Source of the DNA: an uncultured Candidatus Saccharibacteria bacterium
Lineage (GTDB): Bacteria; Patescibacteriota; Minisyncoccia; Phycocordibacterales; PALSA-1337
Direction: 5' to 3'
DNA: 64,000 nucleotides
NCBI GenBank assembly: GCA_964532285.1
Contig: CAZHHB010000004.1
Span: forward strand, 425 to 64,424
The translations under genes were made by a program, and so were the position numbers. Positions 1 through 64,000 of this stretch are shown here, one piece after another. Below the pieces are notes generated by a model. The model saw only the letters and a list, made by a program, of their open reading frames with translations. It was not told the DNA's origin and did no database searches. Numbering within the stretch: position 1 is the first letter of the stretch; each line of letters begins with the position of its first letter.

Positions 1-328
1 TAAGTTTGAATCCGAATTCTTCTACGGTAAAAGTGAAGAAATGATATTGCAGAGAACTTATAATGATACCTACTCCGCCGAAAAGTATTCCCAAGAAGAA
101 TAATGCTGGAATGAAAAGGGGAATAAATGAAACAATATTTGCACTGGCCGATGGTATGATTTCGTTGACTGAAGAGAGGTTCGTTGTCAGACTTTGGATT
201 ATTGTATCTTTGAAAAAAGAGAGGAGAATCACGAGTACAAGCAGGGCGAGCCCGGGGACCAATCCACGCAAAATCATGATAATAAGAGTCTTTCGTCCCA
301 GACGCTCGGGTCTTCCTATGGGAATCAT
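1..328 (-). CDS. Partial CDS (start codon in window, continues beyond position 1): hydrophobic multi-TM hypothetical membrane protein
   Basis: Own reverse-strand translation from ATG (complement of 326-328): 'MIPIGRPERLGRKTLIIMILRGLVPGLALLVLVILLSFFKD...IPLFIPALFFLGILFGGVGII...' with no stop codon down to position 1. It is absent from the ORF track only because it has no stop in the window. Confidence 0.35.
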   Translation of the reverse strand, partial: MIPIGRPERLGRKTLIIMILRGLVPGLALLVLVILLSFFKDTIIQSLTTNLSSVNEIIPSASANIVSFIPLFIPALFFLGILFGGVGIIISSLQYHFFTFTVEEFGFKL

Positions 329-451
329 ATGAACAATATTTTACAATGGAACAAGATATATTGCTATATTCGCTTCGCTCATATATCGCCTGCGCTCGGA
401 TTCTGTGAAAATGAATTTTCACGAATCCTCGCTTGGCGCTATAATTACAAT

Positions 452-1009
452 ATGTTATATACCCGCAAAGGTGATTCCGGTACGACTAAAGTCTTTGATT
501 CAAAATCTGGTGAGAGGATCTCCAAGAGTTCCTGCCAGACAGAATCTTTGGGGGCACTAGATGAGCTCAACTCTTTCTTGGGACTGGTGAAGGTAAAATC
601 CAGTGGAATTAAGTGGTCTGTAAATGAAAAAAAGATTGATGATATTGTAAATTGGGTTCAGAATTGCCTCTTTATAATCCAAGCTGAAGTGGCTGGTTCG
701 GATAAGAAAATAAATGGAGACAAGATAAATGAAATGGAATTGTTGGTTGATCTGATCGAAAAAGAAATGCCGCCGATAAAGACATTTTTCATCTCCGGAG
801 GAACGGAATTGACGGCGCTCATGGATATTTCTAGGACACTGGCTCGTAAGGCTGAACGCAGAGTGATTGAGGCTTCTGAAAAGGGAAGTGTTAGTGTTGG
901 TGGGCCGACTCTGGCTTTCTTGAATAGACTTTCTTCGTTGCTTTATGCTTTGGCGAGATTTATCAACTTCAAAACTGGTGTACATGAGGAAGCTCCGTGG
1001 TATAATTAG
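452..1009 (+). CDS. PduO-type ATP:cob(I)alamin adenosyltransferase family protein
   Basis: ORF 194..1009. The first ATG at 452 begins 'MLYTRKGDSGTTKVFDSKSGERISKSSCQTESLGALDELNSFLG', which matches the Cob_adeno_trans (PduO/MMAB) N-terminal signature. The in-frame stretch upstream of 452 looks non-coding. Confidence 0.7.
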   Translation: MLYTRKGDSGTTKVFDSKSGERISKSSCQTESLGALDELNSFLGLVKVKSSGIKWSVNEKKIDDIVNWVQNCLFIIQAEVAGSDKKINGDKINEMELLVDLIEKEMPPIKTFFISGGTELTALMDISRTLARKAERRVIEASEKGSVSVGGPTLAFLNRLSSLLYALARFINFKTGVHEEAPWYN

Positions 1010-1013
1010 ACAA

Positions 1014-2285
1014 ATGGATCCATTGAAACAATCTACAAATCAAATACCGCCCGAACAGACACATGTATCAAATCCCAACCCAATTCCAGCCCCAACTCCA
1101 ACTCCGACTCCGACTCCGACTCCAATTGTCACTCATTCTTTCATACCACCGACTCCGCCGGTGTATGCTCCTAGTTCGACCCAACGACTGGGTCAGTCTT
1201 TTCAGAAATCAAATTCATTTTCAAATCCTGATACCAAGTCTGAACTTCCTAGAATACCAGCGAATATTCCGGTGTTCATACCAGATATGCCACGTCGGAG
1301 TTCCAACAAATGGTTTGCGGGTATTAGTATCGCCATCTTACTTCTATTGGCAGGCCTGATCTACGGAACTTATGCCCTTATCATTTCACCCTCACGGGCT
1401 ATTCCGACAGCCTTCTCCAGCATCAATTCATTGTCAAAGAAACATGTTGGTTTTCTAGTCACTCTCGATTCCGATGATCCACAGATGAGTAGCCTGTCGT
1501 TTTCCGTGACAAGCGATATAGACAAGGCGAATCCAAATTCTACAGAAACACAATCAAGAGTTTATCTAGAATCCAAAGGCATTTCGGTTGCGGGAGATTT
1601 TGTCCTTGTTAATGGAGTGATCTACGGTCAACTAACGAATTTGCCAGATATGCTCGTAAAACCATTGAGTAAGTATATGAATCACTGGTATTCTCTAACA
1701 GTGGATGTCATAAAGAGATTGGCGAAGATAGATGATGCCTCCTTGAATGCTGTATCTCAACAAGGGTTAAGTTCTATCAGTGGCATTTATGAGAGGTTGT
1801 ATCTTGAGGGTGTATTCAAGAATGCTAACTTCGCCGGATTTACTAGTTACAACGGCAAGCTTGTCAGAAGGTATTCTGTAGATATAGACAAGGATACCCT
1901 GGCTGTACTTGTGAGCAAGTTCGCATCAAACAAAAATTCTCCAGACAGCACCCTCGTCAACGAAGGAGTGTCTTCTGTTAGTAACAGTTTGAGTTCCATG
2001 GAATTTCGTCCGGTTATAATAACGGTTGATCTATTATCTGGATCGCTCGAAGAGATCAAGTTGGAGACGCACATGTCTATACCAGCCACCAGATTTACTC
2101 CGGCTACAGATGGTGTGGTGCGATTCATCCTGACTTATGGTCCTGTGGAAGATGGTAAGGTCATCTCGGCTCCACAAGATGCGGAATCGCTGGACAATCT
2201 TCTCGTGGGTATGTTTACAAGACCGGCAATCGGCACATCTACAGTCCAGTCATCTACAACAAAACCCAAGAGCACGACTAGATAG
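1014..2285 (+). CDS. Hypothetical membrane-anchored protein with Pro/Thr-rich N-terminal linker
   Basis: ORF 945..2285. ATG at 1014 lies just after the upstream stop at 1009. Contains a 'PTPTPTPTPTP' low-complexity stretch, one TM segment 'WFAGISIAILLLLAGLIYGTYALII', and a long extracytoplasmic domain of unknown family. Confidence 0.5.
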   Translation: MDPLKQSTNQIPPEQTHVSNPNPIPAPTPTPTPTPTPIVTHSFIPPTPPVYAPSSTQRLGQSFQKSNSFSNPDTKSELPRIPANIPVFIPDMPRRSSNKWFAGISIAILLLLAGLIYGTYALIISPSRAIPTAFSSINSLSKKHVGFLVTLDSDDPQMSSLSFSVTSDIDKANPNSTETQSRVYLESKGISVAGDFVLVNGVIYGQLTNLPDMLVKPLSKYMNHWYSLTVDVIKRLAKIDDASLNAVSQQGLSSISGIYERLYLEGVFKNANFAGFTSYNGKLVRRYSVDIDKDTLAVLVSKFASNKNSPDSTLVNEGVSSVSNSLSSMEFRPVIITVDLLSGSLEEIKLETHMSIPATRFTPATDGVVRFILTYGPVEDGKVISAPQDAESLDNLLVGMFTRPAIGTSTVQSSTTKPKSTTR

Positions 2286-2323
2286 TGCCTAAAGTCTGAA
2301 ATTATGTTATAAGTAGGAACTAT

Positions 2324-2397
2324 GGTGCCTATGGTGTAATGGTTAGCACTGAGGTTTGTGGAACCTCCAGTCCGGGTTCGAATCCCGATAGGCACCC
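2324..2397 (+). tRNA. tRNA-His (anticodon GTG) with encoded G-1
   Basis: Cloverleaf folded by eye: G-1 + acceptor GTGCCTA/TAGGCAC + discriminator C; anticodon stem GAGGT/ACCTC; loop TTGTGGA (anticodon GTG); T-loop TTCGAAT. CCA is not fully encoded (CCg). Confidence 0.8.
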
Positions 2398-2403
2398 CGA
2401 ATA

Positions 2404-2428
2404 AAAATCCGCGATGAGCGGATTTTTT
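2404..2428 (+). terminator. Rho-independent terminator-like hairpin after tRNA-His
   Basis: Stem ATCCGC / GCGGAT with loop GATGA, followed by TTTTTT. Confidence 0.5.
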
Positions 2429-2561
2429 GAGGGGTGCCTAAGCGAGCCGACTGCTCGGCTCGCGGTCGGGATTCGAAAAGGCTGAACATATTTTCGACAC
2501 TTCGTAGCTCGACCGAAGGGAGAAGCGGAGAAGGGGAGAAAATGTGAAGCCTGTACTGAAG

Positions 2562-2582
2562 CTGTAAGCTTCGAATCCCGAT
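2562..2582 (+). repeat. 21-nt exact direct repeat of the tRNA-His 3' end (copy of 2377..2397)
   Basis: TTCGAATCCCGATAGGCACCC occurs at 2377-2397 (T-loop to acceptor of the tRNA) and again at 2562-2582. There is no complete tRNA around the second copy. This is the att-like signature of integrase-mediated insertion into a tRNA 3' end. Confidence 0.85.
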
Positions 2583-2610
2583 AGGCACCCAATTTTGTTA
2601 TACTAAATGT

Positions 2611-2820
2611 ATGGAAAAACGTTCCCGTTACGTCCGTGGTTATGTTGGTATTATCATTATCTTGATAGTCGTAGTTGTCGTAGTATTCTTGATGCTCGAT
2701 CAATACAAGAGTCAGGGTCTCATTCCCAGAGGAACACAAACTGATGAAACTACAGGGACATCTGCAGACCATGTGACCTTGATTTTTGGTCAAAAAAGTG
2801 CTATGTTTGCAACATGTTAA
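2611..2820 (+). CDS. Small hypothetical single-TM protein (uncertain)
   Basis: 69-aa ORF with a hydrophobic core 'IIIILIVVVVVVFLML'. It overlaps the hicB start by 7 nt and has no recognisable family. Confidence 0.25.
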   Translation: MEKRSRYVRGYVGIIIILIVVVVVVFLMLDQYKSQGLIPRGTQTDETTGTSADHVTLIFGQKSAMFATC

Positions 2821-3062
2821 ACAACGCAGAATACAAAATTGAGTATGAAGTAGATAAGGAAACCGCTCAGGTTACCGCTACTATTCCAGAACTAAACCAT
2901 CTATCTTCCTTTGGTGACTCTTTCGCCGAAGCGGAGTCTAATGTCAGAGAGGCCGCTCTCGGTTATTTTGAAGTACTTACAAAGGAACAACACGAAATCC
3001 CAAAGCCAGCATTTCACACGGAAGGTACATATCTCAAAATATTTATTCCTAAAATAGCATAA
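2814..3062 (+). CDS. hicB: HicB-family antitoxin (UPF0150), short form without DNA-binding domain
   Basis: 'YKIEYEVDKETAQVTATIPELNHLSSFGDSFAEAESNVREAALGYFEV' matches the HicB/UPF0150 N-terminal pattern. It lies immediately upstream of hicA. Confidence 0.65.
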   Translation: MLNNAEYKIEYEVDKETAQVTATIPELNHLSSFGDSFAEAESNVREAALGYFEVLTKEQHEIPKPAFHTEGTYLKIFIPKIA

Positions 3063-3067
3063 ACCTC

Positions 3068-3295
3068 ATGGGTAAACTCGGACGACTTTCAGCGAGAAAG
3101 GTTATCAAAAAACTAAAGAAAGTTGGCTTTGCTGAAACTCATCAGCGTGGTAGTCATCTGTACCTAAAAAGTGAAGACAGGACAAAAATTGTGACCGTGC
3201 CCATTCATGGATCAAAAGATATTCCAATTGGAACTCTTTATAATATTGTCGTGCGACAAGCAGGTCTGTCGGTAGATGAATTTAATAACTTATAG
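3068..3295 (+). CDS. hicA: HicA-family mRNA interferase toxin
   Basis: 'KVIKKLKKVGFAETHQRGSHLYLKSEDRTKIVTVPIHGSKDIPIGTLYNIVVRQAGL' is a near-textbook HicA (YcfA-like) sequence, including the catalytic Gly-Ser-His. Confidence 0.8.
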   Translation: MGKLGRLSARKVIKKLKKVGFAETHQRGSHLYLKSEDRTKIVTVPIHGSKDIPIGTLYNIVVRQAGLSVDEFNNL

Positions 3296-3321
3296 TAAAG
3301 TTTTGATAGCGACCCCTAACT

Positions 3322-3780
3322 TTAATTAAAAGCCATTTTGATATCTCTGATAATTTCATCAAGCTGATGATTGCTTTTGATGTAGTACTTACTTATGCCC
3401 AGACTAATGTAGGATTGTATAGTTTTCGCCCCCTCACTGTTTGATACCACGAAGATGGGGATTTTCTTCCATCGACCGCCGTTGGCTTTGATTTTCTTGA
3501 TGAGATCAAGACCGTTTTCTTTGCCCAAGAGATTGTGATCAAGCCATATTGCATCAACCTGTTCCAAATTTTCAAGATAGTCGAGCGCTTGCCTGATACT
3601 GCCCGCACTGATGATGCCTAAACCCTTTTTTTCAAGATTTGCATTGAAAACCTGATCAACACTTCGTGCAGTTACGACATCAAAGCCGCTTTTCTCAAGC
3701 TTCGCATTGACTACCTCTAGTAGGGGACGCTCATCTTCTATGACCAAGATAGTTTTCTTTTTTTGTATTTGTTTTTTCAT
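3322..3780 (-). CDS. Response regulator, stand-alone receiver domain
   Basis: 'KTILVIEDERPLLEVVNAKLEKSGFDVVTA...IWLDHNLLGKENGLDLIKKIK...IPIFVVSNSEG' carries the CheY-like phospho-acceptor Asp and the conserved T/K positions. Confidence 0.75.
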   Translation of the reverse strand: MKKQIQKKKTILVIEDERPLLEVVNAKLEKSGFDVVTARSVDQVFNANLEKKGLGIISAGSIRQALDYLENLEQVDAIWLDHNLLGKENGLDLIKKIKANGGRWKKIPIFVVSNSEGAKTIQSYISLGISKYYIKSNHQLDEIIRDIKMAFN

Positions 3781-3795
3781 ATTATTTATTATTAT

Positions 3796-5238
3796 TTATT
3801 TAATTTTTTTATTTTTCTTCTTACCCATCCCTCGGATGGGCAATGTTACATAAAAGGTGGTACCGAAGTTTTCTCGTGGTGATTTGAACCAGATTTTTCC
3901 TCCAGAGTTCTCCACGATTGATTTTACAATGTAGAGACCGAGACCTGTCCCATCGGTATCCATTCCTCTCACATTGTCCGCACGAAACAGCTTTGTGAAT
4001 ATTTTATCCTGCTGATTTCTGGGAATACCATATCCAGTGTCAGAGATTTTGATTTGAATTTTATCCTTCTCTGATAATGAAAGCATAAATTTTATTGCAC
4101 CATCTTTGGGAGTGTATTTTACCGAGTTTGATAGGATATTCTGCATAACCATTCGTAGAAGTTTCGGATCTGCTTGTATGTATGAAATTTTTTTCTCACA
4201 TGAAAATGAGAATCTTATTTTTTTCGTATTAATTTCTGGTTTCTGCTCATTTATTACACTTAACGCTAGTTTACGAATATCAGTTGTTTTGGGCTCAATC
4301 ACAAATGTTCCTAGTTCAAGACGAGAGACATCCAGAAGAGCATTCACAAGCTCAACCATTCTTTGGTTGCTACGGTATACCTCATCCAAATATTTTTTTT
4401 GTTTTCTATTTAGTTTTCCAACATCTCCAGCCAGAAGCATCTCTGTATACCAATTGACGGTAGAGAGTGGGGTACGAAGTTGATGTGATGCGAGTGAGAC
4501 AAATTCGGTCTTCGCCTTATCGACTGCTCGCTCGTTCGTGATATCTCGGAAAACCTTGATTGTCCCCATGACCTTTTTGTTGAGGATGACCGGCGTCACA
4601 GTGATTGCTACGGGTATCTTTATGCCATCTCTTCGCACATTGAAGTAAGTGGTTCCTGTCGTGGTAATGCCGTCTTTCAAGGCCATGTTTACTGGATGTT
4701 TCTCTGACAGAATGGGCGCACCCCTTTTGTCTTCCAAAAGAGCTATTTCGGAAAAATGTTTCCCCAAAACTTCATCATTTTTATTATCAAGTATTTTTTG
4801 AGCAGTTTTATTTATTAGGATGATGTTTCCTCTTTCATCGGTTGCCATGAGACCATCACCTATGGAAAGTAAAATCGCTCCTTCTTTTGCACTGACAATT
4901 TCTAGGCTTTTTGTGCGTTCAAGGACTTTTCTTTCCAATGTCTCGTGAGATTTCTTGAGTTTTTCTGCCGTCACCACCAGTTTTCGTCGAACACCCTCTC
5001 TCTCTCGGGCAGTTACAGCGAGTTTCTCCGCTGTTGTTGCTAATTTTGCCGCAGTCACAGCAAGTTTGCGCCTGACGCTTTCTTTTTCTCTAGCAGTTAT
5101 GGCGAGTTTCTCCGCTGTTGCTGCCAGCTTTGCCGCGGTCACAGCCAGCTTGCGTCGGACATCTTCTTTTTCTCTAGCCAAAATCCTCAGATTGAGGATA
5201 ATGTCATCGGATGTGGAAATAGTAGTTTTTTTATTCAT
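3796..5238 (-). CDS. Sensor histidine kinase: coiled-coil repeat N-terminus, PAS, HisKA, HATPase_c
   Basis: The H-box 'SHQLRTPL', N-box 'NILSNSVKYT' and G-boxes 'DTGYGIP' / 'GTGLGLYIV' are present. A PAS-like segment ('ILLSIGDGLMATDERGNIILINKTAQ') precedes the HisKA domain. The N-terminus is made of tandem 26-aa repeats. Confidence 0.8.
   Translation of the reverse strand: MNKKTTISTSDDIILNLRILAREKEDVRRKLAVTAAKLAATAEKLAITAREKESVRRKLAVTAAKLATTAEKLAVTAREREGVRRKLVVTAEKLKKSHETLERKVLERTKSLEIVSAKEGAILLSIGDGLMATDERGNIILINKTAQKILDNKNDEVLGKHFSEIALLEDKRGAPILSEKHPVNMALKDGITTTGTTYFNVRRDGIKIPVAITVTPVILNKKVMGTIKVFRDITNERAVDKAKTEFVSLASHQLRTPLSTVNWYTEMLLAGDVGKLNRKQKKYLDEVYRSNQRMVELVNALLDVSRLELGTFVIEPKTTDIRKLALSVINEQKPEINTKKIRFSFSCEKKISYIQADPKLLRMVMQNILSNSVKYTPKDGAIKFMLSLSEKDKIQIKISDTGYGIPRNQQDKIFTKLFRADNVRGMDTDGTGLGLYIVKSIVENSGGKIWFKSPRENFGTTFYVTLPIRGMGKKKNKKIK
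4960..5175 (-). repeat. Tandem ~78-bp coding repeats (about 3 units) at the histidine-kinase N-terminus
   Basis: The amino-acid unit 'RKLAVTAAKLA(A/T)TAEKLA(I/V)TAREKE(D/S/G)VR' repeats. The corresponding DNA repeats are visible at 4980-5200. Confidence 0.7.
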
Positions 5239-5246
5239 AATGTATT

Positions 5247-5630
5247 TTATTTCTTTAATATCATCTCAATCTTTTTTACTACATCATGAATTTTCCAATC
5301 GGATTTGATCAGGTGGTATGTTGAGGTATCACTACCCACATCACCAACTTGCTGTTCCTTGGTTACACTGAGGTTTGTAAGGATTATGATCGGTACTTTT
5401 TCACCCCATACATCTTCTCGGATCTTTTTGAATGCAGCCATGCCGTCCATTTCTGGCATCATAATATCAAGCAATATAAGGTCTGGATGTCTGGAAAGCG
5501 CAAGCTCCGCACCTTCTCTGCCATTCCTCGCTTCAAGTGGCATAAAGTTCTTCGTACGCAAAATATCCACAAGAGCTCCGCGGAGGCTCTTCTCGTCTTC
5601 CACGATAAGTATCATTTTTTGTGTTTCCAT
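5247..5630 (-). CDS. Response regulator, stand-alone receiver domain
   Basis: 'MILIVEDEKSLRGAL...DLILLDIMMPEMDGMAAFKKIRED...VPIIILTN' is CheY-like. It is the first gene of an RR-HK-RR cluster. Confidence 0.75.
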   Translation of the reverse strand: METQKMILIVEDEKSLRGALVDILRTKNFMPLEARNGREGAELALSRHPDLILLDIMMPEMDGMAAFKKIREDVWGEKVPIIILTNLSVTKEQQVGDVGSDTSTYHLIKSDWKIHDVVKKIEMILKK

Positions 5631-5803
5631 AATGTCTTTTTCGCTTTACGGCCAATAAATGGGTGAATCATCTTGTAGACATCACTATTTTTGTTAAGAA
5701 AACCCGTAATCAAGAGCCGTTCCAGGTCGCGAATCATTACAGTCTCTTGTGAAAGATGAAAAATGGGGAATATGGACCGTGGTATTACCACCAAGTCTGA
5801 TTC

Positions 5804-5855
5804 TTGACTTACTGGTGTTTCGAGAGTAGTTTTTGGTCAGGTTTGGGAATGGTTC
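5804..5855 (+). promoter_or_regulatory. Sigma70-like promoter (TTGACT-17-TAGTTT) plus 29-nt leader; copy 1 of a duplicated promoter/leader
   Basis: TTGACT at 5804-5809, a 17-nt spacer, then TAGTTT at 5827-5832. The stretch 5827-5855 'TAGTTTTTGGTCAGGTTTGGGAATGGTTC' is identical to 9083-9111. Confidence 0.5.
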
Positions 5856-5886
5856 CCAATGTAGCACAAAGAAAGAAAAACAAAAT

Positions 5887-7245
5887 ATGCAAACAAACGA
5901 AACGCAGTCGGCTGGCATACAGCCAATGAGCGAAGGGAAGACCAAACAAATCTTTCCCATCCCTGGCAGTCCTGCCAGAGTCGTAGTCAAATCGAAAGAT
6001 GACATCACTGCTGGTGACGGTGCCAAACACGACATTATCGAAGGTAAAGCCGCCCTGTCCACGCGGACAACCTGCAATGTGTTCCGACTCCTCCGGGCAT
6101 GCGGTATCCCTGTCGCCTTCGAGGATCAGGATGGCCCCACGGAATTCATCGCCGACAAGTGCACCATGTTGTCGTACGAGGTCGTGATCCGGCGCGAAGC
6201 CCACGGCTCATATCTAGATCGGAACCCTCATCTGCCGAAGGGACATGTCTTCCCGAATTTGGTCCTGGAGTTTTTCCTCAAGACTCATGGCAAGATCTGG
6301 ATCAATCCGGTGACCGGACGAAGTTATGAACTGCAGAAGGATGACCCGCTGATGGTGTCTGACCATCAAAAAGGTTGGATTGAGTTGTATTACCCGGGGC
6401 ATACTTCCGAAGAAAGGAAGATTGCTTCGAAGGGGCAACTCGTCGGGCAAAAACCCTTCCTCGTCCTGTCTGAAGAGGAAATTTTCTTCCGTGGAGATGA
6501 GGGGTCGCTCATGGCGCGCATGGGAAACATCGCTCGCCAAGCTTTCCTGGTTCTGGAGAAAGCGTGGCAGATCCAGGGGCGCAGGCTCGTGGACTTCAAG
6601 GTTGAGTTTGGTATCAACACTGAAGGACTGCTTCTGCTCGCCGATGTCATTGACAATGACTCCTGGCGGTTGATTGAACCTTCCGGCGGGTACATGGACA
6701 AACAGGTGTATCGCGACGGCGGGGATCTGAATACGGTCACGGCGAAGTATCGCGAAGTCGCGGATTTGACTGATCGGTTCGAAATTCCTCCCCAGCGTCT
6801 CATCATCTGGTGTGGGTCTGACAAGGATCACTTCACGGCAGTCGAAGATCTTTGGTTGAAGCTTGAACCGAAGCCACAGTTCCAATCCCTGCCGATCACC
6901 TGCTCGGTGCACAAACAGCCGGCCTTGGCGTACAAAATCCTGCAGCATCATCTGCAGGAGGGGCCGTACGATTCGGTTATTATCGCCTATATCGGTCGAA
7001 GCAATGGCGCTGGTCCGGTCCTGGCGGCGAATTGCACAGTTCCGGTCATCACCGTGCCGGCGGGATACAAGGAATTCCCCGAAGATGTTTGGTCGTCACT
7101 CCGCACTCCGAGCAATGTGCCGGTCATGACGGTGCTCGAGCCGGCAAATGCCGTACTTGCGGCTCTGCAGATCCTGGCGATGCGCAATCCGAGCATCTAT
7201 GCCGCCCTGCGTTTCGAACAGGAAAAGCGGTTGGTGAATGTTTAA
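5887..7245 (+). CDS. purC/purE: Bifunctional SAICAR synthetase (PurC) / AIR carboxylase (PurE-like) fusion
   Basis: The N-terminal ~300 aa carry the PurC motif 'TAGDGAKHDIIEGKAALSTRTTCNVFRLLRACGIPVAF'. The C-terminal ~150 aa ('VIIAYIGRSNGAGPVLAANCTVPVITVP') resemble PurE, the AIR-carboxylase fold. The reading frame opens at TTG 5833; the first ATG is at 5887 and an alternative ATG is at 5926. The region is GC-rich relative to its flanks. Confidence 0.75.
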   Translation: MQTNETQSAGIQPMSEGKTKQIFPIPGSPARVVVKSKDDITAGDGAKHDIIEGKAALSTRTTCNVFRLLRACGIPVAFEDQDGPTEFIADKCTMLSYEVVIRREAHGSYLDRNPHLPKGHVFPNLVLEFFLKTHGKIWINPVTGRSYELQKDDPLMVSDHQKGWIELYYPGHTSEERKIASKGQLVGQKPFLVLSEEEIFFRGDEGSLMARMGNIARQAFLVLEKAWQIQGRRLVDFKVEFGINTEGLLLLADVIDNDSWRLIEPSGGYMDKQVYRDGGDLNTVTAKYREVADLTDRFEIPPQRLIIWCGSDKDHFTAVEDLWLKLEPKPQFQSLPITCSVHKQPALAYKILQHHLQEGPYDSVIIAYIGRSNGAGPVLAANCTVPVITVPAGYKEFPEDVWSSLRTPSNVPVMTVLEPANAVLAALQILAMRNPSIYAALRFEQEKRLVNV

Positions 7246-7266
7246 TTACAGCGTTCCAAAGACAAG

Positions 7267-7295
7267 CTCCGAGGGTAACCTCCCGGAGTTTTTTT
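7267..7295 (+). terminator. Rho-independent terminator after purC/E
   Basis: CTCCGAGGGTAACCTCCCGGAG hairpin followed by TTTTTTT. Confidence 0.6.
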
Positions 7296-7410
7296 ATTAT
7301 CTTTTTTATTGCCTTTTTGGTGTTTTTGAGTAGTATTGATTTTAGAAAGCATCCGTCCACGAATTGTGGCGGAAAAATTAATAAAAACAAAGCAATAGAA
7401 AGGGGCACAT

Positions 7411-8994
7411 ATGCTTAACCTATCATTGCCGGGTAACCCCCGGTACCAACCGAAAGACCTACAGAAATATTTCGGCTACGACAACCTCTTCAGGTGTGTG
7501 GTCGAAGTGGAGATTGCAACCATGAGGACGCTGGCGGAGATCGGAGTCATTCCTCCTGAGGATATCGCTCTCCTCACGCCGGAACTTGAACAGAAACTCC
7601 TGGCGATCACGACGACCGAAGTCGACAGGGTCGAGAATACCGACACTGAAGAATTCGGCAAGAAGACCAAGCATGACATCCGCGCCTGGGTTGTGATAGC
7701 AAAGTCTCGGGTGCCAGAAGGTCTTCGCCGCTGGATTCACATTCCGCTTACAAGCTATGACGTCCTTGATACGGCTCGGTCGCTTCAGTTCTCTCGTGCT
7801 CACACAGAGGTGGTTAAACCCTTGGCTGATAAAGTCATCAAGCATTTCATTGAGCGGACTAGGACTTTCGCTTCGGTCAAGCAGATCGGTCGTACGCATG
7901 GTCAGCATGCGCTTCCAATCACAGTCGGATTCTGGTTCGCCACGATCTTGAGTCGGATTCTCCGGAATATTGAAAGTGCTAATATGGCAGCTTGTGGATT
8001 GGTAGGCAAGATCTCCGGTGCTGTCGGCGCGTACAATGCGCAGAAGGCGGTTGGGATCACATCAACATGTGCTCTGAACAGACTTGAAGCTATTCAAGCC
8101 TTCATGAGTAATCATGGGGTCACCAGTACAAACGATATTCCAGCGGGGATGATGAGTCGGATCATGTCAGAGCATCCAACTTTTGAAGAATTGGTATTGA
8201 AAAAGCTCGGCCTTAAACCGGCGCCGATCAGTACCCAGATCCTGCCACCCGAACCGCTCGCCGATTATCTGTTCGCATGTGTGAAGTTGTCGGCCTCCCT
8301 CGGCCAATTCGGTCGGGACGGTCGTAACCTCATGCGGAGCGAGATCGCTGAGCTCTGTGAACCGTTCGACAAGGGTCAAGTCGGTTCATCAACCATGGCG
8401 CACAAGAGGAACCCGATTAATTTCGAGAACCTTGAAAGCACATGGCTCAAGAACAAGAATGAGTTCGGCAAGGTCCTGGATGTATTCCTAAGTGATCATC
8501 AACGGGACCTGGTGAACAGTGCCGTTGCTCGGGATTTCCCGACAATCGTTGTAAATCTGGTTTCGCAACTGAACACTCTCTTGCGCGGCGACCCGCCATT
8601 CATCGCTCGGATCTCTGTTGACCAGGAAGCCTGCAAACGCAATCTGGAGCTTCAAGGTGTGGAGATTCTCGCAGAGCCAGTGCAAATAGCCCTTCAGATG
8701 GCAGGCTATACGGGAGATGCTCACAAGGTTGTAAACGAGCAGGCGCTTCCGCTCGTCAAACAAGGCAATTCCTGGTTGGGTGCGATCAAAAAGATTGCTG
8801 AAGATCAGAACGACCAAGGATTGTTGGAGGCCAGATCGAAATTACCGGATGATGTCATGTCGCTGATCGAAGATGTTGGCGGCCATTCCGAAAATTACAC
8901 TGGTCTGGCGGCCGAAAAAGCTCTGGAGATTGCCAAGGCTGCGGAAAACTATCTGAACGCTCCGGCTGTCATGGCTGCGTTTCTCGGTGTCTGA
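7411..8994 (+). CDS. purB: Adenylosuccinate lyase (PurB), fumarate-lyase superfamily
   Basis: Contains the fumarate-lyase signature 'GSSTMAHKRNPINFENL' (GSSxMxxKxN). Overall length and similarity fit ASL. GC-rich. Confidence 0.85.
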   Translation: MLNLSLPGNPRYQPKDLQKYFGYDNLFRCVVEVEIATMRTLAEIGVIPPEDIALLTPELEQKLLAITTTEVDRVENTDTEEFGKKTKHDIRAWVVIAKSRVPEGLRRWIHIPLTSYDVLDTARSLQFSRAHTEVVKPLADKVIKHFIERTRTFASVKQIGRTHGQHALPITVGFWFATILSRILRNIESANMAACGLVGKISGAVGAYNAQKAVGITSTCALNRLEAIQAFMSNHGVTSTNDIPAGMMSRIMSEHPTFEELVLKKLGLKPAPISTQILPPEPLADYLFACVKLSASLGQFGRDGRNLMRSEIAELCEPFDKGQVGSSTMAHKRNPINFENLESTWLKNKNEFGKVLDVFLSDHQRDLVNSAVARDFPTIVVNLVSQLNTLLRGDPPFIARISVDQEACKRNLELQGVEILAEPVQIALQMAGYTGDAHKVVNEQALPLVKQGNSWLGAIKKIAEDQNDQGLLEARSKLPDDVMSLIEDVGGHSENYTGLAAEKALEIAKAAENYLNAPAVMAAFLGV

Positions 8995-9016
8995 TACCTA
9001 TCTGGTACGAATTCAA

Positions 9017-9052
9017 CAGGCCCATTCTGTGAAAACGGAGTGGGTCTTTTTT
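9017..9052 (+). terminator. Rho-independent terminator after purB
   Basis: GGCCCATTCTG...CGGAGTGGGTC stem (with one G.U pair) followed by TTTTTT. Confidence 0.5.
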
Positions 9053-9059
9053 ATTACTC

Positions 9060-9111
9060 TTGACAGATATATACTTGGATGTTAGTTTTTGGTCAGGTTT
9101 GGGAATGGTTC
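9060..9111 (+). promoter_or_regulatory. Sigma70-like promoter (TTGACA-17-TAGTTT) plus 29-nt leader; copy 2 of the duplicated promoter/leader
   Basis: TTGACA at 9060-9065, a 17-nt spacer, then TAGTTT at 9083-9088. The stretch 9083-9111 is identical to 5827-5855. Confidence 0.5.
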
Positions 9112-9135
9112 TCAAAATAAAAAGAGAGGTGTCAT

Positions 9136-9684
9136 TTGAAAAAAATATTAAGTTTTATGAGTGTGGTAATGAGTATCTTCGGATACTCTTGTTTGATAGT
9201 GATGACCGCCAAGGGGACAGGTGAAGGGCTCTCCATTTCCACCTTCGGCCTCTGGTCTGCATTGGCGTGGATAACGAGCTTCACGATGTTGAGTCAAAAA
9301 GCCAATCCCGCAGTTCCCATTATCTACGGTGTTGGTGCAACTACGACGACGATCATACTACTCTTCAAAGGGAGGTATGGTTGGTCTGCTCTGGATACTG
9401 TCATAGCAATACTCGTCGTCTTGTGTGTGATACTTTGGCTTACCAGCGGTCCTCGATTGGCTCTTATTCTCTCTGTTGTGGCGGCAGCCATCGCTACTAT
9501 TCCATTCGTCGTTCTGACATGGAAGTCCCCAGAGATGAGCCCCATCATTCCAAATTCAGCATTTCTCGTGGCGAATTACCTAGCCTTTGTTTCGGCCAAG
9601 GCGTGGACTATCGAGGACAGACTGTATTCAGGGGTGAATGTGGTGGTTTGTTCGCTATTGATCATTCCGTGGTTGTTTCGTTAA
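9136..9684 (+). CDS. Hypothetical polytopic membrane protein (TTG start)
   Basis: 182-aa ORF with about 6 TM segments. A strong SD 'AAAGAGAGG' sits 6 nt upstream of TTG 9136. Family not recognised. Confidence 0.5.
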   Translation: MKKILSFMSVVMSIFGYSCLIVMTAKGTGEGLSISTFGLWSALAWITSFTMLSQKANPAVPIIYGVGATTTTIILLFKGRYGWSALDTVIAILVVLCVILWLTSGPRLALILSVVAAAIATIPFVVLTWKSPEMSPIIPNSAFLVANYLAFVSAKAWTIEDRLYSGVNVVVCSLLIIPWLFR

Positions 9685-9834
9685 TCTCGCGTGCGATCAC
9701 GATGATTTCTCAAATAGGCTCAGACGCAAGTTTGGGTCTTTTTTTATGTGTTAAATTATTAATAGATTTGTAAGATTTCATCCCTTAGATTCTGGTATTT
9801 TTTGGTAAATTTTCTCTAAAATAGCCTTATTTAT

Positions 9835-9878
9835 TACCGGGAATTGGAAGAATTTGCAAAAAATGCTAATTCCCGGTA
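9835..9878 (+). promoter_or_regulatory. Inverted repeat (10-bp arms, 22-bp spacer), candidate operator upstream of the GHKL gene
   Basis: TACCGGGAATT at 9835-9845 and AATTCCCGGTA at 9868-9878, about 10 nt upstream of the GTG start at 9889. Confidence 0.4.
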
Positions 9879-9888
9879 AAATCGTGTT

Positions 9889-10857
9889 GTGAAAATACAT
9901 TTACCAAATAGCGCATTTCTGGGTAATATTAACTCATTTCTTAGAAGTTTCGATTCATCTTCCCCAGATGAACTAATAGTTACTTCTAATAATAAATGGG
10001 TATCAGTTCATCCCGTCGTCATTGCAATGGTCGCCGCTCTAGGTAAGGGTATATCTGCCCAAAAGCTTAGATTCGAAGCTTTTGAAGCAAAGTCCAAGCA
10101 TTATTTTGAGAGAATAGGTCTATTTCGTTTTTTGGGTAAAGACTCAGGCATTTCAATAACAAAACATGATTCCTCTGGTCGTTTTATCCCTATAACAAAG
10201 ATTAAAAATTCTAACGAACAGAGTAAGTTCATTACGGAAATGATTCCTCTTTTACATCTCGCGGACAACCCTAGACAAGCAGAACCCATTCAGTATATTG
10301 TTGGTGAGTTGGTGAGAAATGTTATTGAACATTCTCAATCTAAGGACGGTGCTATAGTTTGTGCTCAATATTACAAAAAAAGTAACACTATCAGGATTGG
10401 AATTGTTGACGGGGGTGTTGGTATTAAAAAAACAATAACCCGTTCCCATCAAGCCGTAGATGACTTTGAAGCCATTAAACTTGCTCTAATGCCAGGTATA
10501 ACAGGCACAACAAGAAAGGAGGGTGGTACTGCTGAAAATGTTGGAGCTGGATTGTTTTTTATCAAATCCATTGCTCATGTGAACCGCGATTTTTTCTTAA
10601 TATATAGCGGTCAGGCAATGTTTAAATTACTTAAAAGACCCCTTGAAGGATCAGTGTTTTTACAGGCTGACCCTCTTCAAGACAGACATTCTAAAGAAAA
10701 AATGCTTCCATATTGGAATGGAACTGTTGTGGGGATAGATATATCTCTAGATAATACAAAAGAATTCTCTGTCATCTTGGATTTGATTCGTAATACATAT
10801 GCGACATCAGTTAGAGAGAGGAGAAAAGAAAAGTATAGAAAACCTAAATTTATATGA
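9889..10857 (+). CDS. GHKL/Bergerat-fold ATPase, histidine-kinase-like ATP-binding protein with ~130-aa N-terminal extension
   Basis: N-box 'ELVRNVIEH', G1 'VDGGVGI' and G2 'GTAENVGAGLF' are present, and the ATP-binding core resembles anti-sigma-factor kinases (RsbW/SpoIIAB). GTG start. The stop overlaps the next gene as ATGA. Confidence 0.6.
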   Translation: MKIHLPNSAFLGNINSFLRSFDSSSPDELIVTSNNKWVSVHPVVIAMVAALGKGISAQKLRFEAFEAKSKHYFERIGLFRFLGKDSGISITKHDSSGRFIPITKIKNSNEQSKFITEMIPLLHLADNPRQAEPIQYIVGELVRNVIEHSQSKDGAIVCAQYYKKSNTIRIGIVDGGVGIKKTITRSHQAVDDFEAIKLALMPGITGTTRKEGGTAENVGAGLFFIKSIAHVNRDFFLIYSGQAMFKLLKRPLEGSVFLQADPLQDRHSKEKMLPYWNGTVVGIDISLDNTKEFSVILDLIRNTYATSVRERRKEKYRKPKFI

Positions 10858-11144
10858 CAACAATAAAATTACAACCAATAGTTGGATCTTTTGCTGAGAA
10901 TAAAGATAAGGCAAAAGAGATTCGTATAAAGAAAATTAATCCTATATTAAAAAAAGGAGAGAGTATAAAACTAGATTTTGAAGGTGTTACCTTGGCAACT
11001 CAATCTTTTATACACGCTCTAATCAGCCAGTTGATTAGACATTATGGAACCGAAGTCCTAGATAGGATTCAATTTAAGAATTGTAATAACACACTGAAGA
11101 AAATTATTGAAATTGTTACTGACTATATGCAATTTAGAGAATAG
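10854..11144 (+). CDS. Small STAS-like (DUF4325-type) protein, translationally coupled partner of the GHKL ATPase
   Basis: 96 aa, 'ESIKLDFEGVTLATQSFIHALISQLIRHYGTEVLDRIQFKNCNNTLKKII', fits a STAS / anti-sigma-antagonist-like alpha/beta fold. It shares a 4-nt ATGA overlap with the upstream gene. Confidence 0.5.
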   Translation: MTTIKLQPIVGSFAENKDKAKEIRIKKINPILKKGESIKLDFEGVTLATQSFIHALISQLIRHYGTEVLDRIQFKNCNNTLKKIIEIVTDYMQFRE

Positions 11145-11191
11145 CCAGATTTCTAATCCCCAACCAATTTTTCCTGCTATACTATGAGCGC

Positions 11192-11971
11192 ATGGAAAAT
11201 TCTGAGAAATCACAAAACAGAGGTCTGTCGGAGGTTGTCATAAAAGATCTGCGTATTCTCGCTTCCTCATTTTGTATTCTATTATTTCTCGTCGGGATCA
11301 ATTCTATTTTTCAAAATTTATTTGCAGTTAAAGAGTCTGTTTCAGAAGTTGTCATTCCTAGACCACTGTCTTCACAAGAGATAACGCACGGCGATCAGAC
11401 CAAAAATCAAGTCATATTTACATTCGATGGAGGTAGTGGATCTGAGTCTGGCAAAGCTATTTTAGATACATACAAAAAACACAATATCAAAGCCACTTTT
11501 TTCCTCACAGGTAAATTTGTAGAAGAAAATCCAGAGCTTGTGAGAAGTATGGTCGCTGGAGGCCACGAGATATTCAATCATACTTATGATCACCCACATC
11601 TAGATGAAATTTCCGATCAGGAAATTATTGTAGAATTTGAAAAGATGGATCAGGTTTTGACGAGGACAGTCGGCATATCATCCAAACCTTTTTTCCGTCC
11701 ACCATATGGCAGTCGCGATCAGAGGGTGTTGGATATTGCATACAAGGCAGGGTATCAGTCCGTCTATTGGTCTATTGACGCCGGTGATTGGGAAGAGTCT
11801 AATGGCACCACTCCTGATCAAGTCAAATACAGAATACTTTCAAATCTTACTTCTGGTAATATTTACCTTATGCATATAGGAGATACGATTACTGCCACTA
11901 TCCTAGATGATGTATTCAATACAATTGAGTCTAAGGGGTACAAGATAGTTTCCTTGTCAGAAGGGTTGTAA
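11192..11971 (+). CDS. Polysaccharide deacetylase (NodB homology domain), membrane-anchored
   Basis: Carries the NodB-domain motifs 'FTFDGGSG', 'HEIFNHTYDHPHL' and 'RPPYGSRD', plus an N-terminal TM segment. Confidence 0.75.
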   Translation: MENSEKSQNRGLSEVVIKDLRILASSFCILLFLVGINSIFQNLFAVKESVSEVVIPRPLSSQEITHGDQTKNQVIFTFDGGSGSESGKAILDTYKKHNIKATFFLTGKFVEENPELVRSMVAGGHEIFNHTYDHPHLDEISDQEIIVEFEKMDQVLTRTVGISSKPFFRPPYGSRDQRVLDIAYKAGYQSVYWSIDAGDWEESNGTTPDQVKYRILSNLTSGNIYLMHIGDTITATILDDVFNTIESKGYKIVSLSEGL

Positions 11972-11990
11972 TCTATTACAATCACATTCT

Positions 11991-12644
11991 ATGAATACAA
12001 GACGAATAATATTTTGGTCCATCTTTGTCCTAGTCCTGGGATTGATAATCTGGGGACTTGCAGCCGCTATCAACAAATCTTCAAATGGAGGCTTGAAATT
12101 GGCCGCTCCAGCGCCTGTTAGCGCCACAGATCATGTTCGTGGCCCTTCAGATGCGCCAGTTACACTCATAGAATACGGTGATTTCCAGTGTCCTGCTTGT
12201 GCCGCTTATTTTCCTTTGATTGAGAGACTATTCAATGAATCCTCCACAACCCTTCGTATGGTTTCTCGCAATTTTCCACTTACTCAACACGCAAATGCCA
12301 TTCCTTCCGCCTTGGCGGCAGAAGCTGCTGGTATGCAAGGGAAGTATTGGGAGATGTTCAAGTCTCTGTATGAGAATCATGACGAATGGGCCGAAGTCAA
12401 AGACGCTTCTCCTCTATTTGAAAAGTACGCTAGCGAGATCGGTTTGAATATTGAAACCTTCAAGATAGATCTGAAAAATCCCGATCTTAGAAAAAAGATT
12501 GAGGATGATCGTGATGAGGGTATTCATATCGGCATAAATCATACGCCGACATTCTTCGTAAATGGTAAAGAGGTAGTTGATATCCAAAACTATGAACAAT
12601 TTAAAGAACTTATTCAAACAGCCGCTCAAGAAAGTTCCAAATAG
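11991..12644 (+). CDS. DsbA-like thiol:disulfide oxidoreductase (thioredoxin fold), membrane-anchored
   Basis: CxxC active site 'FQCPACAAY' in a DsbA-family context, with an N-terminal TM segment. Confidence 0.7.
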   Translation: MNTRRIIFWSIFVLVLGLIIWGLAAAINKSSNGGLKLAAPAPVSATDHVRGPSDAPVTLIEYGDFQCPACAAYFPLIERLFNESSTTLRMVSRNFPLTQHANAIPSALAAEAAGMQGKYWEMFKSLYENHDEWAEVKDASPLFEKYASEIGLNIETFKIDLKNPDLRKKIEDDRDEGIHIGINHTPTFFVNGKEVVDIQNYEQFKELIQTAAQESSK

Positions 12645-13101
12645 TATTGCAATATTCATTTTGATAATTGCTCTACTTGGCTTTGTTGACGCAGGTTATC
12701 TGACTGTTGAACATTATCGCAATGTAGTTCCTCCGTGTTCTCTGACCGCTGAGTGTGAACAAGTTTTGACCAGCTCATATTCCGTAGTTATGGGCGTGCC
12801 TGTTTCTCTGGCAGGAGCCATTTATTATCTTTTGATAATGATCGGGGCGTTCGGATATCTGGAAAGTAAGAATGTCAAACTCTTGAAGTTTACTCTACTT
12901 CTCACCATCGCTGGCCTCCTAGCTTCTTTGTGGTTTGTGTATGTGCAGGTCTTCATTATTCATTCATATTGTGCCTACTGTCTGGGTTCAGCTCTCACTT
13001 CAATTATTCTATTTGTAACATCTATGAATGTCCTGATGAGATATCAAATAGCCGGTGAGAGTGATGTTTGTGCAGAAATACCAAATGATCAAAACAAATA
13101 A
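12592..13101 (+). CDS. Vitamin K epoxide reductase (VKOR) family protein, DsbB-analogue partner of DsbA
   Basis: Multi-TM protein with a 'CAYC' redox motif in a TM helix and a loop Cys pair 'PPCSLTAEC'. The first ATG at 12592 overlaps dsbA by 53 nt (the frame opens at TTG 12577), so the start is uncertain. Confidence 0.6.
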   Translation: MNNLKNLFKQPLKKVPNSIAIFILIIALLGFVDAGYLTVEHYRNVVPPCSLTAECEQVLTSSYSVVMGVPVSLAGAIYYLLIMIGAFGYLESKNVKLLKFTLLLTIAGLLASLWFVYVQVFIIHSYCAYCLGSALTSIILFVTSMNVLMRYQIAGESDVCAEIPNDQNK

Positions 13102-14011
13102 TATACTCATAACAGAATCAAGCTCAGAATATGAACTTATAGATTCTGGGGAAGGGGAGAAGTTGGAACGCTTCGGTAAATTCGTCTTGTCCAGACCAGA
13201 TCCGCAAGCTCTGTGGAATAAAAATCTTTCATCAGATGAATGGAAAAAGGCCGATGGGCATTTCAGTCGCGATGAAGCCAAGGGCTCCTGGTCTCTCAAG
13301 AAAGATATGCCAGATCGTTGGGATATAGATTTTGGTGGTTTGAGATTCTGGATCCGTCCTGGGGCTTTCAAGCATACAGGTTTGTTCCCAGAGCAGTCGG
13401 TCAATTGGGATTGGTTGCGAGGAATTATCTCCACAAATACTGTGGAAAACAAGGATTTTGAAGTCCTAAACTTATTTGGCTATACCGGCGGTGCTACTCT
13501 CGCTTGTGCTCAGGCTGGTGCCAAGGTCGTACACATAGATGGTTCAAAAGCGGCGATCGCTTCCGCTAGAGAAAACGCCGAAATTTCTGGCTTGGACAAA
13601 AAGCCTATTCGTTGGATATTGGATGATGCTCGCGCTTTTGTGAAAAGAGAGATAAAACGCGAACGCAAATATGACGGCATTATCATGGATCCGCCAGCCT
13701 TTGGTCATGGTCCAGACAATGAATTGTGGAAAATTGAAGAAAATTTCATTCCTCTATTTGAGGATTGCTTGAAGATTTTGAAAGACAAACCATCATTTTT
13801 CCTGATAAATGGTTATTCTGCCGGCTATTCCGCCACTGCTTACGAAAATAATTTACTTTGTTTGGTTGATAAGTTCGGCGGCAAGATAGAAACAGGAGAA
13901 TTGGCTATAGCGGAGGCGAGGCCTACAAGGCGAGACCTACAAGGCGAGACCTACAAGGTGAGACCTCGTATTCTGCCAGCCGGCATATTCGCTAGGTGGT
14001 CTAGGGAGTAA
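13085..14011 (+). CDS. Class I SAM-dependent RNA methyltransferase (RlmI/YccW-like)
   Basis: The block 'NLFGYTGGATLACAQAGAKVVHIDGSKAAIASARENA...IIMDPPAFG' resembles the RlmI/YccW-type 23S rRNA m5C methyltransferases. The ATG at 13085 overlaps the VKOR gene by 17 nt. Confidence 0.6.
   Translation: MIKTNNILITESSSEYELIDSGEGEKLERFGKFVLSRPDPQALWNKNLSSDEWKKADGHFSRDEAKGSWSLKKDMPDRWDIDFGGLRFWIRPGAFKHTGLFPEQSVNWDWLRGIISTNTVENKDFEVLNLFGYTGGATLACAQAGAKVVHIDGSKAAIASARENAEISGLDKKPIRWILDDARAFVKREIKRERKYDGIIMDPPAFGHGPDNELWKIEENFIPLFEDCLKILKDKPSFFLINGYSAGYSATAYENNLLCLVDKFGGKIETGELAIAEARPTRRDLQGETYKVRPRILPAGIFARWSRE
13915..13968 (+). repeat. 14-bp tandem repeat (about 3.5 units, ACCTACAAGGCGAG) within the 3' end of the methyltransferase gene
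   Basis: GCGAGGCCTACAAGGCGAGACCTACAAGGCGAGACCTACAAGGTGAGACCTCG, encoding '...EARPTRRDLQGETYKVRPR'. Confidence 0.7.
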
Positions 14012-14030
14012 TTTATGTTATTGTAATACC

Positions 14031-14945
14031 ATGTCAGCTATTATTTTGGATGGCAGAAAAACTCGCGAGGCCTTGATGCCCGAGCTCATAAGCAGGGTGA
14101 AGACTTTTTCTTTTGCACCAATATTAGCAATTATTCAGGTTGGTGACAGGCCTGATTCGTCATCATATATCAGAGCCAAAGAAAGTTTCGCAAAGAAGAT
14201 CGGTGTCGAATGCAAGATTATGAAGGTTTCTGATGCGGTATCTCAGCAAGAAATTATAGAAATTGTGAAAGAGTGCAATGCTGACAAATCTATAAAGGGA
14301 ATTATTGTTCAGTTGCCACTTCCTATTTCCCTGGATCGCGACACGATAATTAACACTATTGATCCACACAAAGATGTTGATGGTTTGACCCCGTTCCAAG
14401 TAAAGGCTTGGAGTCAAGGTAGAGAAGATGCGGTTCTGCCAGCAACAGCTCGTGGTGTGAGACAACTTTTGAAGCAATACGACATATCTCTATTCGGTAA
14501 GAGGGTCACTGTTGTAGGCCGTTCAATGCTCGTGGGGAAACCCATCATCTCTATGTGTTTGAATGAGAACGCTACAGTCACAGTTTGTCATAGCAAAACT
14601 GAGGATTTGGCTTTCTATACAAAAAAAGCTGATATTTTGATCGTGGCTGCGGGCAAGCCTGGGCTGATTCAGAAAAAGCACACTAACAAGAAACAGATTG
14701 TGGTTGATGTCGGAATAAATACAGTCGGTGTAATCAGTGGTGAGTCTGATCGTCTTGGATATGCAGGAGGCAGTAAACTTGAAAAGTTGGAAAATGAGAT
14801 AGAGGGGAAGAAGTTGGTGGGTGATGTTGATTTTGACAAAATACAGAAATCTGTAGCGGCCATTACTCCTGTTCCTGGTGGCGTGGGACCCATGACAGTA
14901 CTGTCTTTGTTTGAAAATCTCTTGGATTTATGCGAGACTGAATAA
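14031..14945 (+). CDS. folD: Bifunctional methylenetetrahydrofolate dehydrogenase / methenyl-THF cyclohydrolase
   Basis: 'IIQVGDRPDSSSYIRAKE', 'GKRVTVVGRSMLVGKP' and 'ITPVPGGVGPMTV' match FolD. There is a ~20-aa insertion before the C-terminal helix. Confidence 0.85.
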   Translation: MSAIILDGRKTREALMPELISRVKTFSFAPILAIIQVGDRPDSSSYIRAKESFAKKIGVECKIMKVSDAVSQQEIIEIVKECNADKSIKGIIVQLPLPISLDRDTIINTIDPHKDVDGLTPFQVKAWSQGREDAVLPATARGVRQLLKQYDISLFGKRVTVVGRSMLVGKPIISMCLNENATVTVCHSKTEDLAFYTKKADILIVAAGKPGLIQKKHTNKKQIVVDVGINTVGVISGESDRLGYAGGSKLEKLENEIEGKKLVGDVDFDKIQKSVAAITPVPGGVGPMTVLSLFENLLDLCETE

Positions 14946-14977
14946 GAAATTACTTATTAAATAATTAATCTAAAATC

Positions 14978-15763
14978 ATGAACATACCAGAAAAATTTTG
15001 GAAGGGAATTATGGGCTTAGTCGGAATACTAATAGTTTTTCTTCTCGTTATTTCCATAAAAGAGATCAAAACTATAGGCTATATTGGTGCAAATCCAAAT
15101 ATCAGCAATACAATCAGTGTTGATGGCAGTGGAGATGCTGTAGCAATACCAGATATTGCAACATTTTCTTTCACAGTCAACGAAACAGCGAAAACTGTTG
15201 TTGATGCGCAAAAGTTGGCTACTGATAAGATGAATGCTGCATTGAAAGCGATTCGCGCCGGAGGAGTGGCTGACAAGGATATCCAAACACAGTCATACAA
15301 TATCAATCCACATTACGAATATCAGGGTAGTGTCTGTAGCACATACAGCTGTCCGCCTTCCAAGTCAGTCTTGACCGGATATGATGTAAGTCAGAGTGTG
15401 CAGGTCAAGGTCCGCGATTTGAGTAAAGCGGGAGCATTGTTCTCATCTATCGGTTCTCTGGATGTTCAGAATGTTAACGGCCTGTCTTTCTCTGTAGACA
15501 AGCCAGAGACAGTCCAGGCTGAGGCTAGAGGCAAAGCTATTACGAATGCCCAAGACAAGGCAAATAAGTTGGCGAAGCAATTAGGCGTATCACTAGTTCG
15601 CATCATCAGCTTCTCAGAAAATGGTAGTAACTACCCACGTCCGGTTGTATATGGAATGGGAGGGGATAGTGCCATGATGAAGAACGCCTCTGTTGCTCCT
15701 GAGATTCCAGCTGGTGAGCAAAAGGTTACAGCTACGGTCTCTATTACTTACGAGATAAAGTAG
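14978..15763 (+). CDS. SIMPL/DUF541 family periplasmic protein (YggE-like)
   Basis: N-terminal TM/signal segment, then 'FSFTVNETAKTVVDAQKLATDKMNAALKAIRAGGVADKDIQTQSYNI...VTATVSITYEIK', which fits the SIMPL domain. Confidence 0.6.
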   Translation: MNIPEKFWKGIMGLVGILIVFLLVISIKEIKTIGYIGANPNISNTISVDGSGDAVAIPDIATFSFTVNETAKTVVDAQKLATDKMNAALKAIRAGGVADKDIQTQSYNINPHYEYQGSVCSTYSCPPSKSVLTGYDVSQSVQVKVRDLSKAGALFSSIGSLDVQNVNGLSFSVDKPETVQAEARGKAITNAQDKANKLAKQLGVSLVRIISFSENGSNYPRPVVYGMGGDSAMMKNASVAPEIPAGEQKVTATVSITYEIK

Positions 15764-15799
15764 GTGGGGGTATGGTATACTGCGCATATCTAAAGTATT

Positions 15800-15991
15800 A
15801 TGGAAAACCTTCCCAAGGAGAAATTCTTTCGCGTTTATGCGAATTTACCTATTGGTCTAAGAGACCAAGTTGTTATTACACTACCTGAAGTGGGACCTAT
15901 GAGTTGGAACGCAGCCTATGTTGAAGTAAACAATGGTACCAAGATTGGGGATGCTATTGTCGAGAAATTGATTGAGCTTAAAATAATTTAA
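15800..15991 (+). CDS. Hypothetical small protein (63 aa)
   Basis: ORF only. It is the first of three tightly packed or overlapping small genes upstream of the DGR target. Confidence 0.3.
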   Translation: MENLPKEKFFRVYANLPIGLRDQVVITLPEVGPMSWNAAYVEVNNGTKIGDAIVEKLIELKII

Positions 15992-15996
15992 TTAAG

Positions 15997-16230
15997 ATGA
16001 GTACAGAAAAAGAAATTATTGACTTGGTAGTTGCGCGTCTGCAAAACTTGCCATCGAATAAAGAGATTTCTATAGGTTCTTCCGGTGAATTTACCAAGGA
16101 TCAGTTAATTGAGCATGTCAAAAATGATGACGAAATAGGCAAGAAGATGATAGTTATTGAAATGGATTTCTTGAGATCAATGAAAGAAGGAATATTCTAT
16201 GAGCAATACAGCCCTAGTAACAACTCCTAG
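15997..16230 (+). CDS. Hypothetical small protein (77 aa)
   Basis: ORF only. Its 3' end overlaps the next gene by 32 nt. Confidence 0.3.
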   Translation: MSTEKEIIDLVVARLQNLPSNKEISIGSSGEFTKDQLIEHVKNDDEIGKKMIVIEMDFLRSMKEGIFYEQYSPSNNS

Positions 16231-16690
16231 TTCGGATCGTACAACGAGATACATTTCGGCTTGGGCCGAGAATACGATCGAGAAACTGAAGTCCAAACAT
16301 CTTCAGTTTATTTCCCTGATCCGAGAACGAGCCACAACCTCTGTTTTGGAAAGTATGCTCAAAAAACACAATCCTTCTCTTTTGTTTTTGAATGGACACG
16401 GTGGCCCCGATCTAGTCTGCGGTCATGACGATGAGATTTTGATACAAAACGGTAAAAATGAAGCAGTACTCAAGGGTGTAGTTACCTACGCATTATCGTG
16501 TAGTTCTGCCCAAGTACTTGGACCTGCAGCAGTGAGAGCAGGAGCTACTGCTTATATCGGTTACAACGAAGACTTCATCTTTTTCATTTCACCAGAGAAA
16601 ATGAGTAGACCTTTAAGAGTATATGCGCTATCTGATTTGGGATATGAAGAGCTTGGTATGTCATGGAGACAAGAAAGCAATTGTTGTTAA
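16199..16690 (+). CDS. Putative minimal caspase-like (CHAT/C14-like) cysteine peptidase domain protein
   Basis: 163 aa with 'LLFLNGHGGPD' (candidate catalytic His) followed about 45 aa later by 'VVTYALSCSSAQ' (candidate catalytic Cys). This is the His...Cys dyad spacing of caspase/CHAT folds. Recognised by pattern only. Confidence 0.35.
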   Translation: MSNTALVTTPSSDRTTRYISAWAENTIEKLKSKHLQFISLIRERATTSVLESMLKKHNPSLLFLNGHGGPDLVCGHDDEILIQNGKNEAVLKGVVTYALSCSSAQVLGPAAVRAGATAYIGYNEDFIFFISPEKMSRPLRVYALSDLGYEELGMSWRQESNCC

Positions 16691-16738
16691 ATAATAGCAA
16701 TGGTAGGCGTTTCGGGCTAGAATTCAAGGCGTGTGCTA

Positions 16739-16848
16739 TTGACAAATACGGTGTTTAGGTGTATACTACCAAGCATAGTTCTTTGATAAGACTTGCGATT
16801 GGTCATAGCGAAAAATGGCTTAAAACTAGGCTGTTTCTCGCTATGACC
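16739..16848 (+). promoter_or_regulatory. Strong sigma70-like promoter (TTGACA-17-TATACT) followed by an 11-bp perfect-stem hairpin in the 5' UTR of the DGR target
   Basis: TTGACA at 16739-16744, then TATACT at 16762-16767. GGTCATAGCGA at 16801-16811 pairs with TCGCTATGACC at 16838-16848 around a 26-nt loop. Confidence 0.45.
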
Positions 16849-16884
16849 ACTACGGCTCATAGTTCCTCCTCGGATTAGGGGAAA

Positions 16885-17577
16885 ATGAAAATGGGCAAAT
16901 TAGCCCAAGGAGATAAGATTATGAACACAGAATTCATGATTGCAGAAGTAACGCCAGGGAAACTGAATGCGCTGGTAAAAAATATCATGCGTCAAACAGG
17001 CGAAACTGATCCCAATGAAGCTGTACGTCTCGTTAATTCGGGTGAGTGGGTAGTTTCGAAACCGACTCGCAACTGGCGCGAACAAGACGGCGTCATCTAC
17101 TTCTCGGTCACCAGCGATGGCACGACCGGCGAGGACTGGATCACCCGGCTCGAAAGCAAAGGCTTCCGCGTGGGTGACTACGCCAAGCAGGTGCTTCGTT
17201 CGCCGGACTTCAAGCCGACCAGTGGCATGACGACCGAAGTCGCCGTTCTCAAGGGCATGCTCTTCGAGGACAACGATCGGATCACGAAGAAGATTCGCGC
17301 CGAGGCAGACAAGCGCAAGCTGTCCAAGCCGAACGCCGAACTGGCCTGCCTCATCCGTGAGAAGTTCACGGACAAGGAGATTGAAGCGATGGGTCTGTGG
17401 TACATCGTTGCTATGCACGAGCCCATCAACGACTCCGATGGCGATCCGCGCCTCCTCCTCGCTTCCCGCGCTGACGATGGTCGGTGGCTGGATGCGTACT
17501 GCGGCAACCCTGGCCGCAGGTGGAGTCGTGGGCGCGGTTTTGCCTTCGTCGTCCCGCAAGTCAGTTCTCAACACTAA
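16885..17577 (+). CDS. DGR target protein (variable C-terminus, degenerate C-type-lectin/FGE-like ending 'GFAFVVPQ'); GC-rich
   Basis: The last ~45 codons form the VR. An SD 'AGGGGAA' precedes the ATG at 16885 (alternative ATG at 16921). No signal peptide is visible. The body of the gene is much more GC-rich than neighbouring genes. Confidence 0.7.
   Translation: MKMGKLAQGDKIMNTEFMIAEVTPGKLNALVKNIMRQTGETDPNEAVRLVNSGEWVVSKPTRNWREQDGVIYFSVTSDGTTGEDWITRLESKGFRVGDYAKQVLRSPDFKPTSGMTTEVAVLKGMLFEDNDRITKKIRAEADKRKLSKPNAELACLIREKFTDKEIEAMGLWYIVAMHEPINDSDGDPRLLLASRADDGRWLDAYCGNPGRRWSRGRGFAFVVPQVSSQH
17434..17560 (+). repeat. DGR variable repeat (VR)
   Basis: Aligns base-for-base with 17994-18120. All 18 mismatches are at positions where the TR has A. 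The resulting codon changes include AAC(N)->CGC/CTC/TCC/GAT/AGT and TAC(Y)->TGC. Confidence 0.9.
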
Positions 17578-17616
17578 GATCCTCGGGACTTTAGTCCCTT
17601 TGACCTTTGCACTTTG

Positions 17617-17645
17617 GCCCGGCATCACGCAAGTGATGTCCGGGC
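17617..17645 (+). promoter_or_regulatory. GC-rich hairpin about 55 nt downstream of the VR (candidate DGR target-recognition hairpin/cruciform)
   Basis: GCCCGGCATCAC-GCAA-GTGATGTCCGGGC, an 11-12-bp stem with one bulged T. Confidence 0.4.
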
Positions 17646-17993
17646 TAAATTTATGCTAGAATTTTATATGGTAGTAGGCGAATCATGCGGGCGGTTATGA
17701 CTTCCCGCGGCCGAATCCAGTATCCATGAGCTGAGAGCGAGAGCGGTCAGCCCAGTAGGCGAATCAGCAGATTCGCTCTTGGAGTAAATTCTACTGAATC
17801 AGGCTTCTCTCGGAGGGCTCATGTAGACACTTCATCCTTTGACAAGCTCGAGACGATCCTGAGCAAATCGAAGGATCAAAAAATGAAGCTACTTGGTGCA
17901 AGGTGCTATGGCATTATAATAATGCCAAATTCGATTCAACTCTGAGATCGCGTAAGCTTCAAAGGGTGGTGGCATGGAAGGCCTTATGCACAT

Positions 17994-18120
17994 TCCGATG
18001 GCGATCCGAACCTCCTCAACGCTAACCGCGATGACGATGGTCGGTGGCTGAATGCGTACTACGACAACCCTGACAACAGGTGGAATCGTGAGAACGGTTT
18101 TGCCTTCGTCGTCCCGCAAA
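17994..18120 (+). repeat. DGR template repeat (TR), invariant donor copy
   Basis: A non-coding remnant of the target C-terminus with no in-frame start. It carries adenines, including several AAC codons, at every site that differs in the VR. Confidence 0.9.
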
Positions 18121-18125
18121 TCTCT

Positions 18126-18512
18126 TCATTTCTTCCCCGCTTTTGTGGGGAAGTTTTGTTTATCTCGAGCTGTGTCCAAAGTTTTTGTAAGCTGGCCATT
18201 CCAACCTCCTAGATCTCTCCCAACCCCATCTAACTTTATAGAAAGTGCGATATACTTCTTGTCATCCAGTGATTTTGTTTCCCACAGGATCATTAGTAAT
18301 ATTTTCAGTGCATCTAGTTTCTTTATGGACAGGCGCACATACGGATGTTTCTCTTGTGGTGACAAGAAACCCGCTGCCGCGACAGATTCTATGATTTCTA
18401 CGAATAAAGTATCGATTCTGTATCCGAAAGAGTTCCTATTAAATTTCGGTAAATCTTTGTAAAAACCATGCCATAACAAATAAGTATCTTTGACCTTATT
18501 CAAAACAGGCAA
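18126..18512 (-). CDS. avd: Avd-like DGR accessory protein (four-helix-bundle / '23S rRNA intervening-sequence protein' family)
   Basis: 128 aa, basic and helical: 'KVKDTYLLWHGFYKDLPKFNRNSFGYRIDTLFVEIIESVAAAGF'. Size and family match Bordetella-phage bAvd. It is divergently oriented to the RT. Confidence 0.6.
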   Translation of the reverse strand: MPVLNKVKDTYLLWHGFYKDLPKFNRNSFGYRIDTLFVEIIESVAAAGFLSPQEKHPYVRLSIKKLDALKILLMILWETKSLDDKKYIALSIKLDGVGRDLGGWNGQLTKTLDTARDKQNFPTKAGKK

Positions 18513-18521
18513 AATTCGGTT

Positions 18522-18531
18522 GGGGGGGGGG
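18522..18531 (+). repeat. Homopolymeric G10 tract in the avd/RT divergent promoter region
   Basis: GGGGGGGGGG lies between the avd start (18512, minus strand) and the RT start (18542). Confidence 0.9.
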
Positions 18532-18541
18532 TCTTCATAGT

Positions 18542-19573
18542 TTGCGACGGATTCAGTTCAATCATACATACAATGATATCATTTCATTAGAAAATCTTCT
18601 TGAAGCATGGAAGGAATTCGTGAGAGGTAAGCGGAGTAAAAAGGATGTTCAGGAATTTGAACATGATCTGATGAGTAATATCATCTCACTTCATCGTGAT
18701 CTTGCGGCGAAAACCTATGAACATTCCGCATATGAATTCTTCAGAATTTCAGATCCCAAACCGCGCGATATTCATAAAGCGAAGGTAAGAGATAGGTTAT
18801 TACATCACGCCATTCATAGGAAATTGTACCCATTCTTCAATAAAACATTTATTGCGGATTCTTTCTCATGCCGACTTAAAAAGGGAACACATAGAGCCAT
18901 AGATAGATTTCGTACTTTTTCTTACAAGGTCTCAGAAAATCATACCAAGACAGTATGGGTACTCAAATGTGACATTAGAAAATTCTTTGCTTCAGTCGAT
19001 CAAGCCATACTTCTCGGTATTTTAAATAATTACATAAAAGACAAAGACATTCTCATGTTACTTTCGAAAGTCGTGGGCAGTTTTTATTCAACAGAGAAGG
19101 GTGTTGGTTTACCACTTGGTAATCTCACCTCTCAATTATTCGTGAATATTTACATGAATGAATTTGACCAGTTTATGAAACATAAAATAAAGGCAAGATA
19201 TTACATAAGATATGCGGATGATTTTGTTGTTTTTTCACAAGATAAGCCATGGCTTCACGGTATTATTTCGGAGATTACAGGTTTTCTTCTTAATAGACTG
19301 AAACTTCATCTCCATCCGAACAAGATATCTATAAGTACTATTGCTTCGGGTATTGATTATTTGGGTTGGGTCAATTTTCCAGATCACAGAGTCTTGAGGA
19401 CGAAGACCAAGAAGAGAATGTTTAGAAACATAAAAGCGAAAGGCGGAAAAGAAGAAACAGTTCAGTCGTATCTGGGTCTCATCAGCCATGGCAATAGCTG
19501 GAAGTTGCGACAGGAAATTATAAAATCACAGCCATTGACTTCAGTCGTATTTGGGTATATTATCCACATGTAA
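18542..19573 (+). CDS. DGR-type reverse transcriptase
   Basis: Motif 4 'LPLGNLTSQLFVNIY' is the DGR hallmark [I/L]GxxxSQ, essentially the Bordetella bRT 'IGNLTSQ'. Motif 5 is 'YIRYADDFVVF'. Also present is 'PKPRDIHKAKVRDRLLHHAIH'. TTG start at 18542, with an in-frame stop immediately upstream. Confidence 0.85.
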   Translation: MRRIQFNHTYNDIISLENLLEAWKEFVRGKRSKKDVQEFEHDLMSNIISLHRDLAAKTYEHSAYEFFRISDPKPRDIHKAKVRDRLLHHAIHRKLYPFFNKTFIADSFSCRLKKGTHRAIDRFRTFSYKVSENHTKTVWVLKCDIRKFFASVDQAILLGILNNYIKDKDILMLLSKVVGSFYSTEKGVGLPLGNLTSQLFVNIYMNEFDQFMKHKIKARYYIRYADDFVVFSQDKPWLHGIISEITGFLLNRLKLHLHPNKISISTIASGIDYLGWVNFPDHRVLRTKTKKRMFRNIKAKGGKEETVQSYLGLISHGNSWKLRQEIIKSQPLTSVVFGYIIHM

Positions 19574-19574
19574 T

Positions 19575-19592
19575 CCCCAGGAGGGGTTTTTT
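19575..19592 (+). terminator. Rho-independent terminator after the RT
   Basis: CCCCAGGAGGGG followed by TTTTTT. Confidence 0.6.
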
Positions 19593-19609
19593 AATAGAAT
19601 TTCAAAAAT

Positions 19610-19786
19610 ATGAGTCTCAGTAATTACATCAAGGAAACAAAGGCTGAAATGATACATGTCAATTGGCCGACACGCGAACAGACTACTCGCTTTACTGTCA
19701 TGGTTATAGTCTTGTCTTTGGCCACCGCAGCCCTTCTCGGACTATCTGATTTCGTATTCTCAAAACTACTTACACTATTGTTCTAA
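19610..19786 (+). CDS. secE: Preprotein translocase subunit SecE (58 aa; not in the ORF track)
   Basis: Own translation: 'MSLSNYIKETKAEMIHVNWPTREQTTRFTVMVIVLSLATAALLGLSDFVFSKLLTLLF'. It has the SecE 'V.WPTR.E' motif plus a single TM, and lies directly upstream of nusG. Confidence 0.7.
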   Translation: MSLSNYIKETKAEMIHVNWPTREQTTRFTVMVIVLSLATAALLGLSDFVFSKLLTLLF

Positions 19787-19805
19787 CTTTTTAATTAAAT
19801 AAAGT

Positions 19806-20351
19806 ATGACAAAACAACATACAACTGGTGAGAGGAGTTGGTACGCGATACATACATACGCGGGGTATGAGAACGCAGTTGCCCGCAACTTGAAACAGCG
19901 CATAGAATCTCTGGGTATGGAGGACAAGATTTTTGCCGTGATTGTGCCTACAGAAAAGAAGATCAAGGTCAAAGGAGGCAAGAGGGTAGAAGAAGAAGAG
20001 AAGATCTATCCAGGATATGTTCTCGTTGAAATGATCGTGACCGATGATTCTTGGTATGTTGTCAGGAATACTCCACGCGTGACGGGCTTTGTCGGTGCAG
20101 GAGTTTCCCCAGTGCCATTGGATCCCAAAGAAGTTGAGTCTTTGTTCGCTCGTATGCAAACAGGAGAGACACAGCATGCTATAGACCTATCTCCTGGTGA
20201 TCTCATCAAGGTTTCGGACGGTCCATTCAAAGATTTTGAAGGCAAGGTATCAGAGGTTGATACTCAGAGGGGCAAGATCAAGGTCTTGGTGTCCATGTTC
20301 GGTCGCGAGACGCCTGTAGAGTTGGATTTCTTGCAAGTTAAGAAGGTTTAG
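19806..20351 (+). CDS. nusG: Transcription termination/antitermination factor NusG
   Basis: NGN domain 'WYAIHTYAGYENAVARNLKQRIE' and KOW domain 'GDLIKVSDGPFKDFEGKVSEVD'. Confidence 0.9.
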   Translation: MTKQHTTGERSWYAIHTYAGYENAVARNLKQRIESLGMEDKIFAVIVPTEKKIKVKGGKRVEEEEKIYPGYVLVEMIVTDDSWYVVRNTPRVTGFVGAGVSPVPLDPKEVESLFARMQTGETQHAIDLSPGDLIKVSDGPFKDFEGKVSEVDTQRGKIKVLVSMFGRETPVELDFLQVKKV

Positions 20352-20387
20352 TGTACCGTAACCAAATACCATTTTTCATTCAATACC

Positions 20388-20810
20388 ATGGCAAAGAAAA
20401 TCATAAAAAAAGTAAAAGTCATCGCTCCAGCAGGTAAGGCTACACCAGCTCCTCCTTTGGGTCCAACACTTGGTCAGGCAGGCGTCAATATTGGTGATTT
20501 TACGAAAAAATTCAACGATGCTACCAAGGCTATGATCGGCGACATGATCCCCGTTGTCATCACTGTTTACGATGATCGTTCTTACACTTTCGTCTTGAAG
20601 ACCCCACCAGCTTCAAGTCTGATCTTGAAAGCCCTAAAGAAAGAGAAGGGTTCTGGTAAACCAAATTTGAGCAAGGTTGGAACACTTTCCAAAGCTCAAT
20701 TGAAAGAAATCGCAGAGAAAAAGATGCCTGATCTTAATGCCAATACTGTAGAAGCGGCTATGAAAGTTATCGCGGGTACGGCGAGATCTATGGGGGTGGA
20801 AGTTAAATAA
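20388..20810 (+). CDS. rplK: 50S ribosomal protein L11
   Basis: '[38 protein letters not shown]...[22 protein letters not shown]'. Confidence 0.9.
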
Positions 20811-20976
20811 TATCTAGGCAAACATAACAAGCGTGTTTTCGAGACAGCCGAGGACCTGTCTGAGCAGAGTATAAATTGCTAGGTTTTTGTGCTCGGACTG
20901 CCAGATGCCCCGTGAGCACAAAAACCTTGCAATTTAACGATAGCGAGTCCCGCAGGCTGGCGAGAAAACACACTTG

Positions 20977-21486
20977 TTACGTTTGCCTGATTACTGAATA
21001 TTCCGACAACACTGCTCCACTCTCTGTCTTTATTGATTCTATAAGTGTTAATCTGTAGTCGAGGTCTTCCTTGAATAACCTGATCCCGTCGCCGAATATT
21101 ACTGGTTCAACAGTCAAATAGAGTTTGTCTACTAAACCGGATTTCATAAACATTGTGTATATCTGTGAACCTCCGCAGATAGCTACTTCTTTGAAACCGC
21201 GATTTTCCAAAACTTTTAATAAATCTGCGGGACTCTTTGTGGTGAGTTCAACGCCTTCTGGTAAATTTTCAATTGGTTCAGGTGAATAGACGATAGTCAG
21301 GCGATCTTTCAGTGCTTTGCCGATAGTTTTCCAGGTATTTTGACCCATGACTACTACACCCGCGCGTTTCGTCATCTCCACGAAGCGCTTTTTGTCGTCC
21401 TTACCAGTCCAAACTGTGGATGGAACGGTAGGATTTTTCGCAATATATCCGTCTGCCGTCAAGGCTACAATGATGAAACAAGTCAT
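20977..21486 (-). CDS. Dihydrofolate reductase family protein (DHFR / RibD C-terminal-like)
   Basis: 'MTCFIIVALTADGYIAKNPTVPSTVWTGKDDKKRFVEMTKRAGVVVMGQNTW...LYLTVEPVIFGDGIRLF'. Confidence 0.65.
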   Translation of the reverse strand: MTCFIIVALTADGYIAKNPTVPSTVWTGKDDKKRFVEMTKRAGVVVMGQNTWKTIGKALKDRLTIVYSPEPIENLPEGVELTTKSPADLLKVLENRGFKEVAICGGSQIYTMFMKSGLVDKLYLTVEPVIFGDGIRLFKEDLDYRLTLIESIKTESGAVLSEYSVIRQT

Positions 21487-21543
21487 AATGTTTTGTATTG
21501 TAGCATATCATTTAATATGATAAGTTAGTGAGACAATAATAAT

Positions 21544-22164
21544 ATGACTACAAAAGGATTTTTCACAAATGGAGGAATATTTGCTCTGGGGTCAAATTTC
21601 AAAGATAGATTTGTACCAAATTATGATAAATTAAAAAAGCTCGTAGAACACTGCAGGGGAATAGGGCTCAAGGTTGTGCTTACCCAGGGAACATACGACA
21701 TGGTCCATATCGGGCATGGCCGTTATTTTGAGGAAGCTAGGAAGCACGGGGATCTGTTGGTGGTCGGAGTAGATAGCGACAAGAAGGTCCGTGCGAGGAA
21801 GGGTCCAGACCGACCTATCGTCCCCCACAAGGAGCGTTTGGAGATGGTTACACATCTGCGTTCGGTTGATGTCGTGACTCTGAAGGAACACAATATGCCT
21901 CGTTTCCACTTGATCAAGACAGTTCAGCCAGATGTTTTGGTTGTTACAAAGGAGACTTTGAAGAAATACAACAAAGAGGAGATTGCCGAGATGAAATCTT
22001 ACTGCGGTAAGATAATCACACTCGCCCCTATGGCTACGACTTCTACTAGTGCCAAGATACGCGTGCTCCAGCTCAAACTCGCCAAGCGTTTCGAGAAGAC
22101 TATCGTCCCGAAGTTGGCTGATATGATCAGCAATGCTCTGGGAGACAAAAAGAGCAAGAAATAA
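21544..22164 (+). CDS. Cytidylyltransferase-like HIGH-motif nucleotidyltransferase (RfaE/HldE domain II or TagD-like)
   Basis: 'GTYDMVHIGHGRYFEEARKHGDLLVVGVDSDKKVRARKGPDRPIVPHKERLEMVTHLRSVDVV'. Confidence 0.6.
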   Translation: MTTKGFFTNGGIFALGSNFKDRFVPNYDKLKKLVEHCRGIGLKVVLTQGTYDMVHIGHGRYFEEARKHGDLLVVGVDSDKKVRARKGPDRPIVPHKERLEMVTHLRSVDVVTLKEHNMPRFHLIKTVQPDVLVVTKETLKKYNKEEIAEMKSYCGKIITLAPMATTSTSAKIRVLQLKLAKRFEKTIVPKLADMISNALGDKKSKK

Positions 22165-22165
22165 T

Positions 22166-23047
22166 ATGATCATCGTCGCTTATGTTCCAGTTCTACATGA
22201 AGGATACAAAAGATTCTTTGATAAACATCCTGAAGCTACGAAATTACTTTTGATTGGTTCGGAAATAATCAAAGACTTCAAACCGCTTGTGAAAGATTTG
22301 AGGGCTTTGGAAGCATCTCTCATTAGAGATTCACTTCTGGCATGGAAGAGATTTGAGACTATTGAAGTGATTGGTGCGAAAGATTTGGAAAAACTGGATT
22401 CTCCCAAGACTAGTATCGTCATGCCTGATGAGGATGTCATGCGTGAGATCAAAGATAAATATTTGCCGAAAGCTTCAGTGACTTTTGACTCTATATTCCT
22501 GCGTTGGGACAAGCATAAATCTACAGAAGGTAAGCCTGTTGAAGCGGATCAGACGGTTTCGGTCAAAGATCTGGATGTAAAAATGATTGCTACATTGAAA
22601 AAAGAAGCGGGTAAAAGCGGAGATTGGTGGAGACATGTAGCGGCGGCCATAGTGAAGAATGGTGAGATAATTTCCCAAACCCACAACAAACATGTGCCGT
22701 CTGAACAGATGCCTTATGTGGACGGAGATCCTAGGAGTGATTTCCATAAGGGTGTAAATCTAGAGCTTTCAACATCTTTCCATGCTGAGGCTTCTCTTGT
22801 TACCGAAGCCGCACGGAAGGGTATCTCTCTAGAAGGAGCAGAAATGTATGCCACAACTTTTCCATGTCCACCATGCGCGAAGATGATCGCATATTCTGGG
22901 ATAAAAAAGCTTTATTATGCTGATGGTTATGGGGTTTTGGATGCTGATAGAATACTAAAAAGTCAGGGCGTGGAGATTGTTTTTGTGGAGACGGGGGAGG
23001 GGGATGCTTCAAAATCTTCGTCTGGAGAGGTTCATTATAGACATTGA
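22166..23047 (+). CDS. dCMP / cytidine deaminase family protein with ~150-aa N-terminal extension
   Basis: The C-terminus carries the zinc-binding motifs 'HAEASLV' and 'PCPPCAKMI'. The N-terminal domain is unassigned. The ATG at 22166 follows the upstream stop at 22164. Confidence 0.65.
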   Translation: MIIVAYVPVLHEGYKRFFDKHPEATKLLLIGSEIIKDFKPLVKDLRALEASLIRDSLLAWKRFETIEVIGAKDLEKLDSPKTSIVMPDEDVMREIKDKYLPKASVTFDSIFLRWDKHKSTEGKPVEADQTVSVKDLDVKMIATLKKEAGKSGDWWRHVAAAIVKNGEIISQTHNKHVPSEQMPYVDGDPRSDFHKGVNLELSTSFHAEASLVTEAARKGISLEGAEMYATTFPCPPCAKMIAYSGIKKLYYADGYGVLDADRILKSQGVEIVFVETGEGDASKSSSGEVHYRH

Positions 23048-23142
23048 GATTAGTTGTTTGTATTTTTTCTATAAATAAAAAGGCAGACAAATGGATTTTG
23101 TCTGCCTGCGAAATCCGTGTGTGGAGTGGGTGGATTGGTAGA

Positions 23143-23745
23143 TTAGATTCGACCTTCCACCAGTTTCTGTTCGTACTCGAGCAGTTCGCTGACTTGTACC
23201 CCAGCATACAAGCGTCCATAGATGTGCATGCGGGCGATAGCCTCCTGGAATTTTTTCGGATTCTTAGCCAGAGTTACTTGGATGTCTCCAGTTTGATCAG
23301 GAACAATAATATTGGCATGCAGGTGCAGAACACTTCCGGCATTGAACTTTGGCGTACCGAATCTCATCACAAATCCTCCTCCGATGATATCAAACTCACG
23401 GCATGCCCCAAGCATCAATGCACCAATCTGCGTGAAGTCTGACTGATTGAGTCCTTGTTCCGGCATGATGTGCTTGATAGGTGCCATCATCAGATGAAGC
23501 ACCGAATGTTTGATTGGAAAGGGATTCTTCCATATCCGCCACCCACCGACCGATTGCGCAATCACAACATTTTTCTTGTCGAGGGGATCGCAGAAGGGGC
23601 ATTTGCCGGCGTCGTAATCAGTACGCATACTTTCATACTGCTCGAACCCTCTACAATTAATGAGAGTCAGTACCTGATCAGCGGTTAACCCCTCAATTAC
23701 AGGAATTGGTATTCCTGCATAAGTTGCTACAGTATTCATTTTCAA
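23143..23745 (-). CDS. GalT-like HIT-superfamily protein (paralogue of 24020..24478)
   Basis: 'GKCPFCDP' Cys pair plus a histidine-triad-like 'VLHLHANIIVP'. Confidence 0.4.
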   Translation of the reverse strand: MKMNTVATYAGIPIPVIEGLTADQVLTLINCRGFEQYESMRTDYDAGKCPFCDPLDKKNVVIAQSVGGWRIWKNPFPIKHSVLHLMMAPIKHIMPEQGLNQSDFTQIGALMLGACREFDIIGGGFVMRFGTPKFNAGSVLHLHANIIVPDQTGDIQVTLAKNPKKFQEAIARMHIYGRLYAGVQVSELLEYEQKLVEGRI

Positions 23746-24019
23746 TCACTTTCGTTGAGTTTTTACAGTTGTTGTCCTTTTTGAATACTAGTGATTTTTG
23801 GAGATATGTCAAATTGGTAGTACCCCCACCCTCACATCGTTTATCCACGAGCGAGCATAATCCACGAAGAACATATCGTCGAATTTTCCAAATGATGGCT
23901 GAAGCCTTGGAAGACATCATTTGTGAAAATTCCGATATGTGATGAGTGGAGTGCGAGTGAGTGAGAAAACAATGTGAGGGCGGGGGTAAGGCAGAATTAC
24001 TTTCTCGTCTTCCCAAAAG

Positions 24020-24478
24020 TTATTTCCCTTGACCAAATTTGAATCTCCAACCCTCATCTGAAGCCAATGCTTTTAAGTCTGGCTCTATCATGTGCGCATG
24101 AATATGCAGTACACTATTGCCGTATGAGCCCAGTTCTGGATTGCTACCAAAGCGGATGGCGATACCTCCACCTGGGATATTTCTTTTCACTGCTTCTTCC
24201 TTGAACATTTCTATAAGCTCAGCACCAGCTTCTTGGTCCATTTCTCTAATATGTTCAATATGTGTCTTGTAAATAGCCAAAAGTTGATGTTTCACTTTCT
24301 CATATGGCCATTGATTGTCCGTTAATATCCAATATTTTCCGTCTTTCAAGATGGGGTTTTTGTGATATTTTGCTAGATTTTCTGGGCAAAAAGGACAATG
24401 ATCCTGAGTTGCTATTTCGGCCATAACTTTTCTCTGATCTTCTCTCCTGATATGTTCGGGCTGGATAAATTTACTCAT
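24020..24478 (-). CDS. HIT-superfamily (GalT/Ap4A-phosphorylase-like) protein
   Basis: 'HCPFCPEN' Cys pair plus the canonical histidine triad 'VLHIHAHMIEP'. Confidence 0.5.
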   Translation of the reverse strand: MSKFIQPEHIRREDQRKVMAEIATQDHCPFCPENLAKYHKNPILKDGKYWILTDNQWPYEKVKHQLLAIYKTHIEHIREMDQEAGAELIEMFKEEAVKRNIPGGGIAIRFGSNPELGSYGNSVLHIHAHMIEPDLKALASDEGWRFKFGQGK

Positions 24479-24488
24479 TGAAGTTTAA

Positions 24489-25403
24489 TTATATAGCAAC
24501 CGGTATGCCTTTGATCCCTGGGTGCGGGTTGTAATCGGAAAGCGTGAAGTCGTCTTTTCTAAAATCAAACAAATCTTTCTTTTCTGGATTCAATGTCATC
24601 GTGGGGAAGGCGCGTGGCTCACGGCGGAGCATCTCTTCTACGGCGGGGACTTGGTCTACATATATATGTGAATCAGAAATCGTGTGAATGTATTCATACG
24701 GCTCTATGCTCAAGGCTTGAGCTATAGCCATAGTCAGTGCCGCGTATTGGATCATATTTGCCGGTACGCCTATAGGAACATCACCAGATCTTTGGAACAT
24801 ATGTAATGTGAGTTTATTATTCAAAATACGCAGATGGATCCAGCCGTGACATGGGGCGACGACAACCTTCTGTTGTTTGCCAGTACCGCGAATGGTGTAC
24901 TGCGGAACCCATGGAGTTATGAAATGTGTGCGCAGATGAGGAAACTCTTTCATTTGTTCCATTATGTTTTTGAATTGATCATAGGGCTCTCCTTCGGAAG
25001 TGGGGAAGTCGTGGAAAGCCGCGCCGTATGAACCAGGGCCGAGGTCACCAGTTTCAAGTCCGCGCTTTTTGCATTTGGCTTCGGTACCCCAGGGTGTCCA
25101 CCACAAACAGTTAAATTCTTCTAGTTGTTTCAATGTCCTAGCGCCATTTATAAATCCGAGGATCTCTGCGATGGCTTGTTGCCAGATAGTTACCTTGAGC
25201 ATTTCTGATACTTTTGGATTCATATTTCTCTCAGTGATCATGGGGAATCCATTTTCAAATTTGAAATGCATAGAGCCTGGTCCCATGAGGGTGATGGCAT
25301 CTACTTCTTGCTGGGTATTTGTTCTAGTACCTTGTTCCAAGATCCTTTTTAATAGATCACGATATTGTGTGTCGGGTGTTCTTTCTGAATAAGGTTTGAT
25401 CAT
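24489..25403 (-). CDS. thyA: Thymidylate synthase (ThyA family), divergent folate-binding region
   Basis: Catalytic 'VVAPCHGWIHL', 'QRSGDVPIGVPANMIQYAAL' (Asn retained, which indicates dUMP specificity) and a C-terminus 'YNPHPGIKGIPVAI' that matches ThyA. Confidence 0.75.
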   Translation of the reverse strand: MIKPYSERTPDTQYRDLLKRILEQGTRTNTQQEVDAITLMGPGSMHFKFENGFPMITERNMNPKVSEMLKVTIWQQAIAEILGFINGARTLKQLEEFNCLWWTPWGTEAKCKKRGLETGDLGPGSYGAAFHDFPTSEGEPYDQFKNIMEQMKEFPHLRTHFITPWVPQYTIRGTGKQQKVVVAPCHGWIHLRILNNKLTLHMFQRSGDVPIGVPANMIQYAALTMAIAQALSIEPYEYIHTISDSHIYVDQVPAVEEMLRREPRAFPTMTLNPEKKDLFDFRKDDFTLSDYNPHPGIKGIPVAI

Positions 25404-25837
25404 GTGATTTTGTATTATCTTGGCTTTTATATACGGCGATTATATCACGACACTGTTCAATGTGAACTTTTTTATAATCCACATGCTCTATTGACAGGGT
25501 ATCCATACAGGAGTAGTCTTTCGGACAGAGGATCACTTAGATCCAATTGCATTGGCTTCGTTTGGGGATACCAGGAATACTGGGAATACCGAATGTCGCT
25601 TAGCAAAACAAGAGAGCCGGCGTCGTAAGACACAAGCCCTAGGGCTGAAAACTACAAATAATCACTCGTCACCACATTGGAGATATGACATTAAAAGTGA
25701 CTTGTTATGAACCTGGTTTGCCGGTTTGATTTCCTTCCTAGTTATCGTCCCTGTAGGTTAGTGGCTTGGGTTTCAAAATCCCAACGCGGCTACGAAGCAG
25801 TGCGAGAAGCGGGTTGGTAAAGTGAGTAAGTGAGTCA

Positions 25838-25876
25838 GGGCCGTCGCAGCGTTTTCGCGCGACGGCCCTCTTTTTA
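25838..25876 (+). terminator. Strong rho-independent terminator in a 530-bp non-coding region, with no upstream plus-strand gene
   Basis: GGGCCGTCGCGC...GCGCGACGGCCC stem followed by TCTTTTT. Confidence 0.55.
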
Positions 25877-25917
25877 TACCCGAGATCCGATCTTGGTATA
25901 CCGAGATCCGATCTTGT
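25877..25917. repeat. Twin-palindrome intergenic repeat, copy 1 (CCGAGATCCGATCTTGG-TATA-CCGAGATCCGATCTTG)
   Basis: A member of a 6-copy family of two tandem 17-bp palindromes (CCRAGATCSGATCTYGG) joined by TATA. Confidence 0.85.
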
Positions 25918-25931
25918 GATACGATGGCGGT

Positions 25932-27158
25932 ATGAAAGATATTCAAATAAAAAAACTAATAGATACTGAAAAGAAAAGACAGAAGAAGGTTGTCAATCTT
26001 ATAGCTTCGGAAAACTATGTTTCAAATGATGTACTTGAAGCTCTAGGCTCAGAGTTGACCAATAAATACGCTGAAGGCTATTCCAAAGCTCGTTATTATG
26101 GTGGCAATGAAGTGGTAGACAAGATAGAGGATCTCTGTAAAGAAAGAGCTTTAAAGTTATTCGGACTTTCTCCTGAACAATGGAATGTTAATGTCCAGCC
26201 ACTATCAGGATCGCCCGCTAATTTGGCTGTTTATCTGGCATTGCTCGGCGGACCAAATACTTCATTGGAAAATGGTAAACAACTTCCCAAAATCATGGGT
26301 ATGGCCCTGGATCATGGCGGACACCTTACTCATGGACACAAGGTTTCTGCTACAGGCAAATTTTGGACGCAAGTTCCATATGGTCTGGATCAGACTACAG
26401 AAGTTATAAACTTTGACCAACTGAGAGAACTTGCAATGAAGGAAAGACCGGCCATCATCGTATCTGGTTATACAGCATATCCACGCATCATAGATTGGCA
26501 AAAGATGAGGGAAGTTGTATCTGCAGCCGAATCCATAATGATGGTTGATATGTCTCATATTGCCGGTCTCGTAGCTGGTGGAGTGTATCCATCGCCTTTT
26601 GAATATGCCGATATTGTGACCACTACTACGCACAAGACTCTTCGTGGCCCTCGTTCAGCCATGATTTTCTCAAAAAAGGATAGTAGGGAATTTGGTAAGA
26701 AGATAGACAGAGCAGTTTTTCCCGGACTTCAGGGCGGTCCTCATATCAATCAGATTGCGGCAGTGGCAGTGGCTTTGAAAGAGGCTTCTGCTCCAGCTTT
26801 CAAGAAATACGCTACGCAAGTTGCAAAAAACGCCAAAGTTTTAGCGGAAGAATTACACAAACGTGGCTGGCGTATTATTTCCGGCGGTACTGATACACAT
26901 CTCATACTTATAGATACATGGAATGATGGCAAGAAAAATGAACAAGGTGCGGGATGTGTAACGGGCAAGGAAGCTAGTGATAGGTTGGAAAAAGAGGGTA
27001 TTATCGTAAATAAAAACGCCATTCCATTTGATCAGCGCCCGCCGGCAGATCCATCGGGTATTAGACTGGGTACAGCCGCGGAGACTACGAGGGGCAGAAA
27101 GGAAAAAGATATGAAGAAGATTGCGGAGAGGATTGATGGGATTTTGCGGGGGATCTAA
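25932..27158 (+). CDS. glyA: Serine hydroxymethyltransferase
   Basis: 'VVNLIASENYVS', 'YAEGYSKARYYGG' and the PLP-Lys region 'TTTTHKTLRGPR'. Confidence 0.9.
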   Translation: MKDIQIKKLIDTEKKRQKKVVNLIASENYVSNDVLEALGSELTNKYAEGYSKARYYGGNEVVDKIEDLCKERALKLFGLSPEQWNVNVQPLSGSPANLAVYLALLGGPNTSLENGKQLPKIMGMALDHGGHLTHGHKVSATGKFWTQVPYGLDQTTEVINFDQLRELAMKERPAIIVSGYTAYPRIIDWQKMREVVSAAESIMMVDMSHIAGLVAGGVYPSPFEYADIVTTTTHKTLRGPRSAMIFSKKDSREFGKKIDRAVFPGLQGGPHINQIAAVAVALKEASAPAFKKYATQVAKNAKVLAEELHKRGWRIISGGTDTHLILIDTWNDGKKNEQGAGCVTGKEASDRLEKEGIIVNKNAIPFDQRPPADPSGIRLGTAAETTRGRKEKDMKKIAERIDGILRGI

Positions 27159-27261
27159 GTGTTTATTATCCCCACTTTTTCTCCCTTGTCTCCACCCCCC
27201 CGTGATAATATAGACATATACAAGGAGCGGCCTATTTGCCGTTCATATCTTCTATATATTG

Positions 27262-30200
27262 ATGAAAAAATCCTATACACTCATAACCCTACTCCTCCTC
27301 ACGACAATCATCTTACCCTCATATACTCTGGCTCAAACCAATAAATCCAATAGTAAATCCCTCCTCGCCAGCATCTACTGCTCCACTATCGGTGCTTGGT
27401 TCAATTCACCTAGCTGTATAGAGGAAACTCCATCTGTAATACCAGAAGACAAAGAGTCCAATACAACAACAATCAACCAAACCACCGCACAATCATCAAC
27501 CACAGCTTCATCAACACCCAGAAACACAACAAACTCAGTAAATACCTATCTACAATCTATACCCAACATCAGTGATATCGTAAACTCCGCAGTCCAAAAA
27601 GCTCTTTCAACATATACAACAGCAAATACCAATTCATTCAACCCTAACGATTTCGTCACTAGAGACTTCCTCTCAAGACAAGTCAGTGCTACCAGTGAAT
27701 CCGCCGGTCGTTCCGTGAGTGCCGTGTCATCTAGTATTACGAGCGGTGGGACACTGACGAATTCTGTTTTGACAAATCCAACAGCTGATTCGATATCAGT
27801 TGCCGGTAGTTCCGGACTCAAAGTTACAACTGATGGAAATGTCGGTATAGGGACGAATGCTCCAACAGTAAAATTGGATATAGCTGGTTCTGTAAATTCA
27901 CTATTGAGTAGCGGAAATATTCCAGTAGAGATCGGTTCTGTAAATGATGCAGAGAGATATGAAGCACATAGTGTGTTCGTCTCTGGACGATATTTATACA
28001 CATCAAACTATTGGCCAAATACGGCGCAAGTTATTGATATTAGTAATCCAGAATCACCCGTGATTGTTGGAAAAAAGACTGGGGTATCTTACACATCTGG
28101 TCTGTATGTTTCTGGAAAATATGCGTTTATGACAGATATGAATGGGCAAGGATTGCGTATTATTGATGTTTCAGATCCATCAAGTCCAACAATAATTTCC
28201 AGTATTTCTGGGATGGGAGTCCGTACATTGAGTCCTTTCGTTTCAGGAAGATATGTATATTTGGTGAGTGTCCTTTCGAATACACTAAATATTATAGATG
28301 TCGTTAATCCATATTCGCCGGTATTAGTATCGTCATATACGGTTGGTGGAAATCCAAATTCAGTATATGTCTCTGGGAAGTATGCATATATATTAAATAC
28401 AAATAGTGGTATAGGTAGTGTGTCTATACTTGATGTTTCTAATCCATCTATTCCAATTCCAATGAGTACCACTACAGTTGGTACGAGTTTGTATACCACA
28501 GGTACACAAGGAGGCAATTATATACTCGTTTCAGGTCGCTATATGTATGTGGCAAATTCTGGAGATAATACTGTCTCTGTTGTTGATATTTCAAATCCAA
28601 CAAGTCCGAGCATTGTCGCTACACATACTGTAGGTACTGAACCTAGAGGTATGTATTTGTCAGGTAGATATCTCTATGTGGGTAATTATGCAGGTCAAAC
28701 GATAACAACGGTGGATGTTTCTGTTCCGGAATCTCCTGTAACGATTGGCACAACACCTGTCACAGGTAAACCGTTGAGTATATACGGTTCAGGCAGATAC
28801 CTCTATGTTGGAAAGTATTACTTAAGTCCTGTCCAGGAAAGTCCTGAAAGCAACGGTGTCAGTATTCTCAAAATACCAAGCGTAGAATTTGCATCCGAAG
28901 AAGTTCATTCTCTTGAGGCTGGATCTTTGCAAGTAAAAGACAGTGCGCTTGTCCAAGGACAATTGCAAGTTACTGGTGGTATTAATTCTACAGGTTTACT
29001 TATACAGGGTGACGCTGGAATCGCTGGAAAACTTACGTCTGCTAAGGGTCTCGGTATCGGTACATCAACCCCCTACGCGATGCTATCAGTCTCAAACCTC
29101 TCTACAGCAACGACCACTCTCGCTCTCCGTCCAATAGCATCTCAAACCGCTAATATCCTAGATATATTCAATACCACTGGATCACTCGGTACAGTACTCA
29201 CCGCTAGTCACAATCTCGGACTAGGTACATCATCTCCCTACGCCAAACTCTCTGTAGTCGGAGAAGTGGTCGCTCGTAATTTCACAGCCACCTCCACTAC
29301 AGCAACAACCACAATCGGTCTCGGGGGATTGGCAGTCGGTACCACTACTCCATACGGTAATGGTCTATTGACTGTAGGGACATCCTCACCATTACTATAT
29401 GTAGACAGAAACAATGGAAATATTGGCATAGGTACAGCTAGTCCAACATCTCCTCTGCAGATATTGAGTACCCGTAGCAATCAACTTCGACTGGGTTATG
29501 ATGGTTCAAATTACACTACGCTTGGTGTGGATAGTGCAGGAAGCTTGTCTCTGACTACTGCTGGAAGTACTGGAAATCTCAATCTAACTACCGCCGGAGC
29601 TGGAAACTTCTCATTGAACAATGGTGCATTGTATTTCAGTTCAACCAATAAGACTCTGTCACTCAACAACTCTGCTTCCACAAATCAATTTGAGGTGGAT
29701 GTCCCTACTGGAACGCAATTGAACACAATACCAACAATGTTGAGCAATACAACACCAAGTGGTGTGGCTAGTGCAAGTGCAGATGCTGGTCCAAGTTATC
29801 AAGCATGGAATGCAATGGATGGAAATTTTTCCGGATATTGGCAAGCTACTGGTGTACCGAATTGGCTCGCCTATGAATTCGCTACATCAAAAACGATTGT
29901 TAAGTATACTATTTATCCTAGACCTACAGACAATTACAAACCGACTGCCTGGACATTTGAAGGTTGGGATGGAAGTCAGTGGGTTGTTCTAGATACAAGA
30001 AGTGGAATTACATGGAACATTCCTAATCCCAATACTTATACCTTCTCCAATACCACTGCATATATCAAATATCGCATAAATATTTCAGCGACCACTGATG
30101 GATATGTAAACATTACCGAACTCCAAATGTTCGAAGCCTCTTCCTACACCCCCGCCTTCGCAGTAACCACAGCTGGTCTCGCAGGTATCGGTACATCCAG

Positions 30201-31278
30201 TCCTCTCACATCACTATCATTACAGAGTCTAAGTACTACAACAGATCTATTGAACATCGCATCATCTACAGGTGCATCAGCTTTGTATATAAACAGAGCT
30301 AGCAATGTCGGTATCGGTAGTACATCCCCCTACGCCAAGCTATCAGTTGTCGGTAATGTTGCCATAAACGGCCTCACAGCCAATTCCGGCTCCAACTACG
30401 CTGTCTGTATCAACAATACAACCAAGGAACTCACAGCAGATGTCGGAGGTGCCTGTAACCCTTCATCAGAGAGATTCAAGAACAACATACAACCTCTAGC
30501 AGTATCTGCTACCGATATCATATCCTCCCTAAAACCCTCTACATTCTCATACAACAATACAAACTCATCAAACGCCACCACCTCTACCAAATACGGTCTC
30601 ATCGCAGAACAAGTCTCTCTTATAGACCCACATCTCGCTACCTATGAAGAAGACGGAACTACTCCTCATGGACTAGATCAGAGTGCCATACTGTCGGTAC
30701 TCGTGAAGGCGGTGCAGGAGATCGCGGTGAAAGTGGGTGCGATAACAAATTCGGCTGGCGAAATAGTTTTCAATGTTGTCAGAAGTACGCTCGGTGTATT
30801 TTCAAAAGTCGAAACTGATACTCTATGTGTAGGGAAAACTTGTGTGACTGAGACAGAGTTACAGGCACTACTTTTGAGGAACGGTGTAAACCCTATTATA
30901 TATACAAATCCTGAACAATTATCAACGACAACTGTGACAGAAACAACATCAGTAGCGTCACCATCGTCCACAGCATCAACAAATACACCCAGTGGAACGA
31001 GCATGGTATCACCAAGTCCAACTCCTGAAATTACTCCAGAGAATACGCCAGAATCCATTGTCGAATCTACATCAAGTCCTACACCAGAACCATCACCAGA
31101 GTCGACTACCTCTCCCGAAATAATCTTGGAAAATACATCAGAGTCAACTCCTGATCCTGTCACCGGACAAACATCGGAACCATCACCAGAGCCGACCGCT
31201 TCTCCCGCAGGAGAAACAGATGTTACTCCAGAACCATCTCCAGCACCAGTATTACCAGAGCCATCTCCTGTAGAATAA
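27262..31278 (+). CDS. Giant secreted surface protein: signal peptide, LVIVD-repeat beta-propeller region, repetitive 'GIGTxSPYAKLSV' region, F5/8 type C (discoidin) domain, phage tail-fibre-like peptidase S74 (intramolecular chaperone) domain, Pro/Thr/Glu-rich tail
   Basis: Signal peptide 'MMKKSYTLITLLLLTTIILPSYTLAQT'. LVIVD-like units 'YVSGKYAFMTDMNGQGLRIIDVSDPSSP'. Discoidin-like 'GYWQATGVPNWLAYEF...WTFEGWDGSQW'. S74-like 'CNPSSERFKNNIQPL...YGLIAEQV'. The frame opens at TTG 27259; the first ATG is at 27262. Confidence 0.7.
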   Translation: MKKSYTLITLLLLTTIILPSYTLAQTNKSNSKSLLASIYCSTIGAWFNSPSCIEETPSVIPEDKESNTTTINQTTAQSSTTASSTPRNTTNSVNTYLQSIPNISDIVNSAVQKALSTYTTANTNSFNPNDFVTRDFLSRQVSATSESAGRSVSAVSSSITSGGTLTNSVLTNPTADSISVAGSSGLKVTTDGNVGIGTNAPTVKLDIAGSVNSLLSSGNIPVEIGSVNDAERYEAHSVFVSGRYLYTSNYWPNTAQVIDISNPESPVIVGKKTGVSYTSGLYVSGKYAFMTDMNGQGLRIIDVSDPSSPTIISSISGMGVRTLSPFVSGRYVYLVSVLSNTLNIIDVVNPYSPVLVSSYTVGGNPNSVYVSGKYAYILNTNSGIGSVSILDVSNPSIPIPMSTTTVGTSLYTTGTQGGNYILVSGRYMYVANSGDNTVSVVDISNPTSPSIVATHTVGTEPRGMYLSGRYLYVGNYAGQTITTVDVSVPESPVTIGTTPVTGKPLSIYGSGRYLYVGKYYLSPVQESPESNGVSILKIPSVEFASEEVHSLEAGSLQVKDSALVQGQLQVTGGINSTGLLIQGDAGIAGKLTSAKGLGIGTSTPYAMLSVSNLSTATTTLALRPIASQTANILDIFNTTGSLGTVLTASHNLGLGTSSPYAKLSVVGEVVARNFTATSTTATTTIGLGGLAVGTTTPYGNGLLTVGTSSPLLYVDRNNGNIGIGTASPTSPLQILSTRSNQLRLGYDGSNYTTLGVDSAGSLSLTTAGSTGNLNLTTAGAGNFSLNNGALYFSSTNKTLSLNNSASTNQFEVDVPTGTQLNTIPTMLSNTTPSGVASASADAGPSYQAWNAMDGNFSGYWQATGVPNWLAYEFATSKTIVKYTIYPRPTDNYKPTAWTFEGWDGSQWVVLDTRSGITWNIPNPNTYTFSNTTAYIKYRINISATTDGYVNITELQMFEASSYTPAFAVTTAGLAGIGTSSPLTSLSLQSLSTTTDLLNIASSTGASALYINRASNVGIGSTSPYAKLSVVGNVAINGLTANSGSNYAVCINNTTKELTADVGGACNPSSERFKNNIQPLAVSATDIISSLKPSTFSYNNTNSSNATTSTKYGLIAEQVSLIDPHLATYEEDGTTPHGLDQSAILSVLVKAVQEIAVKVGAITNSAGEIVFNVVRSTLGVFSKVETDTLCVGKTCVTETELQALLLRNGVNPIIYTNPEQLSTTTVTETTSVASPSSTASTNTPSGTSMVSPSPTPEITPENTPESIVESTSSPTPEPSPESTTSPEIILENTSESTPDPVTGQTSEPSPEPTASPAGETDVTPEPSPAPVLPEPSPVE

Positions 31279-31295
31279 AATTGCAATAAAAAAAA

Positions 31296-31325
31296 GCGTA
31301 AGTCTCTGGTGAACTTACGCTCTTT
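31296..31325 (+). terminator. Terminator after the giant surface-protein gene
   Basis: GCGTAAGT...ACTTACGC hairpin followed by TCTTT. Confidence 0.45.
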
Positions 31326-31577
31326 GCGACGACCGATCTAGCACTCGGCTAGTAGGGAGTGGGATCTTTTGTAATGTCGGTATGGAGGAACCGTGTGACA
31401 AAGATCACTTTGCCTTTCAGGTATTGGGTCTTGGAATGAAAAGATTGGTTTCGATGCTCCAGACAATCTTCTCAAATTCTCAATGTCGCTCCAGGCCCAT
31501 GTACCTGAATATAATCTAGCCCATAATCCTGTATTAGTCAAGTGAGATTAAATTCGTATTTTTGCTACAATATCTAT

Positions 31578-33293
31578 ATGAAACAAGAGATTTTGGATGT
31601 TTTGAAGGATGTTACAAAGGGTTTGGGAATTGAAGGTAATTCAATCAAACTGGACTATCCTGAAAATTTCAATCATGGGGATTTCACTACCAACATAGCC
31701 CTTTTGAGTGCGCGTGATTTGGAGATGTCGCCAAAAGTCCTGGCAGAAAAGATTGTTGCTGAATTCAATAAAAAACAACCGAAATTCATTCGTGAGGTGA
31801 ATATCGCCGGCGTAGGGTTTATTAATTTTTTTATCAAGGATGAATTTTTTGCGCAGGAGATCGCTCTGATCTCGGATACTGATTTTGGTAAGTCCGTGAT
31901 TGAAAAAGGCAAGAAAGTGATGATTGAGTATACTGATCCGAACACTTTCAAGGCTTTTCATATAGGTCACCTCATGTCCAACGCTATCGGCGAATCCATT
32001 TCACGCTTGATTGAATATTCAGGTGCGTCTGTCACCCGTATTTGTTATCCATCTGATATAGGTTTGCATATAGCCAAAGCCATATGGGCTATACAGAAAC
32101 ATCAGGATGAAGTTCCTGCTGATGGGGCATCTATTATTGAAAAAACTACATTTCTCGGAAAAATGTATGTAGAAGGTACGGTTGCGTACGAGGCAGATCC
32201 AGCGAATAAAGATGACATAGATGCTTTGAACAAAGTCATATATGAGAAATCCAGTCCTGCGGTGAACAATCTATATGAAAAGGGCAGACAGTGGAGTCTG
32301 GAACATTTCGAATTGTTGTACAAAATCTTGGGAACAAAATTTGACGATACTATATTTGAAAGTGACATGGCTCCGGTGGGATTGGATATGGTTAAGACTC
32401 ACTTGAAAAATGGAATATTTGAAGAGAGTGAGGGGGCTATCGTATTCAAAGGAGAGAAATACGGTTTGCATACGAGAGTGTTTATTAATTCCAAAGGGCT
32501 ACCTACTTATGAAGCCAAGGATATAGGTCTGAATATAACAAAATTCAATAAACACCCTGATTCAGAACAGTCAATCATCATTACTGCCAGTGAGCAAAAT
32601 GATTATTTCAAAGTCATCACGAAAATATTGAGTCTGATAGATGAAAAGAATGGTGCCAAAACCAAGCATATCGGACATGGTATGATGCGTTTTGCTTCTG
32701 GCAAGATGTCTTCTCGAACAGGAAAAGTTATCACGGCAGAGGATTTGCTCGCTGATATCAGAGAATTGGTCGCAGGGAAAATAGTTGGGAGAGGTTTTTC
32801 GGCAGAGGAAACCGAGGAGATATCCAGTGTCATTGCTGTCGGCGCAATTAAATATTCAATACTGCGGTCATCTATCGGCGGTGATATCATCTTTGATTCA
32901 GCAGCCTCAATATCTTTTGAAGGTGATTCCGGCCCATATCTGCAATATTCGGTAGTTCGTGCGAATACTGTATTAAATAAAGCCAAACAAGAAGGTATAA
33001 AAGATTTTAGTAATAAAGATTCCAAGGTTCCGGAAAAGGTGAGTTCGGTAGAGCGACTAATATCCCGTTTTCCTGATATAGTAGAAAGAGCCAAAGATGA
33101 ATATGTACCACAGTTGGTTGCAAATTATTTGATCAATTTGGCCGGGACATTCAATAGTTTCTATGCTTCACAGACCATTGTAAATAAAGGAGATCCTCTG
33201 TCACCGTATTATGTTATGTTGACGAAGACCTTCAGAGATACGATGACGAAAGGGTTGTGGTTATTGGGGATAAAAGTGCCGAGTAAGATGTGA
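31578..33293 (+). CDS. argS: Arginyl-tRNA synthetase
   Basis: Class I HIGH motif 'FKAFHIGHLMSN', an ArgRS-type anticodon-binding C-terminus, and 'GKMSSRTGK'. ATG at 31578 (the ORF opens at 31542). Confidence 0.85.
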   Translation: MKQEILDVLKDVTKGLGIEGNSIKLDYPENFNHGDFTTNIALLSARDLEMSPKVLAEKIVAEFNKKQPKFIREVNIAGVGFINFFIKDEFFAQEIALISDTDFGKSVIEKGKKVMIEYTDPNTFKAFHIGHLMSNAIGESISRLIEYSGASVTRICYPSDIGLHIAKAIWAIQKHQDEVPADGASIIEKTTFLGKMYVEGTVAYEADPANKDDIDALNKVIYEKSSPAVNNLYEKGRQWSLEHFELLYKILGTKFDDTIFESDMAPVGLDMVKTHLKNGIFEESEGAIVFKGEKYGLHTRVFINSKGLPTYEAKDIGLNITKFNKHPDSEQSIIITASEQNDYFKVITKILSLIDEKNGAKTKHIGHGMMRFASGKMSSRTGKVITAEDLLADIRELVAGKIVGRGFSAEETEEISSVIAVGAIKYSILRSSIGGDIIFDSAASISFEGDSGPYLQYSVVRANTVLNKAKQEGIKDFSNKDSKVPEKVSSVERLISRFPDIVERAKDEYVPQLVANYLINLAGTFNSFYASQTIVNKGDPLSPYYVMLTKTFRDTMTKGLWLLGIKVPSKM

Positions 33294-33312
33294 TTTTGTC
33301 CAAGGTCGGACC

Positions 33313-36300
33313 TTGGACATGACTATTCAAAAGATGGAAGACGAAAATAAGAAAAAAGAAATACAGAAAAGTCAGAGTGCTCTCCGCGAAGAGCGTATTT
33401 TGGCATATTGGAATGAGAAAGATATTTTCAAGAAAACCTTAGAGAAACCTGCGCCTAAGGGAACTTACACATTCTATGATGGACCGCCTTTCGCTACGGG
33501 GACTCCGCATTATGGTCATATTCTAGCCAGTACGATCAAGGACGCTGTACCAAGGTTTTGGACTATGAGGGGTTACAAGATTCCACGCCGTTGGGGTTGG
33601 GATTGCCACGGTTTACCTGTAGAAAATCTCATAGAAAAAGAATTAAATTTGAAGACAAAGAAAGACATAATCAGTTATGGTATAGGAAAGTTCAATGACG
33701 GAGCACGTTCTGCTGTTATGCGTTATGCAGATGAATGGCGCAAGATTATCCCACGCCTCGGTCGTTTCGTAGATATGGATGACGATTATCGCACTATGGA
33801 TGCGAGCTATACCGAAACTGTTTGGTGGACATTCAAACGCCTATACGACAAAGGGTTGATTTATGAGGGGTTCAAGTCTATGAGTCTATGTCCGCGATGT
33901 GAGACTACATTGTCAAACTTTGAGGTTGCTCAGGGTTACAAAGATATAACTGATATTTCGGTTTATGTGAAGTTTAAAATTAAATCTCAAAAATTAAATC
34001 TCAAAAATGAGGCACAGGATTCATTGGGGAATGTTTATTTGATCGCCTGGACGACCACCCCATGGACCTTGCCGGGTAATGTGGCTTTGGCTGTAAATCC
34101 AGATATTGAATATTGCAAAGTGAAGATTACAGAGTCCGCAAGGGGAGACGGTGTTTCATCTGCGGGAGATTTGTTAATCGTCGCCAAGTCTAGATTGGTG
34201 GCTTTGAAAGATATCAAGTACGAGATTGTGGAGACTTTCAAAGGTTCCGACCTTGTGGGCGAATCTTACGAGTCATTATTTGATTATTACTCCAAAGACT
34301 CTGAGTTGAAGAATAGGGAAAATGGTTGGAGGGTGTACGGTGCAGATTTTGTTACGACCGAAGATGGAACTGGTGTGGTGCACATCGCTCCAGCTTTTGG
34401 TGCTGACGATTATGAAATGCTCACGAAACACGATTTGCCTTTTGTTCAACATGTGACGACAGGCGGCCATTTCAAAAAGGAAGTTACTGATTTTGCCGGT
34501 ATAGCGGTAAAGCCTAAGGCTGTTGAGGGAGAAAAGGATGCAAACCAAAAGGCCGATATCGAGATCATCAAATGGCTTGCTCATCGTGGTGGTCTGTTCG
34601 CAAAGGAGAAAATAGTTCATTCATATCCGCACTGTTGGCGCTGTGACACCCCACTTTTGAATTACGCCGCTTCCTCATGGTTTGTAAAAGTGACAGACCT
34701 GAAAGACAAACTGGTAGCTGAAAATAAAAAAGTGAAATGGACGCCGCCTGAGATTGGTGAAGGAAGATTTGGTAATTGGCTGTCGGGTGCGCGCGATTGG
34801 GCAATATCGCGTTCTAGATTCTGGGGAGCACCTATACCTGTCTGGAAAGAAGAGAAGACTGGAGTTTGCCATGTTCTCGGCTCAGTAGGGGATTTGAAAA
34901 AATTCAGTAAAGCCAAGAATACATATTATGTCATGCGTCATGGACAAGCAGACAATAATGTTAAAGGTATTTTGAGTAATGATATTGCTGATCCGTATCA
35001 TCTGACAGATGAAGGTCGGAAACAAGTGGCGGAGACGGCTGATAGATTGAAAGGGGTCAAGTTCGATGAAATATTCGTCTCACCTTTTGTCAGAACTAGA
35101 GAGACAGCTAATATTGTGAAAGAGAAACTTGGCTGGAAAGATGAAGATATGCATGTTGATGAGAGGATTCGTGAACTCGGATCAGGAGTTTTTGCTGGCA
35201 AGAGTGTGGAGGAATTTTCACAAGTTTTCCCATTCAGAGAGAGATTTACAAAATGTCCAGAAGGAGGTGAGACCTATGCCGATATCAAGAAGCGCATGGG
35301 AGATTTCCTCTACGATATGGAGAGTAAGTATTCGGGGAAGACCATCATGATAGTCAGTCATGAGACCTCGTCATACCTGCTTGTTGCGGCGGCTATGGGA
35401 CTGAATAGGGAACAAACACTTGATCTGCGTGGTGACTGTGATTTCATGGCCAATGCTGAATGTAGGAAGATAGAATTCTCACCCCTACCACACAACGCCG
35501 AATATGAATTAGATCTACATCGTCCTTATATTGATGATGTTGATTTGAGGACTCATCATGGAGACAAGTTGATGCGAGTTCAGGATGTCTTTGATTGTTG
35601 GTATGAATCAGGGTCCATGCCTTATGGTGAAGCTCATTATCCATTTGAGAATACTGAACAATTTGAACCGGCTTCTGGTCTATTTAAAAAATCTGTAGGT
35701 TTCCCAGCCGACTTCATTGCTGAAGGAGTAGATCAGACACGCGGGTGGTTCTATTCAATGATGGTTTTGGGTGTTGCTCTATTCGGCAAATCTCCATACA
35801 AGAGAGTTGTCGTCAACGGATTGGTCTTGGCTGAAGATGGTCAGAAGATGTCGAAATCAAAGAATAATTTCCCAGATCCGATCTTGATCTTTGATAAATA
35901 CGGCGTTGATGCACTCAGATATTATCTACTTTCATCACCACTTCTGAAGGCAGAAGATCTGAATTTCTCTGAGAAGGATGTAGATCTAATAAATAAAAAG
36001 ATCGTTATGCGCTTAGACAATGTCGTATCATTTTATAAATTATATGAGACTTCTCAAAAATCCGAGCCAAAGTCTCAGGTTTCTACAAATGTTCTGGATA
36101 TTTGGATCACAACAAGGTTGGATGAACTTGCAAGCGAAATAACCAAAGCGATGGAAAAATATGAGCTTGATAAGGCGACAAGGCCTATCGCTGATTTTGT
36201 GGATGATCTATCTACCTGGTACTTACGTCGTTCACGAGACAGGTTCAAAGGAGATGATTTGTCGGACAAGGAAAGTGCTTTGAATACCACCAGATATGTC

Positions 36301-36870
36301 CTGTTGGAAACAGCCAAGCTGATCGCTCCATTCATGCCTTTCTTGGCAGAAGATATATATAAGCAAGTGGGAGGGGCGAAGGAAAGTGTGCATTTGGAAG
36401 ATTGGCCAACGACGGAGAAAGTTGATGCCAATATTCTTGATGAAATGAGAGCTGTTCGAGCCATTGCTTCATCTGGTTTGGAGGCGCGCACCGTCGCCAA
36501 GATCAATATTCGTCAACCTCTAGCAACCATGGAGGTCAAGAGTAATAGGAAATTGGGAGAACAACTTGTAGAGCTTTTGAAAGATGAGGTCAATGTAAAG
36601 AGGGTGGTATTCGGTGCGGATATTGATAAAGAAGCGACCTTGGATATGAATATTACTCCGGAACTCAAAGAAGAAGGTCAGGTGCGTGAATTGTTACGCA
36701 CCATTCAAGATCTTCGCAAGGAGAAGGGGCTTAAGGTGGGGGATAAAGCGACACTTACTGTTACAGATGATATGAAAGATTTAGTTTCGCGCCATGAAAA
36801 AGAAATAATGAAGGCGACGGGATTGGAGCAGATAGAATATGGCGACAAAATGGAGATCGCGACGCCGTGA
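33313..36870 (+). CDS. ileS: Isoleucyl-tRNA synthetase (type 2) with an inserted histidine-phosphatase (PGAM-like) domain
   Basis: 'PHYGHILAS', 'WDCHGLPVE', 'WAISRSRFWGAPIP' and 'KMSKSKNN' are all present. Between 'PIPVWKEE' and 'DVFDCWYESGS' there are about 250 aa, versus about 60 in typical IleRS. The extra segment carries 'VMRHGQADN', 'VSPFVRTRETA' and 'IVSHETS'. Confidence 0.85.
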   Translation: MDMTIQKMEDENKKKEIQKSQSALREERILAYWNEKDIFKKTLEKPAPKGTYTFYDGPPFATGTPHYGHILASTIKDAVPRFWTMRGYKIPRRWGWDCHGLPVENLIEKELNLKTKKDIISYGIGKFNDGARSAVMRYADEWRKIIPRLGRFVDMDDDYRTMDASYTETVWWTFKRLYDKGLIYEGFKSMSLCPRCETTLSNFEVAQGYKDITDISVYVKFKIKSQKLNLKNEAQDSLGNVYLIAWTTTPWTLPGNVALAVNPDIEYCKVKITESARGDGVSSAGDLLIVAKSRLVALKDIKYEIVETFKGSDLVGESYESLFDYYSKDSELKNRENGWRVYGADFVTTEDGTGVVHIAPAFGADDYEMLTKHDLPFVQHVTTGGHFKKEVTDFAGIAVKPKAVEGEKDANQKADIEIIKWLAHRGGLFAKEKIVHSYPHCWRCDTPLLNYAASSWFVKVTDLKDKLVAENKKVKWTPPEIGEGRFGNWLSGARDWAISRSRFWGAPIPVWKEEKTGVCHVLGSVGDLKKFSKAKNTYYVMRHGQADNNVKGILSNDIADPYHLTDEGRKQVAETADRLKGVKFDEIFVSPFVRTRETANIVKEKLGWKDEDMHVDERIRELGSGVFAGKSVEEFSQVFPFRERFTKCPEGGETYADIKKRMGDFLYDMESKYSGKTIMIVSHETSSYLLVAAAMGLNREQTLDLRGDCDFMANAECRKIEFSPLPHNAEYELDLHRPYIDDVDLRTHHGDKLMRVQDVFDCWYESGSMPYGEAHYPFENTEQFEPASGLFKKSVGFPADFIAEGVDQTRGWFYSMMVLGVALFGKSPYKRVVVNGLVLAEDGQKMSKSKNNFPDPILIFDKYGVDALRYYLLSSPLLKAEDLNFSEKDVDLINKKIVMRLDNVVSFYKLYETSQKSEPKSQVSTNVLDIWITTRLDELASEITKAMEKYELDKATRPIADFVDDLSTWYLRRSRDRFKGDDLSDKESALNTTRYVLLETAKLIAPFMPFLAEDIYKQVGGAKESVHLEDWPTTEKVDANILDEMRAVRAIASSGLEARTVAKINIRQPLATMEVKSNRKLGEQLVELLKDEVNVKRVVFGADIDKEATLDMNITPELKEEGQVRELLRTIQDLRKEKGLKVGDKATLTVTDDMKDLVSRHEKEIMKATGLEQIEYGDKMEIATP

Positions 36871-36871
36871 A

Positions 36872-37007
36872 TCAGGTGAATATTGTTTCGAGCGCAGCTG
36901 CGTGTTAGTCTTCCGAGTCATTGGCTGGCGAGCCATAGTCTGCCTCAGAGAAGCATAGACTGACGCACCCATCGCATACTCGCAGTCGCTCGAAACAATA
37001 TTCACCT
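36872..37007. repeat. Long inverted repeat (24-bp perfect arms around an ~88-nt loop) between ileS and recO, followed by two 19-bp direct repeats
   Basis: ATCAGGTGAATATTGTTTCGAGCG at 36872-36895 pairs with CGCTCGAAACAATATTCACCTGAT at 36984-37007. GATTCACGGCAACTCACAG occurs at 37005-37023 and again at 37060-37078. Confidence 0.8.
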
Positions 37008-37093
37008 GATTCACGGCAACTCACAGACAGCATTAATCATGCAGCTGCGCCCAAAGTAGTACCTGTCAGATTCACGGCAACTCACAGCAACCC

Positions 37094-37693
37094 ATGTATA
37101 ACATCAATACCACACAAGGATTCATCATCGGTTCGCGACCATATGGGGAAGCGAATAGAATTCTCTCAATATTTACTCGTGATTTTGGTTTGGTTTCGGT
37201 TATTGCTTCGGGTATTCGTCTAGAGAAATCAAAACTGCGTTATCACACAGTGGAATATTCGTTGGGGGAGTTTTCCATGGTCAAAGGAAAAGAGTTTTGG
37301 CGGTTGACGAGTTCGTTTGGAAATAGGATGTCAAAATCGGTGAAGGTTGGAAAGACTGGTCTTGAATTAGTTGCGCGCATAGCTCTACTTTTGAAGAGAT
37401 TACTACACGGCGAGGAAGAACATGTTGAATTATTTGGGATCCTAGAGTCTTGTATTTTATTCCTCGAACAAGATGAACAAGTCTATCAAATCACCGACGA
37501 GCAGATGAAAACTCTTGAGTCAGTAACTATTCTGAGGATTCTGCACGTCCTCGGTTATATTGGTGATAATATTGGATTTGAGGAATGTTTGAAGTCGCGA
37601 GAGATTACAATTGGGCTGCTGGACAACTTCAAAGATAAACGAACACTGATCAATCAGCATATCAATAAGGCTTTGAGAGAGTCGCATTTGTGA
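37094..37693 (+). CDS. recO: DNA repair protein RecO (short form)
   Basis: N-terminal OB fold 'GFIIGSRPYGEANRILSIFTRDFGLVSVIASGIRLEKSKLRY'. Confidence 0.6.
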   Translation: MYNINTTQGFIIGSRPYGEANRILSIFTRDFGLVSVIASGIRLEKSKLRYHTVEYSLGEFSMVKGKEFWRLTSSFGNRMSKSVKVGKTGLELVARIALLLKRLLHGEEEHVELFGILESCILFLEQDEQVYQITDEQMKTLESVTILRILHVLGYIGDNIGFEECLKSREITIGLLDNFKDKRTLINQHINKALRESHL

Positions 37694-37715
37694 TTTTTAT
37701 TGTATAATATACCCT

Positions 37716-39674
37716 GTGCCCAATCCTGAAGATAAAAGTTACATTGAAGAACTCAAAAAGTCTCTTTATTCTAGAACAGCTCCCGATGTGCGTACCAGAC
37801 GCAAGTTGAGATTTAGTGATACGAACAAGAGCGTGCCGACCAATTGGGATAAGCAGACTTCAGAAGCGGGGCATAGCGGCGATAGTGTGGGGCCACCCCT
37901 TAAACTCAATCAAAATTACGAAAATCATCGCATGTCATTCTTTACAAAACTTCTAATATATTCAGGTACCTTCTGTTTGATCGCTGTAGGCGTCGGCGGT
38001 TATTTGTTCCTGAATGGAGCCAATCTTATATCTGCCAACAATATTTCCATAGATATAAATGGTCCAGTCTCCATCGCTGGTGGAGAGCCGGTTTCTTTCG
38101 ATATACGAGTCAGCAATCAAAACAATATTGATTTGCGTATCGTGGATCTATCTATTGATTTCCCCGCAGGCGCCACAGATCCAAATGATCCAACCAAAGA
38201 GTTGAGAAATTTTCGAGAATTCCTCGGGGACATACCAGCTGGTGAATCAAAGACCAAGACAGTATCCGCGATCATCTTTGGAGAAGAAAATCTTCAGAAG
38301 CAAATATTTGTGACGGTGACTTATTCCATAAAGGGTTCTTCTTCCGTTTTTTCCAAAACACAGACACATGAAGTTCTCATCAATTCCTCACCGATAAACA
38401 TGACCATTTCTTCCTTCAAAGAAATAACATCTGGGCAAGAATTCGATACTGAGGTGAGGTTGAAGTCTAACTCCAAAGAAACCTTGAAAAATGTTATACT
38501 GAAAGTCGCATATCCATTTGGCTATATTCTTTCCTCATCCAATCCGGTGTCACTTTCAGACAAGACTACCTGGAAAGTTGGAGACATTCCACCCGGTGCA
38601 GAACGCAGGGTGATTATTCACGGCAAGATTACTGGTGAAGACAATGATACTAGAGTTTTTCACTTCACGGTTGGAGCGCAAAGCTCGTCAGATTCCAGTG
38701 TTATTGGCACTCAGTATATGACGACAGAGCAAGATATTGTTATTCAGAAGCCGTTCATATCATTAAAGGTGGCTGTGGATAATGATAGTTCGCCCGATGA
38801 TTTCATCGCACAAGCCGGACAATCAAGAAGGGTAGAGATAGCATGGTTCAATAATCTTCCCACAACAGTTTCCAATGTAACCGTTACCGCCAAGTTATCT
38901 GGATCTGCTTATGATAAGACTTTAGTCAGTCCAGACCAAGGATATTTCGATTCATCAAAGGATGAGATTGTCTGGAGCAGGCAGACCAATAGTGAATTGG
39001 GTTCTGTTTCTGCTGGAGATACCGGTACGGTGTCATTTACCATTACTCCAAAAGATGTTTCTGTGGGTAATACTATCAGCAATCCTTCTCTGGCCATCAC
39101 AGCCAGTGTTTCTGGTAGCCGTACGCAAGAGACAAATGTTCCTCAAACTATCGCTGCAGTTGTCACAAAGAATATAAAAATCTCTTCCAATATTTCACTT
39201 TCAGGTAGAGTTGTGCGTACGACAGGACCTTTTGTAAATAGCGGCTTCGTTCCACCGAAGATTGACCAGCCTACGACTTATACAGTTATATGGAATGTAG
39301 ATAATGCCTCAAACATTGTTAATAATTCTCAGGTTACAGCAACACTGCCACCTTATGTTGAATGGCTTTCTATGACCAGTCCAGCAAATGAGAATATTTC
39401 TTTTGATAAAGATAGTGGGAAGATCACCTGGAATGTTGGAAGTGTCGGTATTTACACATTGAGTTCTTCAAGGAGGAGGGAAGTGATGTTCCAGGTCTCA
39501 TTCAAACCAAATGTGAATCAAGTCGGGCAGTCGCCTGTGATTGTCAATTCAGCGGTTTTGACTGCCACGGACAATTTCACTGGTGCTAGCTTGCAAGATG
39601 GACAGGATAGTCTGACGACGAGGTTTAGTACTGATCCCAGCTATAAAAGTGGTGATGAGGTTGTGGGGAAGTAA
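37716..39674 (+). CDS. Hypothetical membrane-anchored protein with multiple beta-sandwich (DUF11/CARDB-like) repeats
   Basis: A single TM 'LLIYSGTFCLIAVGVGGYLFL' followed by repeated Ig-like segments. No catalytic motifs. Confidence 0.5.
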   Translation: MPNPEDKSYIEELKKSLYSRTAPDVRTRRKLRFSDTNKSVPTNWDKQTSEAGHSGDSVGPPLKLNQNYENHRMSFFTKLLIYSGTFCLIAVGVGGYLFLNGANLISANNISIDINGPVSIAGGEPVSFDIRVSNQNNIDLRIVDLSIDFPAGATDPNDPTKELRNFREFLGDIPAGESKTKTVSAIIFGEENLQKQIFVTVTYSIKGSSSVFSKTQTHEVLINSSPINMTISSFKEITSGQEFDTEVRLKSNSKETLKNVILKVAYPFGYILSSSNPVSLSDKTTWKVGDIPPGAERRVIIHGKITGEDNDTRVFHFTVGAQSSSDSSVIGTQYMTTEQDIVIQKPFISLKVAVDNDSSPDDFIAQAGQSRRVEIAWFNNLPTTVSNVTVTAKLSGSAYDKTLVSPDQGYFDSSKDEIVWSRQTNSELGSVSAGDTGTVSFTITPKDVSVGNTISNPSLAITASVSGSRTQETNVPQTIAAVVTKNIKISSNISLSGRVVRTTGPFVNSGFVPPKIDQPTTYTVIWNVDNASNIVNNSQVTATLPPYVEWLSMTSPANENISFDKDSGKITWNVGSVGIYTLSSSRRREVMFQVSFKPNVNQVGQSPVIVNSAVLTATDNFTGASLQDGQDSLTTRFSTDPSYKSGDEVVGK

Positions 39675-39695
39675 TAAAATGCTATTATTACCTCT

Positions 39696-41024
39696 ATGGT
39701 AAAAAAAGAGGACAATAATGTGATGGAAGCGATCATATCGCTGGCGAAGAGGCGTGGTTTTATCTTTCAAGGCTCTGAAATATACGGCGGATTGGCTGGA
39801 ACATGGGATTATGGTCCTCTCGGCGTAGCTCTCAAGAACAATGTCCGTAAGATATGGTGGAAGCGTTTCGTAGACGATCGAGATGACATGTTTGGTGTGG
39901 ACGCGGCCATATTGATGAATCAAAACACCTGGAAAGCCTCCGGTCATGTTTCCGGTTTTGCCGATCCTCTGGTTGAGTGTAAGAAATGTAAACACCGTTT
40001 CCGTGCTGATCAAATAGAAAAAACTGATGGGAGATTGGTCTGTCCAGATTGTGAGGGCGGGCTCGGTGAAGCCAGACAATTCAATATGATGTTCAAGACC
40101 AATGTTGGAGCCGTTGAAGATGACTCATCGATATCATATCTACGTCCGGAAACAGCTCAGGGTATGTTTGTAAATTTCAAAAACATCCTTGATTCACTGC
40201 ATCCAACTCTGCCTTTTGGCATGGCTCAGATAGGTAAGGCTTTTAGGAATGAGATTGCTCCCAGAGATTTTCTCTTCCGTGCCCGTGAATTTGAGCAGAT
40301 GGAGATAGAATATTTCGTCAACCCAAAAGATTGGGAAAAAACATTTGAGCATTTCCAGGGGGAGGTAAAAGCTTTCATCAAAGATGTAGGTTTGACTGCA
40401 AGCAAGGTTCACGAATTGGAAGTTCCTGACGGCGAACGGGCGCATTACTCCAAGCGCACCATAGATTTTGAGTTTGATTTTCCTTTCGGTAAAAAAGAGC
40501 TCTACGGTTTGGCATATCGTACAGATTTTGATTTGAAACAACATTCTGAATTTAGTAAAGTGGACTTGTCATATTACGATGAAGAAAACAAAGAGAGATT
40601 CATCCCGCATTGTATAGAGCCATCATTTGGTTTGGATAGGACAGTTTTGGCAATACTCACGGATGCTTATAGAGAAGACGAGATTGGTGGAGACAAGAGA
40701 ACTTATTTAAAACTGTCACCATCAGTTGCCCCTTACAAAGTCGCGGTCTTTCCACTTCTCAGAAACAAGCCGGAACTTGTAAAAAAAGCCGAAGAAATAT
40801 TCAAGCTAATAAAAAAAGAAATCCCAGCAACAACTTTTGATGATAATGGAAATATTGGCAAGCGTTACCGCAGACAAGATGAGATCGGTACGCCAATGTG
40901 TGTAACTGTTGATTTTGAGACTATTGAAAAAGGTGAAGGGGTGACAGTGAGAGACAGGGACAGCGGTAAACAAGAAAGGGTTGCCGAAAAGGATTTGATT
41001 GCGTATATTCAGAGTAAGATCTAG
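39696..41024 (+). CDS. glyQS: Glycyl-tRNA synthetase, alpha2 (archaeal/eukaryote-like) type
   Basis: 'RRGFIFQGSEIYGGLAGTWDYGPLGVALKNNVRKIW' and 'FRNEIAPRDFLFRAREFEQMEIEYF' are class II motifs. Confidence 0.85.
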   Translation: MVKKEDNNVMEAIISLAKRRGFIFQGSEIYGGLAGTWDYGPLGVALKNNVRKIWWKRFVDDRDDMFGVDAAILMNQNTWKASGHVSGFADPLVECKKCKHRFRADQIEKTDGRLVCPDCEGGLGEARQFNMMFKTNVGAVEDDSSISYLRPETAQGMFVNFKNILDSLHPTLPFGMAQIGKAFRNEIAPRDFLFRAREFEQMEIEYFVNPKDWEKTFEHFQGEVKAFIKDVGLTASKVHELEVPDGERAHYSKRTIDFEFDFPFGKKELYGLAYRTDFDLKQHSEFSKVDLSYYDEENKERFIPHCIEPSFGLDRTVLAILTDAYREDEIGGDKRTYLKLSPSVAPYKVAVFPLLRNKPELVKKAEEIFKLIKKEIPATTFDDNGNIGKRYRRQDEIGTPMCVTVDFETIEKGEGVTVRDRDSGKQERVAEKDLIAYIQSKI

Positions 41025-41039
41025 TAATACATTTACATT

Positions 41040-42308
41040 ATGAAATTCAATAAAAAAGTCTTGAAAAATGGCTTGCGTGTGATAACCGTACCAATGACCG
41101 ACAATCCATCAGTCACAGTTTTGGTAATGGTAGAAGCTGGGTCAAAATATGAGACAAAAAGAGAGACCGGCTTGTCTCATTTCCTGGAGCATATGGTTTT
41201 CAAGGGTACAACCAAGAGACCGAAAGCCATAGATATTTCCAGAGAGTTAGACGGCATCGGTGCTCATTACAATGCATTTACAGCCCAAGAATTCACTGGT
41301 TACTACGCCAAAGCAGACGCTAGGCATACCGACGCTATCCTAGATGTTGTTTCTGATATGTATTTAAACCCATTATTCGATGCCAAAGAGATGGAAAAAG
41401 AGAAGGGAGTTATCGTAGAAGAAATCCGCATGTATCAGGATTTGCCACAGCGCCATGTCCAAGATCTATTCATGGAACTTGTCTATGGTGATCAGCCTGT
41501 AGGTTGGAATATTGCTGGAACTGAAGATTCCGTCAAATCTTTCACTAGAGATGAACTTGTTTCATATAGGAAAGCCCATTATGTAAGCGGTGCCACTACA
41601 GTTGTCGTGGCAGGTTCATTCAATGAATCTGACATGATAAAGAAGATCGAAAAGGCTTTCGATTCTGTTTCAACAGAAAATATGAAAGACAAACTGAAAG
41701 TTATTGAGTCACAAGATGCTCCACAGATAAAGATTTCATTCAAAGAAACAGATCAGACACATCTCGTCATCGGGGTTAGGACATTCCCAATAAAAGACAA
41801 GAAAATGCCTGTTATGGAAGTTTTATCTACAATACTTGGTCGTGGTATGAGTTCTAGACTTTTTTCCAAAATGCGAGATCAATTGGGTATTTGTTATTAT
41901 GTAAAAGCCAGTCATGACACTTTTACCGATCATGGAGTCTTGACCATCTCTGCTGGAGTTGATAATACGCGTGTAGAGGAAGCAGTGAAGGGAATTATGG
42001 GAGAATGTGAGAGATTGAAGACAAAATTAGTTTCTCCTGCTGAATTGAAAAAAGCCAAAGATTATGTTGCGGGCACGACAATGTTGGAATTGGAAACTTC
42101 AGATGCGAGGGCCGAATTCGCCGGCTTCCAAGAAATCTTGAAGAAAGAGATTGATTTGCCAGAAGATATTATCGAGAAGATCAATAAAGTCACAGCCAAA
42201 GAAGTACAGGATTTGGCCGAGGATATTTTCGTAAACAATAGTCTGAATATGGCTCTAATAGGGAGGATTAAGGACGATTCAATACTGAAGCCCTATTTCA
42301 AATTCTAA
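41040..42308 (+). CDS. M16-family zinc peptidase (insulinase-like)
   Basis: Inverted zinc motif 'HFLEHMVFKGT'. Confidence 0.8.
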   Translation: MKFNKKVLKNGLRVITVPMTDNPSVTVLVMVEAGSKYETKRETGLSHFLEHMVFKGTTKRPKAIDISRELDGIGAHYNAFTAQEFTGYYAKADARHTDAILDVVSDMYLNPLFDAKEMEKEKGVIVEEIRMYQDLPQRHVQDLFMELVYGDQPVGWNIAGTEDSVKSFTRDELVSYRKAHYVSGATTVVVAGSFNESDMIKKIEKAFDSVSTENMKDKLKVIESQDAPQIKISFKETDQTHLVIGVRTFPIKDKKMPVMEVLSTILGRGMSSRLFSKMRDQLGICYYVKASHDTFTDHGVLTISAGVDNTRVEEAVKGIMGECERLKTKLVSPAELKKAKDYVAGTTMLELETSDARAEFAGFQEILKKEIDLPEDIIEKINKVTAKEVQDLAEDIFVNNSLNMALIGRIKDDSILKPYFKF

Positions 42309-42368
42309 TCATGCCGTAGGTACGAAGTACTGTAGGCACTGAGCGTAGCGAAGTGCTACAATAATCCT

Positions 42369-43475
42369 ATGTCAGGATTTGACCGTGATATCCGCATAAG
42401 TTTAAACACAGGTACGATACTGCGCTTCTTTCTTATTGGGATTCTAATTTTTGCGATCTATTACATGTTTGATGTCGTCGTCGTTATTGCCACTGCAATC
42501 ATTATCGCTTCGGCAATAGAGCCGGTGGTCAGGCGCATGAAGAGATTGGGTGTCCATCGTGTCATAAGTGTCATCATTATATATTTTATAGGTGCTACAG
42601 TACTGGCTGGTTTGGTGGTGTTTTTCTTGCCACTTGTTGTGAAGGATGCAGTAGCGTTTCTGAGCAATTTACCACAAACTATATCTTTAGAAGAGATCTG
42701 GGGACCGATTCGAGATGCCGGATTGAATCTGGGAACTGGTTCCGGAGCAGTGCTTGGAGAACATACGGTTTCTGTGTCTGAATTTGTAAACGGTTTGAAA
42801 TCACTCATCGTAGATACTAGCGCTGGAGCATTCAACACCGCAAGTATAGTCTTTGGTGGAGTCCTGTCTTTTATTCTCATGGTAGTCTTGTCATTCTATC
42901 TGGCTGTCCAAGAAGATGGTGTGGATGATTTCTTGCGCATCGTCGCTCCCGTCAAACACCATGATTACATCATAAATCTTTGGAAGCGTTCACAGAGAAA
43001 GATAGCCTTATGGCTACAAGGGCAGATTATTCTAGGTCTAGTGGTTGGTTTGCTAGTTTACCTAGTTTTGAAAGTTGTTGGCATTCCACATCCTCTGGTC
43101 TTGGCCGTATTTGCTGGATTCTTTGAAATAATCCCAATTTTCGGTCCGATAATTTCCGCAATACCGGCGGTACTTATCGGTTTTGTAGATTTCGGTATAG
43201 GCACAGGAGTACTCTTGATATTCCTATATGTAATTATACAACAGCTGGAAAATCAGGTTTTGTATCCATTGGTGGTAAAGAAAGTTGTGGGTATATCTCC
43301 GATTATTGTCATCCTGGGATTAGTCATCGGTGCCAAACTAGCCGGTTTTCTGGGTGCCATTATCGTAGTACCGCTCCTAGCAGCTTTCATGGAGTATATT
43401 CACGATATTGAGAAATACAAGAAGGCTGAAATTGCAGAGAGGGAAACTGTGGGGAAAGGGTTTGATTTTAAGTAA
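42369..43475 (+). CDS. AI-2E family transporter (PerM/UPF0118)
   Basis: 8-TM topology with 'LRFFLIGILIFAIYYMF...' and the conserved C-terminal region. Confidence 0.7.
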   Translation: MSGFDRDIRISLNTGTILRFFLIGILIFAIYYMFDVVVVIATAIIIASAIEPVVRRMKRLGVHRVISVIIIYFIGATVLAGLVVFFLPLVVKDAVAFLSNLPQTISLEEIWGPIRDAGLNLGTGSGAVLGEHTVSVSEFVNGLKSLIVDTSAGAFNTASIVFGGVLSFILMVVLSFYLAVQEDGVDDFLRIVAPVKHHDYIINLWKRSQRKIALWLQGQIILGLVVGLLVYLVLKVVGIPHPLVLAVFAGFFEIIPIFGPIISAIPAVLIGFVDFGIGTGVLLIFLYVIIQQLENQVLYPLVVKKVVGISPIIVILGLVIGAKLAGFLGAIIVVPLLAAFMEYIHDIEKYKKAEIAERETVGKGFDFK

Positions 43476-43482
43476 AGTTTGC

Positions 43483-43520
43483 CCAAGATCCGATCTCGGT
43501 ATACCAAGATCGGATCTTGG
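43483..43520. repeat. Twin-palindrome intergenic repeat, copy 2
   Basis: CCAAGATCCGATCTCGG-TATA-CCAAGATCGGATCTTGG, 8 nt after the stop of the upstream gene. Confidence 0.85.
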
Positions 43521-43566
43521 ATAACTGTTTCCCATTTCTTCTCCTATGAGGTAAACTAGGTTTTAC

Positions 43567-45180
43567 ATGCCCAAGTCAACGACCAAAACCACAAAGACCA
43601 CCCTACTTCGCCCCTCGATAAAAACTCGGGGCTTCGAAGGGCAAGAAATTAGAGAGGTCAAGAAACCTTTCTATATAACAACTACCTTGCCGTATGTGAA
43701 TGCTGAACCACATATTGGTTTCGCCATGGAACTCATTCGTGCAGACATCATCGCTAGGAACAAAGCCCTGCAGGGACATGAAGTATTTTTGAATACCGGA
43801 ACGGACGAACACGGCACCAAGATATATCGCAAGGCGAAAGAGCAACACATGGAGACTCAGGCTTATGTGGACGATTTGGTTTTGAAATTCAAAGAACTAA
43901 TCCCACTTTTGGGTATTCGCACGGACACCAACTTCATTCGGACAACGGACCCACATCATATCGCGGCCGCTCAGGAATTCTGGAAAAATGTGGACAAAAA
44001 CGGACTTATTTATAAGAAAAATTACAAAATCAAGTATTGTGTCGGTTGTGAACTGGAAAAGACCGAGTCAGAATTGGTAGAAGGGAAATGCTCACTTCAT
44101 CCTCTTCAAGAATTAGAATTGATAGAAGAAGAAAATTATTTCTTCCGTTTCAGCCTATTCCAAAAACAACTCATGGATCTCTATGAGAAAGTCCCAGATT
44201 TCGTGGTGCCAAACTCTCGTTTGAATGAAATAAGGGCTTTCGTAGAGCGTGGTCTAGAAGATTTCAGTGTGTCACGATTGGCTACAAAAATGCCTTGGGG
44301 CATACCAGTACCAGGTGATGACAAGCATGTGATGTATGTTTGGTTTGATGCTTTGGTGAATTATGTTTCGGCAATTGGGTGGCCTGAAAAAGAAGTACCC
44401 TCCTCCACATCTCCTTCCAGTCGAGCTTCGAAGGGCAAGGAAAGTGAGGTGTTAAATTTTCAGAAGTGGTGGGTGGAAAGTGGGGGGGTTATTCAATATT
44501 GCGGCAAAGACAATCTCCGACAACAAGCCGCAATGTGGCAAGCCATGCTCATGGCGGCAAAACTCCCGCCTTCCAGGAAGATTATTATAGATGGTTTCAT
44601 TACAGGAGAAGGTGGTATCAAGATGTCCAAATCTCTAGGCAATACTGTCAGTCCTGTTGGTATAGTAAAGGATTATGGAACAGATGCTTTGCGTTATTAT
44701 GTTACTAGAGAACTAGCGCCTTTCGAAGATAGTGCATTTACTCCAGAGAAATTCAAAGAAGCTTACAACGCCCATCTGGCTAATGGCCTGGGCAATCTTG
44801 TTTCTAGAGTTATGAAAATGGCTGAGACAAATGATATAAAGTTTGATAATAAGGTTTTGGAGAAATTTGTTGATTCGGAAGAATTCAAATCAATTGACGC
44901 GAGATATAACGAAGGCTTCGAGTCATATGATCTGCAGAAAGTTGGTAATGTTGTTTGGGAGCTTATTTCAAGTACTGACAAGATAGTTCAAGAACGCGAG
45001 CCATTCAAAAAAATAAAAACAAACAAGACAGAAGCAGAATCGGACATCAGGGAACTAATCGTCCGTGTATACATGATCGGTTCATTACTGGCTCCTGTTT
45101 TGCCAGAAACAGGGGCGAAGATCATCACATTGATTGAGGGCAACAAAATGCCTGAGGCTCCGTTGTTTGCAAGGAAGTAA
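43567..45180 (+). CDS. metG: Methionyl-tRNA synthetase with ~30-aa N-terminal extension
   Basis: 'YITTTLPYVNAEPHIGFAMELIRADIIARN' and 'KMSKSLGN'. The N-terminal extension '[27 protein letters not shown]' contains a 48-nt element shared with recA. Confidence 0.85.
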   Translation: MPKSTTKTTKTTLLRPSIKTRGFEGQEIREVKKPFYITTTLPYVNAEPHIGFAMELIRADIIARNKALQGHEVFLNTGTDEHGTKIYRKAKEQHMETQAYVDDLVLKFKELIPLLGIRTDTNFIRTTDPHHIAAAQEFWKNVDKNGLIYKKNYKIKYCVGCELEKTESELVEGKCSLHPLQELELIEEENYFFRFSLFQKQLMDLYEKVPDFVVPNSRLNEIRAFVERGLEDFSVSRLATKMPWGIPVPGDDKHVMYVWFDALVNYVSAIGWPEKEVPSSTSPSSRASKGKESEVLNFQKWWVESGGVIQYCGKDNLRQQAAMWQAMLMAAKLPPSRKIIIDGFITGEGGIKMSKSLGNTVSPVGIVKDYGTDALRYYVTRELAPFEDSAFTPEKFKEAYNAHLANGLGNLVSRVMKMAETNDIKFDNKVLEKFVDSEEFKSIDARYNEGFESYDLQKVGNVVWELISSTDKIVQEREPFKKIKTNKTEAESDIRELIVRVYMIGSLLAPVLPETGAKIITLIEGNKMPEAPLFARK

Positions 45181-45188
45181 TTTGCGAC

Positions 45189-45230
45189 TACCGAGATCGG
45201 ATCTCGGTATACCAAGATCGGATCTCGGTG
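45189..45230. repeat. Twin-palindrome intergenic repeat, copy 3
   Basis: TACCGAGATCGGATCTCGG-TATA-CCAAGATCGGATCTCGG, starting 9 nt after the metG stop. Confidence 0.85.
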
Positions 45231-45237
45231 TAAAATT

Positions 45238-46056
45238 ATGAAATACATAGATATACATGGACATGTTAATTTCCCCGAATACGACGGTGACAGGGAAGCG
45301 ACGCTCAAAAGAGCCACGGATGCTGGCGTGTCAATGATCACTGTAGGTACTGATCTTGAAACTTCTAGATCGGCGGTTGAATTGGCGAATAAGTTTGAGA
45401 ATATGTATGCCACGGTTGGAACCCACCCTACTTCCAAAGAGGTTATAGATATTGAAGCTTACAATAATCTTGCAAATGATCCGAAAGTTGTTGCTATCGG
45501 CGAGTGCGGTCTGGATTACTTTAGGTCAGATGAAGGAACTGCCGATGAACAGCGCAAGGTGTTTGAAATGATGATTGATCTGGCAAATAGGGTAAATAAG
45601 CCTTTGATGTTGCATTTGCGAAATCCTGTTGTCAGAGGTCCGACCTCTACACCGACCTCTGCATACAAAGACGCCTACACTATTCTCAAGGAGCGTTCAA
45701 AAGTCTTGGGTAATCTCCATTTCTTTGCTGGGAGCATAGAGGAGGCGAAGCCGTTCTTAGATTTAGGATATTACTTTTCTTTTACAGGAGCCATAACATT
45801 TGGCAATAACTATGAGGAAATAATTAAATACATTCCCATTAATAGGATAATGTCGGAGACTGACTGTCCATTTGTTGCGCCTATTCCATATAGAGGTAAA
45901 AGGAATGAACCAGCTTATGTCATTGAAGTGGTCAAAACTATTGCTAAGATTAAAGGCCAATCTGAGGAAGTGGTCAGGGAACAGGTGTTGAAGAATGCTG
46001 AAACATTTCTACCAAGATCCGATCTCGGTATACCAAGATCCGATCTTGGAACTTGA
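45238..46056 (+). CDS. tatD: TatD-family metal-dependent DNase; C-terminal tail encoded by a palindromic repeat
   Basis: 'IDIHGHVNFPEY' and a 'DLGYYFSFTGAITF' region. The last 14 codons ('LPRSDLGIPRSDLGT') are read through repeat copy 4. Confidence 0.8.
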   Translation: MKYIDIHGHVNFPEYDGDREATLKRATDAGVSMITVGTDLETSRSAVELANKFENMYATVGTHPTSKEVIDIEAYNNLANDPKVVAIGECGLDYFRSDEGTADEQRKVFEMMIDLANRVNKPLMLHLRNPVVRGPTSTPTSAYKDAYTILKERSKVLGNLHFFAGSIEEAKPFLDLGYYFSFTGAITFGNNYEEIIKYIPINRIMSETDCPFVAPIPYRGKRNEPAYVIEVVKTIAKIKGQSEEVVREQVLKNAETFLPRSDLGIPRSDLGT

Positions 46057-46106
46057 GATTTTATCAGGAATTTATCTCTTTTTTATCAGGAATTTATCTT
46101 TGTTTG
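46011..46106. repeat. Composite repeat: twin palindrome (copy 4) plus tandem 'TTATCAGGAATTTATCT' x2 module
   Basis: ACCAAGATCCGATCTCGGTATACCAAGATCCGATCTTGG, then TTATCAGGAATTTATCTCTTTTTTATCAGGAATTTATCTTTGTTTG. The same ~95-bp composite occurs at 56835-56920. Confidence 0.85.
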
Positions 46107-46290
46107 CTAGAGTTCTCTTAGATCTTTGAAATTTCATCTATGATTATTTTGTTCATAACCCTTGCGTTACGGGTCATTTATGTGGTAGCCTCATATTAAT
46201 TATAAGTAATCGCGGTAAGTCCCAAGAGTCTTGAATAATAAGACTATGGGTCCCGAAGGAGAAATCCGAGGGTCACTGACCGCAAAAAAT

Positions 46291-46800
46291 ATGGAAGAAA
46301 TAAAAGAGGGCCACAGTACGGTCTATGAGATAGGGTATTTAATAGTCTCTTCAATTCCTGAAGAGGGTGTTCCAGCTGAAGCAGATATTGTGAGAAAGAT
46401 TATCAATGATGCGGGTAGTTCTATCATTGCTGAGGAAGCTCCACATCGTCAATCTTTGGCATACACCATACGAAGAAAGACTGTATCTGGATCGTATGAT
46501 AAATTTGATGAAGCTTACTTTGGTTGGATCAAGTTTGAAGTCGAGTCCAGTAAGATTGAAGCTATCAAGAAATCTGTAGAGATCACCCCTTCAGTACTCC
46601 GTATGCTTCTCATAACTACAGTTAGTGAAAATACATATCTGGGCAAACGCGCTCCGTTGGTATCTATCAACCCTATAACAGAAGAGAAAATCCCTTCACG
46701 CCAACCAGCAGATGGCGCAGTTAATGTTACAGACAATGCGGCTCCGGCAACCATAGAGGAGATGGACAAGAGTATAGATGAAATGGTTAAAGAGGTCTAA
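46291..46800 (+). CDS. rpsF: 30S ribosomal protein S6 with C-terminal extension
   Basis: 'VYEIGYLIVSSIPEE...RKIINDAGSSIIAEEAPHRQSLAYTIRRK...VLRMLLI'. The start was placed at ATG 46291 (the ORF opens at 46231). Confidence 0.7.
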   Translation: MEEIKEGHSTVYEIGYLIVSSIPEEGVPAEADIVRKIINDAGSSIIAEEAPHRQSLAYTIRRKTVSGSYDKFDEAYFGWIKFEVESSKIEAIKKSVEITPSVLRMLLITTVSENTYLGKRAPLVSINPITEEKIPSRQPADGAVNVTDNAAPATIEEMDKSIDEMVKEV

Positions 46801-46826
46801 ATTTATTAAAAGTAATAACAATAAAT

Positions 46827-47318
46827 ATGTACCTAAACAAAGCATTAATCATAGGCAATCTAACGCGTGATCCTGAACTCAAAGCATTACCATCTGGAAT
46901 CAAGGTCTGCAGTTTCAGTGTAGCTACCAATCGTACTTACAAAGACAAAGATGGCAAAAAACAAGAGACTGTAGAATTTCACAATGTTTCCGCTTTCTCT
47001 AAACTTGGAGAATTGGCAGGACAATATTTGAAGAAAGGTCAGCAAGTTTTGGTAGAGGGTCGTTTGCAAACTCGTTCCTGGGAATCAAATGGTGAGAAGA
47101 GGTATCGCACAGAGATTATTGCCGACAATGTCCAGTTCGGCATGAAGGGAACTGGGGGTAGTGGTTTCCAGAAATCTTCCGGATCTACAACCACAAGTCA
47201 GGATTCAGGTGGTGATATACAGTCATCTGGTGGAACGAGTGAAGCGCCGGCTGGCGGAGCTGGAGAGAAGATAGATTATCCGACCGAGGAGATAAATCCA
47301 GAAGACATACCATTCTAA
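46827..47318 (+). CDS. ssb: Single-stranded DNA-binding protein
   Basis: OB fold 'ALIIGNLTRDPELKALPSGIKVCSFSVATNR...' and the acidic tail ending 'EDIPF'. Confidence 0.85.
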   Translation: MYLNKALIIGNLTRDPELKALPSGIKVCSFSVATNRTYKDKDGKKQETVEFHNVSAFSKLGELAGQYLKKGQQVLVEGRLQTRSWESNGEKRYRTEIIADNVQFGMKGTGGSGFQKSSGSTTTSQDSGGDIQSSGGTSEAPAGGAGEKIDYPTEEINPEDIPF

Positions 47319-47342
47319 TCAATTATAATTTAATTAAAAATC

Positions 47343-47546
47343 ATGAAAAAGCAGTGTTATTTCAGTCAACATAATATAAAGCATATAGATTACAAGGATA
47401 CAGACATCCTTCGTAAGTTCTTGAATCCGCACGGACGAGTCTTGTCCCGCAAGCGTACAGGTATCTCAGCAAAGTATCAGCGTCAACTCGGCACAGCTGT
47501 AAAGCGCGCGAGGTTCATGGGGCTTCTGCCGTATGTAGCGAGGTAA
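47343..47546 (+). CDS. rpsR: 30S ribosomal protein S18
   Basis: 'IDYKDTDILRKFLNPHGRVLSRKRTGISAKYQRQLGTAVKRARFMGLLPY'. Confidence 0.85.
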   Translation: MKKQCYFSQHNIKHIDYKDTDILRKFLNPHGRVLSRKRTGISAKYQRQLGTAVKRARFMGLLPYVAR

Positions 47547-47560
47547 AAGTAGAGAATGCA

Positions 47561-47729
47561 AAAAGGAACAGTTGTAATTTTTAGTTACCTGCGAGACTCG
47601 CTCCGTGAAATTGCTAGGTAAAAGGCTCAGGAATTGTAAACAATTCCAACGACATTCGCCTTTTACCAAGCAATTTCTACTGCGCTCAGACAAGGTTCTC
47701 GGCAACTAAAAATTACAATTGTTCCTTTT
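47561..47729. repeat. Copy A of a ~110-bp conserved core (47590-47700) nested in the loop of the rpsR/efp bidirectional terminator palindrome
   Basis: Outer arms GGAACAGTTGTAATTTTTAGTTACC / GGCAACTAAAAATTACAATTGTTCC, with T-runs on both strands. The core 'CCTGCGAGACTCGCTCCGTGAAATTGCTAGGTAAAAGGCTCAGGAATTGTAAACAATTCCAACGACATTCGCCTTTTACCAAGCAATTTCTACTGCGCTCAGACAAGGTTCTCGGC' is about 96% identical to 53137-53245. Confidence 0.8.
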
Positions 47730-47731
47730 TG

Positions 47732-48304
47732 TTACTTACCAACTCTTTCTCGGTACTCACCGTTCTCTGTATTTATCCTGATGACATCTCCTTCGTTGAC
47801 GAAGAGGGGAACATTGATCGTTGTACCAGTTTCTAGGGTCACAGTCTTCTGACCGCCTGTAGCGGTGTCGCCTTTGACATTTGGAGGGGCTTCGGTGACC
47901 TTGAGTTCGGCTGTGATGGGCATTATGAATCCCATAGGTTGCTCTTTAAATAAGAGCTGTTTGACGATAGTATTTACCTTGAGGAATCTACCTTGCGGTC
48001 CTACTATCTCTTCGGATACCTTGAATCTGGCACTAGGATTGGTTGGGTCAGTGAACCACCATTCATCGCGGTTGTTATAGAGATATTTGACCTCTTTTTC
48101 CTCTATCTCGGCCTCCTCCACCTTCTCAGATTGATGGAATGAGTACTCGGTAACCTTGCCTGTCATGAGGTTCTTGAGTTTGGTGGCGTTGACGGGCTTG
48201 CGCTGTTGTTTGCGGAAGACATGTGAAGATATGACTTCATAAGGCTGACCATCCAAGACGATGTATTTCTTCTCGGTTATTTCGCTGTATTCTAGGAGTG
48301 ACAT
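47732..48304 (-). CDS. efp: Elongation factor P
   Basis: 'MSLLEYSEITEKKYIVLDGQPYEV...KPVNATKLKNLMTGKVTEYSF'. Confidence 0.85.
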   Translation of the reverse strand: MSLLEYSEITEKKYIVLDGQPYEVISSHVFRKQQRKPVNATKLKNLMTGKVTEYSFHQSEKVEEAEIEEKEVKYLYNNRDEWWFTDPTNPSARFKVSEEIVGPQGRFLKVNTIVKQLLFKEQPMGFIMPITAELKVTEAPPNVKGDTATGGQKTVTLETGTTINVPLFVNEGDVIRINTENGEYRERVGK

Positions 48305-48421
48305 GGTTGGGTTGGGAATTTGTTGGATAATTGGGTGATTGAGCCATTCTATAGGGAATCTAGTAAAAAAGCAAAAAATAACACCCCTAGGTCGGACCTA
48401 GAGGTTTGGTGTGTTTGTTTG

Positions 48422-48625
48422 CTATACTTTTGCTGCTTTGAATAATTCCGCCACTTTTGTTCCGACGGGATCGTGTTTCTCGAAGTTTTTCACGATTAAG
48501 TCATTATTAACTCGTGTCCCCCGAGAATCTCCATCGGGAAATTGTCCATTCGCTTGTGCTTCGCGTAACTTTTGTTCCCTGGCGGCTCTCATAGATAATT
48601 TGGCGCCAGCAATTAATTTGTTCAT
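48422..48625 (-). CDS. Hypothetical small basic protein (67 aa)
   Basis: The ORF opens at 48667; an SD 'AAAGG' precedes the internal ATG at 48625. No family recognised. Confidence 0.3.
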   Translation of the reverse strand: MNKLIAGAKLSMRAAREQKLREAQANGQFPDGDSRGTRVNNDLIVKNFEKHDPVGTKVAELFKAAKV

Positions 48626-48705
48626 GGTTATACCTTTCTGTTGAAAGATTATCATATAGTCAAACAAACAAAAACCCCGCGTAGAGCGGGGTTTTGTGGG
48701 TATTA

Positions 48706-48951
48706 TCAGTCGTATGCTTTGTCGCGCCGTCTTATACTCATTATGTGTATTGCACCGGCATGTCTCTCAAAGAATATTCTATAATCTCCAGATCTCCATC
48801 TGTGTGACTTTTCCGTCGCTATATACTTGGCGAAGACAAGAGGGTCTCTATATCTCATAAGAGATCTGATCTTTTCTGTTACGCGTATTTTATTTTCCAC
48901 TGACAAATTAGATAGCTCATTTTGAGCTCTACGAGTTATGTATATCTCCAT
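48706..48951 (-). CDS. RelE/ParE-family type II toxin
   Basis: 'RSGDYRIFFERHAGAIHIMSIRRRDKAY' fits the RelE/ParE C-terminal pattern. It lies directly downstream of a small antitoxin-like gene with a 5-nt gap. Confidence 0.6.
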   Translation of the reverse strand: MEIYITRRAQNELSNLSVENKIRVTEKIRSLMRYRDPLVFAKYIATEKSHRWRSGDYRIFFERHAGAIHIMSIRRRDKAYD

Positions 48952-48956
48952 GAGAA

Positions 48957-49199
48957 TTACAGTCCCAATTCCTTGAATACTTCTTCTGCTGGACGAGTTC
49001 TACCTTTTCGTATATCTTCACGGGCCTCAGCGAGATCGCGTTGTAAGGCAGTCATTTTTATATGACCATTTACATATTCGCGTGCAGCAAAGTTTAAAAA
49101 TGCACTTAGAGTCATCCCTTCTTTGCGTGCTTTTCTCATAACTTCTTTTTTGAGAGTAGTATCCATGTTCATTAGTACTTTAGAAGTTTTTAATTTCAT
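48957..49199 (-). CDS. Putative antitoxin (RelB/DinJ or RHH-like) of the RelE/ParE toxin
   Basis: 80 aa, 'MDTTLKKEVMRKARKEGMTLSAFLNFAAREYV', in a canonical antitoxin-then-toxin arrangement. Confidence 0.5.
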   Translation of the reverse strand: MKLKTSKVLMNMDTTLKKEVMRKARKEGMTLSAFLNFAAREYVNGHIKMTALQRDLAEAREDIRKGRTRPAEEVFKELGL

Positions 49200-49295
49200 A
49201 GTAATAACAGTATATATCTTATATATATACAGTCAAGATTAAGACACACCAAAAATTACGACTAATAGTTGGGTATATTAAATCTTATTTGTCGA

Positions 49296-50417
49296 TTATT
49301 GCTCTTTGAACTTCACTCTTATCTCACTCAATATCTGATCTTTGATTTTCGGGTTCTCTTTGAGGAATTGTCTGGTGGCGTCATATCCACGGCCGAGTTT
49401 CACTTCTCCGAAAGCATAGGATGAGCCGCTCTTTTGGAGTAAGCCGTATTTCTCACCCAAAGCGATGATCTCGCCTTCTTGCGATATTCCCTCGTTGTAC
49501 ATGAGGTCAAATTCTGTCTGTTTGAATGGTGCGGCGACTTTATTCTTCACAACCTTGACTCGTACACGACCGCCCATGATCTCTTCGCCTTTTTTGATCT
49601 GAGCAATGCGTCGGATGTCCAATCGTACAGAAGAGTAGAATTTCAAAGCCTTACCACCTGGTGTCGTCTCTGGATTGCCGAACATAACTCCGATTTGCAT
49701 GCGGATCTGATTGATGAAGATAACAGTAGTCTTTGACTTTGCGACTATAGCTGTCAATTTGCGTAGAGCTTGAGACATTAATCGAGCTTGAGTTCCGACA
49801 TGGAATGCTCCCATATCGCCTTCAATCTCTGCACGCGGAGTCAGGGCAGCTACGGAATCAATAACCACAACATCCATTTTGTTTGTGCGGATGAGGCTGT
49901 CTACAATCTCCAAGGCTTGTTCGCCTGTGTCTGGCTGTGATATCAGAAGTTCATCTATCTTCACACCCAAGCGTTTGCTGTATTCTGGATCCATAGCGTG
50001 TTCTGCATCTATATAAGCACAAACTCCACCAAGCTTCTGTGCCTCAGCTACAATGTGCAAGGCTAGGGTTGTTTTGCCGGATGATTCTGGCCCGAACACC
50101 TCTATAATGCGTCCACGGGGAACCCCACCAATACCGAGGGCCCAATCTAGGCCGAGAGAACCTGTGGGTATGGCGTTGACGTTGACCTTTGGCTTCTCAT
50201 CCAACTTCATGATGGAATCTTCACCAAACTTTGTGCGAATGGCGTCTAGGGCGTCTTGGATGCCAGCACCAGCACTTTTTTTGTTCTTATCTTCGTGACC
50301 AGATTCGACTACTGATTCTACAGCTTCCTTATTTTCTGTTTTGCTTTCTTCTTGCCCTTCGGAGCCCCGAGTTTTTATCGAGGGGCGAAGTAGGGTTTGT
50401 TTTTTCTTTATAGACAT
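49296..50417 (-). CDS. recA: Recombinase RecA with ~45-aa N-terminal extension
   Basis: Walker A 'GPESSGKTT', L1/L2 loops and '[23 protein letters not shown]'. The extension '[23 protein letters not shown]...' shares a 48-nt element with metG. Confidence 0.9.
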
Positions 50418-50468
50418 GTTTTTTCTGATTACATTCTTACTTATAAATGGCAGGCATAGGGTATAATA

Positions 50469-50825
50469 TCATATACGAACAATATCCAGTATCGTCTTGA
50501 CTTCACGACCAAACTGATCTCTTGCTTTGAGGCTTATCTTGTTTAGACCAGGAAAAACTATGATAGTTTCGGAGAAATGACCTTGCTCATCTATTGAGAG
50601 GGCGTTCCCGTTCAAATATATGTTATTGACACGCTCAACTATTCCGCGGATCGTAATAGTGGTAGATGCGGTTGAGGACCCATTCAATGGTTCTATGATA
50701 TTTATAACTGGTCCGCGGGTGTAATTCAATGAACGCCAAATAGCGTAGGCGATAATTATTCCAGCTAGAATTAGTATTCCGAGTAATTTTATTAAACGAA
50801 TAGTTGTTGTTCGGGTTGGCAGCAT
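50469..50825 (-). CDS. Hypothetical single-TM protein
   Basis: The ATG at 50825 follows the ftsK stop at 50830 (the ORF opens at 50891, overlapping ftsK). 'TIRLIKLLGILILAGIIIAYAIW' is a TM segment. Confidence 0.4.
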   Translation of the reverse strand: MLPTRTTTIRLIKLLGILILAGIIIAYAIWRSLNYTRGPVINIIEPLNGSSTASTTITIRGIVERVNNIYLNGNALSIDEQGHFSETIIVFPGLNKISLKARDQFGREVKTILDIVRI

Positions 50826-50829
50826 TTGA

Positions 50830-53079
50830 CTAAACTTTCTCCTCAATTGATTCTGTGACAGGAACACTATCTTCTTGCTCAACACCCGCACCTACGCCGA
50901 TAATCTCGCGAGGTTTGGAACCATTAGCAGGACCTATCACTCCATGCTCCTCCAGCATGTCCATAAGTTTGGCGGCACGAGAATATCCTACACCCAATTT
51001 CCTCTGAATGTAAGAAGTTGAAGCTTTACCGGCTGATGATACAGCTTCACGAGCGGATTCGTAGAGCTCGTCCTCTTCTTCGGAATCATCGCCAATCATA
51101 GAATCAAAAGCGGCGCTGGCACCAGCTTCTGTTGGCGTGAGACTGATCTCGCTCATGATCTCGTCTTTGTAGGTATCAGTCAGATGCTTTACTACGCGCT
51201 TTACCTCGGATTCGGATATGAATGCTGATTGTAGGCGAACAGGTTTGGACATCTCGCCTCCGAGATAGAGCATGTCACCGGCACCTAGAAGTTTCTCTGC
51301 ACCCATCTGGTCTAGAATGGTTCTGGAATCAATCTGTGATGATACTTGTAGGGCAATGCGACTTGGTATGTTGGCCTTGATGAGTCCGGTGATGACATTG
51401 ACACTTGGGCGTTGGGTTGAGATGACGAGGTGTATGCCGATAGCACGACTCATCTGGGCGAGACGGACGATCGCCGCTTCAAGCTCTCGTGGATATGCCT
51501 GCATGATATCTGCCAATTCATCGATCACGATGACGATATAGGGCATGGTTTCTGGAAGTACAGTTGCCTCTTTGTTGTCTGCGCCACCTTGTTGTTTGTA
51601 TTTTGCTAATGCTGGAGCCAAAATGTTCTTGTGATATGAGTCAATATCACGAGCAGAATTTTGCTCCAAAATATTGTATCTACGACTCATTTCTTTTGCG
51701 GCCCATTTCAAAGCCAAGATAGCTTTCTTGGGATCGGTGATAACTGGTGTCAAAAGATGTGGAATCTTGTTGTACAAGGTGAGCTCTACACGCTTCGGAT
51801 CTATCATGATGAATTTCATGTTCTCCGGAGAATTGCGATACAGAAGGGAGGTGATGAGAGCGTGAATGCTTACAGATTTGCCTGAGCCGGTTGTTCCTGC
51901 AATGAGCATGTGTGGAGCTTTGCTCAAATTACTAAAATGCGCTTTGCCGGTAATGTCTTTGCCAAGAGACATCAGTAGAGGCTTCTCTGATTCTTGGAAT
52001 TCAGATGCGGAAAGTAGAGTTGCGAGTCCGACTGTTGTCTTGGCTGTGTTTGGAACTTCTATACCGACTAGGGATTTGCCTGGGATAGGGGCTTCTATAC
52101 GGATAGGGTGGGCGGCCAGAGCTAGAGCTAGATCATTGTTCAGCCCGATTATTCTGGATAGTTTCACCCCCTCAGCTGGCTTCAAGGCATAACGAGTAAC
52201 TGATGGTCCGATGGAGATCTCATCCATTTCTACGGTTATGCCGAAATTTTGCAAAGTACGCTTGATGATATTTGCATTGGCTTTTATGTCACCTGTCTCT
52301 GGTTTGCCACGATCCTTCTCCAATAGAGACAACGGTGGGGGAGTGAATGGTAGGAGGTGTGGCAAGATGACCGAGGAAGCAAAAGTGGCTTCTTCGGCGT
52401 CGGTGAAATCCAAAAGACCTTTCTTTACAACCTTCGCTTTATTATCAGTTTCTGTGCGAGGTTTGATATCGTTTGCTATGGCTGGGGTTCCTTGTGTGGC
52501 GGCTACGGCTTTGTTGATAGCGGCATTCTCATAGTCATCCATCTCACCATTTTTCTTCTTTGGTATGGCAACATCCTCATCCTTTTTCTTCCAAAACATT
52601 AGATCATTTAGATTGAAGGACACATTGAATGTCATTATCACAGAGATGATCAATACGGCGATGAGTATGGCGGTCGTGGCCCAGTAATCTATAAATTTCA
52701 GAAATGGGCTAGCGATCAGATGACCGATAACACCTCCTGCGTTGGCGACGACGACATGGATGAGGCCCAGTCCTGATACGAGGAATAAGAAGGCTCCTAT
52801 ACCCTTGGATATCTCAAATTTCCTCTTCATGCCCTGGAGGAAGGTGATGCCGAGCATGGCGGCAGTTATAGGTATCAAGTAATATCCGATGCCGAATAGT
52901 TTGGAAAAGACACGAAAGCCATATTCTCCTACGGGACCAGCTTTGCCGAAAGCAGCTAGTACTGTTATGACAGTTATAAGGAATGAAACTATGGCTAGTA
53001 TTACTTGGACAGTTTCGTCCTTCATCTCATCCCAGAATCTTATTTTTTTACCGAGGTCGTAATCTTTTTTCTTTGCCAT
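50830..53079 (-). CDS. ftsK: DNA translocase FtsK/SpoIIIE
   Basis: N-terminal TM domain, Walker A 'GTTGSGKS', and a C-terminal gamma winged helix 'YIQRKLGVGYSRAAKLMDMLEEHGVIG'. The start was placed at ATG 53079 ('MAKKKDYDL'); the upstream in-frame extension to 53133 overlaps a repeat arm. Confidence 0.85.
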   Translation of the reverse strand: MAKKKDYDLGKKIRFWDEMKDETVQVILAIVSFLITVITVLAAFGKAGPVGEYGFRVFSKLFGIGYYLIPITAAMLGITFLQGMKRKFEISKGIGAFLFLVSGLGLIHVVVANAGGVIGHLIASPFLKFIDYWATTAILIAVLIISVIMTFNVSFNLNDLMFWKKKDEDVAIPKKKNGEMDDYENAAINKAVAATQGTPAIANDIKPRTETDNKAKVVKKGLLDFTDAEEATFASSVILPHLLPFTPPPLSLLEKDRGKPETGDIKANANIIKRTLQNFGITVEMDEISIGPSVTRYALKPAEGVKLSRIIGLNNDLALALAAHPIRIEAPIPGKSLVGIEVPNTAKTTVGLATLLSASEFQESEKPLLMSLGKDITGKAHFSNLSKAPHMLIAGTTGSGKSVSIHALITSLLYRNSPENMKFIMIDPKRVELTLYNKIPHLLTPVITDPKKAILALKWAAKEMSRRYNILEQNSARDIDSYHKNILAPALAKYKQQGGADNKEATVLPETMPYIVIVIDELADIMQAYPRELEAAIVRLAQMSRAIGIHLVISTQRPSVNVITGLIKANIPSRIALQVSSQIDSRTILDQMGAEKLLGAGDMLYLGGEMSKPVRLQSAFISESEVKRVVKHLTDTYKDEIMSEISLTPTEAGASAAFDSMIGDDSEEEDELYESAREAVSSAGKASTSYIQRKLGVGYSRAAKLMDMLEEHGVIGPANGSKPREIIGVGAGVEQEDSVPVTESIEEKV

Positions 53080-53114
53080 GGTGTAATGATAACATAAAAA
53101 TGTGCGAACCCTAA

Positions 53115-53267
53115 CAAACAGGTTTCCTTGCAAGCCTGCGAGACTCGCTCCGTGAAATTGCTAGGTAAAAGGCTCAGGAATTATAAATAATTCCAACGAC
53201 GTTCGCCTTTTACCAAGCAATTTCTACTGCGCTCAAACAAGTTCTCGGCTTGCAAGGAAACCTGTTT
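53115..53267. repeat. Copy B of the ~110-bp conserved core (53137-53245) nested in an unrelated perfect 22-bp palindrome
   Basis: Outer arms CAAACAGGTTTCCTTGCAAGCC / GGCTTGCAAGGAAACCTGTTTG. The core differs from copy A at about 5 positions. It sits in the divergent region between ftsK and the 53441 gene. Confidence 0.8.
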
Positions 53268-53440
53268 GTTGGAGTTCGACCAGGAAAGGCCCCTCACTTC
53301 GTTCGGGACGCCCACTTTAAAAAAAGTGGGCGCTTGCAACTTACTTTTTAAAGACTATAATGGGCATGTCTCATAAGAGGGGAAATTGATTTTTTATCAA
53401 GGACAAAGATAAAATCTATAAAAGACATACATTTACGATA

Positions 53441-54244
53441 ATGGACAACAAAGAGACAAACAATCAGCCTTCGTTTAATGATCCAATAAACTGGAAATCC
53501 CTTGGGTTTTTTTCTGCTGAAGACTATCTAATATACATTTTCAAAAAGACAGAAAGGATCACTGCGGGTTTGTATCTAGTTTCAGGACTACTAAAGGACG
53601 AGGAGCCACTCAAGTGGGAAATGCGAGACAAGGGAATAGACCTTTTGTCTTCGTCCTTTTCTGCTTCAAACTCTCTGCCTGGTGACAAGAGTGCTATTAT
53701 TCAATCTTTGTTTACGGCGGCACTAGAAACTCTATCTCTGTTGAATGTGGCCCGTATTTCAAACCTTATTTCAGAGATGAATCACAAATTACTAGTTAGG
53801 GAAGTTGATCATATTGTCGGCATGCTCCGTGACAGACTGGCTCAGAGTGCAGAAAATGCTGGATATGTATTGTCAGAGTCATTCTTTAGGACACCAGATT
53901 TATTCTCATCAGGCTTCAGGTCTGCCAATAAGACAGGTGGAAGTATCAATCAGGGGATGAATAAGAGACATGAAACTGGGGACTACGCTAGTAATGATAG
54001 TAGTAACTATGTTAAATCAAGTGCAAATAAAGGACATGTTGATGTTCAAGCAAAAAAGACACAGAGACAGAGCGTTATTTTGAGCGTGCTTAAAGGTCAA
54101 TCCAATCTTACAGTCAAGGACTTCACTAAAGTTATAAAAGATTGCAGTGAGAAAACTATCCAGCGCGAGCTGATCGATTTGGTAGAAAAGGGCATAGTTA
54201 AGCGGGAGGGGGAGCGGAGATGGAGTAGGTATTCGCTTAGGTAG
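53441..54244 (+). CDS. Hypothetical protein with C-terminal winged-helix DNA-binding-like domain
   Basis: C-terminus 'QSVILSVLKGQSNLTVKDFTKVIKDCSEKTIQRELIDLVEKGIVKREGERRWSRYSL'. Confidence 0.4.
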   Translation: MDNKETNNQPSFNDPINWKSLGFFSAEDYLIYIFKKTERITAGLYLVSGLLKDEEPLKWEMRDKGIDLLSSSFSASNSLPGDKSAIIQSLFTAALETLSLLNVARISNLISEMNHKLLVREVDHIVGMLRDRLAQSAENAGYVLSESFFRTPDLFSSGFRSANKTGGSINQGMNKRHETGDYASNDSSNYVKSSANKGHVDVQAKKTQRQSVILSVLKGQSNLTVKDFTKVIKDCSEKTIQRELIDLVEKGIVKREGERRWSRYSLR

Positions 54245-54682
54245 GATTCCTTGCCTTTTTGTTCATATTTTGCTACTATTTACTCGTTAATTGTGTGTGT
54301 TACGGGATGTCCATTTTTAAGGGGATTTTCAGTTTTTTGGCGTTATCCACATTGTCTTTTGCAACATAGTTTGTTTGTGAGCTATAATGTCCTGTAACGA
54401 GTATGTAAGCGGTTTCAAACCTCTTGTATACTCGTACCAGAGCATTTCATTTGGAAGCCCTAAAGCCTACGAATATAGTGCGCACTGGGAAACGGACTTT
54501 GACAAATTAATAATAACAAAAAATAGTCATGTTCGTTATTTGTTTTGCCCACAAAATCTTTTGCCAATCGTGTCGATAGCGAAAGGTGAGAGAGGTGGAA
54601 ATTATTAGTCTTTATCAAAGCAGTTTCTTTCCACGATATTAGAAATAAACGGAAAGGGATTGTTTAATTATTAAATCACAAA

Positions 54683-56530
54683 ATGAAAAAAGTTCTTATT
54701 GCATCAGGCGTCGCCGTTATGGCCTTCGCTATGATCGCAGGAGCTCAAGCAACAGTCTTCAGTATGAACCTCACAGTTGGTTCAACAGGAGCTGATGTTG
54801 TAGCTCTTCAGACCGCTCTTATTAATGGAGGTTACAGCATCCCAGCTATCACTTCAGGTGCTGCAGCTAAGGGTTACTTTGGTTCACAAACCAAGGCCGC
54901 CGTCATGGCATATCAGGCAGCTCGCAGTATTCCAAACACAGGCTTCGTAGGTCCTTTGACCCGCGCCGCTTTGAATGGTGGAGTAGCAGGTGCTCCGGTA
55001 GCCGTAGGTTGCCCAGCAGGTTATACTTGTACACTAATTGGTGGTGGTACACCAGTTGTTGGTAGTCCAACAGGTATCACGACTCCGGGTGCTGAGGGAG
55101 TTCTTACAACAAAGCTTGCATCAAGCCCAATCGCAGATGCAAACATTGTTATATCTTCCAATGTCCCAGTTTACGGTATTGAAGTTAAGGCCCAGGGTTC
55201 AGACATGGTCGTTGACCGTGTTCTCCTCCAGGTGGCAGTAGGAGTTGGTGGTGCGGCTACAAGCCTCAGCAACCCTGCAACTTTCGTTAGATCTCTCAGT
55301 GCTTATGATGGTTCTACCCTCTTGAAGACTTGGAACCTCGGTCCTGCAGATTTCAACAAAGATTCATCTGATAGATACTATGTCATCGCTTCAGGTATGC
55401 GCTTCGTTGTCTTGAAAGATACAACAAGAGTTCTTACCTTCAAGATGGATGTCTCAGGTGTTTCTGCAGATATGAGTGCTCGTTATGTAACAGTTCAGGG
55501 ATACGCTGGTAACACCCAGAATGTCCGTGCAATTGACGGTTTGGGATTGAGCTCATACGCAGACATGTCCGGCTCTGCAAACAGCCGTGTTCAGGTCTTT
55601 AACACATCAGGCAATTCATCTTTGACAGTTACTACAAATTCAGCTCTTACTCCAAAGTCAACAAACATCAAGATTGATGCAACTGATGGAAGTAAGGAAG
55701 TAGTAATGCAAGTCTTTGATATCAAATCAACCACAGGTGCTTCAGTTGTAAAGAAAATCTATGTTACAACAAACGCTACAGCAACAGTTGGTTTGCCTTC
55801 AACATTGTACTTGTATGACGGTTCAACACTATTGTCTTCTGTAAGCGCTCCTACGACTCTGTATGCTTCGACCGCTTTCACAGATCTTACCGTTCCAATA
55901 GCAAAGGATCAGACCAAGACTTTCACAATCAAGGCTGATTTCCCAACAACTGGAAATGGTAATGCCGCTTCTACATCAATTGCCACAAATGGTGTCAGTT
56001 ATGAGAAGCCAGATAGTACAACAGCTTCAAGTACGATTACCCAATTTGGTGGTAACAGTCTATATCGTTGGACAGCTGCCCCTCAGTGGACACTCGTAAG
56101 TTCAAGTATTACTCCATCAGCCGGCGTACTCAACGTGTCATCTAGTTCACTTACAGCTACTATGGTTCTCAAAGCAACCGCCGTTGGTGGTGCTATGACC
56201 AAGCCAGTTGTCGGTGACATTACGATGATCTTTGCTTCCAGTACGGCAGCGGGAGGTGCTTACTCTACAACGGGTAACATAAACGCTATCGCTGTTACTC
56301 CGATCATCACAGTTACTCCAACTGATGCTACTGTCGGAGAAAATGGAACTTACACTGTTACGGTTACAGGAACACTGTACTCTAACAATGCACAAGTTAC
56401 CGCAAGTGCTCCATTCTTGATGGCGGTTTCCGCTCTTGATAGTGTTGTTGGTGCTGTAACTATCACCAACCAGACATGGGGTATTGATGATTTCTACACA
56501 GCTCCTGCTCAGTTGACAAAGGCTAACTAG
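54683..56530 (+). CDS. Secreted protein with N-terminal peptidoglycan-binding (PG_binding_1-like) domain and long Thr/Ser/Val-rich beta region
   Basis: Signal peptide, then 'GSTGADVVALQTALINGGYSIPAITSGAAAKGYFGSQTKAAVMAYQAARSIPNTGFVGPLTRAAL'. Confidence 0.55.
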   Translation: MKKVLIASGVAVMAFAMIAGAQATVFSMNLTVGSTGADVVALQTALINGGYSIPAITSGAAAKGYFGSQTKAAVMAYQAARSIPNTGFVGPLTRAALNGGVAGAPVAVGCPAGYTCTLIGGGTPVVGSPTGITTPGAEGVLTTKLASSPIADANIVISSNVPVYGIEVKAQGSDMVVDRVLLQVAVGVGGAATSLSNPATFVRSLSAYDGSTLLKTWNLGPADFNKDSSDRYYVIASGMRFVVLKDTTRVLTFKMDVSGVSADMSARYVTVQGYAGNTQNVRAIDGLGLSSYADMSGSANSRVQVFNTSGNSSLTVTTNSALTPKSTNIKIDATDGSKEVVMQVFDIKSTTGASVVKKIYVTTNATATVGLPSTLYLYDGSTLLSSVSAPTTLYASTAFTDLTVPIAKDQTKTFTIKADFPTTGNGNAASTSIATNGVSYEKPDSTTASSTITQFGGNSLYRWTAAPQWTLVSSSITPSAGVLNVSSSSLTATMVLKATAVGGAMTKPVVGDITMIFASSTAAGGAYSTTGNINAIAVTPIITVTPTDATVGENGTYTVTVTGTLYSNNAQVTASAPFLMAVSALDSVVGAVTITNQTWGIDDFYTAPAQLTKAN

Positions 56531-56633
56531 TCTTAGTCGCTAGAGTATGAAGTAAGTAGTCAATCTACTCATCTCCTACGCAACGGGTTACAAAGTTGCA
56601 GTCGCCTACACCTAACGGTTACGGCGTACTAAA

Positions 56634-56665
56634 AACAAAAACCCCTTCCACTTCGGAAGGGGTTT
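56634..56665 (+). terminator. Rho-independent terminator
   Basis: AAAACCCCTTCC-ACTTC-GGAAGGGGTTTTTG. Confidence 0.7.
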
Positions 56666-56834
56666 TTGTGTTGGGGGAAATAAGGATAAACTTCGAGTCG
56701 CCTTGCTGTGTTATACTAATTGCAACATGGTTAACCCCTTCGACCGTAGTTTCTTCAAATTCTTCTTCGGATTCATTTGTATTCTATTTGTAAGTTTTGT
56801 AATTATCTATGTTGCTGGACGCTACTGATTCTAT

Positions 56835-56920
56835 CCAAGATCCGATCTTGGTATACCGAGATCCGATCTTGGACTTTATCAGGAATTTATCTCTTTTTTA
56901 TCAGGAATTTATCTTTGTTT
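56835..56920. repeat. Composite repeat: twin palindrome (copy 5) plus tandem 'TTATCAGGAATTTATCT' x2 module
   Basis: CCAAGATCCGATCTTGGTATACCGAGATCCGATCTTGG, then ACTTTATCAGGAATTTATCTCTTTTTTATCAGGAATTTATCTTTGTTTG. The downstream module is identical to 46061-46106. Confidence 0.85.
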
Positions 56921-56986
56921 GATACGATTCAGACATTATTTACGCTGAGCTTTGTCGAAGCATCGGCTTAATGTCGTATCAAAATT

Positions 56987-59788
56987 ATGAATAGAATAAG
57001 GTTTTTAACAGTGTGTGCGGTGGCTGCTTTTATCTTCGCTATTACCATGGAGATGGCTATAGCGGCGCCAAATTTCACAGGGACACGGATCCCAAGTGGT
57101 GATTTGGTAGGTGATGTGGTGTGGACGAAAGAAGGAAGTCCGTATCTCCTTGGAGGTCAGGTCAATGTTACTTCTGGGCACTCATTGACTATTAAGCCTG
57201 GAGTTACGATAGCACTAGATCTGAAAAATAATAATTCGGCTCAAATCGTTGCTGAAGGAGGCTCCGTATTTATCGAAGGTACGAAAGATGAGCGTGTAAC
57301 TATAAAAGAAATAACAGATATACGTGTTTTTGGGGGCTTTATAAATGTCGCTTATGCGGACATAGAGATTCCTGGAATGAGCCTTTTTTTATTGGGCTCG
57401 AAAGCCATAATAGCCAGCTCCACCATCTCTAGTTTATACGGGGCTGGTGTTTATGTGTGGAATAGTAGCGCCAATATTAGTGATAGTGTTATAAGAAATA
57501 ATTCTACAATGGGCATAAGCATACCAGAAGATTTTGGAGGGGTACATTCTTCTGTCGTCATAAAAAACTCAAGCATCGTTGGAAATATACAGAATTCTAT
57601 TAGGAATAAAGGTACATACGCCGTCAAAGCCGAAAACAACTGGTGGGGAAGTGCGGATGGCCCGGCTGCTACAGGTACCAATTCTATAATAGGTTTAGTC
57701 TCTTATAGCCCATGGTTGACTTATGATCCTACCGCAACATCTACTCTGGTTTCCACAACGACGAATTGTTGTTCAAGTATCCTCTTTATCCCTGGGTTGG
57801 AAGGTTCGCGACTCTATACTCCTGAGAATGGACTATTGAAGATATTCTCATCCACAAATCAGCTCTGGGAACCCAATCGAAATGCGGATGTTCGTAAATT
57901 GTATTTGAATCCCGATGGTACAAGTGTTGATCCAGCTATATATTCTGGAGCCCCGATCGCAAAAGCGTTCGGTATAGTAGACATATATGGGAAATTCATC
58001 AATTTCCTAGATGGGCTAACTGCCAAAGGTACGATAAATGAATGGAAGTCCTTCGGTTATGATTGGCGCAAGCCCATAACAGAAGTGGTTGCGGGCGCCG
58101 AAGAGAAAGCTACGACGACGGAATCATTAATAAAAACTGTTACAGAACTAGCTTCGCGATCTAGGACTGGTAAGGTAACACTGGTCGCGCATAGCAACGG
58201 TGGCCTGGTGGCAAAATATCTTGTAAAAACTTTGGCTGATATGGGGAAAGAAGGACTTATTGATTCTGTTATCTCCGTGGCAGTTCCATATCTGGGGACA
58301 CCAAAAGCTATCACTGCACTACTTCACGGAGATGATCAAGCACTTGGTTATGGTCTAATCTCATCGGCAGATACTATGCGTGGTCTAGGTGAAAATATGG
58401 CTAGCGCTTATTCGCTATTACCATCAAAAGAATATTTCGCGAAGATATTTACTCCTACCATTGCCTTTGCTTCTACTACGGTCGAAGGTGTAAATAATGG
58501 ATCGTATCCTTTGGCAATAAAAGATTCTGTTTCTCAATCAAACTTCATAAAGGATTCAAACAATGTCAGGGTAGACCCGGCTTTCACCAGTACCAATTTG
58601 CCGATAAAAGGTAACGGCTTATTGATAGCTGCAGCAGATATCGTTCATGGAATCCTCGATCCATTCTCCTGGCCGGCGACTATATCCAGGTGGGCTATCG
58701 TCGGTTGGAATCTATACACAACAAGCGGGGTTACTTATTCTTTCGAAGAAAAGTGCCCGATTAACTTCGTCGGGGTTACTTGTCCCGAACTGTTGTCTCA
58801 TGAACAAGAAAAGACGAAAATGGGTGATGGAACGGTAGTATCTCCTAGTGCGGCGTACAATGCTGGGAATACGATCTCCGTCGATCTTGCTACTAGTTCT
58901 ATAAATTCGGGCAAGAATATTGACCATGTGAATATCCTGAATGCTTCAACGACGCAGTTTGCTATTGAGAGTATTGTAAGTAATAACGGTTTGGGTGGTG
59001 CCGGAACTGTATTGAATAACCTCTCAAAACTACCTGGCGTGACTATAGGTGAGCCTGATTATTCCAAAGAGCCGACATCTCTAGTCTTGAGTACGCACTC
59101 ACCGGTGGAGTTGCACATATATGACAGCAAAGGCAACCATACTGGTTTGGTATCGAAGCCGCCTGAGCTTGCAGACAATGACTTCATAAGCAGTATGTAT
59201 GAGACGAAGATTCCAGGCAGTAGTTTCGAGATATCAGAAGCCTCTGATGGTAATGATACATATATCTATCTGCCGAATAACACAGGGGATAAATATTCGG
59301 TAGAGATTCTCGGTACGGATATTGGTCTAGTTACTTTCGATGTGGAAAAGAAAGTGGGTACTGATGTTTTGGAGAGTGTGAAGTATTCAATGTTTACGGT
59401 GACTCCGTTGACTGTTGCTACGACGACTGTTTCCGATCTGTTGCCTCAGAGATTGAATATAGATGTGGATGGTAATAATGTCACTGATATGAGTATTGTT
59501 CCTAGCTACAATAAAATACCGAATCAGGCCTCAACCACTGAGTCATTGAGGATAACTTTGAAGGCTCTCATCAATAATGATCCACATGCCCAGGGTCTCT
59601 TGAAACGCTTGGATCATGTGATTGAAATGATGAAAAACGGCAAAGCGAAACAGGCGAGTAAGCAAGCAGAGCAATTCAATAAAAGATTGGGACATATCAA
59701 GTTGAAGGGGATATCGTCATCAGATCGCCGGAAGATTCTAGACGCCATTGAAAGGATAATTATAGAAGCAGAAGGGATGTATAAGTAA
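56987..59788 (+). CDS. Secreted protein: right-handed parallel beta-helix region plus alpha/beta-hydrolase (lipase/esterase-like, GxSxG) domain
   Basis: Signal peptide. Beta-helix repeats 'NSSANISDSVIRNNSTMGISIPED...'. Nucleophile elbow 'VTLVAHSNGGLVAKYLV'. Confidence 0.55.
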   Translation: MNRIRFLTVCAVAAFIFAITMEMAIAAPNFTGTRIPSGDLVGDVVWTKEGSPYLLGGQVNVTSGHSLTIKPGVTIALDLKNNNSAQIVAEGGSVFIEGTKDERVTIKEITDIRVFGGFINVAYADIEIPGMSLFLLGSKAIIASSTISSLYGAGVYVWNSSANISDSVIRNNSTMGISIPEDFGGVHSSVVIKNSSIVGNIQNSIRNKGTYAVKAENNWWGSADGPAATGTNSIIGLVSYSPWLTYDPTATSTLVSTTTNCCSSILFIPGLEGSRLYTPENGLLKIFSSTNQLWEPNRNADVRKLYLNPDGTSVDPAIYSGAPIAKAFGIVDIYGKFINFLDGLTAKGTINEWKSFGYDWRKPITEVVAGAEEKATTTESLIKTVTELASRSRTGKVTLVAHSNGGLVAKYLVKTLADMGKEGLIDSVISVAVPYLGTPKAITALLHGDDQALGYGLISSADTMRGLGENMASAYSLLPSKEYFAKIFTPTIAFASTTVEGVNNGSYPLAIKDSVSQSNFIKDSNNVRVDPAFTSTNLPIKGNGLLIAAADIVHGILDPFSWPATISRWAIVGWNLYTTSGVTYSFEEKCPINFVGVTCPELLSHEQEKTKMGDGTVVSPSAAYNAGNTISVDLATSSINSGKNIDHVNILNASTTQFAIESIVSNNGLGGAGTVLNNLSKLPGVTIGEPDYSKEPTSLVLSTHSPVELHIYDSKGNHTGLVSKPPELADNDFISSMYETKIPGSSFEISEASDGNDTYIYLPNNTGDKYSVEILGTDIGLVTFDVEKKVGTDVLESVKYSMFTVTPLTVATTTVSDLLPQRLNIDVDGNNVTDMSIVPSYNKIPNQASTTESLRITLKALINNDPHAQGLLKRLDHVIEMMKNGKAKQASKQAEQFNKRLGHIKLKGISSSDRRKILDAIERIIIEAEGMYK

Positions 59789-59863
59789 AATCCCCCTTTG
59801 AAAAAGGGGGTGCCCGAAGGCGATTAGCCGAAGGGTGGGGGATTTTTGTATAGAAAAACTCCG

Positions 59864-59890
59864 AATAGTTCGGAGTTTTTCTATTTCTTA
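59864..59890. terminator. Bidirectional terminator between convergent genes (56987 gene and rplL)
   Basis: AAAAACTCCGAA-TAGT-TCGGAGTTTTT, plus an additional hairpin at 59788-59812 (AAAATCCCCCTTT...GGGGG). Confidence 0.65.
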
Positions 59891-59899
59891 TTTATTTGA

Positions 59900-60292
59900 C
59901 TATTTCAACTCAACTTTACCTCCGGCGGCTTCAATCAATTTCTTCATGTTATCTGCATCTTCCTTCTTCACTCCTTCTTTGAGAAGTGATGGGGCAGCAT
60001 CAACTAGATCTTTGGCTTCTTTGAGTCCTAGAGCCAAGAGTTCCTTGACGGCCTTGATGACAGCGATCTTCTGAGCACCAGATGAAGCTAGGTGTACTGC
60101 GAAAGTACTCTTTTCTTCGGCGGCGGCACCAGCGGCTGGTGCGGCGGCCACAGCAACAGCGGCGGCTGACACTCCGAATTTTACTTCTAGTAATTTGACG
60201 AGCTCATTCAAGTCCATGACAGACATCTTCTCTATAGACTCCACAATGGTCTTGAACTTTGCTGGGGTTTCAACTGTGTTAGTAGGTTCCAT
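59900..60292 (-). CDS. rplL: 50S ribosomal protein L7/L12
   Basis: '[41 protein letters not shown]...[20 protein letters not shown]...[13 protein letters not shown]'. Confidence 0.9.
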
Positions 60293-60315
60293 ATTTTTTA
60301 ATTAATATTTAATAA

Positions 60316-60819
60316 TTATTTTTTCTTTGCGATCTGATCTAGTGCCATGACAAAACCCTGGATAGGAGAATTGATGACATTGACGAACATTCCATACAAG
60401 GTCTGTAGAGGTGGAATGGAAGCAATAGCGGTCATTTCCTCTTTTGTGACGAACTTGTCTTCGAATACACCACCAACGATCGTGACCTGGTCCTTGAATT
60501 TCTTCTGGAATTCGAACACGCCACTGGCTGGAGCTGTGAGGTCTTTACTGTACGCTAGACCGAACTCACCTACTAGTGTAGGTATTGTTCCTGTGTATTT
60601 CTTGGAAGCAAGTGCTTTCTCGGTCAAGCTTTTCTTGGCTACGAAGAATCCTACGCCTTTCTTTGTTAATTCACGGCGCATAGTCGTGGCGTCTAGAACT
60701 TTCAATCCATGAAAGTTGACGAAGACGAGCGTCTTGGCATCGCCCATGATTTTCTCTAATTTCTCTATGATTTCTTTTTTCTGTACTTTTGTACGAGCCA
60801 TATTTTTGTTTGCCATCAC
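60316..60819 (-). CDS. rplJ: 50S ribosomal protein L10
   Basis: 'KKEIIEKLEKIMGDAKTLVFVNFHGLKVLDATTMRRELTKKGVGFFVAKKSL'. Confidence 0.85.
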   Translation of the reverse strand: MMANKNMARTKVQKKEIIEKLEKIMGDAKTLVFVNFHGLKVLDATTMRRELTKKGVGFFVAKKSLTEKALASKKYTGTIPTLVGEFGLAYSKDLTAPASGVFEFQKKFKDQVTIVGGVFEDKFVTKEEMTAIASIPPLQTLYGMFVNVINSPIQGFVMALDQIAKKK

Positions 60820-61060
60820 ATTTTCATGTGGATAACAATATTGATTTCGACCTTTATGGGGCCTGACGAAAGAGATGTGGTATCTCGGAAAGTCTCACTT
60901 CGCCTCGCCGTAGCTCGCAATTAGCGAGCGTAGGCGGGTAAACGCTTTCTGTCTTTGACCTTGAGGACCATATTACAGCAACAAACGATAATTGCAAGTC
61001 TTCCCGAAGGCCGATTTCGAAAGGTAGGCCTCCTCGCATTTTCAGAATATTCTGTTAGAA
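60820..61060 (-). promoter_or_regulatory. ~240-nt 5' UTR of rplJ (candidate L10 leader autoregulatory RNA)
   Basis: A long untranslated region directly upstream of rplJ on the minus strand. Structure not verified. Confidence 0.3.
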
Positions 61061-61084
61061 TAGCATTTACTATATAAATACCAC

Positions 61085-61714
61085 ATGGATACACTCACGG
61101 CATTATTTGAGAGCCCTGCAAAAGTAAAGCTTCTTCGCTTATTCCTTTTCAATGCATCCACAGCTTTTCTTGTAAAAGAACTTTTTGACAGAGTGAAATG
61201 TCCGTTACCAGCCGTGAAGAGGGAATTAAATGTTTTGATCCGAGCCGGTATTATCAAGAGGAAAGATGTTTCCAAAGAAATTCAAGTTGGGCGAGGGAAG
61301 AAGATAATTACGAAAAAGTTAAGTGGCTCGGGTTATGTTCTAAATGATAAGTTTGCATATCTTGAACCCCTCAAGAACTTCCTGACGGTTACAAGTTTAC
61401 AGGCGGATGAATCATTGGCGAAACGCTTTACCAATGCAGGCAAGATCAAGCTTTTCATCGCGGCCGGAGTTTTCATCCAAAATTGGGATTCCAGGGTAGA
61501 TCTACTCATTGTTGGCGATGAACTCAATTTGCCTAGGATAGAGTCCGTGATTACTTCTATAGAATCAGAGATAGGCAAAGAGATAGCTTATTCAGCTTTT
61601 GAGACACAAGACTTTGAATATCGTTACGGTATACACGACAGATTGGTTAGGGATATTCTTGATTATCAACATATTACTTTATTGGATAGGCTAGGAGTTG
61701 AGGGTAATCAATAG
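61085..61714 (+). CDS. Hypothetical protein with N-terminal winged-helix-like segment
   Basis: 'PAKVKLLRLFLFNASTAFLVKELFDRVKCPLPAVKRELNVLIRAGIIKRK'. No catalytic motifs. Confidence 0.4.
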   Translation: MDTLTALFESPAKVKLLRLFLFNASTAFLVKELFDRVKCPLPAVKRELNVLIRAGIIKRKDVSKEIQVGRGKKIITKKLSGSGYVLNDKFAYLEPLKNFLTVTSLQADESLAKRFTNAGKIKLFIAAGVFIQNWDSRVDLLIVGDELNLPRIESVITSIESEIGKEIAYSAFETQDFEYRYGIHDRLVRDILDYQHITLLDRLGVEGNQ

Positions 61715-61716
61715 AT

Positions 61717-61760
61717 ACCAAGATCAGATCTAGGTATACCGAGATCGGATCTTGGTATAA
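61717..61760. repeat. Twin-palindrome intergenic repeat, copy 6 (slightly degenerate)
   Basis: ACCAAGATCAGATCTAGG-TATA-CCGAGATCGGATCTTGG, 3 nt after the stop at 61714. Confidence 0.8.
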
Positions 61761-61848
61761 CACCTATCCACAGCCTGTCACTTGCGACGGGCATTCAATG
61801 CTATAATTAGAGGATTACAAGAGTAATTACTAGTTAAACAAAATAAAC

Positions 61849-62529
61849 ATGATGTTCGTTCAAAATTGGAGTGATGCTCTAACGCAATCGCTTCTCAATG
61901 TGTGGGGTGGGGTCATAAGTTTTGTACCAGGTCTCATTCTCGCTATTATTATCTTTGCTATCGGCTGGGTTTTGTCAGCGCTAGTCGAGAAGCTCGTAGA
62001 GAGTATTTTCAAGAGCTTGAAAGTCGACGCTGCTTTGAAAAGTGCCGGACTTGAGGATGTCGTCAAGCGAGCAGGACACAATTTGAATTCTGGATTATTC
62101 GTCGGTGTCCTTGTTAAATGGTTTGTCATAGTTGTGTTCTTGATGGCGGCATTTGACAGTATTGGATTAAATCAGGTCACACTATTTCTCAGTGATGTCG
62201 TCAGTTATCTTCCAGAAGTTATCGTAGCAGTCCTCATATTGATGGTGGCGGTTATTGTCGCCAATGCTATGCATAGGATCGTTGTTGCTAGTTCACGCGC
62301 AGCCAATATCAAGTCGGCTGAACTTCTCGGAAATGTTACCAAGTGGGCAATCTGGATCTTTGCTATTCTCACAGCTTTGTACAACCTCGGTGTTGCACCA
62401 GGATTGATACAGACTATTGTGATGGCAGTATTTGCCGGAGCAGGATTGGCTCTAGGTCTAGCGTTTGGTCTCGGTGGCAGGGATGCTGCTCAGAAGATTA
62501 TTGAGAGGACTATGCGTAATGTAGAATAG
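61849..62529 (+). CDS. Conserved membrane protein with tandem TM-helix repeats (MscS-associated 'TM_helix'-like)
   Basis: Two similar halves 'GLILAIIIFAIGWVLSALVEKLVESIFKSL' / 'VIVAVLILMVAVIVANAMHRIVVASSRAANI', and a Gly/Ala-rich C-terminal TM. Confidence 0.45.
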   Translation: MMFVQNWSDALTQSLLNVWGGVISFVPGLILAIIIFAIGWVLSALVEKLVESIFKSLKVDAALKSAGLEDVVKRAGHNLNSGLFVGVLVKWFVIVVFLMAAFDSIGLNQVTLFLSDVVSYLPEVIVAVLILMVAVIVANAMHRIVVASSRAANIKSAELLGNVTKWAIWIFAILTALYNLGVAPGLIQTIVMAVFAGAGLALGLAFGLGGRDAAQKIIERTMRNVE

Positions 62530-62548
62530 TAGTAGTAAATAGAAATCA

Positions 62549-62577
62549 AAAATCCCCCTTTGAAAGGGGGATTTTTG
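62549..62577 (+). terminator. Rho-independent terminator
   Basis: AAAATCCCCCTTTGAAAGGGGGATTTTTG. Confidence 0.7.
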
Positions 62578-62581
62578 ATAG

Positions 62582-62617
62582 CAAGGTCGGACCTAGGGAC
62601 TCTTAGGTCCGACCTTG
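62582..62617. repeat. Inverted pair of AGGTCGGACCT-type palindromes (CAAGGTCGGACCTA-GGGACTCT-TAGGTCCGACCTTG)
   Basis: The same 11-nt palindrome AGGTCGGACCT is also at 33302-33312 and 48389-48399. Confidence 0.8.
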
Positions 62618-62643
62618 CGACTCTCCCCATACTATCCACCTAT

Positions 62644-62672
62644 TGACTTATATAATGGCTAGTATATACTCG
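62644..62672 (+). promoter_or_regulatory. Candidate rRNA promoter (TTGACT-16-TATACT)
   Basis: TTGACTTATATAATGGCTAGTATATACT, about 300 nt upstream of the 23S 5' end. Confidence 0.35.
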
Positions 62673-62979
62673 TATCTTACAGAATGATAATCATGTTAAA
62701 CCACTCAAAGACGCGGCCATAGCCACACTCCTTATGGGGCGTAGCTTGTAGCCGCTGAATAAAGCGGTTTTTCATTTCCAGGAGGAAAGCAGTTTGAAAA
62801 TTTCATACCAAAAGAAAGTAAAGAGTTCGTTTTTATTGAGTAAATAAAAATTGAACGGCTTATTCATTTTTCGGGTCGAAAGATGGGTAGGTGTGGATGT
62901 AGGTTTATAGCCCTACGACGCTCTGCTTTGCAGAGCTAAGAAGGGCAAGAACACACAGCGGTGTGTGGATTTCCTAGTA

Positions 62980-64000
<1,021 letters not shown>

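Follow-up and report, generated by a model that had tools for sequence, protein, structure and literature searches.

A conserved folded element carrying antisense and sense copies of the tRNA-His 3′ end in Patescibacteria, a candidate structured trailer RNA

In the 64-kb stretch of Candidatus Saccharibacteria DNA that we analysed (hereafter the window), the 3′ end of the tRNA-His(GTG) gene recurs a short distance downstream, raising the question of whether this repeat is the scar of a departed mobile element or a working part of something else. The repeated segment, TTCGAATCCCGATAGGCACCC, corresponds to tRNA positions 54–74, and a direct repeat of a tRNA 3′ segment spanning the T loop to C74 is the geometry produced by integrase elements. 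An earlier note on this DNA had taken the two copies for the attL and attR sites of an excised or decayed tyrosine-integrase element, with the downstream hicBA genes as the leftover cargo of a larger islet. The repeat itself is real and non-random, as that note held: the 21-mer has exactly two exact occurrences in the window, against a chance expectation of none in 100 dinucleotide shuffles with up to three mismatches allowed. The region is also 100% identical in an independent assembly from a different sample (L002), and hence is not an assembly artefact. Two of the earlier measurements need correction: the second copy is not at 2562–2582 (see the 3′ arm in Table 1), and the gap between the copies is 172 bp rather than 164 bp. 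The tRNA, which has its G-1 at 2324, does not encode the full CCA (its sequence ends ...CACCCCG) and has a C49·A65 mismatch in the T stem, is the sole call by ARAGORN or Rfam in the window; the absence of a second tRNA or tmRNA bears out the statement that no tRNA body surrounds the second copy. The proposed search for further copies, such as a far attR, uncovered no third match of at least 11 nt to the 21-mer or the tRNA 3′ region elsewhere in the 64 kb.

The interval between the copies had been described as holding two hairpins, a terminator and a degenerate T-arm-like one. We found several helices there instead, namely a spacer hairpin and the helices P2, P4 and P5 of a larger fold (Table 1). 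The supposed T-arm-like hairpin (GGTCGGGATTCGAAAAGG) is no hairpin at all; an inverted copy of the 21-mer, exact throughout, lies here, and this sequence makes up one half of it. This inverted copy constitutes the 5′ arm of the fold and comes in two pieces, between which lies a 25-nt insert with the perfect 9-bp hairpin P2. Thus, the terminal 21 nt of the upstream tRNA, T loop to C74, are present in exact antisense form in the 5′ arm and as a sense copy in the 3′ arm. P2 splits the 5′ arm at the acceptor/T-stem boundary, and the two arms, when paired as P1 and P3, rebuild the acceptor/T-stem stack of tRNA-His, in which G-1:C73 is preserved and P2 takes exactly the exit point of the D and anticodon arms in the tRNA. 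Of the remaining helices, P5 contains CTGTAAG, a motif that does not vary, and the second 21-mer copy begins within the 3′ strand of this hairpin, sharing 3 nt with it, while the apical part of P4 is expanded in the window copy only and contains purine-rich 8-nt repeats. The whole element adopts a branched fold with a minimum free energy of −83.7 kcal/mol (z = −7.9), far stabler than shuffled sequence. As for the terminator, a UCCGC/GCGGA stem followed by six U's can be recognized by eye in the spacer hairpin, although a simple terminator scan does not call it. This hairpin is almost identical in the aligned L004 sequence; L039 has no hairpin at this position, where an A run and a T run simply flank a loop.

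Table 1. Positions of the tRNA gene, the structured element and the neighbouring genes in the window
Feature	Positions	Strand	Basis and remarks
tRNA-His(GTG)	2325–2398	+	ARAGORN; Rfam RF00005, 57.2 bits
21-mer copy 1, TTCGAATCCCGATAGGCACCC	2377–2397	+	tRNA positions 54–74
Spacer hairpin AAAAATCCGC-GATGA-GCGGATTTTT	2403–2427	+	Repeat search; bidirectional, terminator-like
Whole structured element	2432–2590	+	159 nt, two three-way junctions
Covariance-model match	2428–2597		143 bits (window copy)
5′ arm	2432–2477	+	Repeat search, sequence; matches the reverse complement of the 21-mer exactly, made up of GGGTGCCTA (2432–2440) and TCGGGATTCGAA (2466–2477)
P1	2432–2439/2583–2590		Arm pairing
P2, GCGAGCCGA-CTGC-TCGGCTCGC	2442–2463	+	9-bp hairpin, stem arms 2442–2450 and 2455–2463
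P3	2465–2474/2573–2582		Arm pairing
P4 arm	2479–2552	+	RNAalifold; pair counts for helices 4 and 5
P4 basal helices	2479–2483/2548–2552, 2486–2489/2542–2545, 2492–2495/2538–2541		RNAalifold, with GA/GA internal-loop positions
P4 apical part	2496–2537
P5, GAAGCT-GTA-AGCTTC	2558–2572	+
3′ arm (21-mer copy 2)	2570–2590	+	Pairs with the 5′ arm
69-aa ORF	2611–2820	+	One hydrophobic segment; neighbour, outside the conserved unit
HicB-like gene, 82 aa	2814–3062	+	PF15919, 25.9 bits against a cutoff of 27
hicA, 75 aa	3068–3295	+	PF07927, 69.4 bits

The element also occurs directly after tRNA-His in two further lineages of Patescibacteria (L004 and L039). Across the three element-bearing lineages the flanking proteins are 30–72% identical, with the adenosyltransferases at 69–72% and a membrane protein common to the window and L004 at about 30%. 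Beyond the block formed by the tRNA and the element the flanks do not align between genomes, and in the between-genome alignment conservation ends exactly after ...GGCACCCA, at A2591. The sample comprises four full copies from three genomes, L004 contributing two within 8 kb and the window one in its 64 kb, along with two partial or degenerate copies (L037, 1–50, and L026). In sampling further tRNA-His loci, eleven look-ups via adenosyltransferase homologues yielded one new element-bearing genome (L037–L039), whereas the 446-aa upstream protein, used as a synteny probe, recovered only itself and one truncated relative. A scan of JGI metagenomes with the pattern GGTGCCTAAN{12,42}GTCGGGATTCGAA returned just two chance matches, and Rfam searches with E up to 10 of window positions 1500–4000 and L004 positions 850–1500 gave nothing other than the tRNA and noise. 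Inspection for coding potential found only an ATG-TGA inside the window's element and short, non-conserved ORFs in those of L004 and L039; a likeness of the spacer or P2 to the hammerhead or to group II domain V was likewise set aside on inspection, the motifs not being conserved between copies.

The alignment of these copies points to selection on the fold. With three sequences, 14 of the 53 pairs covary; with all four copies, compensatory double changes are seen in 23 of 53, and 96.7% of the cells are paired. None of 500 shuffles reaches the observed value, and slid controls give 2–4. Such compensatory substitutions are present in every helix of the element, including P2 (helix 2; double changes in 4 of 9 pairs, 100% paired) and P5 (helix 6; 3 of 6). 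The 42 nt of both arms are near-constant in the three tRNA-His copies, their sole difference being the first base of the 3′ arm, and in the stems outside the arms as many as 5 of 9 pairs have changed, with P2, P4 and P5 all drifting. Alongside these drifting helices are unpaired core motifs that are invariant across the copies: AAGC, the CUKC loop of P2 (CUGC or CUUC in every copy), GA/GA, UGUA and CUGUAAG. The 5′ arm furthermore retains GAA, the complement of the T-loop UUC, even where its own 3′ arm has lost those bases, in keeping with an arm that is antisense to the tRNA proper. Conserved structure with compensatory changes, by which structured non-coding RNAs are generically recognized, is thus found here. 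The G·U pairs of the plus strand (in P4 of L039 and in P2 of the second L004 copy), as well as the lack of A·C mismatches that we noticed on inspecting, without a systematic count, the helices of the four aligned copies, speak for the plus strand. Nevertheless, compensatory changes and G·T wobbles suit a folded single DNA strand equally well.

The second copy in L004 is particularly instructive, in that its tRNA-like arms differ in sequence without loss of pairing in P1 and P3; model R2 scores it at 155 bits. Its arms would correspond to a tRNA 3′ end ...GATTCCTGCTGGGAGCAC, and neither ARAGORN nor Rfam detects an intact tRNA upstream of it; IrrE/XRE genes lie to its left on the contig (CAZKSQ010000001.1) and might be an island inserted between such a tRNA and its element. 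The degenerate L026 copy (E about 0.01–0.03) follows a tRNA-Leu and is itself followed by a terminator-like hairpin of its own. In every case with a known upstream gene, the element and the tRNA share a strand.

We give about an even chance to the interpretation that 2432–2590 is a member of a small, previously undescribed patescibacterial family and a candidate structured trailer RNA cotranscribed with the tRNA. On this interpretation, the direct repeat is a working part of the element and not a scar, and HicBA is merely adjacent in this genome. The element would be transcribed together with tRNA-His by read-through of the spacer hairpin; no promoter-like site for the element was found, and the presence of a terminator-like hairpin between the tRNA and the element in both the window and L004 counts against it. 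In the precursor, the antisense arm might capture the 3′ half of the tRNA, with the mimic arm competing for it, and fold prediction indeed has the tRNA 3′ half sequestered by the antisense arm. By analogy with the Escherichia coli rtT RNA, RNase P and RNase Z could act at the tRNA-like helix to release a discrete RNA of about 160–190 nt, whose conserved core (the P2 loop, the GA/GA internal loop, and UGUA in J4/5 and the P5 loop) may bind a putative partner.

Among the known systems that we tested, the closest analogue is this rtT/RttR RNA of the E. coli tyrT-tyrV operon, which follows tRNA-Tyr (Rfam rtT; Bosl & Kersten 1991, as cited in PMC2965389). Both are non-coding, follow a tRNA gene directly, share its strand and end in a copy of the tRNA 3′ end. 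On the E. coli chromosome (NC_000913.3), where rttR is annotated as a 171-nt ncRNA, we verified that its units each end in the 3′-terminal 19–24 nt of tRNA-Tyr and hold an internal partial complement of that end (GGGGAAGGAT versus ATCCTTCCCC). In contrast, the complement in our element covers all 21 nt and is interrupted by a hairpin precisely where acceptor and T stem join, and its single core occurs with arms matching different tRNAs. Further, rtT is found in tandem (three full units in E. coli) and in Enterobacteria, whereas the patescibacterial element occurs once per tRNA; and the rtT family model has no match at E up to 10 in window positions 1500–4000. The tRNA-like domains of tmRNA and of bacterial Y-RNA-like (YrlA) RNAs also offer a parallel, with an acceptor/T-stem-like coaxial helix and the anticodon or D region replaced. 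Unlike them, however, the element lacks a T loop (the helix continues through) and an encoded CCA, its arms are literal copies of the neighbouring tRNA, and it draws no tRNA or tmRNA call from ARAGORN or Rfam.

An insertional origin, or a role as a folded single-stranded DNA site, is possible, and a specific form of it that we consider unlikely has the element as miniature mobile DNA, a non-autonomous module of about 193 bp that comprises the spacer, the antisense arm, the core and one att copy and inserts at tRNA 3′ ends. Here, the arms would fold in single-stranded DNA and rebuild a double-stranded target, comparable to the integron attC or the CTX phage attP, and a recombinase encoded elsewhere would act in trans. 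Like attC and attP, the element has inverted arms that fold into a duplex site, structure conserved above sequence, and a length-variable central part (69–93 nt). It is bounded by direct repeats of the T-loop-to-3′-end segment, at least two copies with different arms coexist in one genome, and the arm pairs match the adjacent tRNA (His, Leu and a third tRNA-like sequence). Each of the two flanking sense copies is a possible pairing partner of the antisense arm, which a formerly circular module would lead one to expect, and synteny breaks exactly where the second copy ends. The element is present in 3 of the roughly 30 tRNA-His lineages examined; the roughly 27 without it, many of which have the identical 21-mer, indicate that it can be done without and is scattered in distribution, as one would expect of a mobile or selfish element. 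Moreover, insertions recur in this phylum at the tRNA-His 3′ flank, a hot spot that in relatives hosts other mobile DNA, with a GIY-YIG insert in L005 and a large serine recombinase abutting the tRNA in L045. Against this stand the lack of a recombinase adjoining any copy and the viral contigs, which gave zero matches each for the 21-mer, the split inverted arm and the family core motif. The three His-linked copies, too, have diverged in step with their hosts, which resembles vertical descent. No system is known to mobilise a gene-less 193-nt circle. The element differs from attC and attP in having no IntI- or Xer-type motifs, nearby recombinase or cassette array and in its arms copying a tRNA end; its ends also show no evident resemblance to the attC R′/R″ boxes. 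MITE-type transposable elements are marked by terminal inverted repeats, a short target-site duplication and many dispersed copies; the inverted arms here are identical to the end of the neighbouring tRNA, and copies number one in the 64-kb window, two in 8 kb of L004 and none in the viral contigs.

A related reading, which we hold to be rather doubtful, is that of a programmable RNA or folded DNA that matches tRNA ends, with a conserved P2/P4/P5 core and exchangeable arms, and acts as a guide or a decoy. Its antisense and sense arms would be matched to the 21 terminal nt of the particular tRNA preceding it, be it His, Leu or the third, tRNA-like sequence. Such an element might steer recombination or insertion machinery to tRNA gene ends, which would account for the loss of synteny precisely at its 3′ edge; alternatively, it might titrate or control the maturation of the cognate tRNA in hosts with minimal regulatory repertoires.

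We are comparably sceptical of a functionless, structurally self-maintaining palindromic duplication, in which replication, by folding back or switching template at the tRNA terminator, would have made first an inverted and then a direct copy, with gene conversion by the tRNA keeping the arms identical. Fold-back priming at a terminator is expected to yield just this order of parts (sense copy, A run, hairpin, T run, antisense copy), and most relatives dispense with the element; the E. coli rtT repeats, for their part, are usually regarded as a by-product of unequal recombination. However, the invariance of the unpaired core motifs, the compensatory evolution of P2, P4 and P5, helices unrelated to the tRNA, and the second copy with the same core and different arms point to selection on the fold and not on the repeat alone.

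This leaves the integration scar of the earlier note, which is largely refuted and to which we attach very little probability. Part of its evidence stands: the direct-repeat geometry is that of attL/attR sites, including those of integrase-less derivatives, a toxin–antitoxin module lies immediately downstream, and comparison of the locus in relatives, which that note had proposed, confirms that the region beyond the second copy varies between genomes. The tiny membrane ORF and the hicB-hicA pair were also borne out by ORF calls and Pfam, a HicA toxin domain adjoining a HicB-like antitoxin with a sub-cutoff match. However, the HicBA genes lie outside the repeats and outside the conserved unit, follow the element in the window only and are absent there in L004 and L039; the 69-aa ORF, which matches no Pfam family, is similarly absent after the element in those two. 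Indeed, the genes 3′ of the element differ in each genome, at distances from 20 nt to several hundred nt, so that the variable genes lie outside the repeats and not between them, as they would in an attL/attR island. Only 172 non-coding bp separate the repeats. No integrase or integrase fragment, as had been stated, is among the genes called within about 6 kb, which encode HicB, HicA, response regulators, a histidine kinase and Pur enzymes, and the 64 kb contain no further repeat of at least 11 nt. Neither is the interior foreign or decaying: the interval and the second copy form an intact unit, conserved in three lineages and covarying as a fold, rather than the residue of an excised element. 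The scar also leaves unexplained the full inverted, hairpin-split copy of the att segment. The second copy being part of a functional RNA was what the earlier note had named as evidence against itself, and it does lie, in essence, within a conserved functional structure.

A cis-acting leader, attenuator or insulator of the downstream genes, for which one might cite the 20 nt between the element and the first downstream ORF in the window and a stable stem followed by AAUUUUGUU that could attenuate read-through from the tRNA, is hardly credible given unrelated downstream genes at varying distances, a non-conserved sequence 3′ of the element and an arm identity with the tRNA that it fails to explain.

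Direct repeats of tRNA 3′ ends are routinely read as integration footprints; here the repeat is part of a conserved fold, and such repeats can mislead island callers. The non-coding RNA content of Patescibacteria is poorly charted, and if the element is indeed an RNA, it would represent a new structured non-coding RNA class for these bacteria, one with antisense and mimic copies of the 3′ end of its own tRNA. From the layout of these arms one would expect the precursor to switch between folds and to be processed in the manner of rtT, and the exchangeability of the arms hints at a retargetable recognition module.

We found the 159-nt unit directly downstream of tRNA-His to be intact and conserved, a structured module with no relation to the hicBA genes beyond it, and we see about an even chance that it represents a structured trailer RNA of the rtT type, transcribed together with the tRNA and bearing antisense and mimic arms. 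The earlier note had taken the locus for an integration scar or mini-islet marked by a direct repeat of the tRNA 3′ end. That repeat is real: the last 21 nt of the tRNA, up to C74, recur exactly, with none expected in shuffled sequence and no further copy in the 64-kb window at up to three mismatches. The second copy lies 8 nt to the right of where it had been placed, and 172 bp rather than 164 bp separate the two; no other match of at least 11 nt to the tRNA 3′ region was seen in the 64 kb. In L002, a contig assembled from another sample, the whole region is identical to the window, which excludes an artefact of assembly. The T stem of tRNA-His (2372-2388) carries a C49·A65 mismatch (CCGGG/CCCGA); a matched TCGGG/CCCGA is seen in the mimic helix of the element and in the tRNAs of the related contigs L004 and L039.

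Coordinates of the tRNA-His gene, the element downstream of it and the adjoining genes
Feature	Position	Strand	Basis
tRNA-His(GTG) gene	2325-2398	+	ARAGORN and Rfam; single call
21-mer TTCGAATCCCGATAGGCACCC, first copy	2377-2397	+	exact copy
21-mer TTCGAATCCCGATAGGCACCC, second copy (3′ arm)	2570-2590	+	exact copy
Folded element	2432-2590	+	
Inverted copy, first piece GGGTGCCTA	2432-2440		exact
Hairpin P2	2442-2463		perfect 9 bp
Inverted copy, second piece TCGGGATTCGAA	2466-2477		exact
HicB	2814-3062		Pfam, weak support
HicA	3068-3295		Pfam, confirmed

What had been described as a degenerate T-arm-like hairpin turned out to belong to an exact inverted copy of the 21-mer, of which it makes up one half. 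The two pieces of this copy are separated by 25 nt holding the P2 hairpin; the split falls exactly at the acceptor-stem/T-stem nucleotide boundary. Interrupted in this way, the unit folds as a branched structure, wherein the continuous 21-nt 3′ strand is predicted to pair with the split 5′ arm (helices P1 and P3), P2 branches off at the place from which the D and anticodon arms emerge in a genuine tRNA, and the distal junction bears helices P4 and P5. This fold has a minimum free energy of -83.7 kcal/mol versus -51.8 +/- 4.0 for shuffles (z = -7.9). No Rfam family, tRNA or tmRNA model matched the stretch (ARAGORN, Rfam). The apical part of P4 holds a purine-rich run with an 8-nt period (2518-2548; GGGAGAAG CGGAGAAG GGGAGAAA), followed by an ATG-TGA start-stop; the run is specific to the window genome and missing from the L004 and L039 copies.

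In the window, genes for a cob(I)alamin adenosyltransferase and a membrane protein precede tRNA-His, as read from a metagenomic contig of 176,320 bp (ENA ERZ27247837 k141_1315824). Position 1 of the window corresponds to ~156,625 of this contig, so that the window extends beyond its end and must belong to another, longer assembly of the same organism. When one genome per GTDB species was scanned, the 21-mer matched in 27 DNA stretches, titled as Patescibacteria or plain uncultured bacteria in all but one, and, with one exception, the matches lay within tRNA-His genes. In L004 (Candidatus Saccharibacteria) the element likewise follows tRNA-His (identity to the window 71% for the adenosyltransferase and ~30% for the membrane protein), and adenosyltransferase homologues led to a third element-bearing lineage (contigs L037, L038 and L039); ~27 further tRNA-His lineages lack it. 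The window and L004 do not align upstream of the tRNA, and the tRNA anticodon stem differs through compensatory changes. The tRNA-to-element block is kept up to ...GGCACCCA in all three lineages, with an abrupt loss of similarity beyond.

A covariance model built from the three His-linked copies recovered a second copy in L004 (1294-1439; 126 bits, or 155 bits with the refined model), which combines the common core with other arms: GTGCTCCA...GCAGGAATCGAA pairs with GATTCCTGCTGGGAGCAC, and the latter looks, by its sequence, like the 3′ end of a different tRNA. This copy sits ~3 kb upstream of tRNA-His and is itself preceded by no intact tRNA, only by ...GGAGCAC and then an A-run/loop/T-run spacer; since IrrE-like peptidase and XRE genes lie immediately to its left, insertion of an island may have separated the tRNA from its element. 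Further hits of the model were the 3′ portion of a similar copy, with which L037 begins (1-50), and a weak, degenerate family member (E ~0.01-0.03) after tRNA-Leu(GAG) in L026 (7646-7790, minus strand). In this last one the 3′ end of tRNA-Leu recurs as the 3′ arm, TCAAGTCCTCTCTCGC, and a terminator-like hairpin comes next. In L013 the same tRNA-Leu is followed by a terminator alone, as if the site were empty.

Mobile DNA is indeed drawn to the tRNA-His flank in Patescibacteria. In L005 (~1100-1430, minus strand) a ~300-bp insert downstream of tRNA-His holds a small GIY-YIG-like ORF on the reverse strand; the inverted repeat ACACCTATGTTTTT/AAAAACATAGGTGT delimits the insert, and GTAGGCACCCC, in which the tRNA-His 3′ end is partially repeated, comes after it. 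In L045 (4611-6286) and L046 (4327-6002) a 537-aa large serine recombinase (Resolvase, Recombinase, Zn_ribbon_recom; minus strand) abuts or overlaps the tRNA-His 3′ end, where a mobile element is probably integrated. Contigs L013 (1-21), L026 (2-22) and L032 (3027-3055) end exactly at or inside tRNA-His, which could be due to a repeat or palindrome such as the element. The reading of the earlier note is right only in part: it is plausible that the element arose by insertion and that the region downstream varies. The element could itself be a small mobile module with a hairpin att site, though we consider this unlikely. Folded single-stranded att sites (attC, CTX attP) share one or two features with it and fail on others. 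Slightly less probable than the mobile module is a functionless, self-maintaining palindromic duplication. For comparison with MITEs, the element has inverted arms, which equal the adjacent tRNA end, and was seen once in the 64-kb window, twice in 8 kb of L004 and not at all in viral contigs.

Comparison of the copies indicates that the structure of the element is under selection. RNAalifold predicts 53 pairs in the three His-linked copies, 14 with compensatory double changes; in the small sample of four full copies, which come from three genomes, pairing holds in 96.7% of cells, and 23 of the 53 pairs have double changes, spread over all six helices. The observed covariation is matched by 0 of 500 shuffles, and slid controls give 2-4. 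Invariant unpaired motifs include AAGC 5′ of P2, the CUGC/CUUC loop, the GA/GA positions, UGUA in the joint between P4 and P5, and CUGUAAG in P5. Unlike P2, which is changed at up to five of nine pairs among the His copies, the 42 arm nucleotides are nearly constant, the sole difference being base 1 of the 3′ arm (T in the window, C in L004 and L039). Such covarying helices, invariant motifs and near-identical arms are not expected of a decaying scar, a reading to which we leave a very slight probability; integrase att scars match the element in one or two features and fail in others, and no integrase is present among the genes called within ~6 kb.

The hicBA pair does not belong to the conserved unit: HicBA genes and the 69-aa ORF of the window are absent downstream of the element in L004, where unrelated ORFs precede DUF1801 and Fic proteins, and in L039, which has another, different ORF. 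With such different neighbors, a leader acting in cis on the genes that follow is as improbable as a decayed scar. The 69-aa ORF matches no Pfam family. Farther along (5833-8994), a PurC/PurE fusion ORF (5833-7245) and PurB (7411-8994), with a GC of 0.51-0.54 versus ~0.42 elsewhere in the window, may constitute a foreign segment.

Several observations favor a single-stranded molecule of the + strand, with RNA and folded single-stranded DNA equally compatible with the sequences: G·U pairs occur on this strand (in P4 of L039 and P2 of the second L004 copy), inspection of the four aligned copies showed no A·C mismatch in any helix, and the element is co-oriented with the upstream tRNA in every copy where that tRNA is known. 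In the window and L004 the spacer holds a conserved hairpin and then a U run, with the look of a bidirectional terminator, even if a simple terminator scan did not call it; in L039 and the second L004 copy it is just a loop between runs of A and of T. Given this terminator-like spacer, and as a simple scan found no promoter for the element, its expression would require read-through of transcription started at the promoter of the tRNA. In the predicted fold of the whole precursor (-139.5 kcal/mol) the 3′ half of the tRNA itself is paired to the antisense arm, and its 5′ acceptor strand to the distal mimic arm; in a precursor ended after the antisense arm, the tRNA acceptor and T arms are predicted to be lost as well. 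Hence, the successive sense, antisense and sense segments can, in these models, adopt alternative pairings.

For such a trailer RNA, the nearest precedent among the systems tested is the E. coli tyrT-tyrV trailer; the tRNA-like domains of tmRNA or Y-like RNAs agree with the element in one or two respects and not in others. After tRNA-Tyr, tyrT-tyrV has ~180-bp repeat units, each ending in 19-24 nt of the tRNA 3′ end and containing a 10-nt complement of that end; one unit is annotated as RttR, a 171-nt sRNA, for which a link to the stringent response is mentioned as proposed (cited in PMC2965389; bioRxiv 10.1101/2024.07.17.603846). The element differs from rtT/RttR in having no Rfam match, another fold, a full-length antisense arm split by P2, and arms retargeted from copy to copy. 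By analogy rather than homology, it would work like a tRNA-operon by-product RNA of the RttR kind.

Follow-up and report, generated by a model that had tools for sequence, protein, structure and literature searches.

How did a GC-rich segment encoding late steps of purine synthesis come to lie between two identical 29-nt sequences, and which of the two sequences is the original? We addressed this question for a stretch of 64,000 nucleotides of DNA (the window) from a tiny, symbiotic bacterium of the CPR/Paceibacterota; the relevant features are collected in Table 1. We consider it fairly probable that the segment is a truncated late-purine cassette exchanged among Paceibacterota (CPR), and that the promoter and leader of its first gene, purCE, were later copied in front of an adjacent membrane-protein gene.

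Table 1. Purine cassette and adjoining membrane gene: coordinates in the window and basis of each assignment
Feature	Position	Strand	Basis or description
GC-rich purine cassette	5802..9052	+	Stretch homologous in nucleotide sequence to Paceibacterota relatives; GC and GC3 outliers
purCE promoter, TTGACT-N17-TAGTTT, probably native to cassette	5804..5832	+	Conserved with homologous spacer upstream of relatives' purCE
29-mer copy 1	5827..5855	+	−10 hexamer, first transcribed bases and most of leader stem-loop; exact repeat
Leader stem-loop, UUGGGAA-UGG-UUCCCAA	5843..5859	+	Predicted a few nt from purCE mRNA 5' end
purCE, PAICS-like bifunctional, 452 aa	5887..7245	+	SAICAR synthetase N-terminal, class II AIR carboxylase C-terminal
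purCE intrinsic terminator	7267..7296	+	CTCCGAGGGTAACCTCCCGGAG then T-run; read from sequence
Candidate purB promoter, TTGCCT-N16-TAGTAT	7309..7336	+	Inferred from sequence
purB, adenylosuccinate/SAICAR lyase, 527 aa	7411..8994	+	Pfam Lyase_1 (PF00206), ASL_C (PF08328)
purB terminator	9018..9053	+	13-bp stem and T-run; homologous to L002 purB terminator
Membrane-gene hybrid promoter	9060..9088	+	Own TTGACA −35 box and 17-nt spacer joined to putatively copied TAGTTT −10 box
29-mer copy 2, probably derived	9083..9111	+	Exact repeat
Weaker stem-loop, UUUGGGAA-UGG-UUCUCAAA	9098..9116	+	One G·U pair; read from sequence
Membrane protein, 182 aa, TTG start	9136..9684	+	7-TM SWEET/PQ-loop fold
Membrane-gene terminator	9716..9745	+	Terminator scan

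The cassette and its two purine genes

The original prediction described the segment as markedly richer in GC than its surroundings, and the GC and per-ORF GC3 profiles bear this out. Between 6 and 9 kb the GC content is 0.51-0.54 against a window mean of 0.43, and purCE (GC 0.54, GC3 0.64) and purB (GC 0.52, GC3 0.58) stand out from the baseline of the window's ORFs (GC 0.43±0.04, GC3 0.42±0.07; 53 ORFs). The sole other ORF outlier, at 16900-17628, belongs to a diversity-generating retroelement, of which it is the variable region. Blastn matches to five related loci (L005, L010, L011, L013 and L087) all start at 5802 or 5803 and end at 9052, with 74-84% identity, so that homology begins with the purCE −35 box and reaches as far as the purB terminator. 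Within these limits lie two predicted transcription units, and a separate promoter and terminator can be assigned to each.

Both halves of the purCE product are recognized by Pfam (SAICAR_synt, 2.8e-39; AIRC, 3.8e-19), with PF01259 covering residues 14-133 and a second stretch, and PF00731 covering residues 339-446. Its best PDB matches, aligned over the full length, are the animal PAICS enzymes of Bombyx mori (4ja0, E 8e-64) and human (2h31, E 2e-56), with which it shares an N-terminal PurC and a C-terminal PurE. It differs from them in an insertion of ~45 aa between the matched PurC segments (query residues 133-218 against ~40 PAICS residues) and in being encoded by a bacterial (CPR) gene; the PurCE-type family, with >5000 database proteins, is prokaryotic and extends to Alphaproteobacteria, Verrucomicrobiota, Planctomycetota and Myxococcota. 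Class II PurE enzymes are marked by a G-R-S-N-G-x-G-P loop and an S-x-H-K 40s loop, and class I enzymes by G-G-A-A-H-L-P-G. The class II motifs of PAICS, GRSNGxGPV and S-x-HK, line up in the purCE product, where IGRSNGAGPVLAAN is aligned to AGRSNGLGPVLSGN and SVHK to SAHK. Through its PurE domain the enzyme should carboxylate AIR directly, with no need of PurK, and through its PurC domain it should make SAICAR. The ATG of purCE is kept in relatives as ATGCAAAC. A terminator scan placed the stem of the purCE terminator on the opposite strand only.

The purB product combines Lyase_1 and ASL_C, as do the PurB enzymes of Bacillus and Thermotoga (1f1o, 1c3c), and shares their GSSxMxHKRNP signature loop, with GSSTMAHKRNP aligned to GSSAMPHKRNP of its best PDB match, 1f1o (4e-43). 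It differs from these enzymes in an insertion of ~48 aa (residues 208 to 256). Its score against NCBIfam TIGR00928 is 262.2 bits, under the equivalog cutoff of 326.2 in what is still by far its best family, which fits this insertion together with CPR divergence. The enzyme should cleave both SAICAR to AICAR and adenylosuccinate to AMP. In favour of the candidate purB promoter, GAGTAGTAT-type −10 boxes are recurrent among the purCE promoters of CPR bacteria.

These domain assignments agree with the proposal that the three steps from AIR to AICAR are encoded here, and the claim that no other pur gene lies in the window also holds, as neither Pfam scans of the remaining ORFs nor tblastn searches with PurH and PurM turned one up. 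The module, which had been called isolated, appears rather to be the remainder of a larger one. The closest relatives carry a four-gene purCE-purB-purH-purM cluster, and thus we regard the window cassette as truncated. The related Paceibacterota clusters (for example CAIMKX01, CAVYBN01 and JBAZRX01) are 74-84% identical to it in nucleotide sequence over its whole length and have the same promoter, leader, terminators and elevated GC. The window copy, in contrast, stops at the purB terminator, and the membrane gene and a HATPase/DUF4325 pair of low GC stand in place of purH and purM.

A promoter and leader in two copies

The identical sequences said to bound the island are real: TAGTTTTTGGTCAGGTTTGGGAATGGTTC occurs twice in exact form, with a chance expectation of 0.00 in shuffles, and the window holds no further copy even when up to 3 mismatches are allowed. 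Around the exact copies lies an imperfect repeat of 58 nt with 78% identity (5802-5859 versus 9058-9115), and TTGAC[T/A] stands 17 nt upstream of each copy. The locus matches two independent Logan assemblies with 0 mismatches, one spanning the whole locus and both copies and the other stopping within purB and holding the first copy only, so the arrangement did not arise in assembly. The repeat was seen only in the window, not in the related four-gene clusters.

The 29-mer had been read as a −10 element plus the start of the transcript, and so it looks, since TTGACT-N17-TAGTNT is kept upstream of relatives' purCE. Promoter, spacer and leader are retained there in L002/L010, L005, L011, L012, L013 and L102, while L047, L014 and L054 keep a reduced form, and in none of these relatives does the membrane gene lie downstream. 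Overall, 8 or more CPR genomes have purCE together with this promoter and a UUGGGAA-loop-UUCCCAA stem-loop. A scan of JGI metagenomes for the combined motif returned 4 true matches, all at purCE, and 3 chance matches. The promoter pattern occurs 4 times in the window against 0.42 expected; a generic sigma-70 scan did not call the purCE promoter, because its −10 box shares only 3 of 6 positions with TATAAT. As relatives keep the left promoter-leader with purCE, and as the cassette homology runs on into it without a break, −35 box and spacer (5802-5826) included, we regard it as native to the cassette.

The purCE stem-loop appears in both the MFE and centroid folds, and the whole 68-nt leader has a free energy of −7.3 kcal/mol, although it folds no better than shuffles (z ~0) and the stem-loop is weak. 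Among the leaders compared there was no covariation in the stem, and an Rfam search of 5700-9200 at E up to 10 found no match bar three chance ones within coding sequence. The GGG...CCC arms are kept in CPR purCE leaders at distances of 6-8 nt, and this variable spacing fits an RNA hairpin better than a DNA operator of fixed spacing. Stem-loops at the 5' terminus stabilise bacterial mRNAs, as in the leaders of Escherichia coli ompA and Bacillus subtilis aprE and ermC. The purCE leader resembles these in having a short predicted hairpin near the 5' end, conserved with the promoter, but its hairpin has only 5-7 bp and its 5' end is predicted. The stem-loop may act as RNA, either as a stabiliser or as a protein-binding site.

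The second copy stands before a gene whose homologues are solitary, in unrelated contexts, and have different and longer leaders, usually of ~110 nt; a purCE-type leader was never seen at these homologues in the loci read. Because their leaders differ and the motif was found only at purCE, we take the right copy to be the derived one. The −35 context of the right promoter, CTTGACAGA, is common to the native promoter of the membrane-gene homologue L096, and the ribosome-binding-site and start context of the homologues (AGGTGTC..TTGAAAAAA) is also retained. Compared by hand, the right spacer is 22-39% identical to the purCE promoter spacers of L005, L013 and L010, whereas the left spacer is 67% identical to that of L005. 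Copy 2 equals copy 1 even where relatives' purCE leaders vary freely (6-8 nt after the −10 box, and in the loop), which argues for copying, not convergence. In the 62-nt membrane-gene leader (−5.7 kcal/mol, stability not above shuffles) the MFE fold lacks the stem-loop, its 3' arm being paired instead with GAGAGG in the Shine-Dalgarno region.

We suggest that a GC-rich late-purine cassette passes horizontally between Paceibacterota genomes, that the window holds a truncated copy, and that ~29 nt of the purCE promoter-leader were then copied in register into the adjacent membrane-gene promoter. The membrane gene would have retained its −35 box and spacer as well as its ribosome-binding site and start codon, whereas the leader usual in its family would have been lost. 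Both units would now share their −10 box, start site and 5' stem-loop, and joint expression and control are therefore probable. The direction of copying that we infer, from purCE to the membrane gene, is opposite to that proposed earlier.

Probable exchange of the cassette among CPR bacteria

Across its hosts the composition of the cassette is decoupled from that of the genome around it. Its GC is 0.52-0.57, compared with 0.42-0.53 for the host loci, and it forms a GC island in low-GC hosts but not in the GC-richer L102; its GC3 holds close to 0.6 across hosts whose own GC3 spans ~0.4 to ~0.7. The cassette was found at at least three unrelated loci. L102 is syntenic with the window at 33-53 kb and carries purCE between TatD and S6, a site that is empty in the window. 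At conserved residues, same-codon identity exceeds that of shuffles for purCE and purB (z 3.4-10.6, dS 0.9-1.7), and this excess is absent in the syntenic flanks, FolD, methyltransferase, DsbA, VKOR and polysaccharide deacetylase (z −1.1 to 1.2), for which dS is 2.1 in DsbA and not computable in the other four of the five. Against L102, the purCE codon-identity z of 3.7 lies only modestly above those of host genes (z −0.4 to 2.3), and PurCE identity equals RecA identity at 77%, so that vertical descent with relocation, plus some force keeping GC3 high, retains some probability.

Decoupled GC, different loci and less saturated synonymous sites point to horizontal exchange among CPR bacteria, in keeping with the earlier view that the segment is foreign in composition and was probably acquired horizontally. 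CPR proteins are the nearest relatives of PurCE, PurB and PurH alike. A caveat to the reading of exchange is that the neighbour-joining tree carries no support values and has an arbitrary root. L005 shares the neighbourhood downstream of the cassette (DsbA, VKOR, methyltransferase, FolD, SIMPL), and L002 shares part of it, which fits an old insertion or a same-site replacement rather than a recent new insertion. The region upstream is not syntenic with relatives. Neither the island, which holds only purCE and purB, nor its annotated neighbours (two-component genes, HicAB, the membrane gene and the HATPase/DUF4325 pair) includes an integrase, recombinase or transposase.

Alternative histories and a possible role of the membrane protein

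The locus had been explained by a foreign pur cassette that inserted into the leader of a resident membrane gene and duplicated its promoter and leader, which would make the 29-bp repeats a target or att duplication. Exact direct repeats bracketing a GC-rich segment, and the lack of upstream synteny, speak for this account, but we now consider it highly improbable. It is contradicted by the homology of the left −35 box, spacer and leader to relatives' purCE promoters, contiguous with the homology from 5802, which indicates that the left promoter-leader belongs to purCE and that the right copy is derived. Against it also stand the leaders of the membrane-gene homologues, the restriction of the metagenome motif to purCE, the absence of integrase or transposase genes noted above, and the fact that relatives' cassettes adjoin the same downstream block. 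We found no relative in which, as predicted, the response-regulator gene abuts the membrane gene at 9136 with a single 29-mer, a weak point given that P0122, the closest homologue, was not among the loci read. A Campbell-type integration, in which a circular purCE-purB molecule recombined with an older purCE-type leader already fused to the membrane gene, would leave hybrid repeats from a crossover inside the 29-mer. The 58-nt repeat does begin at the left edge of the cassette (5802) and 6 nt past its right edge (9058), and relatives show a pur cluster to be ancestral at the locus. Such an event, however, predicts a right −35 box and spacer derived from the cassette and left ones derived from the chromosome; the spacer identities and the match of CTTGACAGA to L096 show the opposite, and we judge this history improbable. 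Simple vertical inheritance, with ancestral pur genes, GC3 held by selection or biased conversion, ordinary rearrangement and the 29-mer as a gene-conversion patch, is rather unlikely. It accords with the all-CPR relatives, with a CPR-type promoter-leader kept even in distant CPR lineages, with the equal PurCE and RecA identities to L102, and with the downstream synteny common to L005 and L002. It accords poorly with a GC3 that does not follow the host's, with position-specific synonymous identity in purB and purCE where syntenic flanks are saturated, and with the dispersed loci and empty TatD|S6 site, which favour exchange of the cassette.

A separate doubt concerns how the copied element would work. 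TTGGGAA-N3-TTCCCAA might be a DNA operator that binds a putative purine-responsive repressor at the transcription start, copy 2 having drawn a transporter into the regulon. In favour of this, the −10 box is followed closely by a perfect 7+7 palindrome, where repressors typically sit; the palindrome is kept in the closest relatives, and the RNA stability of the leader is unremarkable. Half-site spacing nevertheless varies across CPR leaders, a C to T change in copy 2 breaks the palindrome yet keeps an RNA G·U pair, and no DNA-binding regulator is found nearby, the adjacent response regulators being receiver-only by Pfam; an operator therefore seems a doubtful choice beside an RNA hairpin.

The membrane protein itself adopts a 3+1+3 triple-helix bundle like that of SWEET, PQ-loop and KDEL-receptor proteins, but is only 6-13% identical to its structural matches (cystinosin 7zk1, OsSWEET2b 5ctg). 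No Pfam family, including MtN3_slv (PF03083) and PQ-loop (PF04193), matched it or 10 distant relatives. We can imagine, as a long shot, that it takes up a purine-pathway intermediate or its riboside (AIR or AICA riboside, say) supplied by a host or partner cell, and that the bacterium carries out no more than the mid-pathway steps, AIR to AICAR, on borrowed metabolites, with the truncation and the promoter graft as two stages of a single adaptation to cross-feeding on intermediates. The family to which the protein belongs is prokaryotic, with 519 representatives after clustering at 50% identity.

Structure and composition of the purine cassette

As the original prediction stated, exact 29-nt direct repeats of TAGTTTTTGGTCAGGTTTGGGAATGGTTC flank the pur genes, and these are the only two copies in the 64-kb window; with 3 mismatches permitted no third copy was found there, nor did shuffled sequence yield one. 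Gap-free extension gives a 58-nt repeat with 78% identity, and TTGAC[T/A] sits 17 nt upstream of either 29-mer copy. Two assemblies from Logan, independent of each other, agree with the window without a single mismatch, one covering the entire locus with both 29-mer copies and the other stopping within purB. Thus, the two-copy arrangement of the locus is real.

The predicted GC enrichment was also borne out, with GC of 0.51-0.54 at 6-9 kb versus a window mean of 0.43, and GC3 of 0.64 in purCE and 0.58 in purB versus 0.42±0.07 across 53 ORFs. Only one other of these ORFs is a GC3 outlier, and it is the variable region of a diversity-generating retroelement, which accounts for a second GC peak at 17-18 kb. 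Within the retroelement repeat every mismatch is template-A to variable-N, and the ENA contig end falls just past the reverse transcriptase.

The purCE gene encodes SAICAR_synt and AIRC domains (Pfam), and its product aligns full-length with insect PAICS (E 8e-64) and human PAICS (E 2e-56), including the GRSNGxGPV loop, which we take to be the mark of class II AIR carboxylase among PurE classes. The ATG at 5887 lies in a start context, ATGCAAAC, that is kept in relatives. The second gene encodes an adenylosuccinate/SAICAR lyase with a 48-aa insertion, for which purB is the best family even though the score does not reach the NCBIfam equivalog cutoff. As had been claimed, the window contains no further pur genes by Pfam scans of its other ORFs and by tblastn with the relatives' PurH and PurM; other genes present are FolD, DHFR, ThyA, SHMT and a dCMP deaminase. 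Between thyA (-) and glyA (+) lies a candidate structured non-coding RNA of ~345 nt (MFE -118 kcal/mol, z -3.1 versus shuffles), in which we found no notable ORF by eye and no Rfam match at E up to 10. No 16S rRNA gene was detected across the 63 kb before the 23S start, and the rRNA genes appear unlinked in the window.

Coordinates of features in the window and in compared loci
Feature	Sequence	Coordinates	Strand	Detail
PAS histidine-kinase gene	window	3796-5238	-	
Tandem duplication	window	5003-5170		84 nt, 81% identity; N-terminal part of the PAS histidine-kinase gene
29-mer, left copy	window	5827-5855		before purCE
29-mer, right copy (copy 2)	window	9083-9111		before membrane gene
58-nt repeat	window	5802-5859 and 9058-9115		
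purCE	window	5887-7245		
purB	window	7411-8994		
Membrane gene	window	9136-9684	+	
HATPase_c-like/DUF4325 pair	window	9889-11144		
Diversity-generating retroelement	window	16870-19573		
Variable repeat	window	17434-17567		85% identical to template repeat; C-terminal end of a + strand ORF
Template repeat	window	17994-18127		134 nt
Reverse transcriptase	window	18542-19573		
Candidate RNA	window	25491-25872		
Candidate RNA promoter	window	25491-25519		TTGACA-N17-TAGTCT
Candidate RNA terminator	window	~25838-25872		strong
IleRS-like ORF	window	33313-36870		inserted His_Phos_1 (histidine phosphatase) domain, residues 539-707
IleRS-like ORF	L102	194-3970		His_Phos_1 insertion kept
23S rRNA gene	window	62975-64000		begins at 62975
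purB	L102	9437-10892		called as two ORFs: frameshifted or pseudogene
Native membrane-gene leader	L006	5700-5845		
Native membrane-gene leader	L097	430-576		
Native membrane-gene leader	L008	5905-6054		
Native membrane-gene leader	L096	860-1006		
LOOT RNA	L007	8723-8844		Rfam RF03000, 85.6 bits

Origin and possible role of the shared promoter and leader

It had been proposed that a foreign cassette inserted into the leader of the membrane gene and duplicated its promoter, so that the 29-mer would derive from the membrane gene; our comparisons point to the reverse direction. Upstream of purCE, relatives carry an ordered set of elements: a TTGACT-N17-TAGTNT promoter with a recognisably homologous spacer (the left spacer of the window is 67% identical to that of the purCE-bearing locus L005), a variable 6-8 nt followed by AGGTTTGGGAAT-nnn-TTCCCAATG, and an A-rich Shine-Dalgarno region with ATGCAAAC. 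Thus, the whole left copy belongs to purCE. In more distant CPR (Taylorbacteria, Saccharibacteria, Paceibacteria), a shorter hairpin of the form UGGG(A)-loop-(U)CCCA is retained in the purCE leader.

The right copy has in common with the left only TCTTGAC, the 29-mer and CAA. Its spacer matches purCE promoters at 22-39%, which is chance level, CTTGACAGA, its -35 context, recurs in the native promoter of the L096 homologue of the membrane gene, and AGGTGTC..TTGAAAAAA, which forms its ribosome-binding site and start context, is of the membrane-gene family type. Additionally, the native leaders of the homologues are ~110 nt long and of a different kind, and all four true matches of the promoter-plus-leader motif in JGI metagenomes lie at purCE (three further matches are due to chance). 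The two window copies are identical even at positions free to vary among relatives. From this identity, the differences in the right copy and the occurrence of the motif only at purCE, we infer that the right copy is a recent ~29-nt copy of the purCE promoter and leader, placed in register in the membrane gene's own promoter. Target duplication was rejected because it is the left spacer that is homologous to the relatives' purCE promoters, and a Campbell-type crossover was rejected on the same ground, since under it the two spacers would be assigned the other way round. A single example, the native membrane-gene promoter of L006 with its GATGTAGTTT-like string, suggests microhomology behind short-patch copying.

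By position, the shared element comprises the -10 hexamer, the likely start site and a predicted 7-bp stem-loop a few nt from the transcript 5' end, and is most likely a 5' stabiliser or protein-binding hairpin. The main alternative is that it acts as a DNA operator. The GGG and CCC arms stand 6 to 8 nt apart depending on the CPR leader, and a C to U change in the copy 2 stem keeps a G·U pair, which together favour an RNA hairpin over a fixed-spacing operator. The argument for the hairpin is its conservation: the predicted stability of the folded leaders equals that of shuffles, giving no thermodynamic support, and the stem never covaries. Because the stem positions are invariant among leaders and the 3' arm is out of register in some rows of the MAFFT hairpin alignment, a pair count would be uninformative. 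Neither leader matched a known RNA family when 5700-9200 was searched against Rfam at gathering thresholds and at E up to 10. Whether hairpin or operator, the graft should bring the membrane gene and purCE under common control.

Distribution and probable exchange of the cassette

Nucleotide homology to five relatives (74-84% identity) starts with the -35 box of the purCE promoter (5802/5803) and stops at the purB terminator T-run (9052). GC of the cassette stays within 0.52-0.57 among all close relatives, whose locus GC ranges from 0.42 to 0.53, and the cassette forms a GC island in the window, in L013, L010, L005 and the more distant L052, and not in the GC-richer L102. This last locus is syntenic with the window at 33-53 kb (IleRS with a His_Phos insertion, RecO, TatD, S6, SSB, S18, EF-P, RecA, FtsK), and carries purCE with the same promoter and leader between TatD and S6, a site that is empty in the window. 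There purCE adjoins an unrelated purB type (Lyase_1 and ADSL_C, 24-28% identical to the window PurB). In L011 and L013 the pur cluster occupies still other contexts.

Where residues are conserved, the codons of purCE and purB agree with those of relatives well above the level in within-amino-acid shuffles (z 3.4-10.6; NG86 dS 0.9-1.7), in contrast to syntenic flank genes (z -1.1 to 1.2; dS 2.1 for DsbA and not computable for 4/5). Our reading is that Paceibacterota exchange the cassette horizontally, and a GC-richer lineage such as L102 is plausible as its compositional home. The contrast is weaker against L102 (z 3.7 for purCE, z -0.4 to 2.3 for host genes), and vertical descent with relocation is a less likely alternative. 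The foreign-island idea of the original prediction finds support in modified form, the island being a cassette that circulates within CPR and has been truncated in the window. IMG/VR was searched for a phage vector; it yielded no PurCE relative, and 2 matches of the short motif that are probably due to chance.

The genes belong to a four-gene cluster, purCE-purB-purH(-)-purM, in the closest relatives. The window cassette is without purH and purM, and the membrane gene and a low-GC HATPase/DUF4325 pair stand in their place. The downstream block (polysaccharide deacetylase, DsbA, VKOR, methyltransferase, FolD, SIMPL) is shared by the window with L005 and in part L002. Thus, a pur cluster at this position is not unique to the window genome. 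The HATPase_c-like protein (322 aa) and the STAS-like DUF4325 protein, with GC of 0.36 and 0.30, both show weak similarity to DrmA, a defence protein in PADLOC, over its N-terminal part.

Fused PurCE has been reviewed as typical of eukaryotes (PMC3261824). Here the PAICS-type (class II PurE) fusion falls in a large family of prokaryotic proteins, for which database searches give >5000 members at E ≤ 1e-10. The nearest neighbours of the window protein are in Paceibacterota/Parcubacteria MAGs (71-80% identity, the best match among the GTDB representatives searched being 80% identical), followed by a Saccharibacteria MAG (64%) and by Alphaproteobacteria, Verrucomicrobiota, Planctomycetota and Myxococcota (54-60%; 50% in one divergent alphaproteobacterial MAG), with other CPR lineages at 40-55%. 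In a neighbour-joining tree, which has no support values and an arbitrary root, the window PurCE falls inside a CPR clade that is sister to a non-CPR group, and other CPR lineages are basal.

Metabolic setting and the membrane-protein family

The cassette should turn AIR into AICAR without PurK, and its purB should also serve AMP synthesis; the purM and purH of relatives, in the same cluster, should extend the predicted route back to FGAM and forward to IMP. The source contig (176 kb) carries none of the best 120 PurH matches. Reliance on others for nucleotides is the usual picture of CPR bacteria (Patescibacteria). As a survey found complete de novo IMP synthesis modules in ~32% of CPR MAGs (PMC11608272), purine synthesis genes in CPR are unsurprising. 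At this locus, late purine steps in CPR take the form of a compact cassette, self-promoted and distinct in composition, and its differing places and gene combinations in related genomes offer a concrete example of reduced genomes gaining, trimming and rewiring biosynthetic modules. Horizontally exchanged biosynthetic cassettes and regulatory rewiring by promoter copying are known kinds of event, of which this is another case, and nothing here overturns current understanding. Our literature searches found no description of this cassette.

The window membrane protein and its relatives P0313-P0462 belong to a prokaryotic family that has the complete 7-TM SWEET/PQ-loop fold and no Pfam model; in a profile search it is represented by 519 sequences at 50% identity clustering. 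Pfam assigned no family to its distant relatives and revealed no informative fusion, and the homologous genes stand alone in unrelated neighbourhoods, one of them within a ribosomal-protein operon. The promoter-leader graft on this uncharacterised SWEET-fold protein is a testable lead to the substrate of the family.

Among the native leaders compared (L006, L097, L008 and L096), those of L006 and L097 contain a long, apparently homologous hairpin (GGTAGCTTTGAGA...TCTTCAAAGCTATC versus GGGTAGCTCTAAG...TTTCAGAGCTATTC), and TGGACCTTGAA is common to those of L006 and L008. Rfam searches of the homologues' leaders returned nothing relevant, and the native leader may be an undescribed cis-regulatory RNA that the window gene has lost. 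In L007, a CPR contig, a LOOT RNA lies near a membrane-gene homologue that sits among nucleotide-related genes (NUDIX, PPK2, HAD, CYTH and NDK).

What the first reader, a model, noticed from the sequence alone, without database searches (positions are those of the whole stretch)
9835..11144. Translationally coupled GHKL-ATPase plus STAS-like pair with palindromic operator: a divergent partner-switching-like module
Gene 9889..10857 has a complete Bergerat ATP-binding fold (N-box ELVRNVIEH, G1 VDGGVGI, G2 GTAENVGAGLF), like the anti-sigma kinases RsbW/SpoIIAB, but with a ~130-aa N-terminal extension and no HisKA domain. Its stop overlaps (ATGA) the start of a 96-aa protein with a STAS/anti-sigma-antagonist-like pattern (DUF4325-type). 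The pair is preceded by a perfect 10-bp inverted repeat TACCGGGAATT-N22-AATTCCCGGTA, 10 nt from the GTG start. A GHKL kinase plus STAS substrate is the architecture of partner-switching regulators, yet this genome shows no obvious alternative sigma target here. Pairs of this kind also appear in uncharacterised defence-island contexts. The module sits next to the horizontally acquired pur island.
Basis: partly seen in the sequence, partly recalled or inferred. Interest (0 to 1): 0.7.

Follow-up and report, generated by a model that had tools for sequence, protein, structure and literature searches.

The report
Self-regulated kinase plus STAS-protein mobile cassette
This is a compact, horizontally spreading two-gene unit, made of a stress-sensor-type protein kinase and its small partner protein with its own switchable promoter, which belongs to a signalling family first described in 2026 but carries no effector gene and occurs in both bacteria and archaea.

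Summary
K (9889-10857, 322 aa) and S (10854-11144, 96 aa) overlap by ATGA. A perfect 12-bp inverted repeat (9834-9845 / 9868-9879) brackets the -35 element.

- **S:** a single STAS/DUF4325 domain (pLDDT 94). Its profile hits the solved structure of VapS.
- **Closest known:** CapK/CapS and VapK/VapS/VapC (Chambers et al., EMBO J 2026). This pair lacks their HTH domains, downstream operon and PIN toxin.
- **Pairing:** S follows K in 103 of 103 informative loci. Flanking genes differ and are mostly housekeeping.
- **Operator:** the half-site ACCGGGA/TCCCGGT recurs in about 88 of 92 distinct upstream regions. It overlaps sigma-70 promoters in bacteria and TATA-box promoters in DPANN archaea, and the start codon position implies leaderless mRNA.
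- **Who reads it:** a sister clade uses other half-sites. The only fixed class-specific protein changes lie in K residues 6-12.
- **Phospho-acceptor:** the canonical position is an invariant Gln50, flanked by Thr49 and Ser51.

Autoregulation is well supported; the signal and the output are inferred or unknown. I rate it a new variant of a known kind.

The parts
9817..9832 (+). Conserved 5' edge of the cassette (TAAAATAGCCTTATTT), specific to the window's subgroup
   Evidence: Nucleotide similarity to L001 and L029-L034 begins at about 9798-9822. The motif is visible in the subgroup's upstream alignments. Its role is unknown.
9834..9845 (+). Left operator half-site TTACCGGGAATT (core ACCGGGA)
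   Evidence: Perfect inverted repeat with 9868-9879. The core is conserved in about 88 of 92 distinct loci.
9854..9859 (+). -35-like hexamer TTGCAA (alternatively TTTGCA at 9853-9858), lying between the two half-sites
   Evidence: The promoter scan finds TTGCAA-17-TAAAAT. TTGACA occupies the same position in most relatives.
9868..9879 (+). Right operator half-site AATTCCCGGTAA (core TCCCGGT), which overlaps the -10 element
9877..9882 (+). -10-like hexamer TAAAAT. It ends 6 nt before the GTG, which implies a leaderless mRNA.
   Evidence: In 59 loci with a sigma-70 layout, the -10 element ends 5-11 nt (mode 6) before the start codon. The transcription start site is inferred and has not been measured.
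9889..10857 (+). Gene K: a CapK/VapK-like STAS-GHKL Ser/Thr protein kinase, 322 aa, GTG start
9904..9927 (+). Codons 6-13 of K (PNSAFLGN), the candidate operator-specificity element
   Evidence: The motif is invariant in the class that uses ACCGGGA. The only fixed differences from the clade that uses GTAGA are P6S, F10Y and G12R. Synonymous sites vary freely, so the constraint is on the protein.
9889..10263 (+). K residues 1-125: the STAS-like N-terminal domain, containing invariant Trp37 (codon 9997-9999)
10270..10746 (+). K residues 128-286: the GHKL kinase core. N box at 10306-10332, G1 at 10408-10422, G2 at 10522-10551.
10747..10854 (+). K residues 287-322: a long amphipathic helix with a basic tail (RERRKEKYRKPKFI), specific to this family
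   Evidence: AF2 predicts a helix at 287-315. The region is conserved in both clades. It is not covered by the alignment to the VapK-like protein and has no Pfam match.
10854..11144 (+). Gene S: a 96-aa single-domain STAS (DUF4325) protein, translationally coupled to K through ATGA. Thr49-Gln50-Ser51 are encoded at 10998-11006.

Best explanation
The locus is an autonomous, horizontally mobile cassette of about 1.34 kb (roughly 9.80-11.14 kb). It belongs to the CapK/CapS - VapK/VapS kinase-STAS signalling superfamily.

**Shown**
- K consists of a STAS-like N-terminal domain, a SpoIIAB/RsbW-class GHKL protein-kinase domain with an intact ATP site, and a basic C-terminal helix.
- S is a bare STAS domain.
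- S is always encoded directly after K, usually with an ATGA overlap.
- The pair has its own promoter, whose -35 and -10 elements are bracketed or overlapped by conserved palindromic half-sites.
- These half-sites are kept across phyla, and across the bacteria/archaea divide, while the core promoter is swapped between TTGACA/TATAAT and a TATA box.
- The start codon lies where transcription should begin.

**Inferred**
1. The mRNA is leaderless. S is made by termination-reinitiation, which would let the cassette be expressed in either domain of life.
2. A cassette-encoded protein represses the promoter through the operator. It is most probably K acting as a dimer or tetramer, because the only class-specific residue changes that track the operator change lie in K residues 6-12 and none lie in S.
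3. By analogy with CapK/VapK, a stress signal activates the kinase. The candidate signal is single-stranded DNA bound at the STAS/GHKL groove that contains Trp37.
4. K then binds and phosphorylates S. Thr49 is the best acceptor candidate, because the canonical position holds Gln50. This changes the K-S state and de-represses the operon.
5. No effector is encoded in cis. The output is therefore most likely K itself, acting as a kinase toxin or growth-arrest effector held in check by S in a toxin-antitoxin-like or abortive-infection-like way. Less likely, the output is a target encoded elsewhere in the genome.
For: **Architecture and homology**
- Motifs, Pfam and alignments.
- AF2 models.
- hhalign of K against the VapK-like protein of a Deinococcus HTH-K-S-PIN operon: 97.6% probability, E 4.7e-12, over residues 8-252.
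- The S profile hits VapS (PDB 9z7o) at E 3.4e-4.
- Published mechanism of CapKS and VapKSC: PMC13373217.

**Physical coupling**
- S follows K in 103 of 103 informative loci, 91 of them with the ATGA overlap.
- Natural K-S fusions exist: 326-451-aa proteins, phrog_5816 and the N-terminus of PADLOC DrmA model PDLC02567.

**Operator and promoter**
-. There are 59 sigma-70 layouts with the -10 element ending 5-11 nt before the start codon. There are 18 TATA-box layouts with the TATA box 29-33 nt upstream of it.
- Apart from a duplicated orphan copy of the promoter about 335 nt further upstream in two related loci, the operator occurs only at this promoter in about 0.97 Mb of fetched DNA.

**Operator-protein covariation**
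- Clade-2 cassettes keep the same layout but use other half-sites.
- The only fixed differences at class-invariant positions are K P6S, F10Y and G12R. There are none in S.
- Hypergeometric P = 2e-5 for the clustering of differences in residues 6-13.
- Synonymous sites in these codons vary freely.

**Autonomy**
- Cassette boundaries.
- Heterogeneous neighbours.
Against: - Neither protein has a recognisable DNA-binding domain, so operator binding by K rests on covariation alone.
- Two cases show that residues 6-12 cannot be the whole recognition code. L114 has a near class-1 motif (PNSAYIGN) with a different operator. L077 has a changed motif (PHGAFLGN) with the class-1 operator.
- The covariation sample outside class 1 is only 8 loci from one clade, so shared ancestry could produce the same pattern.
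- The canonical phospho-acceptor position is Gln, so S may not be phosphorylated at all.
- The K model has low confidence in the ATP lid and in residues 241-269.
- No toxicity, kinase-activity or ssDNA-response data exist for this family.
- The pair is absent from IMG/VR viral contigs, and cultured phages and plasmids give only distant hits. Defence genes are rare among its neighbours. This weakens a defence reading.
Confidence: 0.6

Rival explanations
1. Classical anti-sigma partner switching. K would be an anti-sigma factor that sequesters an alternative sigma factor encoded elsewhere, and S would be its anti-anti-sigma factor, as with SpoIIAB/SpoIIAA or RsbW/RsbV.
For: The best structural matches for K are SpoIIAB, RsbW and UsfX. 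S matches SpoIIAA, RsbV and RsbS. Public sources name homologues 'anti-sigma regulatory factor'.
Against: - Cassettes 61-69% identical occur in Woesearchaeota and Nanoarchaeota behind TATA-box promoters. Archaea have no sigma factors.
- No sigma-factor or PP2C-phosphatase gene is linked in any of the 32 neighbourhoods.
- K carries an extra STAS-like domain and a C-terminal helix that anti-sigma kinases lack.
- The acceptor Ser is replaced by Gln.
Confidence: 0.05
2. A CapKS-type controller of the adjacent gene or genes. The pair would regulate the downstream polysaccharide deacetylase / DsbA / VKOR genes in response to stress.
For: CapK/CapS regulate the operon downstream of them (PMC13373217). 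In the window, the next gene (11192-11971) is on the same strand, only 47 nt after S.
Against: - S lacks the wHTH domain that makes CapS a repressor.
- Sequence similarity between related cassettes stops exactly at the S stop codon.
- Downstream genes differ in every locus and are often on the opposite strand.
- No second operator lies downstream of S.
Confidence: 0.07
3. A pure selfish addiction module, that is, a type II toxin-antitoxin-like pair with no sensing role. K would be a toxic kinase or ATPase. S would be a labile antitoxin or pseudo-substrate that blocks K through its non-phosphorylatable Gln50. The K-S complex would autorepress the operon.
For: - Its organisation is typical of toxin-antitoxin systems: two genes, compact, translationally coupled, autoregulated through promoter-overlapping palindromes, widely transferred, and inserted between housekeeping genes.
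- Relatives of S act as antitoxins: VapS against VapC, and PIN.4 VapC genes are coupled to DUF4325 genes (PMC5499597).
- Gln sits at the acceptor site.
Against: - K retains the STAS-like sensor domain and the aromatic residue that aligns with the ssDNA-contacting residue of VapK/CapK.
- Thr49 is nearly invariant (Thr or Ser in 142 of 150 representatives), which suggests a conserved hydroxyl function.
- Sequence conservation of 60-84% identity across domains of life is unusually high for a toxin-antitoxin pair.
- Toxicity is untested.
- This reading overlaps with the best explanation and differs mainly in denying a signal input.
Confidence: 0.2
4. The inverted repeat is an RNA or terminator hairpin, or a chance palindrome, and not an operator.
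For: A 12-bp stem with a 22-nt loop could fold. It lies in an intergenic region after a convergent-free upstream gene.
Against: - The upstream gene has its own terminator at 9716-9739 followed by a T-run.
- The arms flank the -35 element and overlap the -10 element, so they lie upstream of the predicted transcription start site.
- In most relatives, the same half-sites form two separate 15-bp palindromes instead of one hairpin.
- There is no Rfam match.
Confidence: 0.03

Closest known systems
VapK/VapS of the VapKSC toxin-antitoxin/defence system (Chambers et al., EMBO J 2026, PMC13373217; VapS-VapC structure PDB 9z7o)
   Same: - K has the same STAS + GHKL architecture with no N-terminal HTH.
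- hhalign to a VapK-like protein from a Deinococcus K-S-PIN operon gives 97.6% probability over residues 8-252.
- S is a DUF4325-type STAS protein whose profile hits VapS.
- Gene order is K then S.
   Different: - No VapC/PIN gene follows S in any of 103 loci.
- S ends after the STAS fold and lacks the C-terminal inhibitory helix of VapS (VapS residues 94-116).
- VapS Ser48 aligns with Gln50.
- K has an extra C-terminal basic helix.
- The cassette has its own conserved palindromic operators and is found in archaea.
CapK/CapS, 'controller of adjacent pathways' (same paper)
   Same: - It is a kinase-STAS pair with palindromic operators that overlap the promoter and provide negative autoregulation.
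- CapS binds the same half-site in a 'narrow' (1-bp spacing) and a 'wide' arrangement. Here too the half-sites occur as 1-bp-spaced palindromes in most loci and as a wide pair in the window.
   Different: - CapK has an N-terminal HTH and CapS a C-terminal wHTH that binds DNA. Both are absent here.
- There is no downstream immune operon.
- The operator lies upstream of K instead of upstream of S.
- The DNA reader is inferred to be K, not S.
SpoIIAB/SpoIIAA and RsbW/RsbV partner-switching modules; SiaB/SiaC
   Same: They are the best structural matches for the kinase domain and for the STAS partner. All are Ser-kinase-plus-STAS pairs.
   Different: - There is no sigma factor, diguanylate cyclase or PP2C phosphatase partner.
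- K has the extra STAS-like domain and C-terminal helix.
- Gln occupies the acceptor position.
- The pair is present in archaea.
Type II toxin-antitoxin operons with kinase toxins (for example HipBA)
   Same: Both are two-gene, autoregulated units with palindromic operators over the -35 and -10 elements, and both are mobile (general knowledge of HipBA).
   Different: There is no homology to HipA, HipB or Doc. Toxicity is untested. There is no HTH antitoxin.
N-terminal module of a DISARM DrmA variant (PADLOC model PDLC02567) and phage family phrog_5816
   Same: K (profile positions 74-248) and S (316-389) match consecutive parts of the DrmA model. phrog_5816 is a GHKL + DUF4325 fusion.
   Different: Here the two parts are separate proteins. 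There is no helicase or other DISARM gene.

Membership tests
CapK/VapK-type STAS-GHKL kinases | GHKL domain of the SpoIIAB/RsbW class with intact N, G1 and G2 boxes | tested here: met
CapK/VapK-type STAS-GHKL kinases | STAS-like domain directly N-terminal to the kinase domain | tested here: met
CapK/VapK-type STAS-GHKL kinases | Conserved aromatic residue that stacks on ssDNA (CapK W68, VapK F54) | tested here: inconclusive
   Invariant W37 aligns with W53 of the Deinococcus VapK-like protein. Its equivalence to F54 of Escherichia VapK is inferred from position only.
CapK/VapK-type STAS-GHKL kinases | Kinase gene immediately followed by the gene for its STAS-domain substrate | tested here: met
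   True in 103 of 103 informative loci.
CapK/VapK-type STAS-GHKL kinases | Kinase activity stimulated by single-stranded DNA | not testable with these tools
   Requires biochemistry.
CapK/CapS proper | HTH at the N-terminus of the kinase, wHTH at the C-terminus of the STAS protein, and a regulated operon downstream | tested here: not met
   Neither protein has an HTH. S is 96 aa. There is no conserved downstream gene.
VapKSC | PIN-domain VapC toxin gene after the STAS gene, and a C-terminal inhibitory helix on the STAS protein | tested here: not met
   No PIN gene follows S in the window or in the related loci. S ends with the STAS fold.
VapS/CapS/SpoIIAA-type phospho-STAS proteins | Conserved Ser/Thr acceptor at the start of helix alpha-2 | tested here: inconclusive
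   VapS S48 and the conserved Ser of the Deinococcus VapS-like protein both align with invariant Gln50. Thr49, the N-cap of helix 50-64, is Thr or Ser in 142 of 150 family representatives. Ser51 is replaced by Gly in 8.
Anti-sigma partner-switching modules (SpoIIAB/AA, RsbW/V) | A sigma-factor target and a PP2C phosphatase | tested here: not met
   Neither is linked in 32 neighbourhoods. The cassette occurs in archaea.
Pfam DUF4325 (STAS-like) | Match to PF14213 above the gathering score | tested here: met
   53.8 bits against a cut-off of 23, E 1.6e-14.
Type II toxin-antitoxin systems | One gene product is toxic, and the other neutralises it by direct binding | not testable with these tools
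   Only the operon organisation and the autoregulatory operator fit. Toxicity is unknown.
DISARM (DrmA) | DrmA helicase/DUF1998 core with DrmB, DrmC and a methylase | tested here: not met
   Only positions 74-389 of the DrmA model are matched. There are no helicase or DISARM genes nearby.

The most novel reading that the evidence does not exclude
K is a three-in-one protein. In CapK/VapK the STAS/GHKL nucleic-acid groove senses single-stranded DNA. Here that groove has become a sequence-specific reader of the cassette's own operator, through K residues 6-12 and about 34-37. K would then be repressor, stress sensor and kinase effector at once, and S would be its only, non-DNA-binding antagonist. 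The result would be a minimal, Shine-Dalgarno-independent, leaderless toxin-antitoxin or abortive-infection switch. It would work unchanged in both bacteria and archaea, because only the core promoter had to be exchanged.
Probability: 0.25. Interest if true: 0.75.

Novelty: new variant of a known kind. Interest (0 to 1): 0.6.

Why it matters
**Family scope.** The CapK/CapS - VapK/VapS family was described only in 2026, and only with an attached effector or regulated operon. This cassette shows that a large branch circulates as a bare kinase-STAS pair. That branch has at least 495 metagenomic loci and 609 clusters (at 50% identity) of S-type proteins. It is found among genome-reduced CPR bacteria, DPANN archaea and other uncultured lineages.

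**Open questions it raises**
- What is the output of a kinase-STAS switch that has no effector?
- How is an operator read without an HTH domain?

**A testable natural experiment.** Operator half-sites covary with a 7-residue N-terminal motif, which a motif swap could test directly.

**Cross-domain transfer.** It is also a clean example of a regulatory cassette crossing the bacteria/archaea boundary. The operator and a leaderless, reinitiation-coupled mRNA are kept, and only the core promoter is exchanged.

Tried and rejected
- **Source contig.** Looking up the annotated 276-aa version of K (P0003) found nothing on record.
- **NCBIfam.** Only sub-threshold hits to kinase ATP-binding domains for K, and nothing for S.
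- **PDB sequence search with the K profile.** No relative found.
- **Viral and plasmid collections.** The IMG/VR viral contig scan found none. Cultured phages and plasmids gave only 23-29% identical partial hits, with no adjacent S detected by tblastn.
- **Rfam.** Nothing in 9500-11400, so an RNA-element reading was rejected.
- **Operator elsewhere.** None in the 64-kb window. In about 0.97 Mb of fetched loci, the only other copies are a duplicated orphan promoter in L079 and L088. There is therefore no evidence for a regulon, although whole genomes could not be scanned.
- **Defence-island test.** A pooled scan of 128 flanking ORFs against PADLOC and Pfam found no recurrent family (maximum 3 of 128). 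Most PADLOC hits were generic ATPase or FtsK matches.
- **Nucleotide-level constraint.** I considered that the conserved N-terminal peptide might reflect an operator inside the coding region. This was rejected because synonymous sites vary freely.
- **Domain search on the ends of K.** A Pfam search of K residues 1-130 and 249-322 alone found no DNA-binding domain. The weak hit of residues 270-322 to phrog_35117, 'HTH DNA binding protein' (E 0.072), is not significant.
- **Foldseek against the PDB.** It returned only weak STAS matches (best E 0.05). VapS and CapS entries did not appear among them, possibly because they are too recent for that copy.
Full report
**1. The observation**

The two ORFs are as described: K at 9889-10857 (+, GTG, 322 aa) and S at 10854-11144 (+, ATG, 96 aa), overlapping by ATGA. 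The Bergerat motifs are present and invariant in homologues: N box E140/N144, G1 D174-G-G176-V-G178, and G2 G212-G213...G219-A-G221.

Pfam places HATPase_c and HATPase_c_2 on residues 130-229 only, with no HisKA domain. It assigns S to DUF4325 at E 1.6e-14.

The inverted repeat is a perfect 12-mer: TTACCGGGAATT (9834-9845) and AATTCCCGGTAA (9868-9879). The spacer is 22 nt, and the right arm ends 9 nt before the GTG. The half-site pair occurs once in the window, against 0.07 expected.

The public annotation starts K 46 codons too late. All homologues align from residue 1.

**2. What the proteins are**

K is therefore a STAS-like domain, an RsbW-type kinase, and a family-specific long helix with a basic tail (residues 287-322). 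Neither end of K matches any Pfam domain.

**3. Link to a characterised family**

The S profile hits PDB 9z7o, 'Escherichia VapS' (E 3.4e-4). This led to Chambers et al., EMBO J 2026 (PMC13373217). That paper describes two systems.

- **CapK/CapS.** CapK is HTH-STAS-GHKL and CapS is STAS-wHTH. ssDNA activates CapK, which phosphorylates CapS Ser54. The repressor dimer dissociates and an adjacent immune operon is de-repressed.
- **VapKSC.** VapK is STAS-GHKL. VapS is STAS plus a C-terminal helix and acts as an antitoxin. VapC is a PIN toxin.

I found a K-S-PIN operon on a Deinococcus gobiensis plasmid. Its kinase aligns with the K profile at 97.6% probability (E 4.7e-12) over residues 8-252, that is, across both domains. 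K's invariant Trp37 aligns with that kinase's Trp53, close to the published ssDNA-stacking Phe54 of VapK.

Membership of the CapK/VapK superfamily is therefore well supported. The defining extras of CapKS (HTH, wHTH, downstream operon) and of VapKSC (VapC, VapS tail) are absent. The paper does not mention stand-alone pairs, archaea or DUF4325.

**4. The acceptor residue**

Two independent alignments place the conserved phospho-Ser opposite invariant Gln50. These are E. coli VapS and the Deinococcus VapS-like protein. The motif comparison with SpoIIAA (FMDSSGL), made from my own knowledge of that sequence, gives the same result.

Thr49 is the N-cap of helix 50-64, and Ser51 follows Gln50. Among 150 family representatives the triplet is TQS in 125. 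Position 49 is Thr or Ser in 142. Position 51 tolerates Gly in 8.

Thr49 is therefore the best acceptor candidate. A non-phosphorylatable, pseudo-substrate S cannot be excluded.

**5. Co-occurrence and autonomy**

K has 2563 homologues in the first search, and S has 309. These include 61-69% identical copies in Woesearchaeota, Nanoarchaeota, Kaiserbacteria, Saganbacteria, Elusimicrobia, Planctomycetia and a deltaproteobacterium. A metagenome scan found at least 495 more.

Of 107 loci with a close relative of K, 103 carry S immediately downstream, 91 with the ATGA overlap. The other four are contigs that end within about 110 nt of the K stop codon.

Nucleotide similarity to related cassettes runs from about 9800-9820 to the S stop codon at 11144. 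The cassette's GC content is 0.32-0.37, against 0.40-0.44 in the flanks.

Flanking genes differ between loci. Examples are ADH and fumarase, gyrB, LeuRS, RmuC and L21, FtsK, and trigger factor. In 128 flanking ORFs from 32 independent loci, no Pfam family recurs more than three times, and bona fide defence genes are rare. There is no paralogue of K or S in the window.

**6. The operator and promoter**

This is the main new finding. The upstream 90 nt of 92 distinct loci show the half-sites ACCGGGA and TCCCGGT in about 88. There are three layouts.

- **Sigma-70 layout (59 loci).** One 15-bp palindrome (ACCGGGA-w-TCCCGGT) precedes TTGACA. A second fills the spacer and overlaps a TAtAAT box. That box ends 5-11 nt (mode 6) before the start codon.
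- **TATA-box layout (18 loci, including the Woesearchaeota loci L006 and L028).** The palindrome precedes a TTTATAAA box that starts 29-33 nt before the start codon. A further half-site often abuts the ATG.
- **Window subgroup (80-100% identity).** Only the two outer half-sites are kept, 35 bp apart, around TTGCAA-17-TAAAAT at 9854-9882.

In every layout, the start codon sits where transcription should begin. No Shine-Dalgarno sequence precedes K or S. Leaderless translation plus termination-reinitiation would explain expression in both domains of life; this is inferred and not measured.

The upstream gene has its own terminator at 9716-9739. The full palindrome occurs nowhere else in about 0.97 Mb of fetched DNA, except as a duplicated orphan promoter in L079 and L088.

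An operator kept across phyla and domains while the core promoter is replaced argues for a cassette-encoded repressor.

**7. Who reads the operator**

A sister clade, 53-60% identical and found in Saccharimonadia and others, keeps the layout but uses different half-sites. The table pairs each K N-terminal motif with its operator.

| K motif, residues 6-13 | Operator half-site |
|---|---|
| PNSAFLGN (class 1) | ACCGGGAAT |
| SYRDYLRN | CTGTCGAGCGTG |
| SNADYLRN | CCGGTAGAACGT |
| SNYDYLRN | CCAGTAGAGTACGT |
| SNSDYLRN | CCTGTAGAGCGTG |
| SYSDYLRN | CTCTGTAGAGCGCG |
| SYYQYLRN | AAGTAGAACGCG |
| PNSAYIGN | CCTGTATAGTAC |

A residue that reads class-specific bases must be constant within an operator class and differ between classes. 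Among positions at least 97% invariant in class 1, the only ones fixed to another residue in the GTAGA class are K P6S, F10Y and G12R. No position of S qualifies.

Against the two GTCGA loci, 6 of 12 such positions fall in residues 6-12 (hypergeometric P 2e-5). All 26 invariant positions of S are unchanged. Codons 5-13 vary freely at synonymous sites, so the constraint acts on the protein.

I therefore infer that K, through its N-terminal segment, is the operator reader. The basic C-terminal tail may help. N34, three residues from Trp37, is another class-specific position.

There are caveats:
- only eight non-class-1 loci are available, all from one clade;
- L114 (PNSAYIGN) and L077 (PHGAFLGN) show that the motif is not a complete code;
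- no DNA-binding fold is recognisable.

**8. Mechanism proposed**

*Shown:* the architecture, the homology, the strict pairing, natural K-S fusions, and the conserved operator over the promoter. The fusions are 326-451-aa proteins, phrog_5816 and the N-terminus of a PADLOC DrmA model.

*Inferred:*
- K, or the K-S complex, represses its own leaderless operon.
- A stress signal activates the kinase. By homology this is ssDNA bound at the groove containing Trp37.
- K engages and phosphorylates S, probably on Thr49, which changes the K-S state and de-represses the operon.

*Unknown:* the output. No effector is encoded in cis, and the cassette works in organisms without sigma factors. The most economical reading is that K itself is the effector and S restrains it, as in a toxin-antitoxin-like or abortive-infection-like switch. 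A target encoded elsewhere remains possible.

**9. Rivals**

- **Anti-sigma partner switching** is contradicted by the archaeal distribution and by the absence of any linked sigma factor or PP2C phosphatase.
- **CapKS-like control of the neighbouring genes** is contradicted by the cassette boundary, the variable neighbours and the lack of a wHTH.
- **A signal-independent addiction module** remains a serious alternative (about 0.2).
- **An RNA or terminator hairpin** is contradicted by the position of the repeat upstream of the transcription start and by its split into two palindromes in most relatives.

**10. Verdict**

The pair is a new stand-alone variant of the recently described CapK/VapK-CapS/VapS kinase-STAS family. 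It has an unusually clear, cross-domain conserved autoregulatory operator and a testable protein-operator covariation.

Interest is 0.6. Novelty: new variant of a known kind.

Noticed in passing
window 46007-46109 and 56829-56924; 43483-43523; 47559-47731 and 53105-53278; 17434-17562 and 17994-18122: These are families of short repeated intergenic elements. One is a pair of about 100 nt, 87.5% identical, containing tandem TTATCAGGAATTTATCT units, with partial inverted copies. Another is a 116-nt pair, 95.7% identical, lying inside self-complementary stretches of about 175 nt. They could be MITE-like or regulatory repeats.
   Followed up: no
window 5833-8994: The pur genes (a PurC/PurE-like fusion and PurB) have GC of 0.51-0.56, against 0.36-0.44 around them. 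This is consistent with foreign origin. They lie outside the K-S cassette and are not linked to it in other genomes.
   Followed up: partly
window 9889-10026: The public annotation of K (P0003, 276 aa) omits the first 46 codons. The GTG at 9889 is supported by every homologue aligning from residue 1, and by the promoter geometry.
   Followed up: yes
L027:5737-6747: A 336-aa fused HATPase_c_2 + DUF4325 paralogue lies directly upstream of a separate K-S pair, so two related modules sit in tandem.
   Followed up: no
L079:5655-5700 and L088:~264: An orphan second copy of the promoter and operator (palindrome, TTGACA, half-site) lies about 335 nt upstream of the functional one, with no K gene behind it.
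   Followed up: partly
proteins P0381, P0396 (and other ~260-aa representatives): S-type DUF4325 domains carrying the TQS motif are fused to DUF7226, a domain of unknown function. This may be an effector partner in other variants of the system.
   Followed up: no
PADLOC model PDLC02567 (DrmA), profile positions 74-389: One DISARM DrmA model carries a complete K-like and S-like module at its N-terminus. This implies that some DrmA helicases are fused to this kinase-STAS sensor.
   Followed up: no
window 9817-9832: The near-palindromic motif TAAAATAGCCTTATTT lies just 5' of the left half-site and is conserved only in the window's subgroup (L001, L029-L034). Its function is unknown.
   Followed up: no
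L116 (Deinococcus gobiensis plasmid P5, NC_017806.1 39477-41829): This is a four-gene HTH regulator - ATP-binding (VapK-like) - STAS-like - PIN operon. It is a vapKSC-type locus with a separate HTH gene upstream.
   Followed up: partly
literature: Francisella prophage vB_FhiM_KIRK, Fhv_0046/Fhv_0047: A 293-aa hypothetical protein is followed by a 112-aa DUF4325 protein, between the CI repressor and the integrase. This may be a prophage-borne K-S-like pair (PMC7924643).
   Followed up: no
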